A stretch of DNA of 64,000 bases from Oscillospiraceae bacterium (GTDB lineage: Bacteria; Bacillota; Clostridia; Oscillospirales; CAG-272). Below, one piece after another: positions 1-64,000 of this stretch. The translations under genes and the position numbers were made by a program. Within the stretch, counting starts at the first letter, position 1; each line of letters begins with the position of its first letter. The notes under the pieces were generated by a model. It ran no database searches. It was not told the origin of the DNA and worked only from the letters and a program-made list of their open reading frames with translations. The stretch is taken from contig SVRM01000005.1 in NCBI GenBank assembly GCA_015064785.1, positions 362 to 64,361 of the forward strand, written 5' to 3'.

Positions 1-665
1 TTTTCGAGGGTGGAATCGAGCAGCGGGATATCGCCGAAGTAGGTCTTGATTTCAGCCGCGGTTTCAATGCCGAGTGCACGGATGAGAACCGTTGCGGGAA
101 TCTTTCTGTTCTTATCGATACGGACAAACAAAATGTCATTTGCGTCCGTTTCGTATTCCAGCCATGCGCCGCGGTACGGAATGATCTGTGCCGTGTAGAT
201 GCGCTTGCCGGTCTTATCGAGCATGGTATCGAAATAGACACCGGGGGAACGAACGATCTGCGAAACAATGACACGTTCCGCACCATTGATGATAAAGGTA
301 CCGTTTTCGGTCATTAACGGGAAATCGCCCATAAAGATTTCCTGTTCCTTGACCTCACCGGTCAGACGGTTGGTCAGTCGGACCTTGACACGCAGAGGAG
401 CAGCGAAGTTGACATCGCGTTCCTTACATTCCTCCACCGGATACTTCGGTGTCGGATCGATCGAAAAATCGACGAATTCGATGATCAGGTTGCCCGAATA
501 GTCCGTAATCGGAGATACGTCGCGCAGAACCTCCATCAGACCTTCATCAATAAAGTTCTGATAAGACTTCTTCTGAACCTCGATAAGGTTCGGCATTTCG
601 AGCGCTTCGTAGATCTTCTGGAAACTCATGCGGACATTCTTGCCAAGCTGTCGGGGTTTGACCAT
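1..665 (-). CDS. rpoB: DNA-directed RNA polymerase subunit beta, N-terminal part (gene continues past the left edge)
   Basis: The minus-strand frame is open to the window edge, so it is absent from the ORF track. My translation from the ATG at 665 reads [53 protein letters not shown]...[34 protein letters not shown], a canonical RpoB N-terminus. An in-frame GTG at 671 is an alternative start. Confidence 0.93.
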
Positions 666-846
666 AGACACAATCACTCCATTCTAAAAAATTGTTCCGC
701 CGGATTGCGAGGAATATTTGTAAAATCAGTACAATTTCCACACAGCAAAAACGGAATCGGATGTGCAATAAAGAGATTTTGAGCAGAATGCAAAAATTTG
801 TGTTCTTTCTCAAAAAGCATAATACGCCAGTATAATGCAGTATAAT

Positions 847-875
847 ATTATAGCACAAACTCTCTTGATTGTCAA
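847..875 (-). promoter_or_regulatory. Candidate sigma-A promoter for rpoB
   Basis: On the minus strand: TTGACA (875-870), a 17-nt spacer, then TATAAT (852-847). This leaves a leader of roughly 175 nt before the rpoB ATG. Confidence 0.55.
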
Positions 876-978
876 GTACCATCCGAGAAATTTTTCCAAA
901 GTTTTTTATTCCGAAATTTCTGTTTTCCGACAGCTTCCGACAGGACAGTCACCGCACGGACCGCAGACCGCACAGAAC

Positions 979-1012
979 AAAAAAGCGGAGACCGCAGATG
1001 CCGTCATCTGCA
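979..1012 (-). terminator. Candidate intrinsic terminator of the upstream solute-binding lipoprotein gene
   Basis: The minus strand reads GCAGATG-ACGG-CATCTGC, then GCGG-TCT-CCGC, followed by a run of six T. It lies just after the stop at 1040. Confidence 0.45.
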
Positions 1013-1039
1013 GTCCCCACGGGAATGTATGCTGTTGGA

Positions 1040-2518
1040 TCAATCCTCGTATGCTTCATAAAGCGCATCGAGATCTTTCTGAATGGTCTTTTCCTGCTTT
1101 GCGAAATGGCTCGCAAGACCTTTTGCATTATTGTTGTAATATGCATAGCTTGTGAGATAGTCGGAAACGCCGGACAGATTGCCGTAGAATGCATCCGCAA
1201 AGTCAAAATATGCCGCCTGCTGAATGATGTCAAGCATTTCTGCGGTATCGCTGTCACGGGTATACTTGTCCTTGAGCGCGACGTTAAAATAAGTCGGGAT
1301 GATTTCGTTGTAGCCAATGCAGGACAACGCTTCCAGAACGAGCGACGACTGATCGGGGTCTGCCGCCGTGATCGGAACCGATGCTACGGTAAAGCGGCGC
1401 AGAATCGAGCAGACATAGTCCTTCTGTGCCTCATCGTACTTCGGATACGGAAGAATACCGAAATCTTCTTCCATATCACGCAGCCATTCGACACCCTTGA
1501 GGACAACGCCGACCATCGCGGAACGACCGACCTCCAGCTCATAGACAACGGCATTGTCACTGTGCGCAAAGCCCTCCGGTGCCTTTTCGCGGTCAAGGAA
1601 GTACGGACTGCGAATCAGCTCCCAGACCTTGTCATAAACCTCAATATGCCGTTCCTTGGGGAAATCAATGATGTAAGTACCGTCGTCCTGCTTTGCCATG
1701 ATCGCGGTCTGCGTGGAATAGGTCAGCGGGTTGATGGAGTTGCCGTAGGCCGTAAAGCCGCGCAAGTCATTTTCGTCGATCACACTGTCGCCGTTGAGAT
1801 CGGCAGAGAAGGATTCGACCAGCCCAAGGAATGCATCCAGCGTCCATTTTCCGTCGCGGACAAGCTGATACGGATATTCGATATCATAGTCGTTGAACAG
1901 TCCCGCATGGAACAAAATGACATTGGTTTCCGTCAGTGTTGTCAGTGCATAGTCACCCGATACGGAATACAGATGTCCGTTGATGGTGGCATTGTCATGA
2001 TAACCGTCCTTCCAGTACGGCTTGGAATAATCGATGTATTTTGCATCAGCCAGATCAAGATAAATGTTCTCCGTTGCCAAAGGAAGAACGATATTCGACT
2101 GTCCGGTGATGATATCAAAGGTGCTGTCGCCGGCAAGCACGGTATTGGTAATCAGACCCTTATATTCTGCCTGGGTTGCCCACAGTCCGGGGCGTCCCAT
2201 ATAATCGAGTGTCAGATTGAAACGTTCGCTGATGGCACGGTTGCGGTCATAAACAGCATCGTCCACAGGTTCGCCCGTCTGCTCGGTATCAAACTCGTAC
2301 GCGACCTCCTCACGGTACAGAATCGTCACGCTGTCGCCCTCATAATCCATTTCCGGAAGAGCATCGTTGACGCGGTTGTCATCCACCACCGTCTCCGCCG
2401 TCTTTTCGGTCACAGCCGCCGTGGTATCGGCAGTTGTATCACCGCCGCCGCACGATGCAGTCGCCGCCGCTGCTGCCAGAAGCAAAACCCATGCAAGAGC
2501 ACGTTTGGTTAATTTCAT
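1040..2518 (-). CDS. Extracellular solute-binding lipoprotein (ABC-type SBP family 1-like), orphan
   Basis: 492 aa. Signal peptide plus lipobox (LLLAAAAATASCGG). Size and sequence are typical of sugar-type SBPs. The C-terminal half is paralogous to the partial ORF at 63216-64000 (ILPYPK.DEAQ, ..NGD...D.ND.RGF). RBS AAAGGATGGA precedes the ATG. No permease or ATPase genes are adjacent. Confidence 0.85.
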   Translation of the reverse strand: MKLTKRALAWVLLLAAAAATASCGGGDTTADTTAAVTEKTAETVVDDNRVNDALPEMDYEGDSVTILYREEVAYEFDTEQTGEPVDDAVYDRNRAISERFNLTLDYMGRPGLWATQAEYKGLITNTVLAGDSTFDIITGQSNIVLPLATENIYLDLADAKYIDYSKPYWKDGYHDNATINGHLYSVSGDYALTTLTETNVILFHAGLFNDYDIEYPYQLVRDGKWTLDAFLGLVESFSADLNGDSVIDENDLRGFTAYGNSINPLTYSTQTAIMAKQDDGTYIIDFPKERHIEVYDKVWELIRSPYFLDREKAPEGFAHSDNAVVYELEVGRSAMVGVVLKGVEWLRDMEEDFGILPYPKYDEAQKDYVCSILRRFTVASVPITAADPDQSSLVLEALSCIGYNEIIPTYFNVALKDKYTRDSDTAEMLDIIQQAAYFDFADAFYGNLSGVSDYLTSYAYYNNNAKGLASHFAKQEKTIQKDLDALYEAYED

Positions 2519-2554
2519 AAATCATCCATCCTTTTCGTTTTTGTATTTATACAC

Positions 2555-2583
2555 ATTATATCACAGCTTCCATCATCTGTCAA
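2555..2583 (-). promoter_or_regulatory. Candidate sigma-A promoter of the SBP gene
   Basis: On the minus strand: TTGACA (2583-2578), a 17-nt spacer, then TATAAT (2560-2555). It lies about 35 nt upstream of the start codon. Confidence 0.6.
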
Positions 2584-2639
2584 TCATGAAATTTTTTCCG
2601 CTCATAGATCACCGGACAGCCGCAGATACTGATAAAAAA

Positions 2640-2861
2640 TAGGCAATTGCAAAATTGCCTACCTTCATCGCCCAAAGGGCGATATATAAACAAATTGCGT
2701 CGCTTGGGCGGGTTTCCCGCCCAAAAAGACTCCTTCAAAGCGACCAAAGGGATGCCACCCGAAGAAATGCTGTGCATTTCTTCAGAAGTTGCTGTGCAAC
2801 TTCGCGGTCTTTGCGTCAGACCGAGGAAACCGATTGCAAAATGCAATTTTGCAATCGATTA
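2640..2861 (+). mobile_element. MITE-like hairpin-module repeat, copy A (about 222 nt)
   Basis: It shares a 113-nt 5' block (one mismatch by eye) and a roughly 35-nt 3' block with the inverted copy at 36704-36875. It is flanked by a perfect 12-nt direct repeat, ACTGATAAAAAA (2628-2639 and 2862-2873). The 13-nt core ATTGCAAAATTGC occurs near both ends in inverted orientation. The body is a chain of perfect hairpins (AGGCAATT-GCAA-AATTGCCT, ATCGCCC-AAA-GGGCGAT, TTGGGCGGG-TTT-CCCGCCCAA, CGATTGCAAAAT-GCA-ATTTTGCAATCG). No coding capacity. Confidence 0.7.
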
Positions 2862-2889
2862 ACTGATAAAAAACGAAAGGAATTCCGCT

Positions 2890-4308
2890 ATGCCGCCCAC
2901 ACATCTGCCCGATACCTATGCCCAATCAAAGGAAGCACTCGATGCCCTGTTTTCCTATCCCGACAATTTCGGGATTGTCCGGCGTGAGCTGACCGTCGGC
3001 GGCCGGCCTGCCGTTCTGTACTATGCCGAGGCGCTGTGCGATACCGCTGTGACCGAACGTGTTCTCGCCTTCTGCAAGGACAGCACCGACACCGCGCCCA
3101 AAGAAACCGCCGAAGCCTTCTGCGCCCAATCCATTTCCTATGCCGAAACGGAGATTTCCGATGACCCGTGTATCCTTCATGCCGGATGCATGACCGGATG
3201 TCTGCTGCTTCTGCATTCCGCCTATCCGTCTCGCGGGCTTCTGATCAAAGCAAGAAACATCCCCTCCCGCAGTCTCGAGGAGCCGGAACACGACAAGGTT
3301 CTGCGCGGTGCCCATGTCGGCTTTGTCGAGGTTCTGCCGCGCAACTGTGCCATGATCCGACGCCAGCTGCCGACACCGTCGCTTGTTATGAAGAATATTC
3401 CCGTCGGATCCGCATCCCGGACCAATGTTGTGCTGTGTTATCTGCGCGGACGAGCAGATGAAGCGTATCTCTCGTATCTGGAAAAAAAGCTGTCGGAAAT
3501 CCATACCGACAATCTGTGCATGGGAACGCAGAGTCTGGCAGAATGCCTTGTCAAACGGCGCGTCTGGAATCCGTTTCCGCGCTTCCGTTACACCGAACGT
3601 CCCGATGCCGCCGCCGCGTCGCTGTGCGAGGGCAGTATCCTTGTTCTGGTCGACGGCGCACCGCAGGCCATGATTCTGCCGGTCTCGGTCTTTTCCTTTT
3701 TGCAGGAAACCAACGATTTTTATCTGGCACCCCTTACCGCCACGTATCTGCGGATCGTGCGCCTGCTCAGTTACCTGCTCTCGCTGTATCTGACACCGCT
3801 GTGGTATGCCATTGTCACAGATACACCGCCGCTGCCGGGCTGGCTGTCGTTCCTGTCACAGACAGAGGAGGCGCGCGTCCCCATCCTCGTTCAGTTTCTG
3901 CTGATCGAGGTCGCCGTCGATATGCTGAAGCTCGCTTCCATGAACACACCGAATGCACTGTCCAATTCCCTCTCCGTCATCGGCGGTCTGATTCTCGGCG
4001 AGTTTGCAATCGAGGTCGGATGGTTCATGCCCGAAACCATTCTGTATATGGCAATCGTCTCCATCACACATTTCACCCAGCACAATTATGAGCTGGGCTA
4101 CGCCTTCAAATACGTCCGCATCGCCATGCTCTGTCTGACTGCCCTCTGCGGCTGGTGGGGCATTCTGCTCGGAACCGCTCTGCTGGTCATTCTGCTGATC
4201 ACCGCACCGACACCGGAGGACAAACAGCGGTATTTCTATCCGCTCATTCCCTTCGACGGTCCGGCTCTGGCATCGCTGTTCATCCGCCGCAGAAAGGAGC
4301 TGCCATAG
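2890..4308 (+). CDS. Spore germination protein, GerA family (GerxA/SpoVAF-like A subunit)
   Basis: 472 aa. Soluble N-terminal domain followed by a polytopic C-terminus. GerA-family stretches are present (LVLVDGAPQAMILPVSVFSFLQETNDFYLAPLTATYLRIVRLL). RBS GAAAGGAA precedes the ATG. Confidence 0.85.
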   Translation: MPPTHLPDTYAQSKEALDALFSYPDNFGIVRRELTVGGRPAVLYYAEALCDTAVTERVLAFCKDSTDTAPKETAEAFCAQSISYAETEISDDPCILHAGCMTGCLLLLHSAYPSRGLLIKARNIPSRSLEEPEHDKVLRGAHVGFVEVLPRNCAMIRRQLPTPSLVMKNIPVGSASRTNVVLCYLRGRADEAYLSYLEKKLSEIHTDNLCMGTQSLAECLVKRRVWNPFPRFRYTERPDAAAASLCEGSILVLVDGAPQAMILPVSVFSFLQETNDFYLAPLTATYLRIVRLLSYLLSLYLTPLWYAIVTDTPPLPGWLSFLSQTEEARVPILVQFLLIEVAVDMLKLASMNTPNALSNSLSVIGGLILGEFAIEVGWFMPETILYMAIVSITHFTQHNYELGYAFKYVRIAMLCLTALCGWWGILLGTALLVILLITAPTPEDKQRYFYPLIPFDGPALASLFIRRRKELP

Positions 4309-4310
4309 TC

Positions 4311-5492
4311 TCACCGCACATCCCGGCAGATGCCCTGCATTGCACGGTAGAACCGCTCGGTATCGCGCACCGCCGATCCCCATCCGACACTGACACGCAC
4401 CGTTCCTTCTTCGCTCGTTCCGAATGCGCGGTGCGGAAGCGGTGTACAGTGAAAGCCCGCACGGACGCAAATGCCCTCCGCCGCAAGCAGCTCGGCACAC
4501 CGGGTACACGGCATGTTCCGGACATTGAATGACAGCACGCACCCCCGCGCAATGCCGCCTCGATAAACCGTCACACCGGGCAGACCGTCCAGCATTTCCA
4601 GCAGTCGGCGATACAGCATGTGGCAATTCTCCCGGATTTCACCGATGCCGACCCGTCCGATATCATCGATGCCCGCGCGCAGTCCGGCAATGGCAGGTAC
4701 GGACAGCGTTCCTGCCTCCAGCGCCTCCGGCAGAAAATCCGGCATTTCCGGTGACAGCGATGCCACGCCGTTTCCGCCCTGAATCCCGGCAGCAGGAATC
4801 TGTGCCTGTTCTCCGATCAGCAGAAGACCGCTTCCCTGCGGACCGAGCAATGCCTTGTGTCCTGCCGTACACAGATAATCGATGCCATCCCGCGACATGT
4901 CAATGTCATAAACACCGGCGCTCTGTGATGCATCGACCAGAAACGGAATACGCGCCGCACGGCACAGCGCACCGATTCCGCGGATCGGAAGTACCGCACC
5001 GCAGACATTCGATGCATGACATGCGCAGACCAGTGCCGTATCCCGCGTCAGACGCGCACGGATCCCGGAAACGATCTCCTCATCCGACAGCATCCCATCG
5101 CCGCCGCCGAACACCGGGTACACATCCACTGCCACCCCGGCAGACTGCTGCAAGCAGTACAGCGGGCGAATGACGGCGTTGTGTTCCAGCTCGGAAATCA
5201 AGACCCGCTTTCCCCCCAGCGCAAGTCCGTGCAGAACCGCATTGACGGCATATGTCGCATTCGGATAAAACAGCACATTTTCCGGTGCATCGGAGCCGAA
5301 GAATTCCGCCGCCGTACACCTTGCACCGTAAACCAGCGATGATGCGCGCATGGCCAGCATATGTCCGGCACGACCCGGATTTCCGCCCGCTTCCGTCATG
5401 GCACGCAGCATCGCCGCACCGACAGCGCGGGGCTTCGGCCAGCTCGTCGCCGCGTGATCCAGATAAACCAATTCCAAACCGAATACCTCCAT
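4311..5492 (-). CDS. Class V aminotransferase / cysteine desulfurase family protein
   Basis: 393 aa. N-terminal YLDHAATSWPKP and a PLP-lysine context (CTAGHKALLGPQGSGLL) typical of the NifS/CsdA/SufS-like fold. Confidence 0.85.
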   Translation of the reverse strand: MEVFGLELVYLDHAATSWPKPRAVGAAMLRAMTEAGGNPGRAGHMLAMRASSLVYGARCTAAEFFGSDAPENVLFYPNATYAVNAVLHGLALGGKRVLISELEHNAVIRPLYCLQQSAGVAVDVYPVFGGGDGMLSDEEIVSGIRARLTRDTALVCACHASNVCGAVLPIRGIGALCRAARIPFLVDASQSAGVYDIDMSRDGIDYLCTAGHKALLGPQGSGLLLIGEQAQIPAAGIQGGNGVASLSPEMPDFLPEALEAGTLSVPAIAGLRAGIDDIGRVGIGEIRENCHMLYRRLLEMLDGLPGVTVYRGGIARGCVLSFNVRNMPCTRCAELLAAEGICVRAGFHCTPLPHRAFGTSEEGTVRVSVGWGSAVRDTERFYRAMQGICRDVR

Positions 5493-5549
5493 CCTCGTTC
5501 CAAACGGGGCTGCTGCAAGTGAAAAACACGCAGCAACCCCCGATCATTC

Positions 5550-5792
5550 CTACAACATCGGCAGCTCATCCGTCAGGATTTCGGTATAGCGGACATGCGA
5601 TTTTTGCAGAATCTGCCGGACCGCGGGAACAGTATAACCGCCGCCGACAATTTCCAGCGCAAAGGCACAGCCGCCGCGGGACACACGCGGATCCAGCCGC
5701 ACCAGTTTTACCGGTACACCGTTTGCTCGCAGAACAGCCATGCCCTTTTCCCCGTAGGTGACGGAGCCGATGGCAATCCGAATCCTTGTCAT
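5550..5792 (-). CDS. DUF3343-like small protein (putative S/Se carrier-like)
   Basis: 80 aa. It resembles DUF3343 proteins from memory in size, in the RANGVPVKLV motif and in the GCAFALE motif. It lies directly upstream of, and co-oriented with, the aminotransferase. Confidence 0.55.
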   Translation of the reverse strand: MTRIRIAIGSVTYGEKGMAVLRANGVPVKLVRLDPRVSRGGCAFALEIVGGGYTVPAVRQILQKSHVRYTEILTDELPML

Positions 5793-5827
5793 ACGCCACT
5801 CTCAGAAAGAACAGAATTATTTACGGC

Positions 5828-5863
5828 AAAAAAAACGCCGCACTACAGTATATGCAGTGCGGC
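5828..5863 (-). terminator. Intrinsic terminator after the serine hydrolase gene
   Basis: On the minus strand an 8-bp stem (GCCGCACT/AGTGCGGC) is followed by a run of eight T. It lies 9 nt after the stop at 5872. Confidence 0.6.
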
Positions 5864-5871
5864 ACGTTTGG

Positions 5872-7308
5872 TCAGAAATTTTTCTTCTGATCTTCTATGG
5901 CATCATAGAAGGTTTTGTGCAGTTTTTCAATCTCAGAGACAAGCGAGCGGATGTATTCGTTCAGATCATCGTCGTTGACTGAGAAGTCAAAATTGGTCAT
6001 CACACAGACAGCAAACGGTGCATCGCCGTATACCAGCGCCATATCGTGATACGAATCGGCATCCCATCCGTATTTGTGCGCAACAGCATACGGATTGGAA
6101 ACCGCCTGCGTTATCAGGACCTGATGATTGGCGCTCTTCATCAGATTGATCAGAACACCGCCCTCGGTCGGATATTCCTTTGCAAAATCGTAAATCGCGG
6201 CAAGATAGAGGCACGCCTCGTCTGCGGTCATATTGTTGAAGGAGGTAAAGACCGACTTCACACCGAGCTGTCTCGATACCGTCCAGAAATAATCGTATCC
6301 GAATTCATTGCGCAGAATCCGGAATGCGGTGTTGTCGGAAACCTTGATCGCATATTCGATCAGCTCAAGCACGGTAAATTCCTTGCCCGCACCGGACAAA
6401 TCCATATCCTTGATTTTTCCGGAGCCTTTCTCCACCATCGATTCCGTCACGGTAATCTTGCGCCCAAGATCGTATTTGTCCCAGATTTCCTGCGTCAGTG
6501 TCTTTCCTTTCGCAGGATCGTTGGTCGGATTTGCCGCTTTGATTTCATTGTACTGCGCAATCTGATGCAGCAGCGTGTAAATATACGGCGCCTTGATCAG
6601 ACTTGCGGAAAAGAAAACAGTGTCGCCGTGATAGGAATACGCCGTCCCGCGCTCCATATCCCGGTAGGAAACGGCAATCACCGGGAATTTGTATCCCATC
6701 GCTTCATAATCAATTTCCTTTTCCAGCGCCGCGCCGTTTTCGTCCAGCGGAGAATTGGCCTGCGCCCGGTACAGAATCTCGGTATCCTCATCGAATTCCA
6801 CGTCCTCCAGCAGCATCAGCTCTCCCTCCGGATTGACAATGTACGGAGAATGCTCCATGCTTTGCTCCAGCGCGTCAATCACCGCAAGCTGTTCGTTCAG
6901 ATCAAAGGTATAGTTCAGCGATTCCGGATCTGCCGGCGTCAGATCGCCCGGATTGAACAGGCTGTCGAGGTCAATCGGCGCCTCCGGCAGACGCTCTGTT
7001 TCTGCCTCCGTCATCGCCTGCTTCAGATCATTCAGCTCATTGCGGAGTGCATCCGCCTGCTGTTCCAGATAGGCATTTTCGCGCCGCAGATCCGCAAGCT
7101 CCGAGGTATCGTATGTCACAGCCTCGGTCTGCGCATCGTCGGTCTGCTCCGTTTCACCGGACGGCAGCACCGGATCAGCGCCTGTCGGATGCGTATCTCT
7201 GCCCGACAGATACAGCGCCGCAAAACCGGCTGCCAGTAAAATAGACAGCGCCGTCACCGCAGCAAGCGTCGCAAAGATGATCTTCCATTCTTTTCTTAGT
7301 TCATTCAT
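5872..7308 (-). CDS. Membrane-anchored serine hydrolase, class A beta-lactamase-like fold
   Basis: 478 aa. N-terminal TM helix, a coiled-coil-like segment, then SxxK (SASLIK), SDN (VSDNTAF) and an HKYGW triad-like motif. Confidence 0.75.
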   Translation of the reverse strand: MNELRKEWKIIFATLAAVTALSILLAAGFAALYLSGRDTHPTGADPVLPSGETEQTDDAQTEAVTYDTSELADLRRENAYLEQQADALRNELNDLKQAMTEAETERLPEAPIDLDSLFNPGDLTPADPESLNYTFDLNEQLAVIDALEQSMEHSPYIVNPEGELMLLEDVEFDEDTEILYRAQANSPLDENGAALEKEIDYEAMGYKFPVIAVSYRDMERGTAYSYHGDTVFFSASLIKAPYIYTLLHQIAQYNEIKAANPTNDPAKGKTLTQEIWDKYDLGRKITVTESMVEKGSGKIKDMDLSGAGKEFTVLELIEYAIKVSDNTAFRILRNEFGYDYFWTVSRQLGVKSVFTSFNNMTADEACLYLAAIYDFAKEYPTEGGVLINLMKSANHQVLITQAVSNPYAVAHKYGWDADSYHDMALVYGDAPFAVCVMTNFDFSVNDDDLNEYIRSLVSEIEKLHKTFYDAIEDQKKNF

Positions 7309-7356
7309 CGTTTTATCCGTTCAGCGGATAGACGTCCATCGGCATCCGCATCATTT

Positions 7357-7848
7357 TCAATATCCTCGTTTTCTGTGTCCGCGTCCCCGCTCAGCCGACC
7401 CGCGCAAAGCGCCGAGCCGCTCCTCACTCGCCACTCTGAACCGGCGCAGCATTTCCTCAAAATCTCCGTCGGCGGTGTGCGCCGGGGACTGTGTTCCCGC
7501 CGGCATATGTCTGCAATCCAACGTCGTTTTATGCTCACCCCGTACAGTACCGCCCCGGTACCGTGTCCCGGACAAGGCCGCGCGTTCGGCTGCCTGTGCC
7601 TCCTCTGACATTGCCTGTCTGCGGGAGAGGGCGATTCTGCCGCGTTCATCGACGGACAGAATCTTTGCCGTGCATGTGTCACCAACCGAGAGGACATCCG
7701 CAATGTCCTTCACATATCCTGCGGACACCTCGGAGATGTGAATCATCCCGCTGACCGCGCATCCGTCCGTTTCCAGTGAAACAAATGCGCCGTATGCGGC
7801 AATGCGCGTGACCTGACAAACACAGCATGTTCCGATTTCGATTGCCAT
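7357..7848 (-). CDS. yabR: S1 RNA-binding domain protein (YabR-like)
   Basis: 163 aa. The S1 fold signature (AYGAFVSL...GMIHISEVSAGYVKDIADVLSVGDTCTAKILSVDERGRIALS) is present. The position after divIC matches the Bacillus yabO-yabP-yabQ-divIC-yabR block. RBS AAGGAG. Confidence 0.8.
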   Translation of the reverse strand: MAIEIGTCCVCQVTRIAAYGAFVSLETDGCAVSGMIHISEVSAGYVKDIADVLSVGDTCTAKILSVDERGRIALSRRQAMSEEAQAAERAALSGTRYRGGTVRGEHKTTLDCRHMPAGTQSPAHTADGDFEEMLRRFRVASEERLGALRGSAERGRGHRKRGY

Positions 7849-7857
7849 CAGACTCCT

Positions 7858-8157
7858 TTAGTTGGACAGATCATTGTAAAAAATGATATCGTCCGGCATA
7901 CTGAAATTCAATTTGCTTTTTGCAATTTTCCGGATGTACGTATAATCAATCGGCGTGGCAAGCTCCCGGTTGAGCGCTTCGATCTGCGCCTGATAATACG
8001 CAATCTGTTCTTCGGTTACGGCAATTTCTTCCTTGTATTCCGTGATCTGACCATAGAGCTGAAAGATGGTGATGGCACAGAATCCGACGAAGACGAACAA
8101 TGCGACCTTCGTGAAGAAACTGGTTTTTTTCTTTGGCTGTTTCTGTTTCTTTGCCAT
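7858..8157 (-). CDS. divIC: Septum formation initiator DivIC/FtsB family
   Basis: Internal ATG (8157) of track ORF 7858-8430, preceded by RBS AAAGGAAC. The 99-aa product has a basic N-terminus, one TM helix (FFTKVALFVFVGFCAITIF) and a coiled coil (EEIAVTEEQIAYYQAQIEALNRELA). Confidence 0.8.
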   Translation of the reverse strand: MAKKQKQPKKKTSFFTKVALFVFVGFCAITIFQLYGQITEYKEEIAVTEEQIAYYQAQIEALNRELATPIDYTYIRKIAKSKLNFSMPDDIIFYNDLSN

Positions 8158-8837
8158 AATGTTCTGTTCCTTTTTTGTTGTTCCGTTTGCGTTTTGTTCT
8201 TCCGGTGAAATCGGGCGGCAAGCTGTCGGATGCCGCCGGCAATCCGATGAATCAGTGCTGCTCCCGCAAGATATCCCAGCCGCAGCAGGTAATACAGCGT
8301 CAGATTCCAAAGCGTACAGAGCGCCGCGTGTACAAGCGCCAGCACCAACGCCATGGTCCGCATCACAAGCACACCCACCGTCCGGCTGTATGCAAAAAAG
8401 CCAATGCTCCCTGCCAGCACAAGGTACCATCGCAGAATGCCGTCATTGCGCCAGTACAGAAAGACCGCGCCCAGCACACCGCACACAAGAAAATACAGAA
8501 GATCAAGAATGCACTGCATCACCTGTGCGGGAACCGGATGGGAGGATCGCCCCGTGTCATGCCGGTCTGCCGCCTTTGTCTGCCCATTCCGGACAGACCG
8601 GCATCGGCACTGCCGCAGACGCAGCATCCATTTTCCCATTCGGTTGTCCGGATGCATACCGTCCTCACACACCCCGAGCATCGCTGCCGGAATGCGGAAC
8701 AAACTGTACACCGCACCGAGGAAAACGCCGAAGAGCAGTGCTTGTGGAACCGCACTCCACGCGCCGGCATCACTTGCCTCCGCCAGAATGGCATGTTCCG
8801 TCGCAATGTCATAGGCACCCACCACCGCCGTCATCAT
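8016..8837 (-). CDS. yabQ: Spore cortex biosynthesis protein YabQ-like (polytopic membrane protein)
   Basis: 273-aa ORF with multiple TM helices. The start ATGATG overlaps the yabP stop by 4 nt. Position is between yabP and divIC. The last 142 nt overlap divIC out of frame, so the C-terminal tail is of uncertain significance. Confidence 0.65.
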   Translation of the reverse strand: MMTAVVGAYDIATEHAILAEASDAGAWSAVPQALLFGVFLGAVYSLFRIPAAMLGVCEDGMHPDNRMGKWMLRLRQCRCRSVRNGQTKAADRHDTGRSSHPVPAQVMQCILDLLYFLVCGVLGAVFLYWRNDGILRWYLVLAGSIGFFAYSRTVGVLVMRTMALVLALVHAALCTLWNLTLYYLLRLGYLAGAALIHRIAGGIRQLAARFHRKNKTQTEQQKRNRTLWQRNRNSQRKKPVSSRRSHCSSSSDSVPSPSFSSMVRSRNTRKKLP

Positions 8838-9118
8838 CGCAGAAGACGTGCAAAAAAGCCGCCCGTCTGCGCCTTGGCATCATCGGTATACAACAGTGCG
8901 CTGACCGTTCCTTCCAGTACCAGCTCCCCGGATTCCAGTGCAAGGTGTCTGACATGCAGACCTTCTCCCTCCACCGTCAGAATCCCGCGTGAGGTTCTGG
9001 CACATACCGTATGTTCATCGTAATTATCAACATCCAGTACACCGCAGATACGCAGATGCGTTCTGTCCTCCAGAGCAACCGTATGCCGTGTCTGGCGGTT
9101 CTGTTCCGTTTCTCCCAT
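8834..9118 (-). CDS. yabP: Sporulation protein YabP
   Basis: The YabP-like core (LEDRTHLRICGVLDVDNYDEHTVCARTSRGILTVEGEGLHVRHLALESGELVLEG) is present. I prefer the ATG at 9118, which has a strong RBS (GGGAGGG) 8 nt upstream. The track start at 9157 is possible but lacks a good RBS. Confidence 0.8.
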   Translation of the reverse strand: MGETEQNRQTRHTVALEDRTHLRICGVLDVDNYDEHTVCARTSRGILTVEGEGLHVRHLALESGELVLEGTVSALLYTDDAKAQTGGFFARLLR

Positions 9119-9212
9119 AGAATCTGCCCTCCCGTCATCCGATGGCTGAGACACCATCCATTCGTTCGGTTGATTCTATGCGGCACAGCTGCCGATTATG
9201 ACCGGTTATCCG

Positions 9213-9458
9213 TCAGCCCTCCAAAACCTCATACATGGAGGACGCTTCCGCTTTGCCGACATGCTCCTTGACATCGACCACACGCACGCGCAGGGTTTTC
9301 TCACCGAAGGTGATTTCCAGAACATCCCCTTCCTTGACATCATAGGATGCTTTGGCACGCCGTCCGTTGACGGTGACATGGTCTGCGTCGCAGGCATCGT
9401 TTGCGACCGTTCTGCGCTTGATGATGCGCGACACCTTCAGATATTTATCGAGTCTCAT
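9213..9458 (-). CDS. yabO: S4-domain RNA-binding protein (YabO/Hsp15-like)
   Basis: The S4 signature (MRLDKYLKVSRIIKRRTVANDA...VTVNGRRAKASYDVKEGDVLEI) is present. The ATG at 9458 has RBS GAAAGGAG. The track start at 9464 is a TTG extension. Confidence 0.8.
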   Translation of the reverse strand: MRLDKYLKVSRIIKRRTVANDACDADHVTVNGRRAKASYDVKEGDVLEITFGEKTLRVRVVDVKEHVGKAEASSMYEVLEG

Positions 9459-9569
9459 GGACAAACTCCTTTCCTGAATACATCGAACCGGGTTCTGTCA
9501 GACACCCGCAGATACAAATACGACCGCACCCGGGGGTCATTGCACAGGTGCGGTCTGCATGTATACCAA

Positions 9570-9845
9570 TTACTTATTGACGGTTTCCTTGAGTGCCTTG
9601 CCTGCCGTGAAAGCCGGATGCTTGGAAGCGGGGATTTCAATGGATTCCTTGGTAGCGGGGTTTCTGCCGATCCGTGCTGCACGCTGCTTGGTTTCAAATG
9701 TACCAAAACCGACGAGCTGTACCTTTTCACCGTTTGCGAGTGCATCTTCAATGGTGGAGAGGAATGCGTTGACAACACCTTCTGCTTCCTTCTTCTTCAG
9801 ACCGGTCTTCTGTGCAACGGCATCAATAACCTGAGACTTGTTCAT
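9570..9845 (-). CDS. hup: DNA-binding protein HU
   Basis: Internal ATG (9845) of track ORF 9570-10067. The 91-aa product reads [91 protein letters not shown], a canonical HU. Confidence 0.93.
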
Positions 9846-9954
9846 AACGTATTCTTTACCTTTCTGTGTATAAATGATAAGATTCCTTTGTCCGGATACC
9901 AAAATCGATGCCCCTTGACGGGCAGTTTTTCCGGAACATAAAATTGCATGATAT

Positions 9955-9983
9955 AGTATACCATTTCCGCTTGATTTTATCAA
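9955..9983 (-). promoter_or_regulatory. Candidate sigma-A promoter of hup
   Basis: On the minus strand: TTGATA, a 17-nt spacer, then TATACT preceded by an extended TG (TGGTATACT). Confidence 0.5.
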
Positions 9984-10116
9984 GGGTTTTCGCAAAATTT
10001 TCCCGAAAATTTTCAACTTTTTCGGAAATGAAGCACTTCCGGCAGGGTTCTTGTGCACGGATCTCATATTTTGTTCTATGAACAGACGGTGCGGGCAGCG
10101 GTTCTGCCGCCCTTCC

Positions 10117-13100
10117 TCAGAACAGCGACAGCTGGTTGGTTTCGCTCATGCCGTCCAGCACACCGCTGGTACTGAGAATTTCCATGACAGAACGGGACAG
10201 CTGTGCGCGGTCCTGAAGCTCCGATTTGGAATAAAATTCGCCGTCGCCTCTTGCATGTACAATCTTCTCCGCCGCCGTCAGTCCCAGACCGGACATCGCA
10301 ATAAACGGCATACGGATGGCACCGTCCTCCGGCAGAAACGCCTTTGCATCGGATTTGTACAGATGCGGCGGCAGATAGCGGATCCCGCGCGCCATGCTTT
10401 CCATGACAATCTTGAGCGCATCCTCAACGTCGGTTTCCTTCTGCGTCGCCTCCATACCCTTTTCGCGGATCTCGCCGATCTTTGCAACAACGCCGGACCG
10501 GCCGCGCATGACGATTTCCCCGTCAAAGCCGTCGGGTGCCGCGGTAAAGTACGCCGCATAGAATTCCAGGGGTCTGTGTACCTTGTACCACGCAAACTGA
10601 ATCGCCTGCATGACATATGCCGCTGCATGGGCTTTGGGGAACATGTACTTGATCTTCTTGCAGGAAGCGATGTACCAGTCGGGAATGTTCTGCTCCTTCA
10701 TCGCCGCTTCCATTTCCGGCGTCAGACCCTTGCCCTTACGGACCGATTCCATCGTCTTGAACGCCATCGATTTTTCGACGCCGTGATAGGACAGATACAG
10801 CATAATCGAGTCACGTGTACCGATAACCTCGGAAATCGTACAGGTGCCGTCGCGGATCAGCTCCTGCGCATTGCCAAGCCAGACATCCGTACCGTGGGAA
10901 AGCCCTGATATCTGCAAAAGGTCGGAGAAGTTCTGCGGCTTTGCTTCCTTTAACATGCCCTGCGCAAACGGTGTACCGAATTCGGGAATGCCCCAGGTGC
11001 CCAGCTCACAGCCCATGATGTCCTCCGGCTTCAGTCCGAGCGGCTTGCAGGAGGTGAACAGTCCGTAAACCTCCCGGTCAGAGGTATCGACGGTATCAAC
11101 GGGAATCCCGGTGTACCGTTCCAGAATCTTCAGCTTGGTCGGCATATCGTGCCCCAGCTCATCGAGCTTCAAAATCGTATCGTGCAGATACGTAAACTGG
11201 AAGTGCGTCGTGATGATCTCGGAGTCGGGCGAATCCGCCGGATGCTGAATCGGCGTAAAATCGTAAACATCGTATTCACGCGGCACAACGATGATGCCGC
11301 CCGGATGCTGACCGGTTGTGCGCTTGATGCCGACCATGCAGTTAATCAGACGGTCGATTTCGGCCTTGTTCAGCTTCAGATGATGCTCGTCACAGTACTT
11401 TGCGATGTAGCCGAATGCCGTTTTCGAGGCAAGCGAACCGGTGGTTCCGGCGCGGAAGACGTTTTCCTTGCCGAACAGGTCTGCGGTGTACTTATGCACC
11501 TTGCCCTGTACGTCGCCGGAGAAGTTTAAGTCAATATCGGGAGACTTGTCGCCGTAGAAGCCGAGGAAGGTTTCAAACGGGATATCGTGTCCGTCACGGA
11601 TCATGTCAATGCCGCAATTCGGACAGTTTTTCGGCGGCAGATCGTAACCGGAGCCATAAGAACCGTCGAGAATGAATTCGGAGTGCCGGCACTTCTTGCA
11701 GCGATAGTGCGGCGGCAGCGGATTGACCTCGGAAATGCCGGACATCGACGCAACGAACGACGAGCCGACCGAACCGCGCGAACCGACCATATACCCAAGC
11801 GAATTGGAATACGCCACCAGCTTCTGCGCGATCATGTACAGCACCGCAAAGCCGTGCTTGATGATCGAGGTCAGCTCACGTTCCAGACGCTCGGAAACCA
11901 CCGCAGGCAGATCGTCGGAATACCAGTCGCGTGCCTTTTCCCAGCACAGACGCTGCAATTCCTCCTCCGCACCCTCGAGGTTCGGCGTGTACGTTCCCTC
12001 GGGAATCGGACGGATCTTCTCGATCATGTCCGCGATCTTATTGGTGTTTTCCACAACAACCTCGTATGCTTTTTCCTCGCCGAGGTAGGCAAACTCCGCA
12101 AGCATTTCCTCGGTTGTCCGGAAATACAATCCGACATCACGGTCGGCATCGGAGAACTTCATCGATGCCATCAGAATTTTCCGGACGATTTCGTCATGCC
12201 GCTCCATAAAATGCGCGTCACACGTCGCGACAACGGGAATGTTCAGTTCTTCACCGAGCGCAACAATGCGGCGGTTGAGGTTTTTCAATCCTTCCTCATC
12301 GGCAACCGTACCGTCTGCAATCAGAAACGCATTGTTGCACAGCGGCTGGATTTCCAGATAATCATAGAACCCGGCGATTTCCTTGATTTCCGCCTCCGGC
12401 TTGTTTTCAAGAATCGCGCGGAACAGCTCGCCCGCCTCACACGCAGAACCGATGATCAGTCCCTCGCGGTGTTCGGCAAGAAGCGTTTTCGGAATGCGCG
12501 GATGTTTTTTGTAATAGGTCAGATACGAGGACGAAATCAGTTTATAGAGATTTTTCAAACCCACCAGATTTTTGACCAGAATGATCTGATGGTAGGATTT
12601 CAGCTTCAGCGGATCGGCTTTTTCACTCATTGCCTGCCGCATCTGATTGTATGTCTCGACGCCCTCGCGGTGAATTTTGTCGGTCATGCAGAAATAGATA
12701 CGCGCCAGCATTTCTGCGTCATCGGAGGCACGGTGATGATTGAAGTCGCCCAGTCCGAAATACTCGGCAACCAGATTCAGCTTGTGCTTTTTCAGATCGG
12801 GATTGACATACCGGCTCATCGAAACCGTGTCGAGATACGGGTTTTCAAACGGCAGACCGGATTCCTGTGCCGCCCGCCGGATAAAGCCGATATCAAAGCC
12901 GGCATTGTGCGCAATCAGCAGCTTATCTTTGCCGCCGATGAACGCAAAGAACGCTTCCAGCGCTTCCTTCGCTGACGGCGCACCGCGCACCATATCGTCG
13001 GTGATGCCGGTGAGCGCGGTGATTTCTTCCGGAATCGGACATCCGGGATCCACAAAGGTATTGAAACGATCCAGCACTTCCCCGTTTTTGATACGGACAG

Positions 13101-14568
13101 CACCGATTTCCGTGATCTTGTCCTTGAGGTTGGACAAACCGGTTGTTTCAATATCGAAGACAATGGATTCGTCTTCAAACCGACCGTCACCGGCTCCGAA
13201 CAGCGCCTTTGCCGTATCGTCGACAAAGTACGCTTCCATGCCGTAGATGACCTTCAGATCGGTCTTCTCCGCCGCCAGCATCATTTCCGGGAACGACTGC
13301 ACATTGCCGTGGTCCGTCACCGCAACCGCAGGCATTCCGAAGCGCAGTGCCGTTTTGACAAGAATATCGGGCGGAATGGCCGCATCGAGCGCAGACATGT
13401 TGGTGTGGCAGTGCAGCTCCACGCGCTTGACAGGAGCGGTGTCCTGGCGATCGAAATAGCCGATTTTCATGATGTCGTTTGGCGTCATCGACAGCTCGCC
13501 GTCGAATTTATCGGTGCGCAGATTGCCGCGGACGGCAAGGGCGATGTTGTAATACAGCACGTCCGCCGTACCGCGCTTGACCTTCTTTTTCTTTTCCGTC
13601 AGCGTTTTGAGCAGCGTCTTGCCTTCATCGACCGGCAGAACCAGCTTCATCGTAAAGGAGGAATCCTGGTCGGTCAGAAACAGCGTAATAATCGTCTTGT
13701 CGCCGTTTCTGGTTTCCTTGCTTTCCACGCCAGACAACAGTCCCAGCGCCTGCACATTCCGCTTCTGCTGTACCATATGACGGATCGGCATTGGCGAATC
13801 AATGACAAAGGATTCGCCGAAGATGCATTCGGGAGAGGATGTATCAAAGGACATATTGCCGATGTTCCACACCGTCTCCTCCGGATGGGAAAAGATCAGC
13901 TCATGGGTATCCAGCGTATTGACAATCGGCAGAACCGGATGCAGTGCTTCTTCTTCCGCCTCAGCCTGCTTTTTTGCCGCCTGTGCCTGTGCCGCACGTG
14001 CTTCGGCTTCCCTGGCAAGCGAGGCAATGTATTCTGCATTCGCACGCTCAAACGCAGAATAATCGTTTACATATCCTTCGGGGCGGCGCACCTCCACCTG
14101 CAGCCGGACACCGAACTCTCTGACAATGATATCGGACAGAATTTCCGGCGTTTTGGCACTGACCACCAGATCAATGCCGCCGTCGGAGAACGGGATTTCG
14201 AGAATCAGCGACTGACCGTTCAGCTCCCGCAGGCGGTATGCATCGAAAAATCCGCGGGAAACCGCACCCTCGCGCATCAGCTCCATAATCAGCTGCGGCA
14301 CATAGTCCGCCGTCAGATACTGCGCCGGATATGTCGGCAGAATCCGGACACCGCCGATGTCGTGCGCCAGCCGGATCTCCTCCTCCACACGGTACAGATC
14401 GCGCTTGGAAATCGGCGCATCAAAGGAGGCGCGCACCTCCACGAGCTTTTGCTCGCGGTCGATGCGCAGGCGATAGTCCCGTGCAGACAGCAGCAGCGCC
14501 ATTGCCTCGGGACCCGGTTTGTATTTATTGAATATATCAAGCAGTGTACGCTTCGGCGTCTCTGACAT
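10117..14568 (-). CDS. polC: DNA polymerase III PolC-type (Gram-positive replicative polymerase with intrinsic exonuclease)
   Basis: 1483 aa. It contains a PHP domain, a DEDD exonuclease motif (VFDIETTGL) and polymerase core motifs. RBS GAGGTGA. It sits in the conserved position downstream of ispG/rseP. Confidence 0.97.
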
Positions 14569-14585
14569 GATGTCACCTCGTTGTT

Positions 14586-15650
14586 TTACAGTAAATTGAT
14601 CTCCTCAATCAGGACACTGACCGCATCCCGTGCGGGAATTTTCTTTACAATCTCACCGTGACGGAACAGCACCGCTTCATCGCGTCCGCCGGCAATGCCG
14701 ATGTCGGCTTCCCTTGCCTCGCCGGGACCGTTGACAATACAGCCCATCATCGCCACGCGCAGCTTCTTATCTGTCGTAATTTCGCCGCGGCGTGCTTCAA
14801 ATTCATTGACCATGTCAATGAGCGGAATCTGCGTTCTGCCGCAGGTCGGACAGGAAACAAGATTGATGCCCGTCTCCTCCAGCTCCAGCGCACGCAGAAT
14901 GTTGTGCGCTTCCATGACCTCGCGCACCGGATCGTCGGTCAGCGAGACTCGGATGGTATCACCGATGCCGTCGCACAGCAGCGCACCGATGCCTGCCGCG
15001 CTTTTGATCGTGCCGATGTGTGCCGTTCCCGCCTCGGTCACACCGAGATGGAGCGGATAAGAGCATTTTTCCGCAAGCACACGGTTGGCGGCAATCATCT
15101 CGCGCACAGTCGATGCCTTGATAGAAATGACAATATCGGTAAAATCAAACTTTTCCAGCAGCGCCACATGATACAGCGCACTTTCCGCCAGCGCCTCTGC
15201 CGTCGGCGCACCGTACTTTGCAAGAATGTGCTTTTCCAGTGACCCGGAGTTGACACCGATGCGGATGGGCAGCTGCTTTTCACGGCAGGCCCTGACAACC
15301 GCGCGAACACGTTCATCGTCACCGATGTTGCCGGGGTTGATGCGAATCTTATCCGCACCTGCCGCCGCACATTCCAGTGCAATGCGATAGTCAAAATGAA
15401 TGTCGGCAACCAGCGGCACCGTTACACCGCGCTCCTTCAGATAGGAAAAGGTCTCAGCGCATTCCTTATCGGGCGCCGCCAGACGGACAATATCACAGCC
15501 CGCCGCCGCAAGCGCTTCGGTCTGCGCCAGACACGCCGCGGCGTCGTGTGTATCGGTGGAACACATCGACTGTACGGCAATCGGTGCATCGCCGCCGATC
15601 ATCACACCGCCCACGCGGACCTGTGAAGTCTTTCTTCTGTAACTGTTCAT
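14586..15650 (-). CDS. ispG: 4-hydroxy-3-methylbut-2-en-1-yl diphosphate synthase (flavodoxin)
   Basis: IspG/GcpE sequence (VGGVMIGGDAPIAVQSM ... CPTCGRTQIPL ... VMGCIVNGPGEA). The ATG at 15650 has RBS AGAGGA and lies after the rseP stop. The track start at 15704 would overlap rseP. Confidence 0.93.
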   Translation of the reverse strand: MNSYRRKTSQVRVGGVMIGGDAPIAVQSMCSTDTHDAAACLAQTEALAAAGCDIVRLAAPDKECAETFSYLKERGVTVPLVADIHFDYRIALECAAAGADKIRINPGNIGDDERVRAVVRACREKQLPIRIGVNSGSLEKHILAKYGAPTAEALAESALYHVALLEKFDFTDIVISIKASTVREMIAANRVLAEKCSYPLHLGVTEAGTAHIGTIKSAAGIGALLCDGIGDTIRVSLTDDPVREVMEAHNILRALELEETGINLVSCPTCGRTQIPLIDMVNEFEARRGEITTDKKLRVAMMGCIVNGPGEAREADIGIAGGRDEAVLFRHGEIVKKIPARDAVSVLIEEINLL

Positions 15651-15663
15651 CGTAAATCCTCTG

Positions 15664-16695
15664 TTATGACTGAATGAGTCTCGAAATATCCTGGAACGTA
15701 ACAAATACCATCAGCAGCATCAGAAGCATGATACCGACAAAATGGATATATCCCTCAATGCTGCGGTTGACGGGACGCCGGAAGATCAGCTCAATGAACT
15801 GAAACAGCAGCCGTCCGCCGTCCAGTGCCGGAAGCGGCAGCAGATTGAAAATGCCGAGATTGACGGAAATGAAAACAAACATAAAGCCGAAGTTATACGA
15901 GCCCTGTTCCGCCGCCTCCGTGATCGCCTGCGTCACGCCGACGGGACCGGACAGATCCTGTACCGTATACTCGCCGAAGACCAGATCATACAGCGAATCC
16001 CAGATCATCTGCACAGTATTCGCCGACTGCCAGAACGCCTGATGCGCAATGGACAGCGGTGTTTTTTCCACAGCATATACATAGAAGTCGCGGTCGCCGT
16101 AGACGTGTCCCGCCTCGGAAAAATTCGGGAACTGTACATCCGGCAGAACGATGGTTTCCCCATCGCGCACAACCGTGACATCCACCGGTCCGCGTGCATC
16201 GTGCATGATTGTATAGACAAGATCCGTCGCCGTATGGACGCGCGTATCGTCGATTTTGACAATGCGATCCTCCACCTGAAGACCGTAGGACGGAGAGGTC
16301 GCACCTTCAAAGAAGTCGGCAACCACCGTTCCGCCGAACGTGGAAAAGGACACAAGGATCGTCATGACAAGAAAACCGATGAGCAGATTCATTGCCGCAC
16401 CGGCGGCGGTGATGATGATCCGCTGCCAGACCGGCTTTGCGCACAGCGCACCGGGATCATCGGATTCCTCGTCCTCGCCGACCATGGCGACATACCCGCC
16501 GATGGGCAGTGCGCGCAGAGAGTAACGAATGCCGGTTTTGTCTGAGACACGGGAGAACAGCTTCGGTCCCATGCCGATGGCAAATTCGTTGATTGTCACA
16601 TGAAAGAAACGTGCGGCGGTGTAATGCCCGAATTCGTGAATAAAGATCAGAAATCCGAACATGAAAATGGCAAGCAGGATAAACAGAAAATTCAT
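15664..16695 (-). CDS. rseP: RIP metalloprotease RseP/RasP (site-2 protease, M50)
   Basis: 343 aa. HEFGHY zinc motif in the first TM, a PDZ-like middle region, and the C-terminal motif NLLPLPALDGG. Confidence 0.9.
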   Translation of the reverse strand: MNFLFILLAIFMFGFLIFIHEFGHYTAARFFHVTINEFAIGMGPKLFSRVSDKTGIRYSLRALPIGGYVAMVGEDEESDDPGALCAKPVWQRIIITAAGAAMNLLIGFLVMTILVSFSTFGGTVVADFFEGATSPSYGLQVEDRIVKIDDTRVHTATDLVYTIMHDARGPVDVTVVRDGETIVLPDVQFPNFSEAGHVYGDRDFYVYAVEKTPLSIAHQAFWQSANTVQMIWDSLYDLVFGEYTVQDLSGPVGVTQAITEAAEQGSYNFGFMFVFISVNLGIFNLLPLPALDGGRLLFQFIELIFRRPVNRSIEGYIHFVGIMLLMLLMVFVTFQDISRLIQS

Positions 16696-16711
16696 GCAAA
16701 CTCCTTTCGTT

Positions 16712-17914
16712 CTAAGCGATTGGATCAGGATATCCGTGCGTCAGGCGGCGCTGTACCGCTTCTCTTGCGGCACGGTCCGCCGCTTCCATGTCAGATAGCG
16801 TCGGATTTTCGATCTGCGCAGCATCGTCCACAACAGATTCTACCAGATCAAACATCTCGACAAAGCCGAGACGGTCATCCAGAAACGCCGCAACGGCAGC
16901 TTCGTTCGCGCCGTTGAGTACCGCCGTCATCACCCCGCCCGCCTTGACACAGCGGCGTGCCAGCGGCAGAAGTGTAAATGTTTCTTCATCGGGCGCCTCA
17001 AAGGTCAGCCGTCCGATCTTTTTGAAGTCCAGCGGCTCCAGACACGACGGCATCCGGTCCGGATATGTCAGCGCATACTGGATGCACAGGCGCATATCGG
17101 GAACGGACATCTGTGCCATGACTGCATTGTCGCAGAACTGCACCATCGAGTGAATGATGCTCTCCGGATGCACGACGATTTCCACATCATCGGGCGCCAC
17201 ATCAAACAGACGTACCGCCTCGATCAGCTCAAGTCCCTTATTCATCAGCGATGCACAGTCGACGGTGATCTTCGCACCCATCTTCCAGGTCGGGTGTGCC
17301 AGCGCTTCTCTGCGCGTTACCGAAGCCAGCTCCGCACGTGTTTTCCCGCGGAACGCACCGCCGGAGCAGGTCAGAAGCAGCTTTGTCACACGGTCGCGCG
17401 GTTCGCCGTTCAGACACTGAAAGATGGCGCAGTGTTCGCTGTCCACAGGCAGAACGGAAACGCCGTGTTCCTTTGCCTCACGCATGACAAATTCACCGGC
17501 AGTCACCAGTGTTTCCTTGTTGGCAAGCGCAACATGCTTGCCTGCGCGGATGGCATTCAGCGTCGGTGCCAGACCCGCAGTACCGATGATGGAGTTGAGC
17601 ACAACCCCGGATTCACCGGCAGATGCCAGCCACAGAACCCCCTCGCGTCCGGGCAGAACCTTCGTATCGGTGTCGGCAACGGCGACGGCAAGCTGACCGG
17701 CGGCGGCTTCATCCTCCACCGCGCACCATGTCGGATGGAACTGGCGGATCTGCTCCTCAAGCAGTGTGATATTTTTTGAACCGGCAATGCCCTCAACACG
17801 CAGTCCGTGCAGTGCGGCAACATCCATGGTCTGCCGTCCGACAGAACCGGTCGAGCCGAGTACTGTCACAGGAAGCGCACCGAGGGTATCGGATTTTTTC
17901 TTTGTATCAAGCAT
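16712..17914 (-). CDS. dxr: 1-deoxy-D-xylulose 5-phosphate reductoisomerase
   Basis: 400 aa. GSTGSVGRQT NADPH motif and VDSEHCAIFQC motif. Conserved neighbourhood cdsA-dxr-rseP. Confidence 0.93.
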   Translation of the reverse strand: MLDTKKKSDTLGALPVTVLGSTGSVGRQTMDVAALHGLRVEGIAGSKNITLLEEQIRQFHPTWCAVEDEAAAGQLAVAVADTDTKVLPGREGVLWLASAGESGVVLNSIIGTAGLAPTLNAIRAGKHVALANKETLVTAGEFVMREAKEHGVSVLPVDSEHCAIFQCLNGEPRDRVTKLLLTCSGGAFRGKTRAELASVTRREALAHPTWKMGAKITVDCASLMNKGLELIEAVRLFDVAPDDVEIVVHPESIIHSMVQFCDNAVMAQMSVPDMRLCIQYALTYPDRMPSCLEPLDFKKIGRLTFEAPDEETFTLLPLARRCVKAGGVMTAVLNGANEAAVAAFLDDRLGFVEMFDLVESVVDDAAQIENPTLSDMEAADRAAREAVQRRLTHGYPDPIA

Positions 17915-17934
17915 GGATCAATTACCTCACAGGA

Positions 17935-18762
17935 TCAGAACAGAAGTGCGAAAAACGGCGTATTTGCACACAGCAGATACAGCACCGTAGCCGTCGCCAG
18001 CACCGAGTCAAAGCGGTCAAGCACGCCGCCGTGACCGGGGAACAAACGTCCGTAGTCCTTGACGTCGTATCTGCGCTTGACCAGACTCATGAACAGATCG
18101 CCGACAATCGAAACGAGCGATACCGGCAGTCCGAGCAGAATCAGTGCGGGATAGTTTGGCGAAACATCGGCAAACAGCGAAACAATCCAGCCGTACAGCG
18201 CAAAGCCTGCCATCGCAAAGACGATGCCGCCAATGGCACCTTCCACCGTCTTCTTCGGTGAGACATCGGGAATGAGCTTGTGCCGTCCGAGGAGCCGTCC
18301 GGTAAAGTACGCAAACGAGTCGGACACCCACGCGCCGAGGAACGGCAAAAGGTACAGATACGCACCGTTGTTGATGCGGCGCAGCAGAACCATCAGACAA
18401 AAGCCCCACAGAATATAAATCAGTGCAATAAACGCCATGCCCGCCTGTTCAATCGGCAGCTTGCCGTGCGAGAACAGCGAGACGGTGAACAGCAGAAACA
18501 TCAGCACAGCCGAAAGTGAGGAAAGCAGCATGAACGCCTGCTGCGGAAGATAGAATGACGCAAACGGCAGACCGATGCCGAGCAGGACGGCGGGAATGGT
18601 AATCAACAGATTTTTATGCAGTCCGATACAGCGCAGCATCTCAAAACAGCCCATACCGGCAAGCAGTGCAATGACAATCGGAAAAACAACCGTATCGGAT
18701 AAAAATGCTGTCGGAACCAGTACAGCAGCAATGCCGACCGCGGTAAGAATTCGTGTTAACAT
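17935..18762 (-). CDS. cdsA: Phosphatidate cytidylyltransferase
   Basis: 275-aa polytopic membrane protein. The C-terminal CTP-transferase signature (SLVKRRYDVKDYGRLFPGHGGVLDRFDS) is present. Confidence 0.9.
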   Translation of the reverse strand: MLTRILTAVGIAAVLVPTAFLSDTVVFPIVIALLAGMGCFEMLRCIGLHKNLLITIPAVLLGIGLPFASFYLPQQAFMLLSSLSAVLMFLLFTVSLFSHGKLPIEQAGMAFIALIYILWGFCLMVLLRRINNGAYLYLLPFLGAWVSDSFAYFTGRLLGRHKLIPDVSPKKTVEGAIGGIVFAMAGFALYGWIVSLFADVSPNYPALILLGLPVSLVSIVGDLFMSLVKRRYDVKDYGRLFPGHGGVLDRFDSVLATATVLYLLCANTPFFALLF

Positions 18763-18780
18763 GATCTGATGCTCCGTCCT

Positions 18781-19476
18781 TTATACTCCGCCGAACCGGC
18801 GTTTTCTTGCGTAAAATGCCTCCACTGCGGCATCTACGGCAGCGTCGTCCATATCCGGCCACAGCGTATCGCAGAAATAGAATTCCGCATAAGCCGCCTG
18901 CCAGAGCAGGAAATTCGAGAGCCGCATCTCCGAACCCGTGCGGACAATGAGATCCGGCGGCGGGCAGTGTGCGGTATAGAGATTCGCGGTGATGTCATCC
19001 TCGGTGATCTCGGTTTTGCCCTGCGCAATCAGCGTATTGACCGCATGAACAATCTCATCGCGTCCGCCGTAATTGATGGCAATGTTGAGCGTCAGCGGAT
19101 GATGCGCGGTGTCACGCTCCAGCGCTTCCATGCGCGCACGGATCTCCGGCGGAAAAATCGACTTGTCACCGAGAAACACGGTATGGATATTGTATTCCTC
19201 TGCCTGTTTCTGCGCGCGTCCGAGAAACTCCGCAAAGATCGTCATAATCGCCTGCACCTCATGCTGCGGACGGCGCCAGTTCTCGGTGGAAAAAGCGTAA
19301 ACCGTCACAACACGGATGCCAATGTCACCGCAGTGGCGCACCACCCGTTCAAAGGTTTTGGCGCCGACGGAATGACCGTATTCCCGCGGCATTCCGCGCT
19401 TTTTTGCCCAGCGGCCGTTTCCGTCCATGATAAACGCAATGTGCCGCAGCCGTTCGTCCACTTGTATGTTAGCCAT
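18781..19476 (-). CDS. uppS: Isoprenyl transferase (undecaprenyl diphosphate synthase)
   Basis: Motifs HIAFIMDGNGRWA and RTGSEMRLSNFLLWQAAYAEF. The ATG at 19476 has RBS GGAGA. The track start at 19488 is a TTG extension. Confidence 0.93.
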   Translation of the reverse strand: MANIQVDERLRHIAFIMDGNGRWAKKRGMPREYGHSVGAKTFERVVRHCGDIGIRVVTVYAFSTENWRRPQHEVQAIMTIFAEFLGRAQKQAEEYNIHTVFLGDKSIFPPEIRARMEALERDTAHHPLTLNIAINYGGRDEIVHAVNTLIAQGKTEITEDDITANLYTAHCPPPDLIVRTGSEMRLSNFLLWQAAYAEFYFCDTLWPDMDDAAVDAAVEAFYARKRRFGGV

Positions 19477-19578
19477 GAGAATCTCCAATGTTTACAGTTC
19501 GTTTCCAGTTCGTTAAAAATTTCTCCCGACAGAGAAACAAGGATGACACGCCGCCATCCCTGTTTTCGGGTCGAATTA

Positions 19579-20133
19579 TCAGATTTCCATGATTTCCTTG
19601 GTCTTGGCTTCCGTGACCTTGTCAAGCTGCTTGACGTACTTGTCGGTCAGATCCTGGACTTCCTTTTCGGAGGCCTTCTGTTCGTCCTCGGTCATCGTGC
19701 CGGCCTTCTTCAGCTCCTTGCACTTGTCGTTTGCATCGCGGCGGATGTTGCGCAGTGCAACCTTGGCAGCTTCACCCTTCTTGGAGATGTCCTTTGCCAG
19801 TTCCTTTCTGCGTTCCTCAGTCAGCGGCGGGAAGGACAGGCGGAGCATAGAGCCGTCGTTCTGCGGATTGATGCCGAGATCGGATGCCTGAATTGCCTTT
19901 TCGATTGCCTTGAGCGTGGTCTTATCCCACGGGGTGATGGTGATGGTTCTTGCGTCCGGAACGGAGACCTGCGCAACAGCGGTGATCTGTGTGGGAGAGC
20001 CGTAGTAATCGACGGTGATCTTATCGAGGACACCGGGGTTTGCGCGTCCAGCACGGATTGACTTCAGTTCGTTTTCATATGCATCAATGCTCTTCTGCAT
20101 CTTTCTTTCATAATCTTTGACATCCAGTTTCAT
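19579..20133 (-). CDS. frr: Ribosome recycling factor
   Basis: 184 aa, canonical RRF (MKLDVKDYERKMQKSIDAYENELKSIRAGRANPGVLD...). RBS GGAGGTAT. Confidence 0.95.
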   Translation of the reverse strand: MKLDVKDYERKMQKSIDAYENELKSIRAGRANPGVLDKITVDYYGSPTQITAVAQVSVPDARTITITPWDKTTLKAIEKAIQASDLGINPQNDGSMLRLSFPPLTEERRKELAKDISKKGEAAKVALRNIRRDANDKCKELKKAGTMTEDEQKASEKEVQDLTDKYVKQLDKVTEAKTKEIMEI

Positions 20134-20278
20134 AACGGAAATACCTCCACAAATTAAAATTTCACATCCGGATGCCGACGTTCGTGCGCATCCGTGATTC
20201 TACCATATATTTTACTATGAAATCCTTGATTTGTAAACAGATTTCTGTAAATTTTTTCGGAATTTTCAAAAGATTTCA

Positions 20279-20312
20279 GAAAAAACACATCCCGCACACG
20301 CGGTACGGGATG
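20279..20312 (-). terminator. Intrinsic terminator of lipoprotein gene A
   Basis: On the minus strand a CATCCCG...CGGGATG hairpin is followed by TGTTTTTTC. It begins about 10 nt after the stop at 20322. It is duplicated at 23114-23148. Confidence 0.6.
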
Positions 20313-20321
20313 ATTTTCGGG

Positions 20322-22685
20322 TTATTGACGCTCTGCCAAACAGAGACTGACGCGGGACTGGATGATTTTCTGGGTTTCTTCCAGAGTGCGTACACCGCCG
20401 AGATAGGAATCGAGTTCTTCTGACAAAATCTCCATGACTGTCGTTTCCGCATAGGTCTGCATCGGTGTATTGAAAAACAGGGTTCGCAGCTGTTCTGTCA
20501 CATCCGGCACAAACGCATAACAGGTATAATACGGCTCTCCCCACACATTTCTGCCGCTCATGTATGTTTCCAGCTTCGGATCATCCGGCGCAAACGACCG
20601 TTCATAAGCGCGGCTCAGAATCACGGTTTCCGCACCGTTTGAGACAATGCTCGACGTATGATACGTATCCTCATTGACAAACAAATGCTGTGTTTTTCCA
20701 AGCTCCTGTTCCATCGCCTGCATCGTCGGCGGCAGACCGGTATTCTCCAGAGCCGCACTGTTCTGAATCAGATCGGACAGCAAAAACCGCAGATATTCCA
20801 TAGACCCGCGCTGAACGGGTGACGATGCGGAAATCATCAAATCCATATTCATCGAAGATAAATAACCGATCGATGTACCGTCAGACGGATAACCGCAGAA
20901 TGAAATGTCAATTCCGTCCAGTTCACGCAGTGCCGCTGCCATGGAAGCCATTCCGTCCAGCGGCAGGCACAGATACCGCAGCCGCCCCGATGTCAGATTT
21001 TCCGTAAGTTTTTCCGAGGTAATGCCGATACCGCCGATGCCCGACGGTGCAAAATAGCCCAGATCCGTATCATTGACCGAGGAAAGCGCTGCATAAAACG
21101 CAAGAAATTCACCGAACAGCGCACTGTCAAAACTGCATGTTCCGGCATCGTCGTCAATGAACGCTTCCACCGCACATTCCAACAGCATCCGCTCCTGATT
21201 GGGCTTCATCGAAAACAAAGCATCCCCCTCTGCAAGCGATTCTGCTTCCTCCAACAGCCGCTCCAATGTCAGCGCAGAACCGTCTGCATCCGGTGCGGCA
21301 GTCACCAGCGTATCGACCGAAATACGGAGGGGAATTGCATATAGTCCCGCATCCGCCGTTTCAAAAGCACTTTGCACACAGGGCAGAAGCTGATCTTTGA
21401 AATACGGCGACAAGTCAAGATATCCCTGTTTGCGGGAAATATCGCGGATTTCTTTCGCAAACGCATCACGGACAATCATGACATCCGGTGCGTTTCCGGA
21501 AAGTACATCCTCGCGGTAGGCCTGTATCTCCTCATCGCGCGTCAGATCAGTCTGATCTTCAGCGTAATTATGAACCGTTACATGGTATTCCGCATTCGTG
21601 CGGTTGAACAGTGCCGCACTGTTAGAAACGACATCCGCAAATCCACCGATCAGACCGACACGAATCTCCAGTTTTCCAGAATCCGACGGCGCTTTTTTCA
21701 GTATGGCAAGATCTCTTTTTTCAATAAACGGATCCGTCACCCATGCAAGGTATGTTTCCTCATCGAAAACATGAATCACATCCGTGTTTTCTGCTGATAA
21801 GAATGCATCGCCGTGCGCCATCAGAAGCACCGCTGTATCCGATGCCGCATCATATCCCCAGACACCGTCCCCGTCATGATAATACCGATCGTATCCGGGA
21901 CCGTATAAAATCGAATGGGACCGATCAATTCCCGACACCGCCGATAACGAAGCGTCATGAACCAGCTTCCCCCGTTCGGTGTCATAGACATGGTGTATCC
22001 CGCCCTGCGTCGCAAAATCAAACAATGTCACAACGACAGGGGAACCGGGCACCGCATGAAACCGCTGTACCCATCCGCCGATGGAATCGGCTGCCAGAAC
22101 CGTCAGATCGGAATCCAGATGATAAAACCATCCGCCGACCTGTACCGCAAAGCTGCCATCCTCCAATACCTGCACCGCACAGTCGATATTATCCGCGTTT
22201 TCGAGGCTGACCTCCGATTGGATCGTTCCGGTTTCATCCGACAAACGCACAACGGTCATCCCATCCTCCAAACTTGGCGAAAACAGCAGAAACGAACCGT
22301 TCGGCAGCAAATAAGACAGCGATGCCTGTACCGGAGCCGGATGAACCACCGTTTTGATATGCGCACCTGTGCGGTCATATATCCATGTTTCATCCCGCTT
22401 CGTTTCGGGATTGCTGTACTGAAAATGAATCTCATCTCCGAACACATGAACATACGGATGCAGATATGCAGTATCCATCATCAGATAATGATCCGCAGGT
22501 ATCGAGAGAAAAGAAAGCTCAAACCTGTTTTCGGAGCAGTAATACCGTTCTGCACCGGCGGTGTCCACCAATACCGCACGATCAGACGACAAGGCATCCG
22601 TATCATGCGTCAAATCATTCTCTCCGTGTGTACAGCCGTTCAAAAACAGAATCACAAGCACAAGTACAAAAAGATATTTCCTCAT
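20322..22685 (-). CDS. Large lipoprotein A: divergent beta-rich N-terminal half plus SBP-like C-terminal half
   Basis: 787 aa. Signal peptide plus Cys (VLVILFLNGCTHG). The C-terminal half has patches reminiscent of solute-binding proteins (NAPDVMIV, LDLSPYFKDQLLPCV, LYAIPL, CGYPSDG). It is a paralog of the ORF at 23179-25677, with a shared C-terminus KIIQSRVSLCLAERQ. It has its own RBS (GAGGAAG), promoter and terminator. Confidence 0.8.
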   Translation of the reverse strand: MRKYLFVLVLVILFLNGCTHGENDLTHDTDALSSDRAVLVDTAGAERYYCSENRFELSFLSIPADHYLMMDTAYLHPYVHVFGDEIHFQYSNPETKRDETWIYDRTGAHIKTVVHPAPVQASLSYLLPNGSFLLFSPSLEDGMTVVRLSDETGTIQSEVSLENADNIDCAVQVLEDGSFAVQVGGWFYHLDSDLTVLAADSIGGWVQRFHAVPGSPVVVTLFDFATQGGIHHVYDTERGKLVHDASLSAVSGIDRSHSILYGPGYDRYYHDGDGVWGYDAASDTAVLLMAHGDAFLSAENTDVIHVFDEETYLAWVTDPFIEKRDLAILKKAPSDSGKLEIRVGLIGGFADVVSNSAALFNRTNAEYHVTVHNYAEDQTDLTRDEEIQAYREDVLSGNAPDVMIVRDAFAKEIRDISRKQGYLDLSPYFKDQLLPCVQSAFETADAGLYAIPLRISVDTLVTAAPDADGSALTLERLLEEAESLAEGDALFSMKPNQERMLLECAVEAFIDDDAGTCSFDSALFGEFLAFYAALSSVNDTDLGYFAPSGIGGIGITSEKLTENLTSGRLRYLCLPLDGMASMAAALRELDGIDISFCGYPSDGTSIGYLSSMNMDLMISASSPVQRGSMEYLRFLLSDLIQNSAALENTGLPPTMQAMEQELGKTQHLFVNEDTYHTSSIVSNGAETVILSRAYERSFAPDDPKLETYMSGRNVWGEPYYTCYAFVPDVTEQLRTLFFNTPMQTYAETTVMEILSEELDSYLGGVRTLEETQKIIQSRVSLCLAERQ

Positions 22686-22729
22686 TTTTTCTTCCTCAGT
22701 TAAGATATTATGCTGTTATTTCTGTTATC

Positions 22730-22758
22730 ATTATATCATATTACCATTTTCACGTCAA
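22730..22758 (-). promoter_or_regulatory. Candidate sigma-A promoter of lipoprotein gene A
   Basis: On the minus strand: TTGACG (22758-22753), a 17-nt spacer, then TATAAT (22735-22730). Confidence 0.6.
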
Positions 22759-22829
22759 CAAATGACAAGCCGCTTATTTTTTTCTCCTGTTTGCACAAAT
22801 CAAACATACCGATTTTGTGAAATGAGCAC

Positions 22830-22863
22830 AAAAAAACGGCACAGCTGTTACACTGTGCCGTTT
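22830..22863 (-). terminator. Duplicated copy of the tsf intrinsic terminator
   Basis: Identical to 25824-25857: a CGGCACAG...CTGTGCCG stem followed by a T run on the minus strand. Confidence 0.6.
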
Positions 22864-22877
22864 CTGTAATACAAGAA

Positions 22878-22970
22878 TTACTTGTTGTTGACCATCTTTT
22901 CGATTTCAGCAGCAAAGTCTTCTTCTCTCTTCTGCATCTTTCTTTCATAATCTTTGACATCCAGTTTCAT
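22878..22970 (-). pseudogene. Chimeric frr'-'tsf remnant (30 codons) marking a duplication junction
   Basis: MKLDVKDYERKMQK is the first 14 codons of frr, carrying the frr RBS and promoter copy. It is fused in frame to REEDFAAEIEKMVNNK*, the last 16 codons of tsf. The junction lies in the 10-nt sequence CTCTTCTGCA (22927-22936), which is present in both parents (20090-20099 and 25921-25930). Confidence 0.8.
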
Positions 22971-23152
22971 AACGGAAATACCTCCACAAAATAAAATTTC
23001 ACATCCGGATACCGCAATCGTCCGTGTCCGGGATTCTACTATATTTTTTACTATGAAATCCTTGATTTGTAAACAGATTTCTGTAAATTTTTTGGGAATT
23101 TTCAAAAGAATCCGAAAAAACACATCCCGCACACGCGGTACGGGATGATTTT
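22927..23152. repeat. Duplicate of the frr 5' end, frr promoter/leader and lipoprotein terminator (original at 20090-20316)
   Basis: By-eye alignment shows mostly identical sequence. Differences cluster in the leader hairpin (20169-20194 vs 23004-23033), with a few substitutions elsewhere. Confidence 0.85.
23114..23148 (-). terminator. Intrinsic terminator of lipoprotein gene B
   Basis: Same CATCCCG...CGGGATG hairpin plus T run as at 20279-20312. Confidence 0.6.
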
Positions 23153-23178
23153 TGTGTGGTTGGTGGGGTCTGCATACT

Positions 23179-25677
23179 TTACTGTCTCTCTGCAAGATAG
23201 ATACTGACGCGGGACTGGATGATTTTTGTGACCTCGGTAAGCGACTTCACGCCATTCTGCCAATAGGACAGCTCCTCGGTAACAATCGCTTCCACAGTAT
23301 CGTCGCTGCCCGCTGACATATGGCAGTGATCGAGGAAGTACAGGAATGCATCGATATCCGCCTGCGGCAGTGCAACGCAGTATCCGGTCGGATCGCCGTT
23401 TTCGTCAAGCTCAAATGTCAGCGGCTCATCGGAAATGATCTCTGCCGACAGCGGTACAATCGGCGGGGTCGTGTCAAACGAAAGCGATGTCTCCCGCATC
23501 GGTGCGGCGGAGTTTCCGATATTGTGATATCGGTCTGCCGAATACGAATAATACCGGTTCTTTTCAAACAGCAGCCGGATGGCGTCCCGTGTGACAGGCA
23601 GATTCTGATGGGTATCCTCGGTCTGCCGCTCTGCATCCAGCAAAAATTGCAGAAATGCGATACTGCCCTCCGGCGCATCCGTATCGGCAAGCACTGCCGT
23701 ATAACCGAGAAGATTGACATACGCACCGCCGCCGTGATCCGACGGATAGCCGCACCAGACAAAATCCGTATCGCCGTACAGATGCCGCGCCATCATAACC
23801 TGCTCCGGCGAGTTTATCCACATATTCAAATAGGTCAGTCCGCCCTCACGCAGCCGTGCGGGAAGCGTCGGATTCGTATATCCACCGGTTCCGTCGGAAT
23901 GGGTTGTCAGATAACCGACGGTCTGATCGAGATAGGTTTCCGAAAGCTCGTCCAACAGCTCCATGACGGAACGGAATTTGTCACTGTCGTAGTCCGCCAT
24001 CCCTGCCACTGGGTCAAAGAAGTCCATGATGCCGTTGGCATACAGATACTGCTCTGCGCGCGGGTCGGAATACAGCACTTCCTTTCCGTCAAGAGACCTG
24101 ACACTGTCGATGAAGACATCCCATGTCAGAAAGTCCTCTGTTACCTCCGGCAGACAGAGAAACGTATAAATCTGCATATTCATCGGCACAGAATACAGCG
24201 CATCCCCCCATCTGACCGCATCCGTGACACAGCCGAGCATCTGATCGCCGATATACGGTGTCAGATCGAGAAAGGCATTTTTGTCATAATAGTCATCCAG
24301 CGTCACACGCGGGTCGATCATCAGCACATCCGGACGCGCTTGGTTCACCATACGGTCGGCAAGCAGCGCCTCTCGCTCCTGCTGTCCCATATTGACTACA
24401 TCAACATAATTGAGGTTGATCTCGTATTCCTCACTCTCACGGTTGAACGCAAGCACGGCGTCTCTGACCCAGTCGTTCACACCGTAATAGTCAAAGTCGA
24501 TGACCTGCTTGGGGTTTTCGTCGGGAACCATTTCGGTATGGATATAGTACAGTTTGGTATCGGTATAACGGTAATTTTCAATCCTTGATTTCGTGATATA
24601 AAAACTATGTTCATCTATCACCCATAAATTCCGATAATATAAATCTGCCGTTATGCCGCACTCCATCCAATCTGCCACTTTGGACGGCGGAAGATTATCC
24701 CGATACACGTACATACCAAGCATATCATACAAATAGAGATTTCCCTGTGTATCGGCAATCAGATTCATATGATCCTTGTCATCGGGCACACGGAACTTTT
24801 TATCTTCATAAATTCCGGTCTTCATATTCAGGATCGAACATTCCCCGACACTCCCGACAGGAAGCCATTTCATGTTACCGATATAGTCCATGAAAGATAA
24901 ATGCTTATTTCGATTGGTTAACTTCTGATATACTACCCGTCCGGCTTCCAGTGTCTGTGTTTCCCTGTGAAACAATACACTGAAAAAGCATGTTGATTCA
25001 CCACGATGCAGCAGAACAACATCTCCATCTTCGATTTCGCTTATCTTGAAATCACCGTGTGTCCAAAATTCAGGATAAACCTCGTCAAGACAGATTTCGG
25101 CACGAGGAGTACCGTCAGGCTCCGATATACCGAAATAGTACAGTGTATCTCCATCTTTTCGCTCACACCAGATCAGCGCAAAACATCCGTCAGACAGTAT
25201 ATACGCATATTCCGGCAATGCACCGCGAACCGACGGCACAGGAAGCTCCTCCATTCTCACACCATCTGCGTATGAATACAAAGATCTCTTATAACCGTTC
25301 TCCGTTTTCTGCTGCCCGTAAATAAATAATTTTCCATCTTTGACATATGTATTTGTGTAGTTTAATTCATAATCGCCGGAATACAATCCGGCAATCATTA
25401 CGATATCATCGGGCAAATCAGTTGTGATATCCACTACGGTATGCTTCAGTGTATATGGAACAAAGGATGGCACGGTTTCTGTGCTTTCCTCCGTCGCTTC
25501 CATTTCCGACAATTCTGTCATATCCGATGCATCTACCGTGTCAGCGGAATATTCTGTGACCGTTTGCTGTGTTATCACCGGTATCTTTGGCTGTTCTCCG
25601 GAACAGGAAGAAAGCAGCATACCGCACAGAATCAGCAAAATTACAACCAATCTTTCATAAACAGCATGACGCTTCAT
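23179..25677 (-). CDS. Large lipoprotein B: divergent beta-rich N-terminal half plus SBP-like C-terminal half
   Basis: The ATG at 25677 has a strong RBS (AGGAGGGAAGAGGG); the track start is at 25698. The 832-aa product has a signal peptide and lipobox (LILCGMLLSSCSG). The C-terminal half is alignable to lipoprotein A (ARPDVLMI, LDLTPYIGDQMLGCV, LYSVPM, CGYPSDHG, KIIQSRVSIYLAERQ). The N-terminal half aligns poorly. Confidence 0.8.
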   Translation of the reverse strand: MKRHAVYERLVVILLILCGMLLSSCSGEQPKIPVITQQTVTEYSADTVDASDMTELSEMEATEESTETVPSFVPYTLKHTVVDITTDLPDDIVMIAGLYSGDYELNYTNTYVKDGKLFIYGQQKTENGYKRSLYSYADGVRMEELPVPSVRGALPEYAYILSDGCFALIWCERKDGDTLYYFGISEPDGTPRAEICLDEVYPEFWTHGDFKISEIEDGDVVLLHRGESTCFFSVLFHRETQTLEAGRVVYQKLTNRNKHLSFMDYIGNMKWLPVGSVGECSILNMKTGIYEDKKFRVPDDKDHMNLIADTQGNLYLYDMLGMYVYRDNLPPSKVADWMECGITADLYYRNLWVIDEHSFYITKSRIENYRYTDTKLYYIHTEMVPDENPKQVIDFDYYGVNDWVRDAVLAFNRESEEYEINLNYVDVVNMGQQEREALLADRMVNQARPDVLMIDPRVTLDDYYDKNAFLDLTPYIGDQMLGCVTDAVRWGDALYSVPMNMQIYTFLCLPEVTEDFLTWDVFIDSVRSLDGKEVLYSDPRAEQYLYANGIMDFFDPVAGMADYDSDKFRSVMELLDELSETYLDQTVGYLTTHSDGTGGYTNPTLPARLREGGLTYLNMWINSPEQVMMARHLYGDTDFVWCGYPSDHGGGAYVNLLGYTAVLADTDAPEGSIAFLQFLLDAERQTEDTHQNLPVTRDAIRLLFEKNRYYSYSADRYHNIGNSAAPMRETSLSFDTTPPIVPLSAEIISDEPLTFELDENGDPTGYCVALPQADIDAFLYFLDHCHMSAGSDDTVEAIVTEELSYWQNGVKSLTEVTKIIQSRVSIYLAERQ

Positions 25678-25723
25678 CCCTCTTCCCTCCTGTTGCAAAT
25701 TATCTGTGGATTATCCTGTTACC

Positions 25724-25752
25724 ATTATATCATAATTCCGTCATCACGTCAA
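25724..25752 (-). promoter_or_regulatory. Candidate sigma-A promoter of lipoprotein gene B
   Basis: On the minus strand: TTGACG (25752-25747), a 17-nt spacer, then TATAAT (25729-25724). Confidence 0.6.
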
Positions 25753-25823
25753 CAAATGACAAGCCGCTTATTTTTTTCTTCTGTTTGCACAAATCAAACA
25801 TACCGATTTTGTGAAATGAGCAC

Positions 25824-25857
25824 AAAAAAACGGCACAGCTGTTACACTGTGCCGTTT
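25824..25857 (-). terminator. Intrinsic terminator of tsf
   Basis: On the minus strand a CGGCACAG...CTGTGCCG hairpin is flanked by AAA/TTT and followed by a run of seven T. It lies 15 nt after the tsf stop. Confidence 0.7.
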
Positions 25858-25871
25858 CTGTAATACAAGAA

Positions 25872-26804
25872 TTACTTGTTGTTGACCATCTTTTCGATTT
25901 CAGCAGCAAAGTCTTCTTCTCTCTTCTGCAGGCCTTCGCCCTTTTCATAGCGGAAGAAGTTTGCAACCTTGATGGAGCCGCCGAATGCCTTGCCGGAATC
26001 TGCGAGATACTTTGCAACGGATTCCTTGTTTTCAGCCTTGACATATTCCTGTTCGAGCAGGCAGTTTGCTTCGTAGAACTTGCCGAGACGACCGACAACG
26101 ATCTTTTCGAGAACCTGCTGCGGCTTCTTTGCGTTTGCAGGATCGTTTGCAAGCTGTGCGAGCAGGACAGACTTTTCTTCTTCGATAACGGAAGCGGGAA
26201 CGTCCTCACGTGCAATGTACGGAACTGCAGCCTGTGCAGCAACGTGCAGAGCGATGTTCTTCTTGACTTCTGCGTAGCCTTCGTTTGCAGCTGCAGCTTC
26301 GTCAGATTCGAACTTGACAATGACACCGATGGAGCCTTTGCCGTGGATATAGGAAACGAGGTCGCCTTCGATGATATCGAAGCGGCGGATGGACATATTT
26401 TCACCGATGGTGAAGATCATCTGCTTGAGCTGTGCTTCAACATTGGTTTCACCTTCATAGGTGCAAGCGAGAAGTGCTGCAACGTCAGCGGGCTTTTCGG
26501 TGATGATGATGTGGAGCAGCTGTGCAACGAATGCCTTGAAGGTATCGTTCTTTGCAACGAAGTCGGTTTCGGAGTTGACTTCGATGATGGCACCGACACC
26601 GTTTTCGATTGCGATGTCAACCAGACCTTCAGCGGCGATTCTGTCTGCCTTCTTTGCAGCGACAGCAATGCCTCTTTCACGAAGGATCTTGATTGCGTCG
26701 TCCATGTTGCCGTTTGCTTCTACGAGTGCGTTCTTGCACTCCATCATGCCGCAGCCTGTCTTCTTGCGAAGCTCAGCTACGTCCTTTGCAGAAATGTTAG
26801 CCAT
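25872..26804 (-). CDS. tsf: Translation elongation factor Ts
   Basis: 310 aa. The N-terminal UBA-like motif (AKDVAELRKKTGCGMMECKNALVEANGNMDDAIKILRERG) is canonical EF-Ts. Confidence 0.96.
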   Translation of the reverse strand: MANISAKDVAELRKKTGCGMMECKNALVEANGNMDDAIKILRERGIAVAAKKADRIAAEGLVDIAIENGVGAIIEVNSETDFVAKNDTFKAFVAQLLHIIITEKPADVAALLACTYEGETNVEAQLKQMIFTIGENMSIRRFDIIEGDLVSYIHGKGSIGVIVKFESDEAAAANEGYAEVKKNIALHVAAQAAVPYIAREDVPASVIEEEKSVLLAQLANDPANAKKPQQVLEKIVVGRLGKFYEANCLLEQEYVKAENKESVAKYLADSGKAFGGSIKVANFFRYEKGEGLQKREEDFAAEIEKMVNNK

Positions 26805-26839
26805 GTTTTTATCCTCCTGAATTTTGATGAAATCGAAAA

Positions 26840-27571
26840 TTATTCAGCTGCTTCTTCAGCTGCTTCAGCAGCTTCGGGAGCGTTCTGTTCGCCCTGCTTG
26901 CCTTCGACAACAGCGTCAGCGAGAACGGAAGCGATCAGCTTGATTGCGCGGATAGCGTCGTCGTTGCCGGGGATGATGTAGTCAGCATCGTCGGGATCAC
27001 AGTTGGTATCAACGATTGCAACAACCGGAATACCGAGCTTCTTTGCTTCGAGAACTGCGTTCTTTTCCTTCTTGGGGTCAACAATGAAGACTGCGGAGGG
27101 CAGACCGGGCATGGTCTTGATACCGCCGTAGTTGCGTTCGAGGTCGCCCATTTCCTTGATGAGCTTAGCAACTTCCTTCTTGGGGAGCAGGTCGAAGGTA
27201 CCGTCTTCCTTCATCTTTTCGAGGTTGGTAAGTCTTGCGATGGACTTCTTGATGGTCTTGTAGTTGGTCAGCATACCGCCGGGCCATCTTTCGTTGACAT
27301 AGTACATGCCGCAGCGTTCTGCTTCTTCCTTGATTGCGTCAGCAGCCTGCTTCTTGGTACCGACAAACAGAACGGTGCCGTTTTCCGCAGCGGTTTCGCG
27401 GACAAACATGTATGCTTCTTCAAACTTCTTAACGGTCTTCTGCAGGTCGATGATGTAGATACCGTTTCTTTCGGTGAAGATGTACTCAGCCATCTTCGGG
27501 TTCCATCTTCTGGTGTGGTGACCGAAATGGACACCAGCTTCAAGCAGCTGCTTAATGGTAATAACTGACAT
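26840..27571 (-). CDS. rpsB: 30S ribosomal protein S2
   Basis: [46 protein letters not shown]... The ATG at 27571 has RBS AGGAGGA. The track start at 27577 is a TTG extension. Confidence 0.96.
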
Positions 27572-27730
27572 TTTCAATGTCCTCCTGTATGGTTTTTTCC
27601 ACCACAGAGTCCCTCTCGTCCCGCTGACACGCAGCTTGCGTGAACCACGGAGGTACGGAATGCGGATCTGTGTGTGTATTTATTTTACCGCGGCAGAATG
27701 GCTCCGCGATACCGTTATATTTTACCACAT

Positions 27731-27760
27731 ATTATACTGCATTGCAAGCATATTTTGAAA
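27731..27760 (-). promoter_or_regulatory. Candidate promoter of rpsB-tsf
   Basis: On the minus strand: TTTCAA, an 18-nt spacer, then TATAAT. This leaves a leader of roughly 150 nt. Confidence 0.4.
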
Positions 27761-27786
27761 TTTCACAAATTATTTACAATTAAGCG

Positions 27787-28089
27787 TCAGGATTTCCGCG
27801 AAAACCATCGGTGCCGCCTGCGTCCGTCATCCACCCGGCATCTGCGGCAGTCCTCGTCGGACAGATCCGCCAGAACCGTATCCCTGCCGACACAGCGGAT
27901 CTTCTCCCACGGAATCACCATCCGTTCCCCCGAAAACACAGCCCCCCAGCCCCTCACCGACATCACATAAACCGCGCAGATACACCCCCGCTCCGTATCC
28001 AGCAGCAGATCACAGATACAGCCGATGCACGCCGCATCGCACAGCCGGATGACCTCTTTTGCGCGCAGCTCAGAAAACGAAACCGTCAT
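27787..28089 (-). CDS. ylmC: YlmC/YmxH-family sporulation protein (PRC-barrel)
   Basis: Internal ATG (28089) with RBS AAAGGGGGG. The sequence (MTVSFSELRAKEVIRLCDAACIGCICDLLLDTERGCICAVYV...IPWEKIRCVGRDTVLADL) matches the YlmC/YmxH pattern. Confidence 0.8.
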   Translation of the reverse strand: MTVSFSELRAKEVIRLCDAACIGCICDLLLDTERGCICAVYVMSVRGWGAVFSGERMVIPWEKIRCVGRDTVLADLSDEDCRRCRVDDGRRRHRWFSRKS

Positions 28090-28234
28090 ACAGCGCCCCC
28101 CTTTCCGCCCCATTGTATGCATACACCCGCAGCTGTACGACAAATCTGCCGAATTACAAAAAAACAGTTGCAAATACCGCGCTTATATGATATAATAAAT
28201 GAAAACATTCTATTTATCAGCAAAGGAGTTCCTC

Positions 28235-28825
28235 ATGGCTCAGAGAATCAATCAAGGACAGCACAATCCCAACAACGAATTCGGCAACTATGTAGAATAC
28301 TGCGTGGAAAAGCGCCCGGAAGGTGCTTATCGCCGCAATCGCATCCTGCTGGTGGTTGTATGCGTGCTTGTTGCCCTTTCCATCATTCCCGTTGTTACCT
28401 ATTCGGTCGCCGGCAAGTTGTTCATCACATTCGTCCCCGTCTGGATGGGTCTTTGCGGCATTGCCTACTGGTTTCTGTCACGCTTTGTCAACATCGAATA
28501 CGAATACCGCGTCATCCAGGGCGAGTTCCAGATGGATATCATCTACGGTCAGCGTCAGCGTAAAGAGCTGATGTCCTGCCGCGTCCGTGATATGGAAATC
28601 ATTCACCCGCTGGACGATGCCGGACGCACAGCACTTGCCTCCTGCGATCACGTTGACGACTGCTCCATCTCCCAGAAAAAGCCCACCCCCGATGTTTATT
28701 ACTTCACCTACACCGAAAACGGCAAAAAATACGGCGTCGTGTTTGAAGCCACCAAAAAGACACTCGATATCATGAAGTTCTACAACGCTTCGGTTCTGAC
28801 GCATTCCGATACCCTGCGTCACTGA
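28235..28825 (+). CDS. Hypothetical membrane protein (two predicted TM helices)
   Basis: The ATG at 28235 is preceded by AAAGGAG. Hydrophobic segments are ILLVVVCVLVALSIIPVV and LFITFVPVWMGLCGIAYWFL. I recognise no family. Confidence 0.6.
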   Translation: MAQRINQGQHNPNNEFGNYVEYCVEKRPEGAYRRNRILLVVVCVLVALSIIPVVTYSVAGKLFITFVPVWMGLCGIAYWFLSRFVNIEYEYRVIQGEFQMDIIYGQRQRKELMSCRVRDMEIIHPLDDAGRTALASCDHVDDCSISQKKPTPDVYYFTYTENGKKYGVVFEATKKTLDIMKFYNASVLTHSDTLRH

Positions 28826-28891
28826 TCCGCCTGTCATAATCCGCGAACTGCCGGCATATGCTCCCACAGACAATGCTTTTGGGAGGTACTT

Positions 28892-29425
28892 ATGCGCCGC
28901 AGTCCTCTGACCACTGTTATCCTGATCATCCTGTCATGTATGCTGACAGGATGTTCCCTTTCTCTGCCGCCCCCGTCACCGCAAAAACTGCTCTCCGTCT
29001 TCACGCAATCCTTCACCTGCGGTTTTTCCGTCGACGATGGAAGCGGCGGGTACAGACGTGCATCGCTTGTCCGGAGCGCGTCCGGCGATACCCTGACGGC
29101 ATACGGCGACAGCACCGATACCGTATTTTTCCATAACGGCACCCGCCTGACCCTCAAAACACGCGGCAGTGCCGATCAGCCGCCGCTGATACTCGATCTG
29201 CCCGACGGATACAGCGCGGGACTTCCCGCCTGCCTGCCGCTGTTCTCCATTCTGCCCGACGACAGCTTTTCCGCAGAACGCAGCGACGGCGGCATCACAG
29301 TCACAGGACAAAACGGCAGATACCGTGCTGTATTTTCACCGCAGGGCATACCCTGCCGCATCACACTGGACGGCATCACCGCAGTCATTGATTCCTTTGC
29401 CGTGACCGAGGTCCCCGCACAGTGA
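28892..29425 (+). CDS. Hypothetical lipoprotein
   Basis: 177 aa. Signal peptide plus lipobox (ILSCMLTGCS). RBS GGGAGGTA. Confidence 0.65.
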   Translation: MRRSPLTTVILIILSCMLTGCSLSLPPPSPQKLLSVFTQSFTCGFSVDDGSGGYRRASLVRSASGDTLTAYGDSTDTVFFHNGTRLTLKTRGSADQPPLILDLPDGYSAGLPACLPLFSILPDDSFSAERSDGGITVTGQNGRYRAVFSPQGIPCRITLDGITAVIDSFAVTEVPAQ

Positions 29426-30618
29426 AATATCCTCATTCCAAAGAGATACGGAAGATAGATCAAATCATGGAACTGTTATCAAAACAACGGAAAGCCAAGC
29501 TCGAGGCATGTATCAGTCTGGAGCATCTGGTTCACAACTTCAACGCCGTCCGTGCCGTCACCGACAGCCGCATCTGCTGTGTCATCAAGGCAGACGCCTA
29601 CGGCCACGGCGCATGGCAGTGCGCAAGAACCCTTGCCGCGGCAGGCGCTGACTTTTTTGCCGTCTCCTCGATTGCGGAAGCGGAGGAGGTCCGTCTGGCA
29701 CTCGCCGATTACGGCGATGCAATCGGCATTCTGATTCTCGGACATACCCTGCCCGCCGATGCCGATCTTCTGATCCGCTACAACATCAGTCAGACCGTCT
29801 ACTCTGCCGCCTACGCCGATGCGCTGTGCAGTGCCATCCGCGACTATAAGCTCGACGGCATTCTTCCGCCGGACGCCCGACTGAAGATTCACATCAAAAT
29901 CGACACCGGTATGAACCGCCTCGGCTTTTCCCCGGACGATACCGACGGCATGGCAGCACTCGGATCGGTCCGCGATTTCCGTGTCGAGGGTATCTTCACG
30001 CATTTTGCGCAGGCAGACACACCGTCCTCGCCGATGACCGAGGCACAGTTTGCCGCGTTCTGCGATGCACTGGATGCACTGAAGCGCCGCGGAATCACGC
30101 CGCCGCTCCGCCACGTATGCAACTCTGCCGCCATCACAAATTTCCCGCACATGCATCTGGACATGGTGCGCTTCGGCATTGAGCTGTACGGACTAATGCC
30201 GTCCGCCGATACCGCGCTTCTGCCCATCAAGCCGGTCATGACACTGAAAACCGTGATTTCTCACATCCACACCGTCCCAAAAGGGGAACCCATCGGCTAC
30301 GGCGCGGCATACATCCCTGACCGTACTCTCCGCATTGCCACACTGCCCATCGGATATGCCGACGGCTTCATCCGAGCCTATGCCGAAGGCGGCTGTGCTG
30401 TGATCCGCGGTCAAGACGCACCGATCTGCGGACGCATCTGCATGGATCAATGCATGGTCGATGTCACCGACATTCCCGCCGCCCGCATCGGTGATGAGGT
30501 GATTCTGTTCGGCGAAGGCGCACCCTCCGCCGATGAAATTGCCGCACGCGCAGGCACCATCGGCTATGAAGTGCTGTGCCTGATCGGCAAGCGGGTTCCG
30601 CGCGTCTATACAAAATAA
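29422..30618 (+). CDS. alr: Alanine racemase
   Basis: PLP-lysine motif (VIKADAYGHGA) and a typical C-terminal beta domain. A GTG start at 29422 overlaps the upstream stop. The ATG at 29467 is an alternative start. Confidence 0.92.
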   Translation: MKYPHSKEIRKIDQIMELLSKQRKAKLEACISLEHLVHNFNAVRAVTDSRICCVIKADAYGHGAWQCARTLAAAGADFFAVSSIAEAEEVRLALADYGDAIGILILGHTLPADADLLIRYNISQTVYSAAYADALCSAIRDYKLDGILPPDARLKIHIKIDTGMNRLGFSPDDTDGMAALGSVRDFRVEGIFTHFAQADTPSSPMTEAQFAAFCDALDALKRRGITPPLRHVCNSAAITNFPHMHLDMVRFGIELYGLMPSADTALLPIKPVMTLKTVISHIHTVPKGEPIGYGAAYIPDRTLRIATLPIGYADGFIRAYAEGGCAVIRGQDAPICGRICMDQCMVDVTDIPAARIGDEVILFGEGAPSADEIAARAGTIGYEVLCLIGKRVPRVYTK

Positions 30619-30626
30619 TACAGAAA

Positions 30627-30670
30627 ACGCGCCGCATCGGAACAGCTCCGTGCGGCGCGTTGGATTTTTT
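30627..30670 (+). terminator. Intrinsic terminator after alr (convergent with the PmoA-family gene)
   Basis: A 10-bp stem (ACGCGCCGCA/TGCGGCGCGT) is followed by GGATTTTTT. Confidence 0.65.
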
Positions 30671-31808
30671 ATTCAGCGGCAATCTCTGCCGGTGCGGCAT
30701 AATCGATATACATTTCGCGGATACCGGCACTTTCCGTATCACCCTCATGAATGACAATGCGGTACTTGAAGTTCAGCGCGTTTCCCGCCTCGATGATCTC
30801 CTCACCGCCGAGATAATAGCGGTTGGGCGCAAACAGACCGTAATTGCGGGAATGCCAGTAGGTCGGATACCGTTCGTTGTCTTCATTGTCAAAGACAGCG
30901 ATGCCCGCGACATGACCGCCGTCGGTCGTGCCGTAGTAATCGTTCCATGCGGAGCGCTTCATCCAGATCTCGCCCTCACCGACAGCCCCCCAGGAATTGG
31001 TCAGCGTACCGGTTCTGTCCGCACGCAGCGTTTCATCCATACGGACCGCAATCGGGCCTGCCTCCTTGGTCGCACCGAGCGTCACACGGCCGTATGCTGC
31101 AATGAGCGTCAGATCGACATCCAGCACCGTCACACCGTCCTCCGGCTGAGACATCGTCACCGTCGTCACGTCATTGCACAGCGGATTGCCGTTTTCATCC
31201 GTCCACATATTTTCTGCGGTAAAGGCACAATATACAGGACCGGACACCGTTTCGGTGATCTTCTGCGTTTTGATATAACCGTAATGCGGATTTTCGTTCC
31301 AGGTATCGACCTCATCAGAAACAAAACCGGTTTCTGCGTTCTCGACCTTGACACTGCCGTGCGAGAACCAGATGGAGCGGTGATGCGGATGCTCCTTTGC
31401 CTCAAAGTCATAGCGGGTGATGTTTTCCCCATACTTGTTGACAATCGGACCGATGTGCGGCTTGGCAAAACCGATGTTGTAGCGGTACGCCGTGTACTCC
31501 GCACCGTCAGCCATCAGTGCAACCCGTCCGTCCCCGGCAAGATCCACTGCGGCAAAGCGGTCAACGCCATCTGCATTGACCAGCGTCAGCGTGGCTTCTT
31601 CCCCTTTGGCAAGGAAATCCAGTACAAAGGACAGAACATAGCGCTCCCCAGCCTTCTTCAACTGTGCCGGGAGCGTCTTTCCGCCGTCATATCGGAGTGC
31701 AACCGCAGCAGCGGTATCAATGCCCGCCAGCTGTTCCTGCGTCAGTGATGCATGAAGCAGTGCGTTTTTTCTGGTATGCGCGCCTGCATATACTGTAAGT
31801 TTCATCAT
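30669..31808 (-). CDS. PmoA-family (DUF6807-like) protein
   Basis: Internal ATG (31808) with RBS AAAGGAA. The sequence contains EHPHHRSIWFSHG and other stretches that I recall as typical of the so-called methane oxygenase PmoA family found in heterotrophs. The upstream part of the track ORF runs into the divergent promoter region. Confidence 0.75.
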   Translation of the reverse strand: MMKLTVYAGAHTRKNALLHASLTQEQLAGIDTAAAVALRYDGGKTLPAQLKKAGERYVLSFVLDFLAKGEEATLTLVNADGVDRFAAVDLAGDGRVALMADGAEYTAYRYNIGFAKPHIGPIVNKYGENITRYDFEAKEHPHHRSIWFSHGSVKVENAETGFVSDEVDTWNENPHYGYIKTQKITETVSGPVYCAFTAENMWTDENGNPLCNDVTTVTMSQPEDGVTVLDVDLTLIAAYGRVTLGATKEAGPIAVRMDETLRADRTGTLTNSWGAVGEGEIWMKRSAWNDYYGTTDGGHVAGIAVFDNEDNERYPTYWHSRNYGLFAPNRYYLGGEEIIEAGNALNFKYRIVIHEGDTESAGIREMYIDYAAPAEIAAE

Positions 31809-31950
31809 CGGATATGGTTCCTTTCGTGAAATGGTTTTCTTCATTATATCACATTCCGCAAAAAAATCAAGAGGTTCAGAAAAAAACGGTTGACAAATTC
31901 CCATATTGTGATATAATGAACGTAACCAATATGAAAGGACGGTATCCACA

Positions 31951-32556
31951 ATGAAGCGCATTTTCACACTCCTGCTTTCCCTTTGTATGCTCTTATCCCT
32001 GTTCACACTTGTCTCCTGTGAGAAACCCAAAGAAGTCGATCCGGAATTGACACTCGCAAATTTTGTCGGTCAGGTCATCGATGTTCCCGCAGGTGATCCG
32101 CTGGTGATTACCGGCGAAACCTATGACCAGCCGCTGCTCATCAATGCGGTCGAAGGAAGCACAGTTCAATTCTCCGGCTGTACGTTCGGACAGAAAATCT
32201 ATTTCAACGGTACCAGCGGAAGCGCCGCGATTTTCAATGCAGACAACACGATCGCAGAAAACGTCAGCATCACAATGTTCAATGAAATCAAAGAGGCAAC
32301 CATCGATACAACCCTGCCGCGCGTCATTCTGCTGATGCCGATTCCGTGTGTTGCGGAGTATCAGGGTACCGTCATCGCATCGGGTATCTCCGAGCTGAAC
32401 GTTGATGGCGTCACCTACAAGATGGAAACCTGTGAACATAGCTTCGACGCGGAAGGCAATCTCATCCCATTCGATCCGAATGCCAGTTATGGTATCTTCG
32501 CTGTCGCTACATGGTGGGAAAATGGCGAAAAAGTCATCCTGAGCTTTGCCGAGTAA
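31951..32556 (+). CDS. Hypothetical lipoprotein
   Basis: 201 aa. Signal peptide plus lipobox (LFTLVSCEK). RBS GAAAGGACGG. Confidence 0.65.
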   Translation: MKRIFTLLLSLCMLLSLFTLVSCEKPKEVDPELTLANFVGQVIDVPAGDPLVITGETYDQPLLINAVEGSTVQFSGCTFGQKIYFNGTSGSAAIFNADNTIAENVSITMFNEIKEATIDTTLPRVILLMPIPCVAEYQGTVIASGISELNVDGVTYKMETCEHSFDAEGNLIPFDPNASYGIFAVATWWENGEKVILSFAE

Positions 32557-32575
32557 GAATCATCCAACAGATACC

Positions 32576-32626
32576 AAAAAGGAACTGCCGCAAGTATTCG
32601 TGGGAATACACGGCAGTTCCTTTTCT
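32576..32626. terminator. Bidirectional intrinsic terminator between convergent genes
   Basis: A 12-bp stem (AAGGAACTGCCG/CGGCAGTTCCTT) is flanked by an A run upstream and a T run downstream. Confidence 0.7.
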
Positions 32627-32641
32627 GATGCGATTTACATT

Positions 32642-33226
32642 TTAACCAAACAGAAATCCAACCGAAACGGTAAAAAACAAGACAAACGCCGGGATTGTAC
32701 TGCCGCCGAACAGCTGCGGCATCGTGTGCTGACCGGTTCTGATGCTCGACATAAAGACGGGAAGAACCAATAAAGCACCGATGATGGCAGGGATATACAG
32801 TCCGAAATACCACAGCAGGATCACCGGACCGACACTTCCGCAGGCATGACCGCTTGCTTTGATTTTCAAGACTTTATTGACAACAATCATACCGACCCCG
32901 CACAGCAGATACTGCATATACAAAAGCTTCAGCTCCGCCGGTGCCGAAAGCGCAAACGCCGCCGTCGTACCAAGCAGATAACCGACAAAGGAAAACAGCA
33001 TTGCAAGACTGCGCTGTCCTTCACGTCCTCTGCTCCTGTATTTGGGAATCCGTTTTTGCAGCGGATATGCAAGCGTCGGCAAAACGGTCAAAAAGAACAG
33101 TGCGATCATCAGATTTCCGATGCCGCCGATATAATCCGGGTGTGTTACATAAACAATCATCAGCAGTGCCGCCGCAAAGACAGGCGGTACTGTGATTCTG
33201 CGAATCATTTTACATACGTTTTCCAT
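32642..33226 (-). CDS. Hypothetical polytopic membrane protein (weak PAP2-like SGH...R...H pattern)
   Basis: 194 aa with about 5 TM helices. The KASGHACG and SSIRTGQH motifs only loosely resemble PAP2 phosphatase motifs, so the functional call is weak. Confidence 0.55.
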   Translation of the reverse strand: MENVCKMIRRITVPPVFAAALLMIVYVTHPDYIGGIGNLMIALFFLTVLPTLAYPLQKRIPKYRSRGREGQRSLAMLFSFVGYLLGTTAAFALSAPAELKLLYMQYLLCGVGMIVVNKVLKIKASGHACGSVGPVILLWYFGLYIPAIIGALLVLPVFMSSIRTGQHTMPQLFGGSTIPAFVLFFTVSVGFLFG

Positions 33227-33409
33227 AAAACCGTGAACCCTCTTTCTTTTGGTTTTGGCAGATGTCGGGCAATATACAGCGCGATGTTCTTGTGTTGCAC
33301 ATCGTTTCCTGAAGTTTCATTCATTGCTTCATCTGGTTTTCAATACTATTATACATCAATTCGCATTGTTTGTCAATGGTTTTGATTATTTTTTCGATGA
33401 TTTTTCAGC

Positions 33410-33450
33410 AAAAAAACAGCACTGCCGGGAGGATTCCCAACAATGCTGTT
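33410..33450 (-). terminator. Candidate intrinsic terminator after the 94-aa ORF
   Basis: On the minus strand an imperfect hairpin (ACAGCA...TGCTGT enclosing GGGA/TCCC) is followed by a run of seven T. Confidence 0.5.
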
Positions 33451-33481
33451 CTTATTCATATCAATTTGTTAAAAACGTCGT

Positions 33482-33766
33482 TTACTCGCCGAGTTCCTTC
33501 TTCAGCCAGACCGTTCCGATATCGAGCGCTGCGAACAGACCGTTCTTCTGCCCCTGCTTGAGGCAGGTACGCGATTCGTCGGTGGAAAGCACCTGGACCA
33601 GAATGTTATCCGGTACCTGACGTCCGTTGACTTCTTTATTGGACAGAACGAACAGGGACAAAACCGCACGTTCATTCATATCGCCCCATACATATGCATT
33701 ATCCTGACGAACGAGAGGCTTTCCCTGATACATCAGATACGTTCCGCTGACAGTTCCCTTTGCCAT
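33482..33766 (-). CDS. Hypothetical small protein downstream of murA
   Basis: 94 aa with RBS GAAGGAAA. It is co-oriented with murA and only 88 nt from it. No family recognised. Confidence 0.6.
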   Translation of the reverse strand: MAKGTVSGTYLMYQGKPLVRQDNAYVWGDMNERAVLSLFVLSNKEVNGRQVPDNILVQVLSTDESRTCLKQGQKNGLFAALDIGTVWLKKELGE

Positions 33767-33854
33767 ACTATTTCCTTCTTTCTATCATTCATCTTATATT
33801 CATCATCTTCTGCCATCCTGTCATCCACGCGGCTCCCCGCCGTATGACATGCTG

Positions 33855-35144
33855 TCAGTTTGCTTTTTCGTACAGATACGGGTCGGGAATATTGATCTTG
33901 CGGATATCCGCACCGACACCGCGCAGCTTGCCGACGATATCGTCATAACCGCGTTCAATGTGCTGGATTTCTTCAATTTCCGTTCTGCCGGACGTTGCCA
34001 GCGCCGCAATGACCATCGCGGCACCCGCACGGAGATCCACCGCACGGACCGGTGCCGGCGTCAATGCCTCAACACCTTCGACAATGGCAGTCTTTCCATC
34101 CACCTTGATCTTTGCGCCCATCCGCTTCAATTCTTCCACATAGCGGAACCGTCCGTCCCACACGCCCTCATACAGCGTGGAAACACCGTGCGCCAGACAC
34201 AGCAGTACACACATCTGCGGCTGTGCGTCGGTCGGGAAGCCGGGATACGGAAGCGTTCTGATGTTGACACGGTGCAGCACCTCTGCGGGTGATACAATGA
34301 CTGCTTCATCCAGCTCCTCCACCCGGATGCCCATTTCCTCCATCTTCGCGGAAATGGATTCCAGATGCTTTGGAATGACGTTATTGATGCGAAGCGTACC
34401 GTGTGTTGCGGCAGCAGCAATCATAAAGGTCGCAGCCTCGATCATATCGGGAATGATTGCGTAAGTACAGCCGTGCAGACGCTCCACACCCTTGACTTTG
34501 ATGACATCGGTACCGGCGCCGGAAATCTTTGCGCCGCACGCATTGAGGAAGTTTGCCAAATCGACGACGTGCGGTTCTCTTGCCGCATTTTCAATGATGG
34601 TGGTACCCTTTGCTCTGGCTGCGGCAATGATGACATTGATTGTCGCACCGACGGTATTGTTGTCAAAGTAAATCTGACCGCCGCGGACACCGTTTTCGGT
34701 TCTGCATTCAATGCAGCCGTTGTCGACGGTGACTTCGGCACCGAGCGCTTCAAATCCCTTGATGTGCTGGTCAATCGGACGGACGCCGAAATCGCAGCCG
34801 CCGGGGAAGCCTGCCGATGCACGGCCGAAACGGCCAAGCTCTGCACCGAGTACATAGTAGGACGCGCGCATTTTCCGCACCAGATCATAGGGAGCTGAGC
34901 CGCCCATGATTGCGGTTGTATCAATTTCCACCGTCGTCGGATTGAGGCGGCGGACGGATGCGCCCATTGCGCGAAGAATATCAAGAGATATGGTCACGTC
35001 GCTGATATTCGGCAGGTTTTCCAGCACACACCGATCCTCAATCAGAATCGAGGACAGGATGACCGCGACCGCGGCATTTTTCATACCGCTGATCTCAACG
35101 GCACCCATGAGCGGTTTGCCGCCGTTTATAACGATTTTTTCCAT
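33855..35144 (-). CDS. murA: UDP-N-acetylglucosamine 1-carboxyvinyltransferase
   Basis: 429 aa, canonical MurA (MEKIVINGGKPLMGAVEISGMKNAAVAVILSSIL...). RBS GAAGGTG. Confidence 0.96.
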   Translation of the reverse strand: MEKIVINGGKPLMGAVEISGMKNAAVAVILSSILIEDRCVLENLPNISDVTISLDILRAMGASVRRLNPTTVEIDTTAIMGGSAPYDLVRKMRASYYVLGAELGRFGRASAGFPGGCDFGVRPIDQHIKGFEALGAEVTVDNGCIECRTENGVRGGQIYFDNNTVGATINVIIAAARAKGTTIIENAAREPHVVDLANFLNACGAKISGAGTDVIKVKGVERLHGCTYAIIPDMIEAATFMIAAAATHGTLRINNVIPKHLESISAKMEEMGIRVEELDEAVIVSPAEVLHRVNIRTLPYPGFPTDAQPQMCVLLCLAHGVSTLYEGVWDGRFRYVEELKRMGAKIKVDGKTAIVEGVEALTPAPVRAVDLRAGAAMVIAALATSGRTEIEEIQHIERGYDDIVGKLRGVGADIRKINIPDPYLYEKAN

Positions 35145-35530
35145 GAAAGCACCTTCTGTAAAATCACGTATTTGCGGATGATTGCTTCAAAGCGTGAAAA
35201 ATACTGTTTCACGCGGGTTTTGTGGCTTTCGTTGTTTTCGGGCAACGGTTTTCCTGTGAAAAATCAGCCCAAATTCCCGAATTTCGGAACGAAATTCCAG
35301 AAAGGTAGGTTTTCGTAAACGAAAGCCATGTTGATTTCTATGTAGGGATGGGACAACTGCCCGCACATCCGTACACAAAACAATTGTATTTTGTCCAGGT
35401 TTTTCCGGAGATCAAACAAATTCAGTCAGGACGGCACTGCGGAAACCGGACAGAAGCCCGATCCCGGCATATCCTTGACGGAAAAATTCCGCTTTTCACA
35501 TCACAGAGTGCCGTACAGTATAGTATACCA
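35145..35530 (-). promoter_or_regulatory. Long structured leader upstream of murA with a candidate extended -10 promoter
   Basis: On the minus strand TTCACG, a 17-nt spacer, then TGGTATACT (-10 at 35527-35522). Downstream are two multi-hairpin domains closed by perfect stems (ACGGCACT/AGTGCCGT, and TGGCTTTCGTT/AACGAAAGCCA) and a GCGTGAAA/TTTCACGC hairpin near the RBS. No credible ORF. Confidence 0.35.
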
Positions 35531-35620
35531 TTCTTTTCCGTATCCGTGAAGAGCAATCGATAAATATTAACTTTTCGTTCATGATAAATTTACATTTCGA
35601 GGCGTTCTGACATCGGAAAT

Positions 35621-36667
35621 TCATCCCGGCAGAACCGTTTCCTGCTGCCGGACCACATTGCCCGTCAGACCGTCACAGAGTACCTCCCGCAGAATCGGTG
35701 TATGATCCTCCTGCTCCAGACGGTATCCGAGCAGCCACGACGGTCGGAGATACAGCGTTCCCGCGTCGTCCCACAGCATGTAGTACAAGCGCCGCATGGA
35801 AACCAGCTCACATCCGGCATCCGTATGCTGAAGTGCGTGGTCAAGACCGTCTGTTTCGCCTTCCATATCCAGCTGCTGATGGCGTTTCCGCTCCGAGAAC
35901 AGAATATTCAGCTGGTCCAGCTTTTTGATGCTGTACGTCTCATCCGGCAGAAACGGAACCCAGGTTCCCGCCAGCATCTGTACCGTACCGTTTGCAATCA
36001 GGACAAGCACTTCCGTATCGTAGATATCCGCGGCACTCCTGCCGGAACTGCGGTAGACGATTTCTTCCCGGAATACCGCCAGCCGCAGAGGCGCTTCTCC
36101 CGTGACGGCATAAACCTGCTCCAGCCGCGGCCGCAGACGCGCACCGGACGATTCTCCCGGTGTCAGCGCAGAAAGAAATTCCTCTGCCGCTGCTGCATCC
36201 TGCTCCGTTTCTGCCGTGTCCAGAGGCACAAACATCGGATTGTCACCGGAATATGCGGAAATCAATGCGGAAAGCCGTTCCTTATCCGCGCCGTCCCGCG
36301 TGTACATCAGATACAGATTATGATAGTATTCCACGCTGTCTCCGTTTTCAAACAGCAGGGATACACCGGAGGATGCCGGCAGCAGATACGCACTTGTCAC
36401 AGGCGAACCGATCAGCGCCGCAAAGACAGCACGATAGCCGCCGTCGGAAACCGGCACCCGGAAAACATGATCGCCGACAACTGCGGTTGGCACAACATCG
36501 GGATTCAGCGTGACATTTGCATCTGCAAGCAGCTGTGCCGCATCTTCAATCGCCGACCGGCTGATCATGTTCTCGCCGCGGTAATTGCGCCACAGCAGCA
36601 ATCCCAGCAGAAGATCTGCCAGACACAGACAAATGATCAGCAGCCATCGAACCCGGCTCCAGTTCAT
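35621..36667 (-). CDS. yycI: YycI-like regulatory protein of the WalRK system
   Basis: 348 aa. The N-terminus (MNWSRVRWLLIICLCLADLLLGLLLW) follows the YycI pattern (M.W.R. followed by a single TM helix), then an extracytoplasmic domain. It is last in the walR-walK-yycH-yycI order. RBS GGAAGGAGG. Confidence 0.6.
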   Translation of the reverse strand: MNWSRVRWLLIICLCLADLLLGLLLWRNYRGENMISRSAIEDAAQLLADANVTLNPDVVPTAVVGDHVFRVPVSDGGYRAVFAALIGSPVTSAYLLPASSGVSLLFENGDSVEYYHNLYLMYTRDGADKERLSALISAYSGDNPMFVPLDTAETEQDAAAAEEFLSALTPGESSGARLRPRLEQVYAVTGEAPLRLAVFREEIVYRSSGRSAADIYDTEVLVLIANGTVQMLAGTWVPFLPDETYSIKKLDQLNILFSERKRHQQLDMEGETDGLDHALQHTDAGCELVSMRRLYYMLWDDAGTLYLRPSWLLGYRLEQEDHTPILREVLCDGLTGNVVRQQETVLPG

Positions 36668-36703
36668 ATACCGACAACGCCTCCTTCCTGATTTTCTTTA
36701 TTT

Positions 36704-36875
36704 AATCGATTGCAAAATTGCATTTTGCAATCGGTTTCATCGGGCTGACGCAGCCCGATGGCTCCCTTTGGTCGCTTTGAAGGTGTCTTTTTGGGCGGGA
36801 AACCCGCCCAAGCGACGCAATTTGTTTATATATCGCCCTTTGGGCGATGAAGGTAGGCAATTTTGCAATTGCCTA
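36704..36875 (-). mobile_element. MITE-like hairpin-module repeat, copy B (about 172 nt), inverted relative to copy A
   Basis: It has the same 113-nt and roughly 35-nt terminal blocks as 2640-2861. It is flanked by a perfect 14-nt direct repeat, GATTTTCTTTATTT (36690-36703 and 36876-36889). The central module is replaced by a single hairpin (CATCGGGCTG-CGT-CAGCCCGATG). Confidence 0.7.
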
Positions 36876-36883
36876 GATTTTCT

Positions 36884-38539
36884 TTATTTCCCGGCAGACC
36901 GCCGCGGCAGAAGTCCGATCCAGTCCGCAGTATGAACGCCGTATGCATCAGCAGCATCACAGCACAGATATGCCATGGACAGAGGACCGATTCCCTGACC
37001 GTCCGTCTGTCCGCCGCCAGACGGCTGCTCCAGCGCCATTGCCTTCAGCGCCGTTGTCTGCGGCAGAAGATACTGCTCCTTCTCCGAAATTTCCGCATGG
37101 CACGGATACAGCTCCAGATGGGAAATGATGCCGCCGCCCGCCTTCAAAACCATTGCGCGCCGGATCTCACCGGTCTCGTCCAGCAGCGGAATCCCGCGGT
37201 AGGTGTATCCGTAGGTCAGCACAAGAGTCTCCTCCTCCGCGTCCGAAGCCATGCGCACATCGAGCAGTGAACAGACCAGCGCGTCACCGCCGAATGCGGA
37301 TTCTTCGGTTTCCAGAAGAGACAGCAAGCGGTCGGACGCACGCAGATATTCCGACAGCAGATAATCGCCGCCGATGCTGGCATATCCGAGATATTCCGCC
37401 AGATCAAGACCGCCCTCCTGCAATGCGTCATAGTAAAATGCACTGGCTGTTCCCGATACCGTCAGACGACCGGACGCATTCAGATAGATTCTGGTTCCGC
37501 TGCCGTCTGTATAATAGCTGTCCTTGTCGCGTTCCCGCATTCCGAGCAGTCCCAGCACGGCAGACAGCGTTTCCGCATCTCCGTACAATGCCGCCGCGGG
37601 ATCATACGGTGTCAGCATAATCTGCGGCATCCGATAGATGCCGTCAAGCGATGCCGCCGTTGCAGTCCCATACGGTATCAGTGTCCCTGTCTGTGCATCC
37701 GAGGTCAGCGTTTCCATGGAATCCAGATACAGATCCAGTACGCCGGTTTTCTCCTCTGCCATCTCCTGCGCATCGGTGCTGAACAGTGCAATTCCGGCGC
37801 TGTCATCCAGTCCCGTGTCTTCCGTCAGTTCCTCCGCCGGTGCCGAACTCCCCGGCATTTGTGCGGTCCCCGACATACAGTACAGCGTAACCGCACCACC
37901 GTCATCGCAGGTCAGCGCACAGACAGCATCGGTGTCATTCGACAGCGCCATCGGAAGCACGTCTGCCCACGGCCGCAGCGATTGCAGCGGGATCAGATAC
38001 AGCTCATGCAGATAAGAGGCTTCCCCGCCGGTACGTTCATCCAGAACCGCCGCCGTGGTTTCGCTGTCCTCCGCAGAATAGGTGTAAGCGCGGATCACCG
38101 ACACCGGCAGCGCTCCGTGATACCGGATATAGATACAGTCCTCCATCTGTGCACATGCCGCAAGCAGCTCGCCCCCGACCGCCGCATCCGCCGCATAGCC
38201 GACCGCACGCGAACCAAACAGATCACGCAGCAGCGGATACAGCCTCTCATACGGCTTGCCGAGTGCATCGGACGCATACAGAATCCGGAATGCACCGCCG
38301 CCGCGCCGGTATGCCAGCAGCTGCGGAGCGACACGCGCGGTATCCATTCCGGCAGCAAACATCGGCTGTGCACCGGAGGCATAGACCACCATACGGTCCG
38401 CCAGCGGCAGAGCTTCTTCCCTTGTGCCGTTCTGACCGATCATCAGAAGAACCAGCAGAACCAGCATAACCACAATCAGAATAAAAATCATCAGAGATTT
38501 GACCGCTTCCGCGGGAGAAAACACAGAATGCTGCTTCAT
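36884..38539 (-). CDS. yycH: YycH-like regulatory protein of the WalRK system
   Basis: 551 aa with a single N-terminal TM helix (LMIFILIVVMLVLLVLLMI) and a large extracytoplasmic domain. Its start overlaps the walK stop by 4 nt (ATGA), as in Bacillus walK-yycH. The call rests on position and topology. Confidence 0.55.
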   Translation of the reverse strand: MKQHSVFSPAEAVKSLMIFILIVVMLVLLVLLMIGQNGTREEALPLADRMVVYASGAQPMFAAGMDTARVAPQLLAYRRGGGAFRILYASDALGKPYERLYPLLRDLFGSRAVGYAADAAVGGELLAACAQMEDCIYIRYHGALPVSVIRAYTYSAEDSETTAAVLDERTGGEASYLHELYLIPLQSLRPWADVLPMALSNDTDAVCALTCDDGGAVTLYCMSGTAQMPGSSAPAEELTEDTGLDDSAGIALFSTDAQEMAEEKTGVLDLYLDSMETLTSDAQTGTLIPYGTATAASLDGIYRMPQIMLTPYDPAAALYGDAETLSAVLGLLGMRERDKDSYYTDGSGTRIYLNASGRLTVSGTASAFYYDALQEGGLDLAEYLGYASIGGDYLLSEYLRASDRLLSLLETEESAFGGDALVCSLLDVRMASDAEEETLVLTYGYTYRGIPLLDETGEIRRAMVLKAGGGIISHLELYPCHAEISEKEQYLLPQTTALKAMALEQPSGGGQTDGQGIGPLSMAYLCCDAADAYGVHTADWIGLLPRRSAGK

Positions 38540-40425
38540 GCTGTCGGTTCCTCCTCCTGCGCCGCCTCATCGGCAAGCGGTGAGCGGATGGGCAGAATGA
38601 CCGTCAGCTCCGTGCCGCGGCCGAGCACACTGTTCAGCTTGATTTTGCCGCCGTGCGCTTCCACCAGCTCTTTGGCAATGGCAAGTCCCAGACCGGTACC
38701 GCCGGCACCGGTTGTTCTCGATTTTTCAACGCGGTAGAAACGCTCAAACAGATGCGGCTGATCTTCTTTGGGAATGCCGATACCGTTGTCGCGCACGCTG
38801 ATTGCCACATGCGAGCGGTTTGCCGCCGCACGCAGCAGGATCTGACCGCCGTCAGGAGTATATTTGACCGCATTTGTCAGAATATTCAGAAGCACCTGCT
38901 CCACGCGGTCCTTATCCGCCGTAATCTGCGGCAGATTGTCATCCAGCCGCACAGACAGTGTATGCCGATGCTCGGCAATATCGTTTTTTACAACCTCGCA
39001 CATGTGACGGATCACCGCCTCGACCGAGAAGGTCGAAATTTCCCACTTGGTGCGGTTGTTGTCCAGGCGCGACAGCACCAGAAGGTCGCCGACAATGCGC
39101 GTCATCCGGTCGGATTCCTCCACCGCCATCGACAGAAAGCTCTCCCGCATGTCCGACGGCATATCGGGATACCGCAGAACCGTTTCCGCCGCACCCTTGA
39201 TGGAGGTCAGCGGTGTGCGCAGCTCATGCGAGACATTGGCGACAAATTCCCGTCTGCTGCGGTCCAGCTCGTACCGACCGGTGACATCGTGGATGACCGC
39301 AATGACGCCAGTGTGGTTTTCGTTGTTTTCCATATAACGGAAATTGCCCAGAGACACGTCAAACACGCGCTCACGCAGTGCAATCTCCCGCAGGACATAG
39401 CCTTCATCCCCTGTCTCCGAATCGCGCTCCAGCGCCGCACGGAAAATGGGATTGTCCTCGATGCCGCACAGCCGCAGAAGCCATGCCAGCGTCATTGTCT
39501 GCGCCTCTTCCGCATCGCCCTGCTCCGTGAGGACAGCGCCTTCCATCAGCGGCACAAACAGATCGCGCGCAGTGGTATTCTGGTGCATGACCGAGCCGTC
39601 GTCACGGAACGCAACCACGGCATCCTTGAGGTAAAAGAAGACCGTTTCGAGCTTTTTCTGCTCACCGGAAACCTGATCGATGGTGTTCTTGAGAACCGAT
39701 TTCATATGGTTGAACGTATCGGTCAGCGTACCGATTTCATCGCGGGAATGCACGTCGATTTCCTGCTCGAATTCACCTGCCGCAATCTGCTGTGCGCCGC
39801 GCGTCAGGCTCTGAATCGGTGCGGTGATGGTCTTCGCAAGGAAAAAGGACAGCAGAATCGCAAACAGCGATCCGAACAGCAATGCCTGCAAAATGATGGA
39901 GAATAGCATCCAGTTCAGATCCTGCATCTCCTCCTTGCTATCACGCACATAGACCAGATACGACTCCGTTTCCGACGCAATGCGGATACAGAAGTCCAGA
40001 CTGTCAGCACCGGCCCGCTGTTCCGAACCGCTGCCGCCGTTCATGACAGACAGGATATTCGGCGTCAGATAGACCGTCTCTCCGATATGGAACATGGAGG
40101 ATGTATCGGAGGCTGCAAGCACTGCACCGTTTTCGTCCAGAATGGCAGCGGAACGGTTGGCATCCAGTCCGAGATGACCGGAATACGCATCCAGCATGAT
40201 GACCATCGCCGCCGCACCGTCACCGCGGCCGACAACCTCCTCCAGATAGTCGTAAAGCTCCGCGCCGGGCACAAAGCTCTCCTCCATCTGTTTGCGGAAA
40301 TCCTCTGCAAAATAGGAGGAAACACCGTTGAGCAGAATTGTACCGACAACGGCCATAATGGTTGCGATAAAGATAATCAGAATCAGAATGATTTTGAAAT
40401 ACAGACTCCGGTACAATACACGCAC
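38536..40425 (-). CDS. walK: Sensor histidine kinase WalK-like
   Basis: 629 aa. Two TM helices flank an extracellular domain, followed by HAMP, PAS, an H-box (SHELRTPLTSIKG) and N/G boxes. GTG start with RBS AGGAGAGGA. Confidence 0.85.
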   Translation of the reverse strand: MRVLYRSLYFKIILILIIFIATIMAVVGTILLNGVSSYFAEDFRKQMEESFVPGAELYDYLEEVVGRGDGAAAMVIMLDAYSGHLGLDANRSAAILDENGAVLAASDTSSMFHIGETVYLTPNILSVMNGGSGSEQRAGADSLDFCIRIASETESYLVYVRDSKEEMQDLNWMLFSIILQALLFGSLFAILLSFFLAKTITAPIQSLTRGAQQIAAGEFEQEIDVHSRDEIGTLTDTFNHMKSVLKNTIDQVSGEQKKLETVFFYLKDAVVAFRDDGSVMHQNTTARDLFVPLMEGAVLTEQGDAEEAQTMTLAWLLRLCGIEDNPIFRAALERDSETGDEGYVLREIALRERVFDVSLGNFRYMENNENHTGVIAVIHDVTGRYELDRSRREFVANVSHELRTPLTSIKGAAETVLRYPDMPSDMRESFLSMAVEESDRMTRIVGDLLVLSRLDNNRTKWEISTFSVEAVIRHMCEVVKNDIAEHRHTLSVRLDDNLPQITADKDRVEQVLLNILTNAVKYTPDGGQILLRAAANRSHVAISVRDNGIGIPKEDQPHLFERFYRVEKSRTTGAGGTGLGLAIAKELVEAHGGKIKLNSVLGRGTELTVILPIRSPLADEAAQEEEPTA

Positions 40426-40456
40426 CGTCCTCTCCTGAAAATTTTATCTGACCGGA

Positions 40457-41158
40457 TTATGCCAGATAATAGCCGTAGCCGTGCTTGGAAAAAATATATT
40501 CGGGATGCGTCGGATCCGTTTCGATCTTGTTGCGCAGACGGCTGACCGTGACATCAACCGTGCGGCGATCCCCGAAAAACTCCTTATATCCCCAGACCGA
40601 TTCGAGCAGCTCCTCCCGCTTGAAGGGCTTTCCCTGATTCGCCGCAAGGAACGCCAGCAGATCATATTCAATCTTGGACAGCGCAATCGGCTCCCCGGCC
40701 TTTGTCACGCTGTATTTTTCGTTGTCAATCACAAGCTCGCGGACCTCCAGGACCGTGCTTGCTTTCGCTTCCGTCACGACCTCGTTTGCACTGCGCCGCA
40801 GATTTGCCTTGATGCGGGCGAGCAGAACATTGACGGAAAAAGGCTTTGTGACATAGTCGTCCGCCCCGAGGTCCAGACCGAGAATTTTATCGACATCCTC
40901 TTCCTTTGCCGTCACCATAATGATCGGTGTATCCAGCCGCATCCGTATGCCGCGGCAGACTGTGAAGCCGTCCATTTTGGGCAGCATGATATCCAGAAGG
41001 ATCAGATCAAAATTGCCGCGGAGTGCCTTTTTCAGCCCTTCCTCTCCGTCGGAAGCAATCTCATAGTCATACCCTGCCTGCATCAGATTGAACGCAAGTA
41101 CCTGTGCAATGTTCTTCTCATCTTCTACAATCAGTATTTTTTTCTTGCTGTCATTCAT
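40457..41158 (-). CDS. walR: OmpR-family response regulator WalR-like
   Basis: KILIVEDEKNIAQVLAFNL...DLILLDIMLPKMDGFTVCRGIR...PIIMVTAKEEDVDKILGLDLGADDYVTKPFSVNVLLARIKANLRR is closely similar to Bacillus WalR as I recall it. The ATG at 41158 is preferred; ATG at 41170 or 41191 is possible. Confidence 0.85.
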   Translation of the reverse strand: MNDSKKKILIVEDEKNIAQVLAFNLMQAGYDYEIASDGEEGLKKALRGNFDLILLDIMLPKMDGFTVCRGIRMRLDTPIIMVTAKEEDVDKILGLDLGADDYVTKPFSVNVLLARIKANLRRSANEVVTEAKASTVLEVRELVIDNEKYSVTKAGEPIALSKIEYDLLAFLAANQGKPFKREELLESVWGYKEFFGDRRTVDVTVSRLRNKIETDPTHPEYIFSKHGYGYYLA

Positions 41159-41212
41159 ATCAATCACCATGGCTTTCCGTTTGCAAGTCATTCATTCGTT
41201 GAAAATTGGGTT

Positions 41213-42499
41213 TTACGGAAACACAACCGGCACGGTTGCTTCCGTGATGATCTGCGATACCACACCGGCATCACTCAGCCGCTGAAGCAGAACAGGCAGA
41301 ACCTGCGCCGCCGTGTCCGTACAGTGCATCCGGATCACCGGATAATAGCTGGTCAGCAGCGCCGCATCGATTTTGGCAAGCACCGCGTCGGCGTGATAGG
41401 ACAAATCATGATCCATTGCAGAAATATTCCAGTCCCACAAGACATAGCCGTGCTGTGCCAGCGTCTCCTTCTGCTGCTCCGACAAATACAGCCTTCCGGA
41501 ATGCGATCCCTCCGGCAGACGCACCAGACGGGTTTTCCGCCGTACCAGCGCATACAGCAGTTCATTTTCTTCCTCGAGCGCGGCAAGGAGATCCGCGGTG
41601 TCCCGCAGCGCATACTCGTCCGCGGTCATCCCGTGCAGACCGAGCGTATGCCCTTCTGCCAGAATGCGGAGAACCGTATCGGTATACTGCGTCAGCTGTT
41701 CCCCGGTGACAAAGAACACCGCATGTGCACCAAAGGTACGCAGCGTATCCAAAAGCACCGGCGTATGGGTATCCTCAATATCCTCAAACGTCAGATAAAC
41801 GGAGGATGCGCGATAGATGTCCGGTTCACGGACAGGCGGCTCCGTCACAGGCGGCTCTGTGACAGGCGGCTCCGTCACAGGCGGTTCTGTCACGACAGGT
41901 CCCGTCACAGGCGGCTCCGTCACCGGGATCGTCTGCACCGTCGTCTCCGGCTCCGTTTCTGTCACAGGCGGCGGCATATACACCGACAGAAGCTCCTCAA
42001 AGGTCTTCTTCTGCCCGCCGTCGCAGATACGGACCGTATTAAAATCCGCCGAAATTTCAAAGGTCCAGCCGAAATACGCACACATGTCACGCATCGGCAG
42101 ATACCGTTCTCTGGAGTACAGCATGGTATGGAGGAGAATCAGCGTACTGCGTTCCGTCTGTGCATAGGTGCTGTCATTTAAGTTGAAGGACAGGTACTTT
42201 TCCGTCACCGTGTCCTGAATGATAAAAACCGTATTGTTTTTTGCGGTACCGCGCCGGACACGCATCCCTTCGATGTCCTCATAGAAGGACAGCGGGATCC
42301 AGAAGTCCTTCATCGCACCGATGGTATAGCCCAGTGCCGGATAATAGTCATCCATGACCCACACCGTATCGTTATAGAACAGGGTCGGTACCTCCGGCTT
42401 CACCGCAAGCACCCGCGGCATGATCGCCGAACCGATCACAAGAACTGCGGCAGCCAGCCAGAGCGCCGCAAAGGAAATCCACTGTTTACATCTGCTCAC
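41213..42499 (-). CDS. Polysaccharide deacetylase (NodB-domain) protein with N-terminal anchor and a repeat linker
   Basis: 428 aa. TM anchor, an unknown domain, a (TEPPV)n linker, then NodB-like motifs (LTFEDI, GHTLGLHG). The GTG start overlaps the upstream stop (GTGA). Confidence 0.8.
   Translation of the reverse strand: MSRCKQWISFAALWLAAAVLVIGSAIMPRVLAVKPEVPTLFYNDTVWVMDDYYPALGYTIGAMKDFWIPLSFYEDIEGMRVRRGTAKNNTVFIIQDTVTEKYLSFNLNDSTYAQTERSTLILLHTMLYSRERYLPMRDMCAYFGWTFEISADFNTVRICDGGQKKTFEELLSVYMPPPVTETEPETTVQTIPVTEPPVTGPVVTEPPVTEPPVTEPPVTEPPVREPDIYRASSVYLTFEDIEDTHTPVLLDTLRTFGAHAVFFVTGEQLTQYTDTVLRILAEGHTLGLHGMTADEYALRDTADLLAALEEENELLYALVRRKTRLVRLPEGSHSGRLYLSEQQKETLAQHGYVLWDWNISAMDHDLSYHADAVLAKIDAALLTSYYPVIRMHCTDTAAQVLPVLLQRLSDAGVVSQIITEATVPVVFP
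41822..41926. repeat. In-frame 15-bp tandem repeat, about 7 units, encoding (TEPPV)n
   Basis: GGCGGCTCCGTCACA-type units are visible directly in the sequence. They translate on the minus strand to TEPPVTGPVVTEPPVTEPPVTEPPVTEPPV. Confidence 0.85.
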
Positions 42500-43695
42500 G
42501 CGGCACCGTCCTCTGATGCAGGCGCCGTTTCCCCTGCCGGTTCCGCATCATCCGGCGGCAGCGCCTCTGCTTTGACAACACCGTAAAAATACGATACGGC
42601 AAGATCGACCACCAGACCGTAGCTCTTGGTTCCCTCCGTCTGTCCCTGCACCTTCAGATACGTATCGTTGACCGCATTGGAAATCTGGGCGGCGGTGTTG
42701 TCCCTATATTTTTCATAAAAGTCATTGTATGCCTGCATCTCATAGCGGATACGCATATCCAGAGAATAGAAGGTTTCCTCCCACAGCGCCCGGTCTGCCG
42801 AATACAGCGCATTGGACAGATATTCCACCAGATTGACATAGCCCGAATAGCGCGTATACGGCTGATCGGACTGGATGCAAACCAGAAAAGCAATGAAGTT
42901 TGCTTCTTTTTCGCGCGCAAAGCCGCGCTGATGTGCCAGCTCATGCGCCGCGGTAAACGGCAGGGTGTAGTCCGGGAAATTGATATTGAGATTGGATTCC
43001 CCGGTAAAGAAGGTATAGATACCGGTGATATGCGTATATGACATCGGTTCACTCAGAATGACCGGCTTGACCGACGATGAAAACTGCCAGAAAACAGGAT
43101 GGTCCCGGTGCAGGCGCTCATAGCCGATCATCAGATCGCGGCACATGCTGCCGTAATTGTCAAACGGCATGACCGATGCACCGCCGAATGCAAAGTCCAC
43201 ATCATTGCACAGGCTGTTTGCTTCGTTGATTGCCCACTGCATCGTCTCCGCCAGCTGATGTGCCGACACCTTTTCCTCGGGAAAGCCGAGCCGTTCGGAA
43301 AGCGGCGATGCCAGCGAACCGATGCCGAGCGTCGGAACAAACAGGGTAAACAGCAGACAGATCACCGACAGCAGCACACAGATGTACCGGATACCGGCGC
43401 GCATCGAATGCCTTGCGCACCGCACGGCATAGGCAATCAGCACCGCCAGCAGCAGAGGAGACGAAAGCAAAAGTCCCTCCGCCAGGGAAAACGGCAGAAG
43501 CGAGGTCAGCTTTGCCGTAATCATCCGCAGAACGCCGCCGTACCAGCGGTTGACCGCATCGGCAAACGCCGGCTGTACCCGTGCGGTGAGATAGACAATC
43601 AGCGTCAGTACAGCCGCCGCAAAGGAGATCGGCAAAATCGGCGGAACATACCGTTTCCATCGGATTTTCCATTGTTCAAGCTTTGTCTTCGACAT
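42496..43695 (-). CDS. DUF3810-family membrane protein (putative zinc metallopeptidase, HELAH motif)
   Basis: N-terminal TM helices and the stretch TAAHELAHQRGFAREKEANFIAFL. The ATG at 43695 has RBS GAAAGGACGG. The track GTG at 43701 is an alternative start. The gene overlaps the pseudouridine synthase gene's 3' end. Confidence 0.8.
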   Translation of the reverse strand: MSKTKLEQWKIRWKRYVPPILPISFAAAVLTLIVYLTARVQPAFADAVNRWYGGVLRMITAKLTSLLPFSLAEGLLLSSPLLLAVLIAYAVRCARHSMRAGIRYICVLLSVICLLFTLFVPTLGIGSLASPLSERLGFPEEKVSAHQLAETMQWAINEANSLCNDVDFAFGGASVMPFDNYGSMCRDLMIGYERLHRDHPVFWQFSSSVKPVILSEPMSYTHITGIYTFFTGESNLNINFPDYTLPFTAAHELAHQRGFAREKEANFIAFLVCIQSDQPYTRYSGYVNLVEYLSNALYSADRALWEETFYSLDMRIRYEMQAYNDFYEKYRDNTAAQISNAVNDTYLKVQGQTEGTKSYGLVVDLAVSYFYGVVKAEALPPDDAEPAGETAPASEDGAA

Positions 43696-44617
43696 GCACA
43701 CGCGCCGTCCTTTCGTTAAAATATGGCATCAGATCAAGAAAATCCGCAGGCAGTGCCGCATACAGCGTCATGCGTGTTCCCGAGACAGGATGGTCAAACG
43801 CCGTCTTGCGGCAGTGCAGTGCCTGACGGGCAATCAGCGCATCGTTTTCCTGTCCGTACAGAAAATCACCGAGCATCGGACATCCGAGATGCGCAAAATG
43901 GACGCGGAGCTGATGCGTTCTTCCGGTGACGGGCTGTGCCGCACACAGGGTCAGCGCACGACCGTCCGGTGCTTCTCCGTACGCCAGAACGCGGTAACGT
44001 GTCAGCGCCGGCGCACCGTCCTCTTCCGTCACAATCCGCGTGATGACGCTGTCCTCCTGCCGCCGGATGCAGCCGGAAATCTCGCCGACCGCAGGCTCCA
44101 GATGCCCGACCAGTACACAGAGGTATTCCTTTTCCACCGATCCCGCCGTGTGTGCGCGCTGAAACTGATATGCCGCAGCACGGGTCTTTGCCACCGTCAC
44201 AAGCCCCGAGGTATCACGGTCAAGCCGTGAGCAGGAACGGAACACAAACGGCGTTTTCCGCTGTGCAAACAGATGCGCAAGCCCGTTGGCAAGCGTATCG
44301 GTGTAATGTCCGTGCGACGGATGCGTCGGCATAAACGGCGGCTTGTTCAAAACGATGATCGCGTCGTCCTCATAAAGAATATTCAGCGGCATGGGAGTCG
44401 GAACAATGTTGTCCGAGGAATCCTCATCCCGGTCGGCAAGCGACAGCGTATCGCCGATTTGCAGAACATACCGCACCGTCACGTGCGCACCGTTGACCAG
44501 AATCCCATGTGGATCCTGCTTGAGTGCTGTAATCTGTGCGCCGGACAGACGAAGGATCGTGCGCAGGTATGCTTTCACGGTGGTTCCGTGCTCATGTTCC
44601 GTTATGCGATAATCCAC
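43676..44617 (-). CDS. RluA-family 23S rRNA pseudouridine synthase (RluD-like)
   Basis: 313 aa. N-terminal S4-like domain, catalytic motif (SRLDRDTSGL) and a C-terminal HQLRVH. GTG start with RBS GGAGGGAA. Confidence 0.88.
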   Translation of the reverse strand: MDYRITEHEHGTTVKAYLRTILRLSGAQITALKQDPHGILVNGAHVTVRYVLQIGDTLSLADRDEDSSDNIVPTPMPLNILYEDDAIIVLNKPPFMPTHPSHGHYTDTLANGLAHLFAQRKTPFVFRSCSRLDRDTSGLVTVAKTRAAAYQFQRAHTAGSVEKEYLCVLVGHLEPAVGEISGCIRRQEDSVITRIVTEEDGAPALTRYRVLAYGEAPDGRALTLCAAQPVTGRTHQLRVHFAHLGCPMLGDFLYGQENDALIARQALHCRKTAFDHPVSGTRMTLYAALPADFLDLMPYFNERTARVHVEDKA

Positions 44618-44697
44618 AGCCGATTCCCTCCGCCCACAAAAATTCTCTCTTTAGATAATATTATACAACATCTGCGCCTGTTTTGCAAGGGCTTTTG

Positions 44698-45456
44698 TCA
44701 GATTGCAAAGGATGTATACGAAAAAAAGCGTCCGACCGGACGGAATCCGACAGACCGCGCCACGGCTGCTGAGCCTGTATTGGTGTGATAATGGCGGTAC
44801 AGCACAATCTGTCCCTCCTCGCACAGTGCCCGCGCGAGTGCGGCGACACAGGAACGCGCAAATCCGCATCTGCGCCAGTCCTTTGCACATTCCACACCGA
44901 TCTCGACACAGTGCTCGACCTCCGAAACCCGGTTGACCGACGCCATGCAGACGATTTCACCGTTCACAGTATGCGCAAACGCACCGCGCCGGATGCAGTC
45001 GTCCGATTTCATCGATGTGTGATTCTTCATGCCGCACATTGCCTCCGTCATGCGCACAGTGCCGCAAAGGATCGCAGATACATCCACCGCCGCCGCATCG
45101 TCCTGCACAAGAGAAATGCCGTACCGCGCCCAAAACGCCGACGGCTTGTATCCCCATGCAGCAAGATACGGACGAAGCGCTGTATCAAGTGCGGCAAATG
45201 CCGCATCGGAAAACAGTGCATCCGCAGAACGGTATTTCTCAAAATGCGCCGTCATAACAGAACGTGCGCTCGGATATGCAGAAGCGATCACCGCATCTCC
45301 GACACAGGCAAATGACACCGGGACAATGATGTTGAGATGCCGTGACAGCGGTGCTTCCTCTTTGTCGGCAAGCAGAATCCCGCCGTCGGTCATCGATGCA
45401 GCATCCGCACCGTGCCGCGCACATTCGTCAAGCCATAAATACTCCGCCGCCGTCAC
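44698..45456 (-). CDS. GNAT-family N-acetyltransferase (C-terminal acetyltransferase fold)
   Basis: 252 aa. The C-terminal stretch (VEIGVECAKDWRRCGFARSCVAALARALCEEGQ...GSAAVARSVGFRPVG) resembles a GNAT motif A region. The GTG start overlaps the CapA stop. Confidence 0.65.
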   Translation of the reverse strand: MTAAEYLWLDECARHGADAASMTDGGILLADKEEAPLSRHLNIIVPVSFACVGDAVIASAYPSARSVMTAHFEKYRSADALFSDAAFAALDTALRPYLAAWGYKPSAFWARYGISLVQDDAAAVDVSAILCGTVRMTEAMCGMKNHTSMKSDDCIRRGAFAHTVNGEIVCMASVNRVSEVEHCVEIGVECAKDWRRCGFARSCVAALARALCEEGQIVLYRHYHTNTGSAAVARSVGFRPVGRFFSYTSFAI

Positions 45457-46781
45457 GACGGGTTCTGGGGAAAGTCTGCGGGCAGAAATTCCTCCGCGAT
45501 CAGTCCGCGTGTATAGGCAATCAGCTCCGCCGCCGTTTTGTTGTTGGAAACAGCATAATTCTGCACGCCGTGTCCCTTGGCCAGTGCTTCGGTGTAATCC
45601 TTCTGATACAGAATGGTCTGTCCGAAAAAGGTTGTTTTGTAATAGAAAAACGTCGGTATAAACTGCACATTTTCCAGCCGTTTATCCTCGCCCTCCACAA
45701 CGAAATCAAGCGAGAGCAGACCGCCGACCATGTTCTCCGCCTTTGCCATCAGAGAAAAGAAATTGCCAAGCGAATAGGCACACAGCATTCTGTGACCGTC
45801 CCGACCCTCAATCCATTCCACCGGCTGAATCAGATGCGGATGATGCCCGACAACGACATCCACGCCGCAGTCGGCAAAAATTTCCGCAAACGTTTTCTGC
45901 TGCTCCGTCAGCGGCTGATAGCTGTCCTCGCCCCAGTGTACCGACACCACAACAAAGTCCGCTGCCTCTTTTGCTGCCGCCGTCTGTGCGCGGATCACCG
46001 CCTCGTCAAGATACGGGATAATCATATCATACCCAGCCGGCATCGAAAGTCCGTTTGTTCCATAGCAGTAAGACAGGAACGCAATATCGATATCATTGAC
46101 CGTAACAATCCGCGCGGTATTGTAATCCTCGGTGTTTTTATAGCCGCCGATCAGCGTAACCGGCTGGGTATCCCAGAAGTCAATGGTTGCGGCAAGCCCT
46201 TCTGGAAGCATGTCCATCATGTGGTTATTTGCAATGTTGACCACATCAAAGCCGGTGTCGATGAGTGCTGCTGCAAGCTCTCTCGGCGTATTGAAGCGCG
46301 GGTACGCAGAATAGCCGTATGCCGCACCCGCCATCAGCGTTTCCTGGTTGATGAACGACAGGTCATATGCGGCGATATCATCGGCGATTTCGCGGAACAG
46401 ATGTGAAAAGTCGTAATCCTCGCCCTGACCTGCCAGACGCGCCGTCTTCTGCGCTTCCATCCAGATGCCCTCATGCACAATCGCATCACCGACTGCGGCA
46501 AAGGATGCACGCAGCGGTTCGATGATGACAGGCTCCGTGATGGCTTCGGTCATCACCTCTGTTTCCGTTTCCGCCTCTGTCACAGCTTCGGTGACCGCTT
46601 CCGTCACCCATACTGTTTCCGCTGCCTCCGTTGTCTGTTCTGCCGTCTGTGTATCGGCGATGATGCCCGCCTGCGATGCTGTCGTTGTTCCGGTGTCCTG
46701 TCCGCTCACAGACCGACAGCCGCCTGCGGTCATCCCGAGCGTCAGGAGCAGCACTGCTGCCGTCATTTGTTTTACGTTCAT
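45453..46781 (-). CDS. CapA-family (PGA_cap metallophosphatase-like) lipoprotein
   Basis: Internal ATG (46781) with RBS AGGAGA. Signal peptide plus lipobox (LLLTLGMTAGGC). CapA motifs are present (VVSVHWGEDSYQP, VVVGHHPHLIQPVEW). Confidence 0.8.
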   Translation of the reverse strand: MNVKQMTAAVLLLTLGMTAGGCRSVSGQDTGTTTASQAGIIADTQTAEQTTEAAETVWVTEAVTEAVTEAETETEVMTEAITEPVIIEPLRASFAAVGDAIVHEGIWMEAQKTARLAGQGEDYDFSHLFREIADDIAAYDLSFINQETLMAGAAYGYSAYPRFNTPRELAAALIDTGFDVVNIANNHMMDMLPEGLAATIDFWDTQPVTLIGGYKNTEDYNTARIVTVNDIDIAFLSYCYGTNGLSMPAGYDMIIPYLDEAVIRAQTAAAKEAADFVVVSVHWGEDSYQPLTEQQKTFAEIFADCGVDVVVGHHPHLIQPVEWIEGRDGHRMLCAYSLGNFFSLMAKAENMVGGLLSLDFVVEGEDKRLENVQFIPTFFYYKTTFFGQTILYQKDYTEALAKGHGVQNYAVSNNKTAAELIAYTRGLIAEEFLPADFPQNPS

Positions 46782-46855
46782 ATGCGTTTCTCCTGTGTCA
46801 AAACAGGCTGCCATACCGTGTGTACAGCAGCCCTGTTTCAGAGTGTCTTTCGTTT

Positions 46856-48493
46856 TTACTTGATTTCGATCAGGGATTCGTCCCACATCTCGGGTGCCTC
46901 ATAGCCGAGCAGGTTGACGGTGGTAGCCGCAACATCGGACAGACCGAAGGATGCCTTCTGTTCCTTGACGGTATACTTGTCGGAATAGAAGTTATCATAG
47001 ATGATGCAGGGAACGGGGTTGAGGGTATGGGAGGTCTTCGCCTTGGGCGTGCCGTCCTTGTTGTACTTGACCTCACCCTTCTTGTCAAGCTCGTACATTT
47101 CGTCTGCGTTGCCATGGTCTGCGGTGATCAGCGCAACACCGCCGAGCTTGTCCAGAACCTTCAGGATTCTGCCCAGCTGCAGGTCGAGCGCTTCCATGGA
47201 GCAGCGGGTTGCGAGCATGTTGCCGGTGTGGCCGACCATGTCGCCGTTCGGGAAGTTGACGCGGTAGTAGCGGTACTCGCCTGCTTCCAGAGCCGCAATC
47301 AGCTTGTCTGCGATCAGTGCGCACTGCATCCACGGGCGTTCTTCAAACGGAACGACATCGGAGGGAACCTCCACATAGGTTTCGGATTCGTCATCAAACT
47401 TGCCGGAGCGGTTGCCGTTCCAGAAATAGGTCACATGACCGTACTTCTGGGTTTCGGAGATTGCCAGCTGTGCAACACCGGTGTCAGCGAGGTATTCGCC
47501 CATCGTGTTGGTGATTTCCGGCGGGTTGACAAGGTATGCGGACGGGATATGAAGGTCGCCGTCGTATTCGAGCATACCGGCATACTTTACCTTGGGATAA
47601 CGGACGCGGTCGAACTTATCGAAATCAGCGTCGTCAAATGCCTTGGAGATTTCAATCGCACGGTCGCCGCGGAAGTTGAAGAAGATGACAGAGTCGCCGT
47701 CCTCAATGGTACCGACGGGAGCACCGTTTTCAGCGATGACGAAAGGCGGCAGATCCTGGTCGATTGCCTTGGTTTCTGCGCGGTAGGTCTCAATTGCTTC
47801 CTTTGCGGATGCAAACTGACGGCCAAGACCGAGTACGTGGGTCTTCCAGCCTTCCTCGACCATCGCCCAGTTGGCTTCGTAGCGGTCCATGGTGATCTTC
47901 ATGCGTCCGCCGCCGGATGCGATCTTGATATCGAAGGTATCATCGCGCAGATCGGCGATGAATGCTTCAAACGGTTCGACATAGTCAAGGGCGGAGGTTT
48001 CGCCGACATCACGGCCGTCCAGCAGAATGTGGACACGGACACACTTGACGCCGTCTGCCTTTGCGTGTGCGATCATTGCCTTGAGGTGGTCGATGTGGGA
48101 GTGGACGTTACCGTCGGAGAACAGACCGAGGAAATGCAGCGTCTTGCAGTCACCGGTGAGTGCCTTCCAGGTATCGGACTCAAACATCTTGCCGGATTCG
48201 ATGGATTCGGAGACGAGCTTTGCACCCTGCGAGAAGACCTGACCGGAGCCGAGCGCGTTGTGACCGACCTCGGAGTTGCCCATGTCGTCATCAGACGGCA
48301 GACCGACAGCAGTACCGTGTGCACGGAGCGTGACCATCGGGTACTTTTCCATCAGCATATCAAGCGTGGGGGTGTATGCGTGGTAAACGGCGTTGCCAGC
48401 CGTTGCGGGAGCGATGCCGACACCGTCCATGACGATGGTCAGGACAGGACCGCGGACACCTTCAAAATTTGCGAGTTTCTTTAACTGTGCCAT
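46856..48493 (-). CDS. gpmI: 2,3-bisphosphoglycerate-independent phosphoglycerate mutase
   Basis: 545 aa, canonical iPGM N-terminus (GPVLTIVMDGVGI...MGNSEVGHNALGSG) and a C-terminal ADHGNA motif. Confidence 0.95.
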   Translation of the reverse strand: MAQLKKLANFEGVRGPVLTIVMDGVGIAPATAGNAVYHAYTPTLDMLMEKYPMVTLRAHGTAVGLPSDDDMGNSEVGHNALGSGQVFSQGAKLVSESIESGKMFESDTWKALTGDCKTLHFLGLFSDGNVHSHIDHLKAMIAHAKADGVKCVRVHILLDGRDVGETSALDYVEPFEAFIADLRDDTFDIKIASGGGRMKITMDRYEANWAMVEEGWKTHVLGLGRQFASAKEAIETYRAETKAIDQDLPPFVIAENGAPVGTIEDGDSVIFFNFRGDRAIEISKAFDDADFDKFDRVRYPKVKYAGMLEYDGDLHIPSAYLVNPPEITNTMGEYLADTGVAQLAISETQKYGHVTYFWNGNRSGKFDDESETYVEVPSDVVPFEERPWMQCALIADKLIAALEAGEYRYYRVNFPNGDMVGHTGNMLATRCSMEALDLQLGRILKVLDKLGGVALITADHGNADEMYELDKKGEVKYNKDGTPKAKTSHTLNPVPCIIYDNFYSDKYTVKEQKASFGLSDVAATTVNLLGYEAPEMWDESLIEIK

Positions 48494-48713
48494 ATTTATT
48501 GTTTCCTTTCACAGAGGTAATATTTCGGATATCTTATATAGTATACGCCCAATTTATGAACAAGGTTTGAAGAATTGCGATTTTTTGATATTTTTTTCGC
48601 AAAGTTTTTGAATTTTTTCATAAAAGAACGGAAATCGGTCACTCTCTCCTGCCGCAGCATTATAACAAGATGTAAACTTTTTTGAAAAATATGCATCTCG
48701 GGGTGATTTGCAC

Positions 48714-48742
48714 TTGAAAAATCTCCGCAGTTGCGGTATAAT
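48714..48742 (+). promoter_or_regulatory. Candidate sigma-A promoter of the dcw operon (rsmH)
   Basis: TTGAAA (48714-48719), a 17-nt spacer, then TATAAT (48737-48742). Confidence 0.6.
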
Positions 48743-48802
48743 ATAGTATCAATGCTATTTTTCATTCAAGCGGCGAAAATGCCCGCATCGGAGGCTTTCA
48801 TC

Positions 48803-49762
48803 ATGACCGATTCGCAAACGAACAGCACACCCGAATTTTCCCATTATTCCGTCATGCTCACAGAATGTGTGGACGGGCTGAACATTGACCCGACGGGCGT
48901 CTATGTAGACTGTACGCTTGGCGGCGGCGGGCATTCGCTGGAAATCGCACGCCGACTGACCACGGGCAGGCTCATCTGCATCGACCAGGATGAAGCCGCG
49001 ATCCGTGCCGCCTCGCAAAGACTGTCCGAGGTTGCCGACCGCGTCATTTTTGAACACGACAATTTTTCCAACATCCGCGCGATTCTGGACAGAAACGGCG
49101 TGGATGCCGTGGACGGTGCGCTGATCGACCTCGGTGTTTCCTCCTATCAGCTGGACACACCCGAGCGCGGCTTTTCCTACAACTACGACGCGCCGCTCGA
49201 TATGCGCATGAACCCCGATGCACCGATCTCGGCATACCATATCGTCAACGAAACACCGTTTGAGGAGCTGCGCCGCATCATCACCGAATACGGCGAGGAG
49301 CGGTTTGCCAATCAGATCGCCAAAAACATTGTCCGCGCACGTGAGGAAAAGCCGGTGGAGACGACGTTTGAATTGGTAGAGCTGATCAAAAAGTCCATTC
49401 CGCCGAAAAACCGGCAGGACGGCGGTCATCCCGCCAAGCGCACCTTCCAGGCCATCCGCATCGCCGTCAACGACGAACTTGCAATCATTGAACCGACCGT
49501 CAATGCACTCATCGATGTGCTCGCGCCCGGCGGACGGCTGTGCGTCATCACCTTCCACTCGCTGGAGGACCGCATCGTCAAGCAGACGTATCAGGCAGCG
49601 GCAAAGGGCTGTACCTGTCCGCCCGACTTTCCCGTCTGCATCTGCGGAAAGAAGCCGAAAATCGACATCATCACCCGCAAGCCGCTGACTGCAACCGAGG
49701 CAGAGCTTGCCGAAAACAACCGCTCCCACAGCGCAAAGCTGCGAATCGCAGAGAGGGTATAA
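48803..49762 (+). CDS. rsmH: 16S rRNA (cytosine1402-N4)-methyltransferase
   Basis: The ATG at 48803 follows a GGAGG RBS. The sequence (HYSVMLTECVDGL...YVDCTLGGGGHS...ITFHSLEDRIVKQ) is canonical MraW/RsmH. Confidence 0.93.
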   Translation: MTDSQTNSTPEFSHYSVMLTECVDGLNIDPTGVYVDCTLGGGGHSLEIARRLTTGRLICIDQDEAAIRAASQRLSEVADRVIFEHDNFSNIRAILDRNGVDAVDGALIDLGVSSYQLDTPERGFSYNYDAPLDMRMNPDAPISAYHIVNETPFEELRRIITEYGEERFANQIAKNIVRAREEKPVETTFELVELIKKSIPPKNRQDGGHPAKRTFQAIRIAVNDELAIIEPTVNALIDVLAPGGRLCVITFHSLEDRIVKQTYQAAAKGCTCPPDFPVCICGKKPKIDIITRKPLTATEAELAENNRSHSAKLRIAERV

Positions 49763-49944
49763 TCTCTGAAAAACAAGTATCCCCGTCTGTTTCGCATGAT
49801 GATTCAGACAGAAATCGATCCGTCGACAGGCAAACGCATCCAAGCCTTCTCCGGTGAGAGAAGGTGATCGGAAGACGGATGCGTCGTCATCCAAAGCACA
49901 GCACACAAAATCACGATCCAAAATCACGAAAGGAAGGCAGTATA

Positions 49945-51108
49945 ATGAACCAAAACAGAAATACCCCGCCGGATCCACGCGATTACGATATGTACTCGGC
50001 CTTCCGCACCAAAGAAAAAGGCGAAGCACGCAGACAGCAGCGTCAGACAAAAAAATCCTCCTATTTTGATTCTTACGCCCACCGTGCAGAAGAAGAACAG
50101 AAGGCAGCCCGTGAAGCACGCCGCCGTCAGGCACAGGCAGATGCCGCATACCGCCGACAGTACGAAGAACCGCAGAATCAGGTAAGACAGAACCCCGCGG
50201 CTCCAAATCGCGGCGGTCAGGGACAGAACCGCATCACCTACGGACAGGGACTGTCCAATCCGAGCCGTCCGCGTGTGCGTACCGAGGTTCCGCTGCCCGG
50301 AGAAACACCGGCACCGCGCCGCAGCAAAAGAAATACCGCAGCCCAGAACTATGGTACCCGTGTTCAGAACGACGGCGACGACGTATACCGCTACGGATAT
50401 CATTCCAGCTACCGTACCTCGGACGGCCGCATTCTCGACGGCTTTGACGCGAAGGGACGTCCGATCTACCGCGAGGAAACTGCATCGGGCGGCGCCGCTG
50501 TGGTCCGCCGCACAGAATTTGCACCGGAAGCCGCGGATGATTACCGTCCGCCGCGCAGAATCCGCGTTGAAACCCTGGCCGATACCGATACCAAACCGTT
50601 CCCATTCAAAATCGTCCTGACGGTCGTATTCTGTACGGCACTTGTCATGGCAGTGCTATATTCCTACATGCGATTGAACGAATACACCAATACCCTCTCG
50701 TATCTGTCCTATCAGCTCAGTGGTCTCCGCTCGGAAACCAATACCCTGCAAGCGGAGCTTGTCCGCCGCGAGGATCTGCTGTCCATCGAACAGACTGCGG
50801 CGGAAATCCTCGGTATGGTCAAAACCGATGTCCTGACCAAAAAGTATGTCACCATCGAAAACGAAGATAAAACTGAGGTTGTTTCCAAGCTCGAGGAAGA
50901 AGCCAAAAAACGCACCTCCGTCGAAATCGATCTCAATACCGGCAAGCCCATCAACCCGCAGGAAGGCGGAAGCGGCTATATCCCGCCCAAGCCCGTCACC
51001 CCGGAAACCGAGGCGCCTGTCACAGAAGTCCCCGAGACCGATGCACCGACAGAGGATACCGCCCCCGCGGATACCCAACCCGCAGATACAACAGAGGAAA
51101 ACTCATAA
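49945..51108 (+). CDS. ftsL: Cell division protein FtsL-like with a long disordered N-terminal extension
   Basis: The ATG at 49945 follows AAGGAAGG. About 215 aa of Arg/Gln/Tyr-rich low-complexity sequence is followed by one TM helix (IVLTVVFCTALVMAVLY), a coiled coil and the stretch IEQTAAEILGMVK typical of FtsL. The tail is Pro/Thr/Glu-rich. The gene sits between rsmH and the PBP gene. Confidence 0.7.
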   Translation: MNQNRNTPPDPRDYDMYSAFRTKEKGEARRQQRQTKKSSYFDSYAHRAEEEQKAAREARRRQAQADAAYRRQYEEPQNQVRQNPAAPNRGGQGQNRITYGQGLSNPSRPRVRTEVPLPGETPAPRRSKRNTAAQNYGTRVQNDGDDVYRYGYHSSYRTSDGRILDGFDAKGRPIYREETASGGAAVVRRTEFAPEAADDYRPPRRIRVETLADTDTKPFPFKIVLTVVFCTALVMAVLYSYMRLNEYTNTLSYLSYQLSGLRSETNTLQAELVRREDLLSIEQTAAEILGMVKTDVLTKKYVTIENEDKTEVVSKLEEEAKKRTSVEIDLNTGKPINPQEGGSGYIPPKPVTPETEAPVTEVPETDAPTEDTAPADTQPADTTEENS

Positions 51109-51160
51109 TTTCACCGATCCTCCGATATACTGAATGCAAAGAAAGGAGACGCCGTACCGT

Positions 51161-53458
51161 ATGTTCATAAAACCGGATCCCATTATCATGAAACGCGGCT
51201 CGTTTGTTCTCGGCGGTGCCATACTGCTGTGGCTGCTGCTGATTGTCCGCCTGTTCTGGCTGCAGATTGTCAGCTACGACGAATACCACCGTGTCGTCAT
51301 CGAAAATATCACGTCCCAGTCGCAGATTGCCGCCCCGCGCGGTGTCATTTACGACTGCAACATGACCGAGCTTGCGATCAATACTACCGTACAGCGCGTG
51401 TTTATCGCACCGAATGAAATCACGGAAAAGGAATACAAAAAAGACGACGAAACCATCACTGTAACCGTAGAAGAACAGAAGACCCAGGCGGCACGATATC
51501 TGTCCGAGCTGCTCGAGGTCGACTACGACACGATCATGGAAAAGGCGGATAAGAGCTGGCGTGCGGACGAAACCATCAAGAATTACGTCCCCAAGGATAT
51601 CGCCGACCAGATCCGCGTCTTCATCGACGAAAACGACTTTGACTTCATCCATCTTCAGGATCAGACCAAGCGCTACTATCCGTTCGGCTCGCTTGCGTCC
51701 CATGTCATCGGCTTCACCGGTACCGACGGCACGGGCCTTTATGGGCTCGAGCTGGAATACAACAACTATCTGACCGGTGTTGCGGGCAGAATCATCACCT
51801 CGACCAATGCCCGCGGCGGTTCGATTCCCGCCAAGTACGAAAGCTATACCGAATCCGAATCCGGTTATAACCTTGTCACCACCATCGACTATAAAATCCA
51901 GGCAATGCTCGAACAGCAGGTCATGGATACCTTCTATGACAACAACTCCATGAATCGCTGCTGCGGCATCGTCATGGATGTCAACACCGGCGCCATCCTC
52001 GCCATGGCAACCTACCCGACCTACGACCTGAACAACCCGTCGCAGCTTGACGACTGGTCGCTGTCCCAGCTGACCGCTTATGTCCCGGGTTCCGAGGAAT
52101 ACAACATGGCCGTCTCCAACCTCCGGCAGCAGATGTGGAACAACAAGCCCGTTACGACGCTGTACGAGCCGGGCTCCACGTTCAAGATCATCACAGCGGC
52201 AATGGGTCTGGAAGAAAACTGCTTTGAGGACACGACGCTCTTCACCTGTACCGACCCGTTCTACGTATATCTGTCAGACACCTATAAAACCGAAGTCAGC
52301 TGCTGGCACTACGGCGGTCACGGTACCGTCACCTTCCGCTCCGGACTTCAGCAGTCCTGCAACCCGACGCTGATGCAGGCATCGTGGCTCATCGGTGCAG
52401 AACGCTTCTATAAATACCTACAGGCATTCGGCTTTACCGCGGTCACAGGCATCGATCTGCCGGGTGAGTCCAAGGGTATCTTCCATACGCTTGCCAACCT
52501 CAACATTCTGGAGCTTTCCACCTCCTCCTTCGGTCAGACCTTCAAAACCACGCCGATTCAGGAGCTGACCGCCATCGCCTCCGTTGCCAACGGCGGTACG
52601 CTGATTACCCCGCACGTCGTCACGCGGCTCGTCGATGATGAAGGCAATACGATCGTCGATACCACGCCCGAACCCAAGCGCGTCGTCATCAGCGAAAGCA
52701 CGGCAAAGCTCATCAACGAAATTCTGGAGGAAGGCGTTTCCACTGGCGGCGCGGCAAAGAACGCTTACGTCAAGGGCTACAAGGTCGCCGCAAAGACAGG
52801 TACCTCCGAGAAAACGGATATCCGTAACGAGGAGGGCGAAACCTACCTGCGTATCGGTTCCTGTGTCGCTTATGCTCCGGCAGATGACCCGCAGGTCGCC
52901 TGCATCATCATCTGCGACGAACCGAACGTGGAAAACGTCTTCGGCTCCGTCACGGCAGCACCGTACGTTGCTAAGACAATGGATCAGGTACTCCGCTATA
53001 TGAACATCGACCCGGTTTATTCCGAAGAAGAGCTCGCCGAAATGGAAGTCACCGTCGGCGGCTATACCGGTCTTCCGCTCGTCGATGCCATCCAGCTGCT
53101 CAACGAAAAGGGACTGTCCTATGTGGTCCGCGGCGACGGCAATACCGTCACCCAGCAGGTTCCCAAGAGCGGTACCGTTGTCATTCAGGGTACCGGTCAG
53201 GTGGTTCTGTACACCGGAACCGAAACCCCGCGTGAAAACATCACCGTTCCCGATCTGACAGGATTTACGATCACAGGCGCCACCGACATTCTCGTCGGTA
53301 AGGGTCTGAATATCATTCTGGAGGGTGCAACCCAGTCCTACTCCTCCACCGATTCTTATGCAGTCGCCATCAGCCAGTCCATTCCGCCGTACACCAAGGT
53401 CACACCCGGTACGGTTGTCACAGTCGAATTCCGATTCACCGACGCACGCGACGGCTGA
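51161..53458 (+). CDS. Class B penicillin-binding protein (FtsI/SpoVD-type) with two PASTA domains
   Basis: TM anchor, dimerisation domain, transpeptidase motifs (STFK, SCN, KTGT) and two C-terminal PASTA-like repeats. The ATG at 51161 follows AAAGGAGA. Confidence 0.9.
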   Translation: MFIKPDPIIMKRGSFVLGGAILLWLLLIVRLFWLQIVSYDEYHRVVIENITSQSQIAAPRGVIYDCNMTELAINTTVQRVFIAPNEITEKEYKKDDETITVTVEEQKTQAARYLSELLEVDYDTIMEKADKSWRADETIKNYVPKDIADQIRVFIDENDFDFIHLQDQTKRYYPFGSLASHVIGFTGTDGTGLYGLELEYNNYLTGVAGRIITSTNARGGSIPAKYESYTESESGYNLVTTIDYKIQAMLEQQVMDTFYDNNSMNRCCGIVMDVNTGAILAMATYPTYDLNNPSQLDDWSLSQLTAYVPGSEEYNMAVSNLRQQMWNNKPVTTLYEPGSTFKIITAAMGLEENCFEDTTLFTCTDPFYVYLSDTYKTEVSCWHYGGHGTVTFRSGLQQSCNPTLMQASWLIGAERFYKYLQAFGFTAVTGIDLPGESKGIFHTLANLNILELSTSSFGQTFKTTPIQELTAIASVANGGTLITPHVVTRLVDDEGNTIVDTTPEPKRVVISESTAKLINEILEEGVSTGGAAKNAYVKGYKVAAKTGTSEKTDIRNEEGETYLRIGSCVAYAPADDPQVACIIICDEPNVENVFGSVTAAPYVAKTMDQVLRYMNIDPVYSEEELAEMEVTVGGYTGLPLVDAIQLLNEKGLSYVVRGDGNTVTQQVPKSGTVVIQGTGQVVLYTGTETPRENITVPDLTGFTITGATDILVGKGLNIILEGATQSYSSTDSYAVAISQSIPPYTKVTPGTVVTVEFRFTDARDG

Positions 53459-53530
53459 TCCCGCTGTTTCCGGTCAAAAAAGAAAAGGATGTCAAAACCC
53501 CATACAAAACAAGGAAAGGGTGTTTCTGAC

Positions 53531-55009
53531 ATGACGGTAACAGATCTGTTTGATCCTCTGGCTGATACCGACCTTCTCCGTTTCTCCGATCCTGCGCTGT
53601 TCTCCCTTCCCTGTGCCGCACCGAGGCGGGATTCTCGTCTGGTCGGCGCAGGTGATGTCTTCTTCTGCATCCGCGGCCGTACACACGACGGTCATGCGGC
53701 TATCCCGACTGCTGCCCGAAACGGCGCGGTCTGTGCGGTTCTCGATGACCCCGCCGCAGTACCGCTTGCCGCAGAACATGCACTTCCGTGGATTCTCATC
53801 CGGGATACCGCCGCGGCATTTTTGCCGGCATGTCTGTCATATCACGGTCATCCGGAGCGCGGAATGCAGCTGTATGCCGTGACAGGCACCAATGGAAAAA
53901 CCTCCGTCACCTACCTTTTGGAGGCAATCTTTTCCGCCGCTCCGCAGCACAGCCCCTGTGCCGTGTTCGGCACCGTAGAAAACCGCATTGCCGGGATTCC
54001 GTCCCGCAGTGAAAACACCACACCTGCCCCTGAGGTCACTGCAGCGCTTCTGTCGCAGGCAAGGGATGCCGGCGTGAAAAATGTCCTTCTGGAAGCCTCC
54101 TCGCACGCACTCACACAAAAACGGCTGTCGGGACTGCGCTTTGCCTGCGGGATCTTCACCAACCTGAGTGAGGATCATCTGGACTACCATCTGACGCTGG
54201 AGGACTATTTTCTGGCCAAACGGTCCCTGTTTTTCTCCTGCGACCGGATGCTGGTCAATACAGACGATGCTTTCGGGATGCGGCTGTACCGGGATCCGGC
54301 GTTCCGTTCCGGAATGCATTCCTTTGCACTGTCCGATCCTGCGGCAGACTATCCGCCTCTGTTTCTGCCCCGTGATCTCACGGATACCCCGTGCAGCTTC
54401 ATCGCCGCCAACCGTCTTGCCGCCGCCGCGTGTGCATCGATGGCCGGCGTACCGCAGGAGACCGTCATCCGGGCAATCCGTTCCATGCCGCCGATCCCCG
54501 GCAGAATGGAATGTGTACGTCAAACACCGTTCTCCGTCTATATTGATTATGCGCACACGCCGGATGCACTCCGCCGTGCGCTGACAGGGCTTGGCAATCA
54601 GCTCCGTCAAAAATCGCCGGGAGGACATCTGCACGTCGTCTTCGGCTGCGGCGGTGACCGTGAACGCGAAAAACGCCCGCAGATGGGTGCCATTGCCGCA
54701 TCACTTGCCGACCGCATCATTCTGACCGCAGACAACAGCCGCTCCGAGGATGTCCACGATATCATTGCAGACATTCTCGACGGCATTCCGAATACCGCCC
54801 TTGCAAAAACCGCCGTCATCGAGGACCGCCGCCAGGCCATCCGCCATGTACTGCACACAGCAGAACCCGGCGACACCGTTCTTCTTGCCGGCAAAGGACA
54901 CGAAACCTATCAGACCGACCGGTCGGGAACGCATCCGTTTTCCGAGCGGGAGATCATTCAAGCCTTTTTCACGGCAGAACCACACAACCCCCGATCATCA
55001 CCGAAATGA
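53531..55009 (+). CDS. murE: UDP-N-acetylmuramoyl-L-alanyl-D-glutamate--2,6-diaminopimelate ligase
   Basis: Mur ligase P-loop (VTGTNGKTSVTYLL) and the MurE position in the dcw cluster. The ATG at 53531 follows GGAAAGGG. Confidence 0.9.
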   Translation: MTVTDLFDPLADTDLLRFSDPALFSLPCAAPRRDSRLVGAGDVFFCIRGRTHDGHAAIPTAARNGAVCAVLDDPAAVPLAAEHALPWILIRDTAAAFLPACLSYHGHPERGMQLYAVTGTNGKTSVTYLLEAIFSAAPQHSPCAVFGTVENRIAGIPSRSENTTPAPEVTAALLSQARDAGVKNVLLEASSHALTQKRLSGLRFACGIFTNLSEDHLDYHLTLEDYFLAKRSLFFSCDRMLVNTDDAFGMRLYRDPAFRSGMHSFALSDPAADYPPLFLPRDLTDTPCSFIAANRLAAAACASMAGVPQETVIRAIRSMPPIPGRMECVRQTPFSVYIDYAHTPDALRRALTGLGNQLRQKSPGGHLHVVFGCGGDREREKRPQMGAIAASLADRIILTADNSRSEDVHDIIADILDGIPNTALAKTAVIEDRRQAIRHVLHTAEPGDTVLLAGKGHETYQTDRSGTHPFSEREIIQAFFTAEPHNPRSSPK

Positions 55010-55069
55010 CAGACCTTTGCGGGACTGCCTTCCAACACTCGTGATTTCTGAAAGGACCGTCACTCTCCT

Positions 55070-56518
55070 ATGAAAACACAATTTGATACCTTATCTCATT
55101 CCACGTCCAGTCTTGCCGCAATCATCGGCGGCACCGTCATCCGTGAGAGCAGCGCCTCTCACCGTGGGCTGGTCACCGACTCGCGCATTGTAGAGCCCGG
55201 CAATATCTTCCTCGCCCTGCGCGGCGAAAATGCGGACGGACACAACTTCATAGGAGGTGCCGTTGTGCGCGGCGCTACCTGTGTCATTGCCGAACGGGTC
55301 GCAGAGGAAACCATGCGCGCCATGACGGAGGGCTGTGCCGTGATTCTGGTTCCGAATACCCTCTCTGCACTCGGCGCACTCGGACGCTGGCATATGCTGC
55401 GCACCAACCCTTATGTCATCGCCGTCACAGGCTCCGTTGGCAAGACAACCACCAAGCAGATGATCCACGCGGTACTCTCCGCCGCACATCCGACGATGCG
55501 CACCGAGGGCAACTACAACAACGAAATCGGTCTGCCGCTGACGCTGATGCAGCTGCGTGAGAACGACCGCATTGCCGTTCTGGAAGCGGGCATGAGCTAT
55601 CCCGGCGAGCTGCACCGCCTGTCCCTCATTTGTACGCCCGATACCGTTGTCATCACCAACATCGGTACGTCTCATATCGAAAATCTCGGCTCGCGCGAGG
55701 GCATCCGCGACGCAAAGCTTGAAATGCTCGACGGCATGAAGGCCGGCGGCACGGTCATCCTCAACGGCGACGAGCCGCTGCTCATGGAAAAGCGCGGGGA
55801 GATTCTCGCCCGCGGACTGATCCCCGTCTATATTGCAAAGACAAACCCCGATGCGGATTATCTGGCCGAGAACATCCGCATGACCACACAGGACTGCACC
55901 TTTGATATGCGCTGTACGGCGGACGACACCGTCATCCGCGATCTGCACATTCCCGTTACCGGTGAACATAACGTCTCCAACGCCATGGCCGCCTATCTCT
56001 GCGGTCAGGCACAGAACATGACCGATGCGGACATCCGCCGCGGGCTTGATGCCTTTGAAAACACCGGTATGCGCCAGAAAATTTTCGACTGGAGAGGCAT
56101 CACCGTCATCGAGGACTGCTATAACGCCAGCCCCGAATCCATGGAAGCCGCGCTGCGCGTGCTTGGTACCTTATCAAAGGAAACGAACGGCGGCAGATCC
56201 GTCGCTGTCCTCGGCGACATGAAGGAGCTCGGTTCCTATGCGCCGCGTCTGCACAAGCGCGTCGGACGCTTCCTCGGCGAGTCCGGCATCGACGATCTTG
56301 TCACCGTCGGTGAAGAAGCCGCAGACATCGCCGCAGGTGCGGTCATCGGCGGTATGGCAGAGGAACACATCATGCAGTTCCCGGCAGCCGGCGATGACAG
56401 CATTCCCGCCATTGCCGATTATCTCCGCGCACATCTTGTCCCCGGCGATACGGTTCTCTTTAAGGCAAGCCGCGCCATGGCACTGGAACGCATCGTCGAT
56501 GCATTGATCGCAGAATGA
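55070..56518 (+). CDS. murF: UDP-N-acetylmuramoyl-tripeptide--D-alanyl-D-alanine ligase
   Basis: 482 aa with P-loop (VTGSVGKTTTKQM). Typical MurF order after murE. Confidence 0.92.
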   Translation: MKTQFDTLSHSTSSLAAIIGGTVIRESSASHRGLVTDSRIVEPGNIFLALRGENADGHNFIGGAVVRGATCVIAERVAEETMRAMTEGCAVILVPNTLSALGALGRWHMLRTNPYVIAVTGSVGKTTTKQMIHAVLSAAHPTMRTEGNYNNEIGLPLTLMQLRENDRIAVLEAGMSYPGELHRLSLICTPDTVVITNIGTSHIENLGSREGIRDAKLEMLDGMKAGGTVILNGDEPLLMEKRGEILARGLIPVYIAKTNPDADYLAENIRMTTQDCTFDMRCTADDTVIRDLHIPVTGEHNVSNAMAAYLCGQAQNMTDADIRRGLDAFENTGMRQKIFDWRGITVIEDCYNASPESMEAALRVLGTLSKETNGGRSVAVLGDMKELGSYAPRLHKRVGRFLGESGIDDLVTVGEEAADIAAGAVIGGMAEEHIMQFPAAGDDSIPAIADYLRAHLVPGDTVLFKASRAMALERIVDALIAE

Positions 56519-56636
56519 TTGGATTATTGTCCCTGTACTTGCAGAGGCAATTCACGAATCGTCCATTTTTCATAGAAGATCAAATGTAAAATGTCATATA
56601 GAAAATTGATGAACCCCTAAAACAAAGGAGCCCAAA

Positions 56637-57701
56637 ATGAATTTTCAAGTCTCCCACGCATTTCTGATCATGACAGCGGCAGTGTTTCTGTTCACTGCCG
56701 TGATCTGCCGTTTTCTCATCCCGAAGCTCAAATCCCTGAAAATGGGTCAGAAAATTCTCGATATCGGTCCGCGCTGGCATAAAAATAAGGAAGGAACACC
56801 GACGATGGGCGGTCTGTCGTTCATCGCGGCATCCCTGATCGGTACCGTCATCCTCTGGATCGTTCTCTGGATCGTTTCCGGATCACCGCTTGCGATTCTC
56901 CGCGCCGGTGAATTCCTGATTACGCTGCTTTACGCCGTGGTTTCGGGTCTGATCGGTGTCATCGACGACTCGGTGAAAATCCGCAAAAAACAGAACGGCG
57001 GTCTGACAGCCGCGCAGAAATTCCTGCTTCAGGTCGGCTCGGCGGTCCTGTATGTATTTGCCATGCATCAGTGCGGCTTTATCGATACAACCCTGCGCAT
57101 TCCGTTCTTCGGCTGGGAGTGGGAGCTTGGCATTTTCTATTATGTCATTGCCGTCATCCTGCTCACGGGCGTTGTCAACTCCGTCAATTTAACCGACGGC
57201 ATCGACGGTCTTGCCGCAACGGAAACCTTCGTTGTCGGTGCGTTCTTTGCAATCGTTGCCTTCTTTGCGGAAACGAGCTTCTTCACCGCGCTCGGCGGCT
57301 ACAATCTGTCTCTGGCACTCGGTGCGGCAACCGCCATCGGCGCGTCGCTTGGATTCCTTGTCTACAACTTCTATCCGGCACGGGTCTTCATGGGGGATAC
57401 AGGTTCCCTGTTCCTCGGAGCGCTCGTCGTCGGCTGTGCCTTCATGGCGGACAATCCGCTGATTATTCTGTTCGCCGGTCTGATGTATATCATCGAAACC
57501 GCGTCTGTCATGCTCCAGACCACTTATTTCAAGATTACCCGTATCCGCTTCGGCGAGGGCAGACGCATTTTCAAAATGTCGCCGATCCACCACCACTTCG
57601 AGATGTGCGGCTGGAACGAGATCAGGATCGTTTCCGTCTTCGGCATCGCAGCCCTTCTGTTCTGTGCAGTCACCTATCTGCTGGATTACATGGTTCTCTG
57701 A
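56637..57701 (+). CDS. mraY: Phospho-N-acetylmuramoyl-pentapeptide transferase
   Basis: 354-aa polytopic protein with motifs NLTDGIDGLA and MGDTGSLFLG. RBS AAAGGAG. Confidence 0.96.
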   Translation: MNFQVSHAFLIMTAAVFLFTAVICRFLIPKLKSLKMGQKILDIGPRWHKNKEGTPTMGGLSFIAASLIGTVILWIVLWIVSGSPLAILRAGEFLITLLYAVVSGLIGVIDDSVKIRKKQNGGLTAAQKFLLQVGSAVLYVFAMHQCGFIDTTLRIPFFGWEWELGIFYYVIAVILLTGVVNSVNLTDGIDGLAATETFVVGAFFAIVAFFAETSFFTALGGYNLSLALGAATAIGASLGFLVYNFYPARVFMGDTGSLFLGALVVGCAFMADNPLIILFAGLMYIIETASVMLQTTYFKITRIRFGEGRRIFKMSPIHHHFEMCGWNEIRIVSVFGIAALLFCAVTYLLDYMVL

Positions 57702-57765
57702 TCCGACGGTCAGCACGGAACCAACCGACCACCCTCTGAATGTCTGAAAGAAAGGAGAATACTCC

Positions 57766-59178
57766 ATGGACTCCAACAACACGGATTACCGCCGCAGAAC
57801 CGCCCGACAGGATGCCGGACAGCAAAATGTCCGAAGACAATCTGCCCGACAGCAGCCGCCCCGGCAAGGACAGCCCACGCAGAACAGCACTTCCCGCAGG
57901 ACCGCACAGCAAAATCCCGGACGCCGGAATGCCGCACAAACCGGCGCACCGCAGTCCACGGCACAGCCGCGCAATGGGACACAGCAGCCCCGCCGTCCGC
58001 AGAGCCGCCCCATGCGTACACCGCCGCCTGCCGCAAAACCGATCAAAGAACACAACGATCAGCCGACGGAAACCATCATCCGTCTGCGCGGCTCGGTTGA
58101 CCGTCCTTTTCTGATTCTGGTCATCATTCTCGTTCTGATCGGCTCTGCCATGGTTTTCTCCGCAAGCTACGCTTATGCGGAATACCACTTCGGCGACAGT
58201 CTCTACTTTATCCGTTCTCAGCTGCGCTGGGTCGTCGTCGGCTTCGGCTTTATGTTCATCGCTATGAACTTTGACTACCGCTGGTTCCAGAAGCTGACCA
58301 TGCCCGCGTTCTTCGGCACATTTGTGCTTCTGTGTCTTGTGCCTGTCATCGGTAAAACCGTTAAAGGTGCCACGCGCTGGATCGAAGTCGGTCCGATTCA
58401 GATCCAGCCGTCGGAAATGATGAAGCTGGCGCTGGTCATGGTGCTGGCACTTTACATCGCCGCAAACCGCGGACAAATGGGAAAATTCCGATACGGTATT
58501 CTGTTCCCGTATACAATCATCGGTGCTGTCTGCTTTGTCACGGCGCTGGAAAAACACCTGTCCGCGACCATGATTCTGCTGATGATCGGTACGCTCGTTA
58601 TCTTCATCGGCGGCGCCCCCGTCAAATGGCTCGGCATCTTCATGGGCTCCGGTGCAGGTCTTGTCGCACTTGCAATCGCCTTCTTTGACTACGCAAGACG
58701 CCGTGTCGAATACTGGCTTGTTCCCGAAAATGACCCCGGTTCTGCCGGATACCAGCTTCTGCAAAGTCTGTATGCCATCGGCTCGGGCGGTACGCTCGGC
58801 ACTGGACTTGGCAACAGCCGGCAGAAATACCTGTATCTGCCGGAATCGCAGAATGACTTCATCTTCGCTGTCATCTGCGAGGAATTCGGCTTCATCGGTG
58901 CTGTCACCATCATCGTCCTGTTCGGACTGCTTCTGTGGCGCGGCATCGTCATTGCGACCCATGCCCCCGATACCTACTCCTCCATTCTGACGATGGGTAT
59001 CATTTCCCAGATCGCCATGCAGTGCATCATGAACATCGCCGTCGTCACAGGCTCCATGCCCGTTACCGGCGTTTCCCTGCCGTTCTTCTCCTACGGCGGC
59101 TCCTCCCTCATCATGCTGCTCGTTGAAATGGGCATGATTCTGTCCGTTTCACGCTACTCCTATCAGCAGAAAAAATAG
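57766..59178 (+). CDS. ftsW: SEDS peptidoglycan glycosyltransferase FtsW/SpoVE with an Arg/Gln/Pro-rich N-terminal extension
   Basis: 470 aa. The first roughly 105 aa are low complexity (RRRTARQDAGQQNVRRQSARQQPPRQGQP...). The SEDS core follows (GATRWIEVGPIQIQPSEMMKL...LPESQNDFIFAVICEEFGF...SYGGSS). Confidence 0.9.
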   Translation: MDSNNTDYRRRTARQDAGQQNVRRQSARQQPPRQGQPTQNSTSRRTAQQNPGRRNAAQTGAPQSTAQPRNGTQQPRRPQSRPMRTPPPAAKPIKEHNDQPTETIIRLRGSVDRPFLILVIILVLIGSAMVFSASYAYAEYHFGDSLYFIRSQLRWVVVGFGFMFIAMNFDYRWFQKLTMPAFFGTFVLLCLVPVIGKTVKGATRWIEVGPIQIQPSEMMKLALVMVLALYIAANRGQMGKFRYGILFPYTIIGAVCFVTALEKHLSATMILLMIGTLVIFIGGAPVKWLGIFMGSGAGLVALAIAFFDYARRRVEYWLVPENDPGSAGYQLLQSLYAIGSGGTLGTGLGNSRQKYLYLPESQNDFIFAVICEEFGFIGAVTIIVLFGLLLWRGIVIATHAPDTYSSILTMGIISQIAMQCIMNIAVVTGSMPVTGVSLPFFSYGGSSLIMLLVEMGMILSVSRYSYQQKK

Positions 59179-59220
59179 CGTTTCCATCCCATAAAACCCA
59201 ACCTCAGAAAGGAAATCCTC

Positions 59221-60348
59221 ATGAGAGTTTTCATGACAGGCGGCGGCACCGGCGGTCACGTCAATCCCGCACTCGCCATTGCAAATACCATCCGTGAACG
59301 CGAACCGGACTCCGAAATCGCCTTTGTCGGTACCTCGCGCGGCATCGAAAACAAGCTCGTGCCGAAGGAAGGATACCCTCTGCACCACATCGAAATCCGC
59401 GGTCTGCGCCGTTCCCTTTCCTTACAGAATCTCAAAACCGCTGTGATGGTCATCACCTCCGTCTCCAAAGGGAAAAAGCTCATCCGGCAATTCAAGCCCG
59501 ATATCGTCATCGGTACCGGCGGCTACGCGTGTTTTCCGATCATGAAGGCGGCAGCAAAGATGGGCATTCCGACCGCCCTGCATGAGTCCAACGCTTATCC
59601 CGGCATCGCCGTCAAAATGCTGGAATCGTCCGTTGATCGCATGTTCATCAACTTTGAGGACTGCAAAAAGAACCTCAAGTATCCCGACCGCGCCATGGTC
59701 GTCGGCAATCCGCTGCGCTCCAAGCCCGGTATGATCTCCTACGACGATGCACGCAAAGCCCTGGGCATCACCGGAAAATACCGCCATTTCCTGCTCTCCT
59801 GCGGCGGCTCCATGGGCGCAGAACAGGTCAACTTTGCCATGCTGGATCTCATGAAGGAATACACCTCCAAGCATCCGGAGATTCTCCATGTTCATGCGAC
59901 CGGTGCCATTGAATACGAAATTGCCAAGAAAATGTTCGAGGATGCCGGTCTTGACAAATGCGAAAATATCCGGCTCGTCGAATATATTTACGATATGCCG
60001 CAGCAGATGGCAGCGGCAGACCTGGTGGTCGCACGTGCCGGCTCCATCACCCTGTCCGAACTTGCACTGGAAGGCAAGCCGTGCATCCTGATTCCCTCTC
60101 CGAATGTCACGGAGAACCACCAGTACAAAAATGCAAAGGTTCTCGCTGACCGCGGTGCCGCAATCCTCATCGAGGAAAAGGACATCACACCGCAAAAAAC
60201 CGTGGATGCCGTCCGCTCGGTGCTGGACAGCATGGAAACGCGCCGCGCCATGCAGGATGCCATCCGTACGCTTGCCGTCTCCGACGCGTGCGACCGCATT
60301 TATGAGGAATGCCGCCGTCTGGTTGACGCATCCAAAGCAGGTAAATAA
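59221..60348 (+). CDS. murG: UDP-N-acetylglucosamine--N-acetylmuramyl-(pentapeptide) pyrophosphoryl-undecaprenol GlcNAc transferase
   Basis: 375 aa. N-terminal GGGTGGHVNPALA motif and a C-terminal ARAGSITLSELA motif. Confidence 0.95.
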   Translation: MRVFMTGGGTGGHVNPALAIANTIREREPDSEIAFVGTSRGIENKLVPKEGYPLHHIEIRGLRRSLSLQNLKTAVMVITSVSKGKKLIRQFKPDIVIGTGGYACFPIMKAAAKMGIPTALHESNAYPGIAVKMLESSVDRMFINFEDCKKNLKYPDRAMVVGNPLRSKPGMISYDDARKALGITGKYRHFLLSCGGSMGAEQVNFAMLDLMKEYTSKHPEILHVHATGAIEYEIAKKMFEDAGLDKCENIRLVEYIYDMPQQMAAADLVVARAGSITLSELALEGKPCILIPSPNVTENHQYKNAKVLADRGAAILIEEKDITPQKTVDAVRSVLDSMETRRAMQDAIRTLAVSDACDRIYEECRRLVDASKAGK

Positions 60349-60391
60349 CCCTTGTGTATGACAAAAGTCCCAACGAAAGGTGGTGAAACGT

Positions 60392-61594
60392 ATGCCGGAT
60401 AACCGCGATATCTCCTCGTTTTTCGATGAAAATGAGGAAGCCTCGCCGACCAATCTTCCGATGGCACCGGTCTCCTCCGACGAGGATGACGACGGCATCT
60501 TCATAAACTGGCCGGGATTTGATTACGGTGACAATCCCGACCGTCCGCTGTATGACGATGAAGATACCGCCCCCGACGAAGATGGCGCGGACGCCCGGGA
60601 TGACGATCCCTTCTATGACGCTGAACCGCTGAAAAAGAAGAAAAAACGCGATAAGCAGAAGAAAAAGGAAAAGAAATCCCAAAAGCAGCAAGCCTCCGCT
60701 GATGCAGAGCATACAGACGACGGTGAGGATTATGCGTTCCGCCATGCTGCCGATTCCGACATGGAAGAATCCCGTGGAAAGCGCAAAAAGCCAAAGAAGG
60801 ACGAATCCGACAACGAAACCACCTTATCTTCCATTAAGTATTACAAGCACACCGCAAGGCTCAGGGAAATTTTCCTGCGCCGGCTTCTGCCGATCGTTCT
60901 GGTGCTTGTCTTTATCGTTGGATTTGTGCTGTATTTCTTCCGGCTTCAGCATCTGGTCTTTGACAATCTGCGCGGCTACGATGCGGAGGAGGTTTTCCGT
61001 GCCATCCATGTGCGCAAGAACCAGTTCATATTCACCATCAATGACGGTGACATCGAGCGCCGCCTGCGCGCAAAGTTCCCATACATAGAAGACGTGGAGG
61101 TCGAGCTGACACTGCCCGACACCGCACATCTGGTCTTCACCGAGGACAGCGCACGGTTTTACACGAAAATCTACGACGAATATTTCGTCATTTCCCAGTC
61201 CATGCGTGTCCTGGCGCGTTACAGCAGCACGGACGAGCTGGATCCCGGTCTGCGCGAAATTACCCTTCCCGCCGTCTCCTACGCCGTTGTCGGTCATTCC
61301 CTGCGGTTCTTTGATATGTCGTATCTGTCGTTTTTGTCGTCGTTTCTGGATACCATCGAGAATGCCGATATTTACCGCGGTATCGCATCGATGGACCTGT
61401 CCAACCGTTTTGACATCATCCTCAATTATGAGGACAGGCTTTTGGTGGAGCTGGGTGATGATGAGAACCTCGAAACGCGGCTGCTCTTTGTCCATAGTAC
61501 CATCGACGCACTCGAAGCAGATCAGCGCGGTACCCTGCATATCATCGACAACAAGCAGGCAATCTTCTCGCCCGAGGCGCGGGATGCCGGGTAA
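60392..61594 (+). CDS. ftsQ: Cell division protein FtsQ/DivIB-like with an acidic/lysine-patch N-terminal extension
   Basis: The ATG at 60392 follows AAAGGTGGTG. About 160 aa of D/E-rich sequence with a KKKKKRDKQKKKEKK patch is followed by one TM helix (LLPIVLVLVFIVGFVLYFF) and a POTRA-like domain. Position is between murG and ftsZ. Confidence 0.75.
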   Translation: MPDNRDISSFFDENEEASPTNLPMAPVSSDEDDDGIFINWPGFDYGDNPDRPLYDDEDTAPDEDGADARDDDPFYDAEPLKKKKKRDKQKKKEKKSQKQQASADAEHTDDGEDYAFRHAADSDMEESRGKRKKPKKDESDNETTLSSIKYYKHTARLREIFLRRLLPIVLVLVFIVGFVLYFFRLQHLVFDNLRGYDAEEVFRAIHVRKNQFIFTINDGDIERRLRAKFPYIEDVEVELTLPDTAHLVFTEDSARFYTKIYDEYFVISQSMRVLARYSSTDELDPGLREITLPAVSYAVVGHSLRFFDMSYLSFLSSFLDTIENADIYRGIASMDLSNRFDIILNYEDRLLVELGDDENLETRLLFVHSTIDALEADQRGTLHIIDNKQAIFSPEARDAG

Positions 61595-61712
61595 GATTCA
61601 CGGCATTTGTTTTTACAGGCTCTTTATAAATTCAGCTCCTGCCGGATTTATACAGGTTTCCCGTATTTTGGCGGAAATTCTGTAAACATTCCGTGAATTT
61701 TTTCTCAGCATC

Positions 61713-61741
61713 TTGAAAAAAACGCGAAAAAAAGGTATTAT
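61713..61741 (+). promoter_or_regulatory. Candidate promoter upstream of ftsZ
   Basis: TTGAAA (61713-61718), a 17-nt spacer, then TATTAT (61736-61741). It leaves a leader of roughly 130 nt. Confidence 0.45.
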
Positions 61742-61879
61742 ATTATATAAGGATTCCGTTTGTGTCTGCGCAGACGTTCCTCTCTTTTCTTTTTGCTTTT
61801 TTTCGCGCAGGGCACAAAACTAAACGCTATTTACAAATCATCATGCAAGATCATATTACATAAACAGGAGGATTCAGTC

Positions 61880-63088
61880 ATGGCAAATTTTGAATTTGAC
61901 GCAGGCGAAACAAGCGTTGTTAATATAAAGGTAGTCGGTGTCGGCGGCGGCGGTAATAACGCGGTCAACCGTATGATTGAAAGCAATGTCAAGGGCGTTG
62001 CGTTCATCGCCATCAACACAGACCTGCAGGCACTCGCAAAGTCCAACGCTCCCGTAAAAATCAACATCGGTGACAAGATCACCAAGGGTAAGGGCGCAGG
62101 CGCCAATCCCGATGTCGGCGCACATGCAGCTGAGGACAGCCGTGATGAAATCGTCCGCGCGCTGGAAGGCGCTGACATGGTCTTCATCACCACCGGCATG
62201 GGCGGCGGTACCGGTACAGGTGCTGCTCCCGTCGTTGCAAAGATCGCACGCGAAATGGGGATTCTGACGGTAGCCATCGTCACCAAGCCCTTCTCCTTTG
62301 AAGGCAAGCGCAGAATGGACCAGGCAGAAGCCGGCATCATCCGCCTGCGTGAAAATGTAGACTCCCTGCTGATCATCCCCAATGACAGACTGAAGGAAGC
62401 ATCCGAAACCAAGCTGACGCTGATGAATGCGTTCTCCATTGCCGACGACGTTCTCCGCCGCGGTGTTCAGTCCATCTCCGAGCTGATCAATGTCCCCGGT
62501 ATCATCAACCTCGACTTTGCTGACGTCACCAACATCATGGCAGACGCAGGTCTGGCGCACATGGGTACCGGTCAGGCATCCGGCAAGGACAAGGCAGAAA
62601 AGGCAGCCCAGATGGCAATCACCTCTCCGCTGCTCGAAACCTCGATTGCTGGTGCAAAGGGACTGCTCATCAACATCACCGGTTCTCCCGATATCGGTCT
62701 GGACGAAGCCTCCACCGCATCCCAGCTCATCACCGATCAGGCAGATCCCGATGCAACCATCATCTGGGGTGTTGCCGTTGACGAATCCCTCGAGGACGAA
62801 ATTCAGGTTACGGTCATCGCAACCGGTCTTGACGCCGACAAGAAGCTCAAGAAGCTGACGCCTGAAGAAATCGCAGAAGAAGAAGCACGCATTGCCGCTG
62901 AAGAAAAGGCAAAGGAAGAAGCAGAACGTGCAGAAGCAGAAGCGAAGGCAAAGGCTGAGGCAGAAGCAAAGGCGAAGGCAGAAGAAGAAGCACGTAATGC
63001 ACCGGTTGACCCTGTCACCGACGGCGTTATCTCCGACTCCGACTTCGATGACATCATGAAGATTCTCAAGCGCACCCGCCGCAGCTGA
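61880..63088 (+). CDS. ftsZ: Cell division GTPase FtsZ
   Basis: The ATG at 61880 follows an [27 protein letters not shown] and the tubulin signature ([13 protein letters not shown]) are present. A long E/A/K linker and a C-terminal peptide ([15 protein letters not shown]) follow. Confidence 0.97.
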
Positions 63089-63117
63089 GATTGCATCCAA
63101 TCCCAAACCAAAATCAC

Positions 63118-63148
63118 AAAAGACTGACCGATCGGTCAGTCTTTTTCT
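63118..63148 (+). terminator. Intrinsic terminator after ftsZ
   Basis: A perfect hairpin (AGACTGACCG/CGGTCAGTCT) is preceded by AAA and followed by TTTTT. Confidence 0.75.
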
Positions 63149-63151
63149 ATC

Positions 63152-63202
63152 CGCAAAAAAGAAAACCGGGGTTGCTGCAAGTAAAAAACTTGTAACAACC
63201 CC
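63152..63202 (-). terminator. Intrinsic terminator of the right-hand SBP gene
   Basis: On the minus strand a GGGGTTG...CAACCCC hairpin is followed by GGTTTTCTTTTTT. It lies 14 nt after the stop at 63216. Confidence 0.6.
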
Positions 63203-63215
63203 AATCGATTTGCAC

Positions 63216-64000
63216 TTATTCGAGAGAATTGAATGCTTCCCAAAGCTCGTCGAGCTTGGCCTGGGCCTTTTCCTCATACTTGAGGTAATTGGAAACAAAG
63301 TCGGTTTTCTTGCCCTGAAGCGGCATGGAGAACGCATTGTACAGCGGCAAGTTCTGGCAGTAGTTACCGAACGCAACCGGGAAGACGCAGGAGATGTTGT
63401 AACGGATGATATCGAGCATCTGCGCAGACTGATCATCACGCGCATACTTGACCTTCAGTGCGGTTTCGTAGTAAGCCGGAACGACATCCTTTGCGGACTC
63501 GCGGGAGAGCACTTCGAGAACGGCACCCATCGTGTCAAGCTTCGTACAGGTCATCGGAATGACACCGACATTCGCCGTATCGTGAGAAGACGTGATGTAG
63601 TTTTCCTGTGCTTCGTCCATCTTCGGATACGGCAGAATACCGATATCGGTTTCCATATCGCGGAACAGCTCCAGAGAAGAAACGCGCTGATAACCGCCGA
63701 ACAGGGAGTTGCCGTTGATGAACGCATTGGTACAAGCCTCGACACTTGCAGAGTAGTTGCGCGTACCCTCGCCATGGAAAATATCCACCAGATTGGTAAG
63801 CAGCTGGACAGAACGCTCGTTGTTCATTGCAAAGTACGGTGCGCCGTCGGATTCGTATTCCAGGAACGTAATGTCGGATGCGATAACCCACGGGATCATC
63901 GGTCCCCAGTAATTGATGGTACAGAAACCGTAACGGTCATCATCATCGGGTGCACCGTCACCGTTGATGTCCTGATATGCTTCGTTGACATAGCCGAGGA
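63216..64000 (-). CDS. Extracellular solute-binding lipoprotein, C-terminal part (gene continues past the right edge)
   Basis: The track lists 63216-63899 from an internal Met. The frame stays open to 64000 (my translation: ...LGYVNEAYQDINGDGAPDDDDRYGFCTINYWGPMIPWV...). It is paralogous to the ORF at 1040-2518. Confidence 0.8.
   Translation of the reverse strand, partial: LGYVNEAYQDINGDGAPDDDDRYGFCTINYWGPMIPWVIASDITFLEYESDGAPYFAMNNERSVQLLTNLVDIFHGEGTRNYSASVEACTNAFINGNSLFGGYQRVSSLELFRDMETDIGILPYPKMDEAQENYITSSHDTANVGVIPMTCTKLDTMGAVLEVLSRESAKDVVPAYYETALKVKYARDDQSAQMLDIIRYNISCVFPVAFGNYCQNLPLYNAFSMPLQGKKTDFVSNYLKYEEKAQAKLDELWEAFNSLE

Follow-up and report, generated by a model that had tools for sequence, protein, structure and literature searches.

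What is the 222-nt non-coding segment that lies upstream of a GerA-family gene, and how did it come to stand directly in front of the ribosome-binding site? The gene (2890-4308, a PF03323 GerA match) is located near the left end of the window, by which we mean the whole stretch of 64,000 nucleotides of Oscillospiraceae DNA that was analysed. An earlier note on this DNA had proposed a mobile, non-autonomous MITE-like element with a true target-site duplication. The segment, called copy A in the following, was delimited by alignment and repeat search at 2640-2861 of the plus strand. A perfect 12-bp direct repeat, ACTGATAAAAAA, had been described on both sides of it, and both copies of this duplication were indeed read directly on the plus strand, the left one at 2628-2639 and the right one at 2862-2873. 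The Shine-Dalgarno-like sequence AAAGGAA of the GerA-family gene follows at 2876-2882 (plus strand). Its GGAA begins 6 nt past the duplication, and the ATG is located at 2890. On the other side of the element a promoter scan revealed a sigma-70-type consensus promoter (12/12, with TG extension) at 2555-2583 of the minus strand, which is predicted to serve the divergent gene of a 492-aa protein (1040-2518). This predicted promoter lies outside copy A, about 45-75 nt upstream of the insertion point in plus-strand direction, and is intact. The 109 nt upstream of copy A thus also hold the divergent gene's predicted promoter, and copy A appears to part the gerA ribosome-binding site from any promoter in these 109 nt.

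Both ends of the element are formed by a terminal inverted repeat, an imperfect one of 19 bp with 16/19 matching positions. The 5' repeat, TAGGCAATTGCAAAATTGC, occupies 2640-2658 (plus strand) within the terminal hairpin H1, and the 3' repeat, the reverse complement of TAATCGATTGCAAAATTGC, was located by core search and alignment at 2843-2861 (minus strand). The 13-nt core ATTGCAAAATTGC, which had been noticed in inverted orientation near both ends, occurs exactly four times in the window, at 2646-2658 (+), 2843-2855 (-), 36709-36721 (+) and 36857-36869 (-). The chance expectation is 0.21 occurrences in the window, and none of 100 shuffles reached four.

Between these ends the body of the element is a chain of 5-7 perfect hairpin modules. 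All hairpins named here are given on the plus strand. H1 (2640-2661) has a 9-bp stem and a GCAA loop. It is followed by H2 (2667-2683; ATCGCCC-AAA-GGGCGAT), which was seen in the fold and is unchanged in seven copies, and by H3 (2704-2724; TTGGGCGGG-TTT-CCCGCCCAA), which was recognized in the fold and by repeat reading. The 3' terminal hairpin H7 (2831-2857) has a 12-bp stem and a GCA loop. Copy A folds with a predicted minimum free energy of -97.8 kcal/mol, and copy B, the second copy in the window, with -80.2 kcal/mol. The corresponding z values are -9.2 and -8.4, and 0/200 shuffles were equally stable. These values agree with the initial description of the element as made up almost entirely of stem-loops. 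Only spurious open reading frames overlap the element, and it has no coding capacity. Two ACCTTCA motifs are found at element positions 22-28 and about 92-98 (window 2661-2667 and about 2731-2737; CTCCTTC in copy A). They are complementary to the Shine-Dalgarno-like GAAGG.

Copy B had been placed at 36704-36875 in inverted orientation. It was recovered by alignment and repeat search with the best coordinates 36703-36875 (minus strand) and represents a 173-nt short form of the element. Two inverted repeat arms link the copies, 2634-2752 with 36763-36881 (97%) and 2812-2872 with 36692-36752 (90%). Copies A and B differ by one substitution over the first ~118 nt and by two differences over the last ~50 nt. 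Copy B occupies the spacer between two co-directional genes on the minus strand, 36884-38539 and 35621-36667. The gene-proximal copy of its duplication (AATAAAGAAAATC on the minus strand) was read directly at 36690-36702, and the distal copy at 36876-36888 (minus strand) holds the TAA stop codon of the upstream gene (36884-36886). The Shine-Dalgarno sequence AGGAAGGAGG of the 348-aa gene is located at 36680-36689 (minus strand). Its GGAG again begins 6 nt past the duplication, and the ATG stands at 36667. The duplication of copy B comprises 13 bp, or 14 if one ambiguous base is counted. Of the duplication lengths originally given, 12 bp therefore stands for copy A, and the 14 bp of copy B are 13 bp plus one ambiguous base.

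The difference between the 222-nt and the 173-nt form consists of two extra hairpin modules, H4 (2761-2783) and H5 (2785-2803), which were defined by alignment (region 2761-2803, plus strand) and have TGT loops. Both are also present in three further loci (L069, L028 and L008). We considered independent mobility of these modules and rejected it: in the loci examined, the 49-nt H4/H5 modules occurred only within the element.

The window contains other repeats as well. Direct repeats at 20090-20369/22927-23226 and 22722-22936/25716-25930 (81-98% identity, ~2.8-3.0 kb spacing) mark tandem paralogous genes on the minus strand (787 aa and 839 aa) with duplicated upstream regions; the 839-aa protein shows weak solute-binding-protein domain matches. 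A 15-nt tandem repeat (ACAGGCGGCTCCGTC-like) at 41817-41951 was detected as seven overlapping 45-nt copies. It lies within a polysaccharide deacetylase gene (41213-42499, minus strand) and coincides with a weak extensin-like low-complexity match.

Comparison with related genomes provided the sites without the element that the earlier note had suggested looking for. On long contigs gerA orthologues were found whose GerA protein is 86-88% identical. Four of these orthologous loci (L084-L087) carry the same divergent gene pair, 137-139 nt apart versus 371 nt in the window. In the alignment they show one ATACTGAT(A/G)AAAAA, that is ACTGAT(A/G)AAAAA, followed by (C/A)GAAAGGAA...ATG. The element is absent, and the 12-bp sequence that flanks copy A on both sides is present as a single copy. 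The difference in spacer length, 234 nt, equals the 222-nt element plus one 12-bp repeat. As judged from this alignment, the orthologous gerA loci are a textbook empty site. At the copy-B locus, five orthologues (L160-L164) have a spacer of 38-48 nt versus 216 nt in the window; the 173-nt element plus the second 13-nt copy of the duplication account for 186 of these nucleotides. Here the orthologous spacers have diverged in sequence, and they show that the element is missing, without giving an empty site exact to the base. Because of this divergence the ambiguity between 13 and 14 bp stays. In contigs of the same species both insertions are always present.

The intergenic region of copy A is also conspicuous in another respect. 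To the left of the insertion site the window (1-2601) is 96.7% identical to L084 and L085, and to the right (2862-7236) only 77.6%. In the alignments this drop in identity looks like a sharp recombination or mosaic boundary. A further contig, L079 (JGI Ga0318466_10008340), encodes an identical GerA protein and aligns to the window only from position 1028 onward (99.6%). Its genes further upstream are GFO_IDH_MocA/Glyco_hydro_109, and the corresponding position in L084, to which the left end of the window (1-1027) aligns, holds rpoB. The window therefore stems from another strain or assembly than L079.

In order to find further members of the family, the terminal repeat was used to scan the GTDB species genomes (185,579 species, one genome each). 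A Clostridia MAG from roe-deer cecum, JAFTLK01, contained about 20 hit loci. Many of them are at contig ends, as is expected of a repeat that breaks assemblies. When contig ends were joined by shared flanks, at least 13 separate insertions were counted in this MAG. Both length forms occur, and the terminal inverted repeat is exact in all JAFTLK01 copies; the copy at L069:2956-3177 matches copy A at 98% identity. MAG JAZQWK01 contributed two diverged copies (92-94% identity), and one more diverged copy came from a metagenome contig (L135, JGI). In the other hits of the genome scan only the 19-mer matched, by chance. Most copies share more than 97% identity with one another, and the spread of the family is therefore recent. 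The additional copies that had been anticipated in relatives do exist, and together with the empty sites they bear out the proposal of a mobile, non-autonomous MITE-like element with a true target-site duplication. As far as sequence data allow, this reading of the element is proven.

At ten sites the duplication could be measured. Its length is 9 bp once, 11 bp five times, 12 bp three times and 13 bp once, and two of the duplications contain one mismatch. The duplicated sequences are unrelated and different at each copy. An identical orientation relative to the downstream gene had been reported for both copies in the window. This is correct for these two copies and does not extend to the family, where the orientation relative to the neighbouring gene is 8:4 in 12 insertions, which is not significant.

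Three individual loci deserve mention. At L061:7965-7967 (JAFTLK010000235.1) a 334-codon open reading frame, counted as a stop-to-stop frame, terminates at the TAG that makes up the element's initial three bases, so that a gene may have lost its original end to the insertion. The diverged copy at L020:131-303 (JAZQWK01) has no clear duplication. GGAG is located about 11-12 nt from both of its ends, and TTGATAGG lies across the left junction and is found again in the flank on the right; the copy may be an old or rearranged insertion. A Turicibacter sp. contig (L031/L104, Ga0131853_10007670; L031 about 7706-7860) was rejected as a member of the family, since it shares the terminal 19-mer only and its interior is unrelated and single-copy. 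The inverted-repeat structure there comprises ~150 nt, is bounded by TAGGCAATTGC...GCAATTGCCTA and contains internal GGGAAA(T)TTCCCTA repeats. It is probably unrelated to the element and resembles it by chance.

The diverged copies also allowed us to follow the stems. In H3 two different compensatory changes preserve the same G-C pair, as A-T in L020 and as T-A in L135, and this pair is broken in two copies. In H7 compensatory changes in L020 and L042 preserve three pairs, and L020 shows a G.U at another one. Overall, four stem pairs are kept by two-sided changes, one is G.U, and four cells of the comparison are broken. This is modest evidence that the hairpins may be maintained. Templated repair of palindromes could yield the same compensatory pattern.

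The choice of target was analysed at the ten reconstructed sites that have both flanks and a clear duplication. At each of them GGAG or GGAA starts at +6 (eight sites) or +7 (two sites) from one edge of the duplication. GGAR was never observed at +6/+7 from the other edge. The gap between the duplication edge and the motif is 5-6 nt, and either end of the element may face the motif, the 3' end in eight and the 5' end in four of 12 insertions. In the background, GGAR stands at +6/+7 on either side of 3-4% of 12-mers. The nominal P of ~1e-14 for this spacing is overstated, as the motif was picked after the sites had been inspected; even so, the effect is very large. A single fragmentary MAG supplies the majority of the target sites. 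What the first description called an A-rich target is, more specifically, an AT-rich stretch with its edge 5-6 nt from GGAG/GGAA. In a broader count, at least 12 of ~17 insertions have, in gene orientation, a Shine-Dalgarno sequence within 8 nt of the duplication and a start codon 13-22 nt from it. Among the intergenic AT-rich 12-mers of the window, 6-12% lie at most 8 nt upstream of a Shine-Dalgarno sequence with a start codon, which corresponds to a binomial P of about 1e-8 to 1e-11. The family lands directly in front of ribosome-binding sites.

How would a host gene be expressed across such an insertion? No promoter-like site was found by the promoter scan in or across either copy, and no sense-strand terminator was found in either copy. 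The only terminator-like structure, formed by the 5' hairpin and the T-rich duplication, is antisense to the genes. A terminator function was consequently rejected, the hairpin and T-run being on the antisense strand only. Outward hybrid promoters starting from the TTGCAA 7 nt from both tips were rejected as well, as the scan found no promoter-like site; to our reading, their -10 positions would be poor ones, and transcription would start within the Shine-Dalgarno sequence. The simplest reading is that transcripts from a host promoter would read through the element, which would thus add a long, highly structured leader or spacer to the RNA immediately 5' of the Shine-Dalgarno sequence. The element is presumably tolerated because it lacks a consensus promoter and a sense-strand terminator. 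The predicted accessibility of the Shine-Dalgarno sequence with and without the element (five cases) changed little and inconsistently; in the clearest case, copy A, it fell from 0.66 to 0.48 with the element. Given these small, inconsistent changes, masking of the Shine-Dalgarno sequence is not claimed. A 5-bp pairing of the internal CCUUC (first ACCTTCA motif) with the Shine-Dalgarno sequence of the copy-B gene was predicted in both the MFE and the centroid fold.

Two explanations for the position in front of ribosome-binding sites have to be weighed. We tentatively propose, at somewhat less than an even chance of being right, that the insertion machinery reads AAGGAG in double-stranded DNA as a one-sided anchor and cuts 5-6 nt away with a variable stagger of 9-13 bp. 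An AT-rich spacer followed by AAGGAG is the architecture of a ribosome-binding site, and a machinery anchored on one side by GGAG in the DNA would land just upstream of it, in 5' leaders and intercistronic spacers. From a symmetric DDE transpososome one would not ordinarily expect such a one-sided motif in the target.

Alternatively, the position could reflect selection instead of targeting. The element would then insert into any AT-rich DNA, and the only surviving insertions would be those in the neutral stretch between the promoter or transcript start and the Shine-Dalgarno sequence, or those favoured by mRNA-stabilising hairpins. We regard this account as unlikely. In its favour, insertions elsewhere in a 91% coding genome would usually be harmful, and under read-through both copies in the window leave promoter, Shine-Dalgarno sequence and upstream stop codon intact. 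However, the distance to GGAG is fixed within 1 nt in 10/10 sites, which is much tighter than neutrality needs, and positions further up the leaders or past terminators should be equally tolerable, yet they are rare. The predicted accessibility of the Shine-Dalgarno sequence, which shifts little and inconsistently when the element is present, also speaks against this account. A single locus is informative here. The two genes on either side of the motif in L011 share one strand, and the motif itself is on the other, non-coding strand, with no in-frame start of a long open reading frame behind it. The motif is no functional Shine-Dalgarno sequence there, and the missing gene start argues for DNA recognition rather than selection on translation. 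Selection after insertion may nevertheless contribute to the pattern of sites. It is very improbable that the internal anti-Shine-Dalgarno-like ACCTTCA motifs share in target choice or in masking of the Shine-Dalgarno sequence.

What kind of machinery would move the element? The element is very probably a non-autonomous DNA transposon (MITE) of a previously undescribed family from uncultured ruminant-gut Clostridia. It inserted by a staggered cut that duplicated 9-13 bp of an AT-rich target. A DDE transposase acting in trans, with cuts in the two target strands about one helical turn apart, would mobilise it. It is this stagger length from which we infer mobilisation in trans of the IS4 type. 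In the window no transposase was found among the large open reading frames tested, in agreement with the earlier note; these are core genes (dcw cluster, polC, dxr, aroA, alr, rpsB/tsf). A search for an autonomous partner with the same ends, as suggested in that note, was likewise negative in the genomes, metagenomes, viral contigs, plasmids and phages scanned. The 19-mer scans of IMG/VR, the GTDB species genomes and the JGI metagenome contigs revealed no autonomous element with these ends. A looser 15-mer scan of IMG/VR gave at least 120 loci, and the best 80 of 120 were all single matches, which we read as chance. The element gave no blastn match to PLSDB plasmids or INPHARED phages, and among L001-L159 no credible pair of loosely matching inverted ends 0.4-5 kb apart was detected. 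The absence of a partner may reflect the poor assembly of IS copies in MAGs. In summary, terminal inverted repeats, varied duplications, empty sites and a small, multi-copy, non-coding body were all found, and an autonomous partner was not.

The perfect hairpins at both tips (H1 and H7) and the palindromic modules of the body are features that an IS200/IS605-type PATE derivative or a REP/BIME-like element, moved by a Y1 (HUH) transposase, would also possess. IS200/IS605 and REP systems produce no target duplication and insert beside a fixed 4-5 nt sequence. The element, in contrast, has 9-13 bp duplications of varied sequence and true terminal inverted repeats, and it is found in both orientations, which makes a Y1 origin highly improbable.

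The element is almost certainly not a native structured RNA, such as a leader, a riboswitch or a small RNA gene, with the direct repeats as part of it or coincidental. The very stable predicted fold and the location in a 5' leader would fit such an RNA. However, the element is absent from otherwise conserved orthologous leaders, and its copies occur at unrelated loci beside unrelated genes in both orientations. A known RNA family had been named as a possible alternative. At gathering thresholds Rfam gave 0 matches in the whole window, and a permissive search of 2560-2930 remained without a meaningful hit, the best sub-threshold hits reaching 12-15 bits against thresholds of 48-100. The best E-values were 3.7-5.1 and belonged to eukaryotic or unrelated families. 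Spread via an RNA intermediate by target-primed reverse transcription can hardly be correct. In its favour one might quote that the duplications vary in length and that both window copies have A-rich targets. Against it stand the terminal inverted repeats and the lack of a 3' A-tail and of 5' truncations, and the targets are not consistently A-rich on the element strand (e.g., ATATTTCACTT, TTACTCAATTT).

A non-autonomous DNA transposon of this kind sets 170-220 nt of very stable hairpins before ribosome-binding sites, among them the site of a spore-germination receptor gene and that of an operon gene. It can thus change the length of leaders, the processing and stability of mRNA, or translational coupling in many genes at once. 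Among bacterial mobile elements MITEs have received the least study, and hardly any have been described from uncultured gut Clostridia. The present family has been active recently and breaks metagenome assemblies. If the fixed distance to GGAG is due to recognition by the insertion machinery, this would be a new kind of target selection by a DNA transposon. The family would then be the first transposon family homing to ribosome-binding sites, a counterpart to the promoter-homing TnGBS/ISLre2 elements, and could seed tools for the precise insertion of cargo upstream of translation starts.

Among known systems the IS4 family resembles the element in the length of the duplication. IS4-family transposases are DDE enzymes with a YREK motif. 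Duplications of about one helical turn are a hallmark of the family (PMC2266710), with 10-13 bp in the IS4 subgroup and 10-12 bp in IS231 (Table 1, De Palmenaer et al. 2008, PMC2266710). The initial statement that the duplications match no IS family is therefore not tenable, as 9-13 bp is in the IS4-family range (PMC2266710). Some members of the IS4 subgroup also show strong specificity in target arms outside the duplication (PMC2266710). The likeness comprises the duplication length, 9-13 bp with a mode of 11-12 here versus 10-13 or 10-12, and the ends of the element (TA...), which follow the 5'-NA pattern. The subgroup signature -AATR--------WTW is matched in part: the 3' end TAATCGATTGCAAAATTGC agrees with AAT and not with R or WTW, and the 5' end TAGGC agrees only with the A at position 2. 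The IS231 signature CAT is absent, as the ends of the element do not start with CA/CAT. The known target of IS231 is a motif different from that of the element.

By description, a similar MITE is Chunjie from Geobacter uraniireducens Rf4 (Chen et al. 2008), for which the passages considered give 178-235 bp, a ~21-bp terminal inverted repeat, a fold of about -98 to -130 kcal/mol and insertion into an operon without breaking it (PMC3184786). According to these passages the likeness extends to size (173-222 bp here), terminal repeat (19 bp), fold (-80 to -98 kcal/mol) and tolerance in operons. Chunjie differs in the same account by a fixed 9-bp duplication, by being A+T-rich itself and by its deltaproteobacterial host, and an SD-anchored target is not described for it there (PMC3184786).

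The Mutator-like DDE transposons TnGBS, ISLre2 and ISKra4 insert 15-17 bp upstream of the sigma-A -35 box, and those with near-symmetric inverted repeats do so in both orientations (PMC3942029). They are the single precedent on record for an anchor of this one-sided type. The element resembles them in logic only, by a one-sided fixed distance from a gene-expression signal and by both orientations. Its signal is different, a Shine-Dalgarno-like GGAG at 5-6 nt and not a promoter. A TnGBS/ISLre2-like promoter spacing of 15-17 bp was not found, the gap between duplication and start codon being only 13-22 nt.

BOX of Streptococcus pneumoniae (boxA-boxB(n)-boxC) is co-transcribed with adjacent genes, and its mobilisation is believed to occur in trans (PMC3184786). 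By description, it is likewise a modular MITE-like Firmicute repeat with a variable number of internal hairpin modules. We know of no 9-13 bp duplications of BOX and of no fixed distance from a Shine-Dalgarno sequence. Correia, ERIC and RUP elements are similar as small intergenic inverted-repeat MITEs that are co-transcribed and can affect mRNA. Their duplications are TA or very short. Correia elements carry functional promoters (PMC3184786), and the present element differs from them in that no promoter-like site was found in it. A one-sided, SD-anchored target with variable stagger is not described in the MITE and IS literature examined. The class to which the element belongs is ordinary; its targeting rule is not.

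Follow-up and report, generated by a model that had tools for sequence, protein, structure and literature searches.

Lipoprotein alleles of different lineages probably captured in tandem at a recombination hot spot between tsf and frr in a gut Clostridia genus

The gap between the translation genes tsf and frr in an uncultured gut Clostridia genus is probably a recombination hot spot, at which lipoprotein alleles of different lineages have been captured in tandem. We analysed a 64-kb stretch of DNA from this source (the window, 64,000 nucleotides), in which two lipoprotein genes, LP2 and LP1, lie between tsf and frr in the following arrangement:

25872-26804, minus strand: tsf (EF-Ts), intact (ORF list; Pfam EF_TS on the called gene)
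25921-25930, minus strand: TGCAGAAGAG, proximal end of the repeated unit, in the tsf 3′ end (exact pattern search)
25824-25855, minus strand: tsf terminator hairpin and T-run, unit 2 copy (located as ACGGCACAGTGTAACAGCTGTGCCGTTTTTTT; identical copy at 22830-22861)
25724-25752, minus strand: LP2 promoter, TTGACG, 17-nt spacer, TG-extended TATAAT (promoter scan, 11/12 matches)
23179-25677, minus strand: LP2 gene, 832-residue lipoprotein (lipobox LLSSC; Pfam, PDB profile, structure models, Foldseek)
23114-23147, minus strand: LP2 intrinsic terminator (terminator scan; identical copy at 20279-20312)
23046-23073, minus strand: pseudo-copy of the frr promoter, −10 TAAAAA, not TAAAAT (alignments)
23005-23032, minus strand: LP2-haplotype version of the frr leader hairpin, pseudo-copy (a single mismatch to L009 and to L173)
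22927-22936, minus strand: TGCAGAAGAG, inner junction (exact pattern search)
22878-22970, minus strand: fusion ORF frr′::′tsf, 30 codons, MKLDVKDYERKMQKREEDFAAEIEKMVNNK (ORF translation, alignment, pattern search)
22830-22861, minus strand: tsf terminator, second copy, unit 1 (pattern search)
22730-22758, minus strand: LP1 promoter, same hexamers as the LP2 promoter (promoter scan)
20322-22685, minus strand: LP1 gene, 787-residue lipoprotein (lipobox FLNGC; BLASTP and hhalign against LP2)
20279-20312, minus strand: LP1 intrinsic terminator (terminator scan, pattern search)
20209-20237, minus strand: functional frr promoter, TTTACA, 17-nt spacer, TAAAAT (promoter scan)
20168-20196, minus strand: frr leader hairpin, identical to that of L006 (alignment; −15.9 kcal/mol)
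20090-20099, minus strand: TGCAGAAGAG, distal end of the repeated unit, within frr (exact pattern search)
19579-20133, minus strand: frr (ribosome recycling factor), intact (ORF list; Pfam RRF on orthologues)

A preliminary description of this DNA had reported nearly identical flanks around strongly diverged cargo, and comparison of the two units (unit 1, 20090-22936; unit 2, 22927-25930) bears this out: the flanks are 93-100% identical and the coding bodies about 40% identical in DNA. The sliding identity plot that the description had proposed, made here from a global alignment of the units in 60-column windows, gives 98-100% over the first 180 columns (the upstream flank), 27-58% per window across the coding bodies and 82-100% over the last ~240 columns, so that the coding regions are not as similar as the flanks. 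A repeat search returned the pairs 22722-22936/25716-25930 (215 nt, 97%), 20090-20177/22927-23014 (88 nt, 98%) and 20182-20284/23018-23120 (103 nt, 89%). In the alignment, unit-to-unit identity falls off between the −35 and −10 elements of the LP2 promoter. The 186-nt upstream core (22936-22751 versus 25930-25745) contains exactly the one mismatch that had been counted by eye, 22786 G versus 25780 A. The downstream flanks of units 1 and 2 (D1 and D2) are 93.4% identical over 228 nt and, as described, their changes are concentrated in the frr leader hairpin (20196-20168 versus 23032-23005), which holds about 10 of the ~18 differences. The fold of the pseudo-copy hairpin is weakened (−10.1 kcal/mol, z −0.17) relative to L173 (−14.1) and the real leader (−15.9). 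The promoter scan called the real frr promoter at 20237-20209 and did not call its pseudo-copy at 23046-23073. The functional frr promoter is kept in all loci of the genus, including the empty site of L014, and the leader hairpin shows covariation across the genus.

Both genes encode lipoproteins of ~800 residues with a lipobox, an N-terminal β-propeller and a C-terminal MalE-like sugar-binding domain. LP2 matches Pfam SBP_bac_8 (28.5 bits, cut-off 27) and SBP_bac_1 (27.3 bits, cut-off 26) and, among PDB profiles, CbpC (E 1e-12); structure models searched with Foldseek also contributed to the fold assignment. LP1 and LP2 share 28% identity over the C-terminal 448 residues (BLASTP, E 2e-38), an alignment that contains all the shared patches picked out previously (CGYPSD, LDL(S/T)PY, (A/R)PDV and KIIQSRVS..LAERQ). 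The N-terminal halves, which had been judged essentially unrelated, instead proved to be remote homologues by profile–profile alignment (hhalign; 258 columns, probability 95.8%, E 8e-9, 15% identity). On these alignments, LP1 reads as a homologue of LP2 that has diverged deeply but keeps the two-domain plan. Both genes are probably expressed, because each retains its own copy of the same promoter.

The ends of the repeated units coincide exactly with the three copies of TGCAGAAGAG, which are also the unit boundaries that had been drawn by eye; unit-to-unit identity begins and stops there. This 10-nt microhomology is common to frr codons 11-14 and the tsf 3′ end, and at the inner junction it joins frr codons 1-14 in frame to the last 16 tsf codons, giving the 30-codon fusion ORF. 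The junction, the fusion ORF, the mosaicism of LP2 and the remote N-terminal homology were all missed in the preliminary description. That two coexisting strains, tsf-LP1-frr and tsf-LP2-frr, were stitched by assembly into a false tandem is extremely improbable. Metagenome contigs of the locus do break off within the repeated flanks, L001 at its end (25781) and L004 and L005 at their starts (22913 and 25907), and both allele types circulate among related populations. However, such assemblers would join sequences falsely only through overlaps of k-mer length or more, which exceeds the 10 nt available here, and the junction is novel sequence that must be present in the reads. Moreover, the contigs L003 and L005, assembled from two JGI metagenomes, match the window at 100% identity and cross the inner junction with unique sequence on both sides, and in both the 30-residue fusion is called as a gene. 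The fusion peptide is present on 6 contigs (JGI/IMG and ENA), the longest of which is 74 kb.

The allele survey that had been suggested for this site shows that its content varies among relatives: LP1-type only, LP2-type only, other pairs or an empty gap. L006 and L007 carry tsf-LP1-frr as a single copy, with the LP1 orthologues P0001 (97%) and P0002 (86%), respectively, alone between tsf and frr. L173 carries a single LP2-type gene, L009 has a pair of LP2-type genes that lacks the fusion and has another spacer, L010 and L011 have LP gene pairs and L012 has a third allele type. In L014, tsf and frr are separated by 314 bp that hold no lipoprotein gene. In Clostridia with Frr identity of 74% or lower, an LP homologue was absent from the tsf-frr site, and pyrH occupies the gap in L024 and L030, the two that were translated.

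Judged by flank variants, the two units correspond to different external haplotypes, LP1 to L006 and LP2 to L009 and L173. Identity to L006 is 99.5% for D1, whereas D2 is 96.3% identical to L009 and 95.0% to L173, against 93.4% between D1 and D2; the upstream single-nucleotide polymorphism (SNP) is likewise linked to haplotype (22786 G in L006; 25780 A in L009). The upstream flank is only ~79% identical to L007, L172 and L173; given such rapid flank evolution between species, near-identity of the flanks within one genome implies recent shared ancestry. Exchange between lineages is also suggested by comparisons along the locus, for which the comparators are metagenome contigs or metagenome-assembled genomes (MAGs) throughout. 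Relative to L173, dS is 0.88 in uppS, 0.73 in cdsA and 0.72 in dxr, against 0.079 in the LP2 C-terminal domain and 0.092 in tsf, and the identity of L009 to the window climbs from ~75-90% across the housekeeping DNA upstream to 99-100% from tsf to the LP 5′ end, patterns that a contig switching genome inside conserved tsf or frr could mimic in L009 or L173. L013, with an LP C-terminal domain at 95% identity, an adjoining flank at 85% and uppS at 83%, is less exposed to such mimicry, as its switch sits at the LP 3′ end.

LP2 is itself a mosaic of three parents, as called from mismatch counts and sliding identity. Its segment 25760-25441 resembles the L009 gene LPa (0/244 mismatches), 25440-24741 resembles L172 (2/712) and 24740-23179 resembles L009 LPb and L173 (50-60/1562, about 3-4%), with a patch at ~24066-23890 that has no match. 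The GC contents of the segments are, in order, 0.45, 0.43 and 0.51, and the identities of N-terminal and C-terminal domains are discordant across alleles.

These data bear on an older origin, in which a tandem duplication was followed by diversification of the bodies while the flanks were held alike, either through gene conversion within the genome or through purifying selection acting on the regulatory elements. LP1 and LP2 are full-length homologues with promoter hexamers, terminator and C-terminal motif in common, as such a history would predict, and conversion could yield the last ~85 nt of the inner flank, which equals the outer copy but for one SNP; local conversion of that stretch could have occurred. 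Against it, either allele occurs alone at the same site in relatives, each downstream flank resembles the orthologous flank of another genome more than it does the flank of the partner unit, the sole upstream SNP follows haplotype and LP2 segments are 99.7-100% identical to genes of other genomes. The 93-nt fusion segment has no function and yet matches its sources at 100% identity, although the upstream flank differs by ~20% between related species. In every close allele pair, dN/dS over the whole gene lies at 0.13-0.55, so that there is no gene-wide positive selection. We consider this origin very improbable; old duplication with homogenised flanks is largely refuted by the single-allele relatives, the flank haplotypes and the external matches of LP2. 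Of the proposals in the preliminary description, the rejection of simple tandem duplication with drift is thus supported, flank homogenisation with diversifying selection fares poorly on both the flank identities (99.5% and 95-96% outside, 93% inside) and dN/dS, and a hot spot uniting alleles of different lineages agrees with the variable site content, the flank haplotypes and the LP2 mosaic.

In the hot-spot reading, the tsf-frr gap would be a replacement site for one cassette of promoter, ~800-residue lipoprotein gene and terminator. The alleles are very different and would be very old, and homologous recombination would swap them between strains and apparently between species. Crossovers would fall in the housekeeping arms, namely tsf plus its terminator on one side and the frr gene with its promoter and leader on the other, as well as at short conserved blocks within the lipoprotein gene, and mosaic alleles would result. 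Here, an LP2-type haplotype (parts nearest L009, L172 and L173) and an LP1-type haplotype (nearest L006) would have been kept in tandem, with neither replaced, joined by an illegitimate crossover at TGCAGAAGAG that created the frr′::′tsf fusion ORF. The near-identity of the flanks would then stem from arms that both haplotypes have in common, and not from homogenisation following an ancient duplication.

A dedicated system, whether site-specific cassette insertion, silent-cassette antigenic variation or a diversity-generating retroelement, might also place a cassette-like unit of promoter, gene and terminator at a fixed site in arrays of one or two genes. We find this scarcely credible, as both ends of the unit fall on a chance microhomology within the tsf and frr coding sequences and not on a recombinase site, and LP1 and LP2 each have a full promoter. 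Only housekeeping genes neighbour the cassettes (rpsB, tsf, frr, uppS, cdsA, dxr, rseP, ispG and polC), and the precomputed Pfam annotations of called neighbour genes include no integrase or transposase family, a result that is weaker upstream of rpsB, where about half of the L001 genes have no Pfam hit. No other LP copies or fragments were found within the 64-kb window, and no template/variable repeat pair in its 18-28 kb part.

For the tandem capture itself, the likeliest route, which we put forward tentatively and at slightly less than an even chance, is a single homology-anchored illegitimate insertion, similar to homology-facilitated illegitimate recombination (HFIR) and equivalent to a natural merodiploid. 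Incoming DNA would have paired at one end in tsf or frr, and its other end would have been joined at the microhomology. The inner flank is chimeric, with an LP2-type hairpin followed by a Shine-Dalgarno region and frr′ fragment of the window and L006 type, AAAGATTAT; the sampled LP2-type haplotypes L009 and L173 carry AAGGATTTT instead. An HFIR donor would thus have to come from outside the sampled haplotypes, unless a second crossover or conversion took place. The chimeric flank is accounted for by a two-step route, which is a less probable and rather unlikely alternative: microhomology-mediated tandem duplication of the LP1 unit in an L006-like genome, then replacement of the first copy by an imported LP2 haplotype through two homologous crossovers, one within tsf near 26050-26074 and the other within the inner frr leader near 23005-22995. 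This route also explains the switch of tsf SNPs from L006-like (26255-26074) to L009-like (26043-25780, the 3′ ~270 nt, in which L009 is matched over L006 at 6/6 informative sites), and a microhomology junction is the expected mark of spontaneous tandem duplication. However, the intermediate would carry 2.85-kb perfect repeats, and long perfect tandem repeats are short-lived through RecA-dependent duplication loss; only about 90 nt of homology precede the junction for the downstream crossover; no genome with two LP1 copies appears among the loci examined; and the tsf SNPs are mixed further upstream, so the crossover point is not clean. How the DNA entered and in what order the steps took place are both inferred. 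By either path, the 215-nt and 228-nt direct repeats would permit RecA-mediated resolution to either single-allele state. As the selective cause of allele diversity, we tentatively favour frequency-dependent selection on a putatively exposed protein, which phage or host antibody may exert, or differences in glycan specificity.

The cargo resembles the family 1 extracellular solute-binding proteins (MalE; Clostridium thermocellum CbpB and CbpC) of carbohydrate ABC importers in its lipoprotein anchoring and in its MalE-like C-terminal ~430 residues, for which similarity is weak but significant. Unlike these proteins, LP1 and LP2 carry an extra N-terminal β-propeller of ~320 residues, their alleles are extremely diverse and no permease or ATPase genes adjoin them; a transport role is putative. 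As for the join, HFIR is described in Acinetobacter, Streptococcus pneumoniae and Pseudomonas stutzeri and has also been invoked for Rhs orphan arrays. In Vibrio cholerae, it was proposed as the builder of type VI secretion system (T6SS) effector–immunity arrays at a conserved locus (PMC5361080). The tsf-frr locus is similar in that one side of the incoming DNA would be anchored by homology and the other joined by short microhomology, and in that the resident allele is retained, not replaced, giving an array at a conserved locus. It differs in that what is retained is a whole allele with its own promoter and neither an orphan fragment nor an immunity gene, and in that the joint lies between two essential translation genes, whose ends it duplicates. 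Head-to-tail units, a short-repeat junction linking distal end to proximal start and direct-repeat flanks resolvable to either single-copy state are also features of spontaneous microhomology-mediated tandem duplication and of the merodiploid of laboratory two-step allelic exchange. The copies here, however, are not identical, and their 28% protein identity requires two different parental haplotypes at some step. Replacement-type hypervariable loci between conserved genes are known from the pneumococcal capsule locus (dexB-aliA), and mosaic surface-protein genes from pspA/pspC and the neisserial tbpB/opa. With these the tsf-frr site shares a fixed position, deeply divergent alleles, exchange through conserved flanks and intragenic mosaics with sharp breakpoints at conserved blocks. 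It differs in its host, an uncultured commensal Clostridia genus of ruminant and other herbivore guts; in its cargo, a single uncharacterized propeller–solute-binding lipoprotein with gene-wide dN/dS <1; and in its flanking genes, tsf and frr, where pyrH normally sits. The allele swapping between lineages recorded at this locus is a process of a known kind.

The tsf–frr interval of the window is occupied by two divergent lipoprotein genes, LP2 and LP1, with a short fusion ORF between them. The features are arranged as follows.

Features of the locus (whole-window coordinates)
27577–26840, minus strand: rpsB
26804–25872, minus strand: tsf
25677–23179, minus strand: LP2, lipoprotein gene, 832 residues from an ATG start
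23005–23032: pseudo-copy of the frr leader hairpin
22970–22878, minus strand: fusion ORF, 30 codons
22685–20322, minus strand: LP1, second lipoprotein gene, 787 residues
20237–20209: frr's own promoter, from a promoter scan
20168–20196: real frr leader hairpin
20133–19579, minus strand: frr
beyond frr, minus strand: uppS, cdsA and dxr

Each lipoprotein gene has its own promoter (TTGACG, a 17-nt spacer and a TG-extended TATAAT) and its own intrinsic terminator. Because each keeps a full promoter, LP1 and LP2 are probably both expressed, as judged from this anatomy. A database look-up found LP2 with the ATG start at 25677 on record; by exact look-up, Frr and the TTG-start form of LP2 were both absent from the records. 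The gene pyrH, which occupies the tsf–frr gap in more distant Clostridia (loci L024, 8928–10001, and L030, 9093–10001), was found neither in this gap nor anywhere else in the 64-kb window. Its place in this genus is taken by the lipoprotein cassette or, in the related locus L014, by nothing.

The preliminary description, made by eye, held that nearly identical flanks surround strongly diverged coding bodies. Global alignment of unit 1 (20090–22936) with unit 2 (22927–25930) bears this out, with 98–100% identity in the upstream flank, 27–58% in the gene bodies and 82–100% in the downstream flank. The 186-nt upstream core does differ at a single position (G at 22786, A at 25780), and the downstream flanks are indeed mostly identical (93.4% over 228 nt), with most of their substitutions falling in the frr-leader hairpin, as had been described. 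In this alignment the bodies (27–58%) were not about as similar as the flanks (93–100%). All of the shared motifs listed earlier were found in the protein alignment, which covers the C-terminal 448 residues at 28% identity (E 2e-38). The N-terminal halves had been called essentially unrelated; they look so by eye, but profile-to-profile alignment pairs them (probability 95.8%, E 8e-9, 15% identity), and LP1 and LP2 are therefore full-length, deeply diverged homologues. Copies with a single parent would be near-identical throughout if young and evenly diverged if old. Neither pattern was found: flanks are 93–100% and bodies 27–58% identical, and flank variants as well as bodies point to different external haplotypes.

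Both proteins begin with putative signal peptides, in which a lipobox can be read from the sequence (...VILFLNGC, Cys18, in LP1; ...GMLLSSC, Cys25, in LP2), and the lipobox Cys is nearly invariant in the family alignment (A1). LP2 scores above the Pfam thresholds for the solute-binding protein (SBP) families SBP_bac_8 (28.5 bits, cut-off 27) and SBP_bac_1 (27.3 bits, cut-off 26); LP1 by itself falls below threshold (16.8 bits, cut-off 26) and is homologous to LP2 at E 2e-38. The family profile matches the PDB entry of CbpC, a sugar-binding protein of Clostridium thermocellum (E 1.3e-12). The AlphaFold model of LP2 (pLDDT 79) has a MalE-like C-terminal half, and its top Foldseek matches are CbpC, Lmo0181 and MalE proteins (E 1e-12 to 1e-15, target-normalised TM-scores 0.5–0.6); this half is thus predicted to adopt a two-lobed, MalE-like fold. 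The N-terminal ~320 residues, modelled alone, form an all-beta domain (pLDDT 84, pTM 0.85) whose best structural matches are beta-propellers, among them GH62 enzymes, WD40 proteins, BamB, BtuG and sialidases, all at weak TM-scores of 0.3–0.44. No ABC permease gene adjoins the lipoprotein genes in the window or in any related locus examined, where tsf and frr are the neighbours instead; a partner encoded further away may exist. An exhaustive profile search returned 3,160 clusters at 50% identity with E <= 1e-30, many of them full-length (~750–860 residues); the few named members are a 'hypothetical protein' or 'extracellular solute-binding protein' of Clostridia. The propeller-SBP lipoprotein family is therefore large and uncharacterized. 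NCBIfam, PHROGs and PADLOC scans of the LP1 and LP2 proteins gave nothing meaningful, and a literature search for propeller-SBP lipoproteins in Clostridia found no papers.

The repeated unit is bounded by TGCAGAAGAG, which is present in three copies, in the 3′ end of tsf (25930–25921), at the inner junction (22936–22927) and in frr codons 11–14 (20099–20090). The units 25930–22927 and 22936–20090 lie head to tail, and the new junction joins the distal unit end to the proximal start. There, frr codon 14 runs in frame into the final 16 tsf codons, and the ORF across the junction reads MKLDVKDYERKMQKREEDFAAEIEKMVNNK. Only four stretches of at least 10 nt are common to tsf and frr, TGCAGAAGAG being one of them, and the junction bears the signature of an illegitimate crossover at microhomology. 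An assembly chimera of two strains was rejected, as the junction is novel sequence present in several assemblies. Two contigs of this locus from two JGI metagenomes, L003 (window 23512–20001) and L005 (25907–22817), are 100% identical to the window and both cross the junction, and an exact cluster look-up placed the fusion peptide on six contigs from JGI/IMG and ENA, the longest of 74 kb. The functionless 93-nt fusion segment is 100% identical to its source sequences, and this speaks against an old duplication that selection or conversion had kept uniform.

Two explanations had been offered for the conserved flanks: homogenisation by gene conversion combined with diversifying selection on the lipoproteins, or a recombination hot spot where alleles from different lineages were brought together. 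A survey of alleles at the locus, proposed as a check, was carried out and gave LP1-type, LP2-type, paired and third-type alleles, or an empty site, among relatives.

Content of the tsf–frr site in related loci
L006 (97% nucleotide identity to the window): single LP1-type gene
L007 (87–92% nucleotide identity to the window): single LP1-type gene
L173: single LP2-type gene
L013 (Frr 94%): LP2-type gene adjoining frr
L009: two LP2-type genes, 63% and 81% identical to LP2; spacer with its own promoter and a small Cys-rich ORF; no fusion
L010 and L011 (Frr 96–97%): pairs of lipoprotein genes
L012 (Frr 94%): third allele type, 31–42% identical to LP2
L014 (Frr 90%): empty; tsf, 314 bp, frr

One chromosomal site thus holds divergent alleles in related genomes, or none, as is characteristic of a replacement-type hypervariable locus. 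Of the 80 genome loci that were fetched with Frr, three (L012, L013 and L014) came from this genus, and an LP homologue lay near frr in none of the others. In a metagenome scan with Frr, the best among the matches listed was 73% identical, and none of the matches listed came from the genus. The empty site (L014 1362–1676, yak-colon MAG JAGBZV010000156) keeps the frr promoter and leader and has no trace of a cassette promoter or terminator. Directly upstream of some LP2-type genes lies a gene, absent from the window, with its own promoter and encoding a small secreted Cys-rich protein with the motifs CDCG, CC, CPEC and C..C (L009 9609–9983, 124 residues; L172 1554–1895, 113 residues). After some lipoprotein stop codons, tandem 22-nt repeats, AAGTGA[AG]GCCGTGC[CT]GAAACGT, reiterate the last codons and the stop in one to five copies, the number varying by locus (L010 908–951 and 3687–3752; L011 136–200 and 2827–2848; L013 984–1005).

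The flanks follow these external haplotypes. The upstream SNP is G beside LP1, as in L006, and A beside LP2, as in L009. Between LP1 and frr the flank matches L006 at 99.5%; after LP2 it matches L009 at 96.3% and L173 at 95.0%. The two downstream copies within the genome are only 93.4% identical to each other. At all six informative sites, the last ~270 nt of tsf carry the L009 variant, not that of L006. With only ~79% identity to L007, L172 and L173, the upstream flank is not one that evolves slowly. A complication is that the inner flank, over its final ~85 nt (Shine–Dalgarno region and frr′), has the window/L006 variant AAAGATTAT, where L009 and L173 carry AAGGATTTT.

LP2 was compared segment by segment with the alleles of relatives.

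Closest relatives of LP2 segments
25760–25441: first gene of L009; 0/244 mismatches, 339-nt identical run; GC 0.45
25440–24741: L172 (GCA_054274835.1); 2/712 mismatches; GC 0.43
24740–23179: L173 and second gene of L009; 50–60/1562 mismatches; GC 0.51

By these matches, LP2 is a three-parent mosaic with sharp breakpoints. Within the third segment, otherwise matched at 97–100%, a patch of ~180 nt (window 23890–24066) is 80–83% identical to all sampled relatives, which suggests a fourth, unsampled parental allele. On reading the consensus and the N-domain alignments, the breakpoints coincide with conserved protein blocks, ..VPYTLKHTVVD.. and the region of ..DKDHM..YRDNLPP.KVADW... Identities of the N- and C-terminal domains are discordant across alleles (38% and 94%, respectively, between the alleles P0003 and P0008), and the LP1 gene of L006 has an LP2-type 3′ tail. 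Against L173, dS is 0.88 for uppS, 0.73 for cdsA, 0.72 for dxr, 0.24 for frr, 0.092 for tsf and 0.079 for the LP2 C-terminal domain. Over 4.5 kb of housekeeping DNA upstream, L009 and the window are 75–90% identical, and identity rises to 99–100% from tsf to the 5′ end of the lipoprotein gene; the comparators are metagenome contigs, and one that passed from one genome to another within conserved tsf or frr could mimic such cross-lineage exchange. L013 is less exposed to such mimicry, as its identity switch lies at the 3′ end of the lipoprotein gene: the C-terminal domain is 95% identical, versus 85% in the adjoining flank and 83% in uppS.

In close pairs of lipoprotein alleles, Nei–Gojobori dN/dS was 0.13–0.55, for the whole gene and by domain, and in tsf and frr it was 0.05–0.15; the LP1–LP2 comparison is saturated (pS 0.69, dS 1.9) and uninformative. 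The lipoprotein genes therefore seem to be under relaxed constraint, without gene-wide positive selection, and the dN/dS calculation proposed earlier does not favour gene-wide diversifying selection. Homogenisation with diversifying selection finds no support in these results, as the flank variants of the two units belong to different external haplotypes and gene-wide positive selection was not seen. The hot-spot explanation is supported by the allele diversity at the site, the haplotype-linked flanks and the LP2 mosaic, and we consider it quite likely that recombination joined the alleles of two lineages here.

The best reading of the event is allele capture at this hot spot, in which crossing over at the 10-nt microhomology set two haplotypes of one locus side by side, with the near-identical flanks as the arms that the two haplotypes share. 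It could have occurred in one step, as a single homology-anchored illegitimate insertion with its anchor in tsf, similar to homology-facilitated illegitimate recombination (HFIR), which has been put forward as a way in which arrays form at conserved loci (PMC5361080). A homologous anchor is available, since L009 matches the 3′ end of tsf and the upstream flank beside LP2 at 100% and L006 does so at 99%. The distance between the tsf stop codon and the 10-nt joint is 59 nt, in keeping with the few-base joint close to the anchor that marks HFIR. A switch of tsf SNPs at ~26050–26074 is compatible with a crossover, and the SNP pattern further upstream is mixed. This route accounts for the geometry of the locus, and we favour it tentatively, at slightly less than an even chance. 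Alternatively, microhomology may have duplicated the LP1 unit, copy 1 then being replaced. These two steps would account for the chimeric inner flank and the tsf SNP switch at the price of an unstable intermediate and a short downstream homology, and we consider them rather unlikely.

A mobile element, a DGR, a silent-cassette system and an integron-like cassette were also considered and rejected, none of their parts having been found in the repeat search, the promoter scan, the search for further lipoprotein copies or the Pfam annotations of neighbour genes. A repeat search of 18–28 kb gave no template/variable-type repeats, and the 64-kb window contains no further lipoprotein copies. LP1 and LP2 both have full promoters and are not the promoterless donor copies of a silent-cassette system. 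Precomputed Pfam annotations of the called neighbour genes, which leave about half of those upstream of rpsB in L001 without a match, name no integrase or reverse transcriptase family.

The inner copy of the frr 5′ region differs from a working one. Its promoter has the −10 box TAAAAA (23046–23051), not TAAAAT, the final T being lost, and its leader hairpin (23005–23032), whose stem is broken by a G-to-A change with respect to L009 and L173, is weakened (−10.1 kcal/mol, z −0.17, versus −14.1 in L173). These differences, two or three substitutions in all, are compatible with possible decay of a useless copy under relaxed selection. Across the genus (window, L007, L010, L012, L013, L014 and L173), the frr 5′ leader opens with a hairpin of −11 to −18 kcal/mol, with a conserved lower stem and a variable upper stem showing compensatory changes; its role may be regulatory or to stabilise the 5′ end. 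An Rfam search of 19500–27800 assigned the frr leader to no known RNA family. Its single hit, a Sarbecovirus-5UTR match at 25770–25911 (+) (E 0.008; 21 bits against a gathering score of 150), was rejected as a chance hit in an AT-rich flank.

From its anatomy, recombination between its direct repeats of 215 nt and 228 nt could return the tandem to one allele or the other, as in a laboratory merodiploid. A broader reading, which we consider improbable, is that the tsf–frr cassette would be an allele pool for an exposed propeller-SBP lipoprotein, shared throughout the genus and over species borders and kept diverse by frequency-dependent selection (phage or host IgA), with tandem 'natural merodiploids' as regular intermediates for trying a new allele before discarding one. 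If true, the dynamics of surface variation in commensal gut Clostridia would follow a route not described before. Metagenome contigs that cover the locus break in the repeated flanks (L001 ends at 25781, L002 ends at 25831, L004 starts at 22913 and L005 spans 25907–22817), which means that short-read assembly will be apt to fragment or under-report tandems of this sort. SNPs in tsf at 26043–26523, compared with L006, L009 and L007, alternate in blocks, which suggests recombination tracts through a housekeeping gene. Because such tracts appear to run through both genes, tsf and frr would be poor strain markers here.

The locus is a clean natural record of the gain of a second, very different surface-protein allele without loss of the first, in which the microhomology joint, the fusion ORF, the haplotype-specific flank variants and a mosaic with segments 99.7–100% identical to genes of other genomes can all be read. 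It places a recombination hot spot beside essential translation genes in an uncultured genus of gut Clostridia and points to the propeller-SBP lipoprotein family as a likely determinant of strain-level variation. The tandem belongs among known kinds, namely replacement-type hypervariable loci, mosaic surface-protein genes and microhomology-joined arrays; it is new as to its unstudied host and protein family, and the kind of phenomenon is known.

Follow-up and report, generated by a model that had tools for sequence, protein, structure and literature searches.

A pyrH-free tsf-frr slot occupied by a hypervariable lipoprotein locus in uncultured gut Clostridia, with two probable alleles stacked in tandem

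Overall organization of the locus

The tsf-frr interval analysed here holds two large lipoprotein genes, lipoA and lipoB, and no pyrH. With a probability of roughly 70%, a slot freed of pyrH has turned into a hypervariable, recombining lipoprotein locus, and the window (the whole 64,000-nucleotide stretch of DNA that was analysed) carries two alternative alleles of it, stacked through an illegitimate junction. According to this proposal, pyrH would have left the rpsB-tsf-pyrH-frr block in an uncultured lineage of herbivore-gut Clostridia, and the gap would have become a hypervariable surface-lipoprotein locus. Strains and species would differ greatly in the allele that they carry there, and alleles would be reassembled as segments recombine between conserved anchor sequences.

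The ORF listing and Pfam agree on the minus-strand order rpsB-tsf-lipoA-lipoB-frr-uppS-cdsA-dxr-rseP-ispG-polC that had been given in the initial annotation, with two lipoprotein genes filling positions 20134-25871 (Table 1). The flanking genes and their order are those of the canonical Firmicutes rpsB-tsf-pyrH-frr-uppS-cdsA block, and both rpsB-tsf and the run from frr to polC are intact; the canonical block has pyrH in the slot, whereas the whole clade is without it and has from zero to two or more lipoprotein cassettes instead. The two TTGACG-17-TATAAT promoters described earlier are present, both near the consensus and with an upstream TG, and the terminators said to flank the genes are recovered as four hairpins with folding energies of -18 to -22 kcal/mol (z = -4.6 to -5.8). 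Each cassette would form an insulated unit, consisting of the tsf terminator, a strong promoter, a gene for a lipoprotein of about 800 aa, a terminator and then the promoter of frr itself. A second, fossil copy of the frr promoter lies between the two genes; no promoter was called there by the scan that called the native copy. The chimeric mini-ORF between the cassettes had been missed in the initial annotation.

Table 1. Features of the tsf-frr interval and its surroundings, in window coordinates.
Feature	Position	Strand	Evidence and remarks
rpsB	27577-26840	-	ORF listing and Pfam
tsf (EF-Ts), intact	25872-26804	-	Pfam EF_TS E=1.8e-61; last 51 nt recur at 22878-22928
tsf terminator hairpin, copy 1	25826-25859	-	Fold -21.6 kcal/mol, z=-5.8
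lipoA promoter, TTGACG-17-TATAAT, upstream TG	25724-25752	-	11/12 consensus match
lipoA, 832 aa from ATG	23179-25677	-	ORF, Pfam, model, Foldseek
Terminator 3' of lipoA	23123-23147	-	Fold -18.2 kcal/mol, z=-4.6
Fossil frr promoter copy	23045-23073	-	Alignment; -10 is TAAAAA vs TAAAAT
Junction fossil, 30-codon chimeric mini-ORF	22878-22970	-	Sequence reading; D1/D3 repeats; tblastn frr/tsf fragments
tsf terminator hairpin, copy 2, identical to copy 1	22832-22865	-	Fold
lipoB promoter, TTGACG-17-TATAAT, upstream TG	22730-22758	-	Promoter call
lipoB, 787 aa	20322-22685	-	ORF; probably same architecture as lipoA
Terminator 3' of lipoB	20288-20312	-	Fold
Native frr promoter, TTTACA-17-TAAAAT	20209-20237	-	Promoter call; kept in empty-site L006
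frr (ribosome recycling factor), intact	19579-20133	-	Pfam RRF E=1.3e-71; first 44 nt recur at 22927-22970

The tsf-frr slot in related genomes

A tblastn search of the window with a B. subtilis PyrH query found no PyrH-like sequence (best E=3), in agreement with the earlier statement that neither a pyrH ORF nor a remnant of one is visible; the same query found pyrH in 76 other loci, at 39-65% identity. A pyrH remnant was rejected for the empty site of L006 as well, there being no tblastn signal in either place. Insertion of a mobile element or phage was also considered and rejected: no integrase, transposase or inverted repeat was found, and the sole repeats are the copies of the tsf and frr flanks.

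In a genome scan of more distant Clostridia (Frr at most 74% identical), pyrH lies directly upstream of frr in 76 of 77 loci; the remaining one (L013) begins at frr and is therefore uninformative on pyrH. None of the 11 close-relative contigs (Frr identity of 90% or more in those that include frr), compared over flanks of at most 10 kb, has pyrH in the slot, which holds members of the lipoprotein family in ten and is empty in one (L006). The slot without pyrH is typical of the lineage. The arrangement is unusual, as had been claimed, when set against Clostridia at large, but the local acquisition implied by the same annotation is not supported: the comparison of the interval across relatives, which had been named beforehand as the test that could refute it, largely returned a lineage-typical state with family lipoproteins in the slot. 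The number of cassettes within the clade is zero (L006), one, or at least two. Two-cassette arrays also occur in L001, L002 and L003, with other spacers, and tandem arrays of four paralogues are found in the distant relatives L093 and L094, the latter being the only locus, and a distant one, that a scan of JGI metagenome contigs with the family alignment returned.

Architecture of the lipoproteins

The two proteins probably share one architecture. In lipoA a signal peptide with Cys25 is followed by a disordered linker (residues 26-72), a beta-propeller (about 75-398) and a MalE/CUT1-like solute-binding protein (SBP) domain (about 399-832). The pair is divergent, as had been noted: identity is 28% over the C-terminal 448 residues or so, and the N-terminal halves cannot be aligned. 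Both carry lipobox-like signal peptides, in keeping with the earlier designation as lipoproteins; the motif of lipoA (...MLLSS-C25) fits [LVI][ASTVI][GAS]C, and that of lipoB (...FLNG-C18, that is L-N-G-C) is atypical in having Asn at position -2. At least 90% of the 14 aligned family members keep the lipobox cysteine.

The resemblance of the C-terminal halves to solute-binding proteins, proposed from the sequence, held up when profile and structure searches were run. LipoA passes two Pfam profiles marginally (SBP_bac_8, 28.5 bits against a cut-off of 27; SBP_bac_1, 27.3 against 26), and lipoB scores below threshold (16.8 against 26); among ten family representatives two pass the SBP profiles and three more are sub-threshold. 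In the AlphaFold model of lipoA (pLDDT 78 over the full length), residues from about 399 to 832 form a two-lobe SBP fold that Foldseek aligns to over 800 MalE-like chains in the PDB, among which CbpC scores best (7x0o; Foldseek E=1.6e-14 and target-normalised TM 0.65, profile E=2.3e-12). Judging by its 28% alignment to lipoA, the C-terminal half of lipoB probably adopts the same two-lobe fold.

The N-terminal halves had been described as beta-rich and unlike anything recognisable. The N-domain model of lipoA (pLDDT 83, pTM 0.86) is indeed all-beta, comprising 24 strands and a single short helix, and no curated family fits; NCBIfam gives no meaningful match for lipoA or lipoB. As modelled, the domain belongs to the beta-propeller fold class: it matches 179 PDB propellers at E<=1e-3, including GH62, WD40, sialidase, BamB and BT4663 structures, with TM values of 0.3-0.45 and about 10% identity, a generic likeness that does not fix a specific family. 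It is the most variable part of the lipoproteins and is rare, with only 55 clusters among 1.84 billion; almost without exception it occupies residues 40-400 or so of proteins of about 800 aa. A literature search for a propeller-SBP lipoprotein found nothing specific.

CUT1/MalE-like oligosaccharide-binding lipoproteins that serve Gram-positive ABC importers, such as Clostridium thermocellum CbpC, share the lipobox-like signal peptide and the C-terminal two-lobe fold of about 430 residues. The present proteins differ in being about twice the size, with an N-terminal propeller of about 320 residues and a disordered linker, in their marginal or sub-threshold Pfam scores, in lying in the tsf-frr gap with no adjoining permease or ATPase, and in having alleles only 22-28% identical. 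By analogy of fold they are probably surface-anchored binders of carbohydrates or oligosaccharides, in which the propeller may supply a further, highly variable face for interactions. The simplest account of the variability would be diversifying selection acting on an exposed protein, through glycan specificity, phage adsorption or host antibody.

It is possible, though we think it doubtful, that these are ordinary binding components of CUT1 importers encoded elsewhere, with variability that reflects substrate specialisation only and no antigenic or phage pressure. The fold and sequence of the C-terminal domain resemble oligosaccharide-binding proteins, and two distant members of the family, P0011 and P0014, adjoin BPD_transp_1 ABC permeases. 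These are, however, the sole members with permease neighbours; in the window, as in every locus of the clade, the tsf-frr slot is free of ABC permeases. The gene also appears to be dispensable, because the slot of L006 is empty; the divergence and mosaicism of the alleles, described below, are extreme for a metabolic binding protein; and it is the extra propeller domain that varies most.

The junction between the cassettes

Two direct repeats link the ends of the interval to its middle: D1 pairs 22722-22936 with 25716-25930 (97% identity), and D3 pairs 20090-20177 with 22927-23014 (98%). They overlap by exactly 10 nt, TGCAGAAGAG at 22927-22936, and this microhomology is the join site of the chimeric mini-ORF, in which the frr ribosome-binding site and frr codons 1-14 (MKLDVKDYERKMQK) are fused to tsf codons 295-310 (REEDFAAEIEKMVNNK, then stop). 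The join is in frame and has complete copies of both spacers on its flanks. The presence of this frr'-'tsf chimera between lipoA and lipoB indicates a tandem repeat of the entire tsf-frr interval, which accounts for the likeness of the two cassettes. The "two self-contained cassettes" of the initial annotation are, on this reading, not independent insertions but two alleles of one slot, stacked through a single illegitimate junction.

In the proposed arrangement an A half (tsf, IG1A, lipoA, IG2A, frr codons 1-14) would have been joined to a B half (tsf codons 295-310, IG1B, lipoB, IG2B, frr) by illegitimate recombination at the 10-nt microhomology; IG1 denotes the tsf-to-lipoprotein spacer, IG2 the lipoprotein-to-frr spacer, and A and B the haplotype. 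This could have happened through a single homology-facilitated illegitimate recombination event or an unequal exchange between two haplotypes, or else through a tandem duplication after which one copy was replaced by another allele. At codon 8 of Frr the fossil, the resident frr and the single-cassette locus L084 have Tyr and all known A-type loci have Phe, which weakly favours the two-step route over single-step capture. The features are those of homology-facilitated illegitimate recombination or microhomology-mediated tandem duplication: a 10-nt joint between otherwise unrelated genes, long homology on one side (here tsf, or frr and the sequence downstream), and a gain of foreign-haplotype DNA with all resident genes kept. 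The difference is that the process is here deduced from a natural genome rather than observed experimentally, and that both one step and duplication plus replacement would fit. Literature searches on this type of recombination yielded general background only.

The junction was found by blastn-short in no other locus compared and is known from this one assembly, and an exact 30-mer spanning it has no match in JGI metagenome contigs. This uniqueness would suit an assembly artefact, in which co-occurring tsf-lipoA-frr and tsf-lipoB-frr strains were concatenated through a chimeric read or mis-join at frr'/'tsf; both single-cassette states occur in nature, and the contigs of several relatives (L002, L003, L004 and L005) start or end within the locus. 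We nevertheless regard an artefact as unlikely. The 10 nt shared at the join fall well short of the k-mer or overlap length of any assembler, so that a graph mis-join is not expected; the reading frame and the complete spacers beside the junction also speak against it, as do the independent two-cassette arrays of L001, L002 and L003, even if their spacers differ.

Haplotypes and allele mosaicism

Single-cassette forms of the locus are found as tsf-lipoB-frr in L084 (lipoB 97% identical in amino acids to that of the window), as tsf-lipoB-like-frr in L085 (86%) and as tsf-lipoA-like-frr-uppS-cdsA-dxr in L088. The tsf fossil together with IG1B (243 nt) is 100% identical to the true tsf 3' end and IG1B of L084, and IG2B is 99% identical to its L084 counterpart. 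On the A side, IG1A is identical to that of L001 at 194 of 194 positions, and IG2A shares 95-96% identity with L088 and with the second gene of L001. Compared in this way, the halves of the tsf-frr interval appear to be different haplotypes, two alternative forms of one slot.

LipoA is in turn a mosaic of three parts with sharp breakpoints, each part being seen elsewhere at 97-100%: the signal peptide and linker are 100% identical to the first gene of L001, most of the propeller is 97-100% identical to L087, and the distal propeller with the SBP domain is 97-100% identical to L088, the second gene of L001 and L005. Over its C-terminal half it shares 95-97% identity with L088 and L005, two loci in which uppS, cdsA and dxr reach only 83-86% identity to those of the window; these identities point to exchange of lipoprotein alleles across species.

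An old in-situ tandem duplication of one lipoprotein gene, with coding regions that then drifted apart and flanks held similar by gene conversion against the genuine tsf and frr ends, could draw on the four-paralogue arrays of L093 and L094 and on flanks 97-98% identical against genes at only 28%, but is very improbable, as the non-coding flanks of each half are 99-100% identical to a different single-cassette haplotype from another sample, lipoB matches L084 at 97-98%, the junction is missing from every other array, and conversion would not recreate the allele-specific leader sequences of another strain.

Implications for the lineage and the protein family

The locus is real, hypervariable and recombining, and probably encodes surface lipoproteins. 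Pneumococcal pspA/pspC-type genes are mosaic, strain-variable surface-protein loci between conserved flanks. Set alongside them, the present locus likewise has conserved flanks and signal or C-terminal segments around hypervariable cores, sharp segmental breakpoints, near-identical blocks shared by differing alleles, and variable copy number; it differs in belonging to an uncultured gut commensal, in the protein fold, and in its site within a core translation-factor block.

More tentatively, and we would put this below even odds by a wide interval, the tsf-frr gap may be a dedicated site of cassette exchange by homologous recombination, which, under pressure from phage or host antibody, would diversify a surface propeller-SBP adhesin or receptor across the population. 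Its invariant, portable flanks would comprise, on one side, the 3' end of tsf, the terminator there and the -35 region and, on the other, the conserved C-terminal codons, terminator and frr promoter. Such flanks would allow lipoprotein alleles, complete or in part, to pass from strain to strain and even between species, and would also make stacking possible.

For metagenomics, such loci break assemblies and can mislead annotation based on synteny. The window, read as two stacked alleles, offers a clean natural case of recombination, in which stacking would have occurred via microhomology and the single-allele and empty-site states are recovered from other samples. A rare family combining a beta-propeller with a MalE-like binding domain is now defined in uncultured herbivore-gut Clostridia, and its members could serve as strain markers and as candidates for glycan capture or as targets of phage or antibody. 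The locus indicates that a core block among the most conserved bacterial ones can be remodelled, with an essential gene gone from its place and a rapidly evolving accessory locus installed there.

Gene organization of the tsf–frr interval

The gap between the tsf stop codon and the frr start codon is exactly 20134–25871. The initial annotation described it accurately: two long lipoprotein genes, lipoA and lipoB, with their promoters and terminators, lie among flanking genes identified by Pfam as rpsB, tsf, frr, uppS, cdsA, dxr, rseP, ispG and polC, and pyrH is not detected. A TTG seven codons upstream of the lipoA ATG is an alternative start, giving 839 aa. Strong terminator hairpins flank each lipoprotein gene on both sides, with folding energies of -18 to -22 kcal/mol (z from -4.6 to -5.8). 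Elsewhere in the window, a small ORF with a lipoprotein-like N-terminus (…LSCMLTGC), unrelated to lipoA and lipoB, is followed by an alanine racemase-like gene, a neighbourhood conserved in L001 (L-numbers denote loci or contigs of relatives).

Features of the window and their closest counterparts. IG1, tsf-to-lipoprotein spacer; IG2, lipoprotein-to-frr spacer; suffix A or B, haplotype; SBP, solute-binding protein
Feature	Position	Strand	Compared with	Identity or basis
tsf	25872–26804	minus		Pfam
frr	19579–20133	minus		Pfam
lipoA	25677–23179	minus		ORF, 832 aa from ATG
lipoB	22685–20322	minus		ORF, 787 aa
lipoA promoter, TTGACG-17-TATAAT, upstream TG	25752–25724	minus		
lipoB promoter, TTGACG-17-TATAAT, upstream TG	22758–22730	minus		
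Chimeric ORF	22970–22878			30 codons
frr promoter, copy	23045–23073	minus		
frr promoter, native	20237–20209			
Direct repeat: tsf 3′ end, terminator, promoter region	22722–22936		25716–25930	97%
Direct repeat: frr 5′ end, RBS, leader	22927–23014		20090–20177	98%
Repeat: frr promoter region, post-gene terminator	23018–23162		20182–20327	81–89%
Overlap of repeat families	22927–22936			10 nt
tsf fossil and IG1B, 243 nt upstream of lipoB			L084 true tsf 3′ end and leader	243/243
IG2B			L084	99%
IG1A			L001	194/194
IG2A and frr fossil			L088, L001 second gene	95–96%
lipoA: IG1A, signal peptide, linker			L001 first gene	100%
lipoA: most of propeller			L087	97–100%
lipoA: distal propeller, SBP domain, IG2A			L088, L001 second gene, L005	97–100%; one 300-nt patch 87–89%
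lipoB extreme 3′ end	20322–20345		L084, ~3232–3279	differ
Small ORF	28892–29425	plus		177 aa
Alanine racemase-like gene	29422–30618			

A tandem doubling joined at a microhomology

The initial annotation overlooked a 30-codon ORF located between lipoA and lipoB. It carries the frr RBS and first 14 frr codons, continued in the same reading frame by the final 16 tsf codons (MKLDVKDYERKMQK-REEDFAAEIEKMVNNK, then stop), and this chimera is explained by the direct repeats. The two repeat families share exactly 10 nt, TGCAGAAGAG on the coding strand, which is present both in frr (codons 12–15) and in tsf (codons 292–295). Since the families meet in this overlap, the whole tsf–frr interval occurs twice in tandem in this one assembly, with an illegitimate recombination joint at the 10-nt microhomology. 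The complete junction is absent from all other loci compared and was not found in JGI metagenome contigs.

Upstream of the chimeric ORF, the copied frr promoter has the -10 element TAAAAA, not the TAAAAT that is kept in the native frr promoter and in the A-type locus L088. With the invariant final T lost, this fossil copy may be undergoing decay or have been silenced.

Two haplotypes, probably stacked

The lipoA and lipoB proteins share only 28% identity across the C-terminal ~448 aa, and their N-terminal halves cannot be aligned; the non-coding flanks of the genes are nevertheless almost identical. Searching for homologues and examining their gene context resolved this contrast: the two cassettes belong to different haplotypes and are not diverged duplicates. 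Elsewhere, single cassettes are found as tsf-lipoB-frr (L084, 97% aa identity; L085, 86%) and as tsf-lipoA-like-frr-uppS-cdsA-dxr (L088); L087 reads rpsB-tsf-small ORF-lipoA-like, and L086 carries the same 86% allele as L085 on a contig too short for flanking genes. As judged from the spacer matches in the table, the window is best read as a stack of two chromosome segments, one A-type and one B-type. The stack could have arisen in two steps, a duplication and then the replacement of one copy, or in a single event, by homology-facilitated illegitimate recombination or unequal exchange. Frr codon 8 encodes Tyr in the fossil, the resident frr and L084, and Phe in all A-type loci; this one SNP weakly favours the two-step route.

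Mosaic alleles and variable spacers

A 150-nt sliding comparison resolves lipoA into a three-part chimera with sharp breakpoints. In L088 and L005, uppS, cdsA and dxr are 83–86% identical to those of the window, whereas the C-terminal half of lipoA is 95–97% identical, which argues for its recent exchange across species boundaries. In lipoB, the window and L085 end in …SLCLAERQ and a short spacer, whereas the L084 allele (97% identical) has an A-type ending, …YLAERQ, and then the A-type spacer of 25 nt, GGTATGCAGACCCCACCAACCACAC; this difference places a recombination breakpoint inside the last codons.

Spacers in the other two-gene arrays (L001, L002, L003) differ from those of the window. 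Immediately behind lipoprotein stop codons, L002 (903–964, 3678–3773) and L003 (~120–230) carry 22-nt tandem repeats (2.9–4.4 copies) with the consensus GCCGAAACGTAAGTGAAGCCGT, each unit echoing the gene's last codons, GAA CGT AAG TGA; they form a minisatellite at the 3′ cassette boundary. In L001 the two genes are separated by a terminator and a promoter together with a small Cys-rich ORF. A Cys-rich protein of 113–123 aa, with CxxC motifs and a signal peptide, is encoded immediately upstream of the lipoA-like gene in L001 (9612–9983) and L087 (1554–1895; copies 65% identical), and has its own promoter-like TTGACA-17-TATAAT; some cassette types thus have it as a companion gene. Neither the 22-nt minisatellite nor a counterpart of the Cys-rich ORF is present in the window.

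The pyrH slot in related genomes

B. subtilis PyrH used as a tblastn query detects no pyrH anywhere in the 64-kb window (best E = 3) and finds it in 76 other loci at 39–65% identity. A genome scan with Frr gave 80 loci, classified by tblastn. Of the 77 loci whose Frr identity does not exceed 74% (carrying labels such as Oscillospiraceae, Acutalibacteraceae, Lachnospiraceae and Ruminiclostridium), 76 have pyrH directly upstream of frr; the 77th, L013, begins at frr and is uninformative. Among the loci compared, pyrH is missing from the slot only in a close clade: L004–L006 from the Frr scan (at least 90% identical) and L001–L003 and L084–L088 from homologue look-ups, drawn from MAGs of roe deer, yak and other gut samples and from metagenome contigs. 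The lineage-typical state is therefore a slot without pyrH and with lipoproteins. This is largely the outcome that the initial annotation named as refuting it, and the local acquisition that it implied is not supported. A pyrH copy is predicted elsewhere in the genome.

Slot content and copy number are highly variable within the clade, with at least two cassettes in L001, L002, L003 and the window, at least one in L004, L005, L084, L085, L087 and L088, and none in L006. The empty site of L006 (1366–1676) has tsf, 313 nt and frr, without lipoprotein gene or pyrH; homology to the window is confined to the last ~140 nt of the spacer, which carry the frr promoter and leader, and the first ~170 nt are unrelated to the window's tsf terminator and promoter region.

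Protein architecture and family

The AlphaFold2 model of lipoA (pLDDT 78) comprises a signal-peptide helix, a disordered linker (23–72), an all-beta domain (75–398) and an alpha/beta domain (399–832). By Foldseek and profile comparison, the C-terminal half resembles MalE/CUT1 oligosaccharide-binding proteins, best C. thermocellum CbpC (7x0o; Foldseek E = 1.6e-14, target-normalised TM 0.65; profile-to-sequence E = 2.3e-12). For the N-domain, modelled alone (pLDDT 83, pTM 0.86), the only matches are to generic beta-propellers, among them GH62, WD40, sialidases, BamB and the BT4663 sensor, at TM 0.3–0.45 and ~10% identity.

An exhaustive HMM search of 1.84 billion representatives found only 55 clusters of the propeller family, nearly all members having 780–890 aa with the domain at residues ~40–400; the C-terminal half of tested members has marginal SBP_bac_8 similarity. 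Two distant members, P0011 and P0014, adjoin BPD_transp_1 permeases; no permease is present beside any tsf–frr copy. Further distant members (21–24% identical) occur in tandem as four consecutive paralogues of 733–778 aa (L093 784–10698, L094 3274–12518) at loci unrelated to tsf–frr, and the family appears generally prone to such arrays.

The feature holds up and has more structure than the initial annotation gave it. Its elements are of known kinds, namely a surface-protein locus of mosaic type, a junction at a microhomology and a lipoprotein of the SBP family that has an additional domain, and it is not a new category. The window captures a stacking event marked by the frr′/′tsf scar, with the main caveat that the junction is known from a single assembly. 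The lipoproteins are predicted to be surface-anchored carbohydrate binders derived from ABC-importer binding proteins, with a variable propeller added; substrate range and phage or antibody pressure are candidate causes of the hypervariability. All through a small uncultured clade, the place of pyrH is taken by a lipoprotein locus that is hypervariable and recombining.

Follow-up and report, generated by a model that had tools for sequence, protein, structure and literature searches.

The tsf–frr locus

The window (the whole stretch of Oscillospiraceae DNA analysed here, 64,000 nt) carries intact genes for elongation factor EF-Ts (tsf) and ribosome recycling factor (frr), separated by two large lipoprotein genes with a 30-codon chimeric open reading frame between them, referred to below as the scar ORF. 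Genes throughout the region lie on the minus strand, in the reading order rpsB, tsf, lipoB, scar ORF, lipoA, frr, uppS, cdsA, dxr.

26840–27577, minus strand: rpsB
25872–26804, minus strand: tsf (EF-Ts), intact; Pfam EF_TS, E = 1.8e-61
23179–25677, minus strand: lipoB, 832-residue lipoprotein, lipobox LSSC; modelled as an N-terminal β-rich domain plus a C-terminal MalE-like solute-binding fold
22878–22970, minus strand: scar ORF, 30 codons; frr codons 1–14 in frame with tsf codons 295–310 and the stop
20322–22685, minus strand: lipoA, 787-residue lipoprotein, lipobox LNGC
19579–20133, minus strand: frr (ribosome recycling factor), intact; Pfam RRF, E = 1.3e-71

The lipoboxes LNGC and LSSC mark the lipoA and lipoB products as predicted surface lipoproteins. 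Each gene has its own near-consensus promoter and its own intrinsic terminator, making the two self-contained cassettes (hereafter A and B). The proteins share 28% identity over the C-terminal 450 residues, with no alignment between their N-terminal halves. Measured from join to join, the two units (2,994 and 2,837 nt) resemble each other only at their ends: the opening 215 nt are 96.7% identical and the closing 290 nt 84%, and no nucleotide similarity was detected across the intervening interior of ~2.4 kb.

Domain assignments from sequence are marginal. The lipoB product exceeds the Pfam cutoff narrowly for SBP_bac_8 (28.5 bits against 27) and barely for SBP_bac_1, and lipoA gives a weak SBP_bac_1 match below threshold; searches of both lipoproteins against NCBIfam and PDB sequences returned no matches. 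In an AlphaFold model (mean pLDDT 75.9), for which 12 alleles were aligned, lipoB divides into a β-rich N-terminal domain (about residues 75–385) and an α/β C-terminal domain. The top PDB matches to this model (Foldseek) are MalE-like oligosaccharide-binding proteins, with CbpC (7x0o, E = 3.6e-13) in first place. As modelled, the C-terminal part of lipoB has the fold of a solute-binding protein. There are no permease or ATPase genes beside the cassettes, whose neighbours are tsf, frr, uppS, cdsA and dxr.

A chimeric ORF joined within a 10-nt microhomology

The scar ORF (22878–22970, minus strand) translates as MKLDVKDYERKMQKREEDFAAEIEKMVNNK followed by a stop codon. Of its 93 nt, the 5′ 44 are identical to frr and the 3′ 59 to tsf, so that the parental sequences overlap by exactly 10 nt.

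22927–22936, minus strand: microhomology 10-mer at the join, coding strand TGCAGAAGAG
20090–20099, minus strand: the 10-mer in the frr parent, codons M12-Q-K-S15
25921–25930, minus strand: the 10-mer in the tsf parent, codons L293-Q-K-R296

Read on the plus strand, the 10-mer (CTCTTCTGCA) occurs in the 64-kb window at positions 20090, 22927 and 25921 only. The join is novel and head-to-tail, placing downstream sequence (frr codons 1–14) ahead of upstream sequence (tsf codons 295–310). The original prediction had described a 30-codon frr′–′tsf chimera at these coordinates, joined inside a 10-mer common to both parents at a point where both encode Q-K. The coordinates and translation are borne out, as are the position of the join and the shared dipeptide, which lies in the same frame in frr (M-Q-K-S) and in tsf (L-Q-K-R).

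Ten shared bases are in themselves unremarkable: tsf and frr have four 10-mers and one 11-mer in common, and shuffled sequences typically share 9–10 nt. Shared 10-mers between these genes are thus expected by chance; what is non-random is that parentage switches exactly within one of them. The same 10-mer is present in both tsf and frr of a related species with no cassette at the site (L008). The frr′–′tsf chimera is genuine, the scar of a recombination at a microhomology of 10 bases.

Flanking repeats and expression signals

The join is the meeting point of two longer repeats, each with a native counterpart at the far side of the adjoining cassette.

22722–22936, minus strand: R1′, copy of the tsf 3′ end, tsf terminator and cassette promoter region, upstream of lipoA
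25716–25930, minus strand: R1, native tsf 3′ end, tsf terminator and cassette promoter region, upstream of lipoB
22927–23162, minus strand: R2′, copy of the lipoprotein terminator and the frr promoter, leader, ribosome-binding site (RBS) and codons 1–14, downstream of lipoB
20090–20327, minus strand: R2, native lipoA terminator and frr promoter, leader, RBS and frr 5′ end
23045–23073, minus strand: scar copy of the frr promoter, TTTACA, 17-nt spacer, TAAAAA; T-to-A at base 23045, the last position of the −10 hexamer
20209–20237, minus strand: native frr promoter, TTTACA, 17-nt spacer, TAAAAT; kept in all relatives examined
22830–22863, minus strand: copy of the tsf intrinsic terminator, 3′ of the scar ORF; native copy at 25824–25857
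23123–23147, minus strand: lipoB intrinsic terminator; identical copy after lipoA at 20288–20312
25724–25752, minus strand: lipoB cassette promoter, TTGACG, 17-nt spacer, TG-extended TATAAT; lipoA copy at 22730–22758

Alignment of each flank with its parent, proposed as a check on the original prediction, supports it on both sides. On the tsf side, R1′ and R1 (22722–22936 against 25716–25930) agree over 215 nt at 97%, and by our reading of the alignment the ~150 nt adjoining the join are identical. On the frr side, 22927–23152 aligns with 20090–20317 over 228 nt at 93.4%, rising to 98% over the 88 nt closest to the join.

The scar was also predicted to retain a complete set of expression signals. 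Its RBS (GGAGG, 10 nt ahead of the ATG), open frame and terminator are indeed intact, the terminator copy folding at −26 kcal/mol (z-score −5.9), but the claim of a complete promoter fails, as the −10 hexamer is mutated from TAAAAT to TAAAAA. A consensus promoter scan calls the native frr promoter and leaves the scar copy uncalled. The altered base is T in 10 of 10 native frr-upstream sequences (that of the window and those of nine related loci), which read TAAAAT or TACAAT. The same scan scores the lipoB cassette promoter at 11 of 12 consensus positions, with the TG present.

Between the −10 hexamer and the RBS, the native frr 5′ leader contains a hairpin (20140–20200, minus strand), copied in the scar at 22977–23037. 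It is conserved in all eight sequences folded, with ten predicted pairs, two of them showing compensatory changes, and might serve to stabilise the 5′ end or have a regulatory role. Rfam contains no family matching it. An Rfam scan of 19000–27700 yielded one spurious match, to the Sarbecovirus 5′UTR (25770–25911, plus strand), far below threshold at 21 bits against a gathering score of 150 and attributable to chance.

Occurrence of the scar and content of the gap in relatives

The exact scar peptide is present on six contigs, the longest 74 kb. Five of these (L001–L005) were read, and they come from five different metagenome samples (four JGI, one ENA). L001 runs from the lipoB 3′ end through the scar and lipoA to frr codon 44, and L005 from the lipoB 3′ end through the scar to the lipoA 5′ end; they are 100% and 99.9% identical to the window, respectively. 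The join sequence was found only in L001–L005, at 99.9–100% identity to the window, which places them in the same clone, and the 90%-identity cluster of the scar peptide has a single member. Two of the contigs, from other samples, have a different arrangement: L003 (1–2991) and L004 (1–2891) read lipoB 3′ end, scar, R1, lipoB 5′ end. Apart from distal SNPs of the B type, both match the window at 100%; a tandemly amplified B unit, a circle excised from the locus or an error in resolving the repeat could account for them.

Related loci were recovered around frr, tsf and lipoA/lipoB homologues from species-representative genomes and public assemblies, and 11 were examined. An exact-protein look-up of frr gave no match, and a scan of metagenome DNA with the conserved frr promoter word gave two loci, one of them informative (L090, an empty site). 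The tsf–frr gap is filled as follows.

L008 and L090: empty
L091 (about 97% nucleotide identity to the window): A only, between intact tsf and frr
L092 (87–91% nucleotide identity): A only, between intact tsf and frr
L095: B only, between tsf and frr
L098: B only, ORF in two pieces
L007: B, then frr
L006: allele of a third type, 36% identical to B, followed by frr
L096: a lipoprotein, then a type 50% identical to B, then frr
L094: tsf, B2, a small Cys-rich ORF, B1, frr
L097: tsf, a 113-residue ORF, B

In the close clade (frr 90–97% identical), tsf and frr are direct neighbours with a variable gap between them; L011 and L018 were also among the loci compared for this adjacency, alongside window positions 19579–26804, L008 and L090. 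More distant relatives in the Oscillospiraceae and Lachnospiraceae usually have a gap of about 900 nt or more, which, as we read it, would fit the usual tsf–pyrH–frr order. The A-type alleles that stand alone are 97% (L091) and 86% (L092) identical to lipoA, and the B-type alleles of other strains at this locus are 47–86% identical to lipoB. Across the related loci, lipoprotein alleles are 27–86% identical and tsf and frr 90–100%. A- and B-type alleles are also present in lineages with 5–7% amino-acid difference in frr, and none of these lineages has the scar. The empty site of L090 fixes the cassette boundaries, having the same tsf terminator hairpin as the window with the frr promoter directly next to it. 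Judged by sequence comparison, the tsf–frr gap is a hypervariable site for lipoprotein cassettes, holding zero, one or two per strain, with allele types that differ widely. Outside L001–L005, no related locus examined has a duplicate frr 5′ end or tsf 3′ end, and the other two-cassette loci (L094 and L096) contain no frr′/′tsf remnant.

Several alleles are mosaic. The first 40 residues of lipoB and of the B2 allele of L094 are identical (window 25558–25677 against L094 6781–6900), at an overall identity of 63%; the 5′ end of the lipoprotein gene appears to travel with the tsf flank and not with the cassette body. In the A-only locus L091, positions 3205–3290 (compared with window 20296–20373 and 23150–23226) contain a B-type patch of ~60 nt at the lipoA 3′ end, with a 22-nt insertion past the stop codon, which suggests past gene conversion from a B cassette.

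Three loci have further peculiarities. Between its two B-type cassettes, L094 carries a small Cys-rich ORF with a signal-peptide-like N-terminus (9280–10000). L097 has a 113-residue ORF between tsf and the lipoprotein gene (1554–1895). The B-type lipoprotein of L098 (1332–3830) is divided into adjacent ORFs of 510 and 321 residues, and could be a frameshift pseudogene or reflect a sequencing error.

Allele-linked haplotypes on either side of the join

The repeat copies differ from one another along allelic lines. R2′, the frr-upstream copy at the scar, is 96.1% identical to the frr-upstream sequence of the B-type loci L094 and L095 and 93.3% identical to its own R2, and the native R2 is 99.4% identical to that of the A-type locus L091. 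By our count, 9 of the 12 differences between R2′ and R2 are common to the B-type haplotype, two are private to the scar copy and one is private to the native copy. The ~95 nt of R2′ closest to the join resemble the window/L091 type, unlike L094/L095, so R2′ is itself mosaic or partly converted.

The other side of the join follows the A allele. At every site where R1′ and R1 differ, R1′ (the copy before lipoA) matches A-type L091. Once B and the scar are removed from the window, it differs from L091 at 94 of 3,564 columns, 30 of these in one 3′ patch; just one mismatch falls in the stretch that begins at the tsf 3′ end, crosses R1′ and reaches the start of lipoA. The A unit through frr is ~98% identical to L091, consistent with an anchor in frr. 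These allele-linked matches indicate that most of the divergence between the repeats was inherited as polymorphism between alleles and did not accumulate after a duplication, and suggest that at the scar a B-type flank meets an A-type one. The ~150 nt of tsf′ (3′ end and terminator) adjoining the join are invariant in all conspecific sequences.

A proposed history of allele stacking

The gene order put forward originally, tsf–cassette–frr′::′tsf–cassette–frr, is correct, and the exact 10-nt overlap agrees with its single illegitimate join inside a microhomology. Its label of "duplication scar" holds in part: scar and join stand, but a tandem duplication of one cassette does not, given proteins that are 28% identical and units alike only over their first 215 and last 290 nt. 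Recent duplicates would have identical interiors. With cassettes so unlike, either two different alleles were joined, or one copy was replaced after a duplication.

The first of these is the reading that we favour, with moderate confidence: one microhomology-mediated illegitimate crossover, either resembling homology-facilitated illegitimate recombination (HFIR) or an unequal exchange with subsequent allele replacement, would have joined B-type and A-type versions of the locus. The starting alleles would be a tsf–B–frr chromosome and a tsf–A–frr molecule from a conspecific strain. The frr 5′ end downstream of the B cassette would have been joined, within TGCAGAAGAG, to the tsf 3′ end upstream of the A cassette, while at the other end ordinary homologous recombination, within frr or past it, would have completed the exchange; an unequal exchange in a transiently merodiploid cell would lead to the same product. 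That product, tsf–B–(frr′::′tsf)–A–frr, would leave both essential genes intact, with the chimeric ORF as a by-product. The direction of the event and the route by which the DNA entered we infer. Both parental alleles exist singly among the relatives, tsf–A–frr in L091 and L092 and tsf–B–frr in L095 and L098, as the survey for single-cassette alleles advocated in the original prediction had anticipated, although such alleles might in principle have arisen by deletion from an ancestor with two cassettes. Flank identity is 97% and 84–93%, against 28% for the cassette proteins. As the tsf 3′ end beside the join is invariant in the species, HFIR is inseparable here from duplication plus replacement.

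Alternative histories and the fate of the scar

Duplication followed by replacement is possible, if rather unlikely. Here, microhomology-mediated unequal sister-chromatid exchange in a B-type strain, the step originally envisaged, would have given tsf–B–scar–B–frr, and the frr-proximal copy would later have been replaced by A through homologous recombination between R1′ and frr. The join and its microhomology are as in the crossover model, and frequent allele replacement at the locus is attested by the mosaic alleles and the B-type patch in L091. L003 (2,991 nt) and L004 (2,891 nt), which read B–scar–B with B-type distal SNPs, resemble the expected intermediate. Their lengths are, however, nearly exactly one B unit (2,994 nt) and they traverse the ~150-nt identical repeat, so they may be graph cycles or mis-resolved repeats; B–scar–B could also derive secondarily from B–scar–A by unequal crossover between R1 and R1′, and B–scar–B–frr is on no contig. 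This history moreover needs two events where one suffices.

It is improbable that the duplication is ancient, the copies having diverged to 28% identity while gene conversion kept their flanks alike, with the single-cassette alleles as later deletions. Direct repeats of 215 and about 230 nt would permit both conversion and deletion, the B-type patch at the lipoA 3′ end of L091 points to conversion between cassette types, and deletion of A by recombination between R2′ and R2 would leave a B-type frr-upstream haplotype, as in L095. Yet the scar was found only in contigs at 99.9–100% identity to the window, with an ORF 100% identical to its parents and no variant peptide in its cluster; a neutral 93-nt ORF would not remain parent-identical while the cassettes fell to 28%. 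Scar-free A and B lineages with frr 5–7% different, and the two-cassette loci without a remnant (L094, L096), count further against it. Restriction of a parent-identical scar to one clone makes an ancient duplication with homogenised flanks unlikely, and together with the allele-linked haplotypes leads us to reject ancient duplication with divergence.

Could the scar instead be a functional small gene, expressed as a 30-residue peptide or a short RNA and retained as such? Its EF-Ts C-terminal segment might, for instance, contact EF-Tu, or the copied frr leader might serve as a decoy. The intact RBS, open frame and strong terminator (−26 kcal/mol) would allow it, but we consider it very improbable: only the scar copy carries A in place of T at the end of the −10 hexamer, conservation is limited to one clone, and scar-free single- and two-cassette loci are the norm. 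With the scar in only one clone and its −10 mutated, nothing points to a maintained gene. The ORF has no changes and the upstream copy two private ones; the scar is most likely a recent, neutral by-product, already decaying and, we infer, without function, and its peptide is probably of no biological consequence.

Least probable of all is an assembly chimera, in which tsf–B–frr and tsf–A–frr strains were merged into one contig: the window does come from a metagenome-style assembly and several short-read contigs end at or inside the repeats (L002, L086 and L087), but k-mers in normal assembler use exceed 10 nt, so that ten shared bases could not have seeded the join in a de Bruijn assembler, and the join recurs on six contigs, the five read coming from five samples, with L001 and L005 spanning the scar at 100% and 99.9% identity to the window, and we reject it.

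Significance and comparison with known systems

On the favoured history of two stacked alleles, the locus offers a clean natural footprint of a microhomology-mediated illegitimate join, with both parental alleles recoverable from relatives. It is a useful case of gut commensals stacking variable surface-protein alleles with the flanking essential genes unharmed. More broadly, the tsf–frr gap emerges as a hypervariable lipoprotein locus in an uncultured clade of herbivore-gut Clostridia, with potential relevance to strain typing, interaction with phages or hosts, and glycan capture. A more speculative proposal, which we regard as doubtful, is that the gap is a dedicated site of recombination-driven lipoprotein variation, the conserved cassette ends serving as exchange handles. 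If so, the direct repeats at the scar would make each stacked allele deletable or amplifiable, and RecA could drive switching among B-only, A-only, B+A and B–B–A states within a population. L003 and L004, which read B–scar–B, and the patch of B-type conversion in A-only L091 hint at such switching.

HFIR is known from natural transformation in Acinetobacter baylyi, Streptococcus pneumoniae and Pseudomonas stutzeri, where joins form at 3–10 bp microhomologies adjoining a homologous anchor (summarised in PMC6382021). The scar is similar in having one novel join at a 10 bp microhomology, a long homologous stretch beside it as a possible anchor (the A unit, frr and downstream), and what would be a net gain of heterologous DNA (the 28%-identical cassette) from a close donor. 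It differs in that recipient DNA is undeleted, and what counts as "foreign" is another allele at this locus, giving an outcome that resembles a tandem duplication of the flanks. As a process of natural transformation, HFIR would moreover call for DNA uptake and RecA at the scar.

Pneumococcal transformation also produces merodiploids, which arise between long repeats (incomplete IS861 copies) and span 100–900 kb (Johnston et al. 2013, PMC3784515). The scar shares with their join points a head-to-tail order (frr 5′ to tsf 3′), unequal crossover as formal mechanism and direct repeats that are destabilising. Unlike pneumococcal merodiploids, it has a 10-nt join and a unit of ~3 kb, with different genes in the two units.

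At the level of the locus, the closest parallels are with surface loci. Hypervariable loci of this kind lie between conserved housekeeping genes, as in pneumococcal cps (dexB–aliA), O-antigen and K loci. The tsf–frr gap has the same fixed position, conserved flanks (90–100%, against 27–86% for the inserts), mosaic alleles and empty sites, and its alleles would likewise be swapped via recombination in the flanks. In contrast to cps-type loci, which hold biosynthetic clusters, the tsf–frr site takes one lipoprotein gene per cassette, equipped with a promoter and terminator, and is bordered by genes for translation factors; the stacking of two alleles with a flank–flank chimera is unusual for loci of this class.

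The lipoB product itself is akin to the MalE-like (cluster B) oligosaccharide-binding proteins of ABC transporters in its C-terminal ~440 residues and its lipoprotein signal peptide, but departs from them in an extra β-rich N-terminal domain of ~310 residues, the lack of an adjacent permease or ATPase, and extreme allelic divergence. Set against these systems, the scar is a new instance of a known process, and the hypervariable tsf–frr lipoprotein site is the more interesting by-product.
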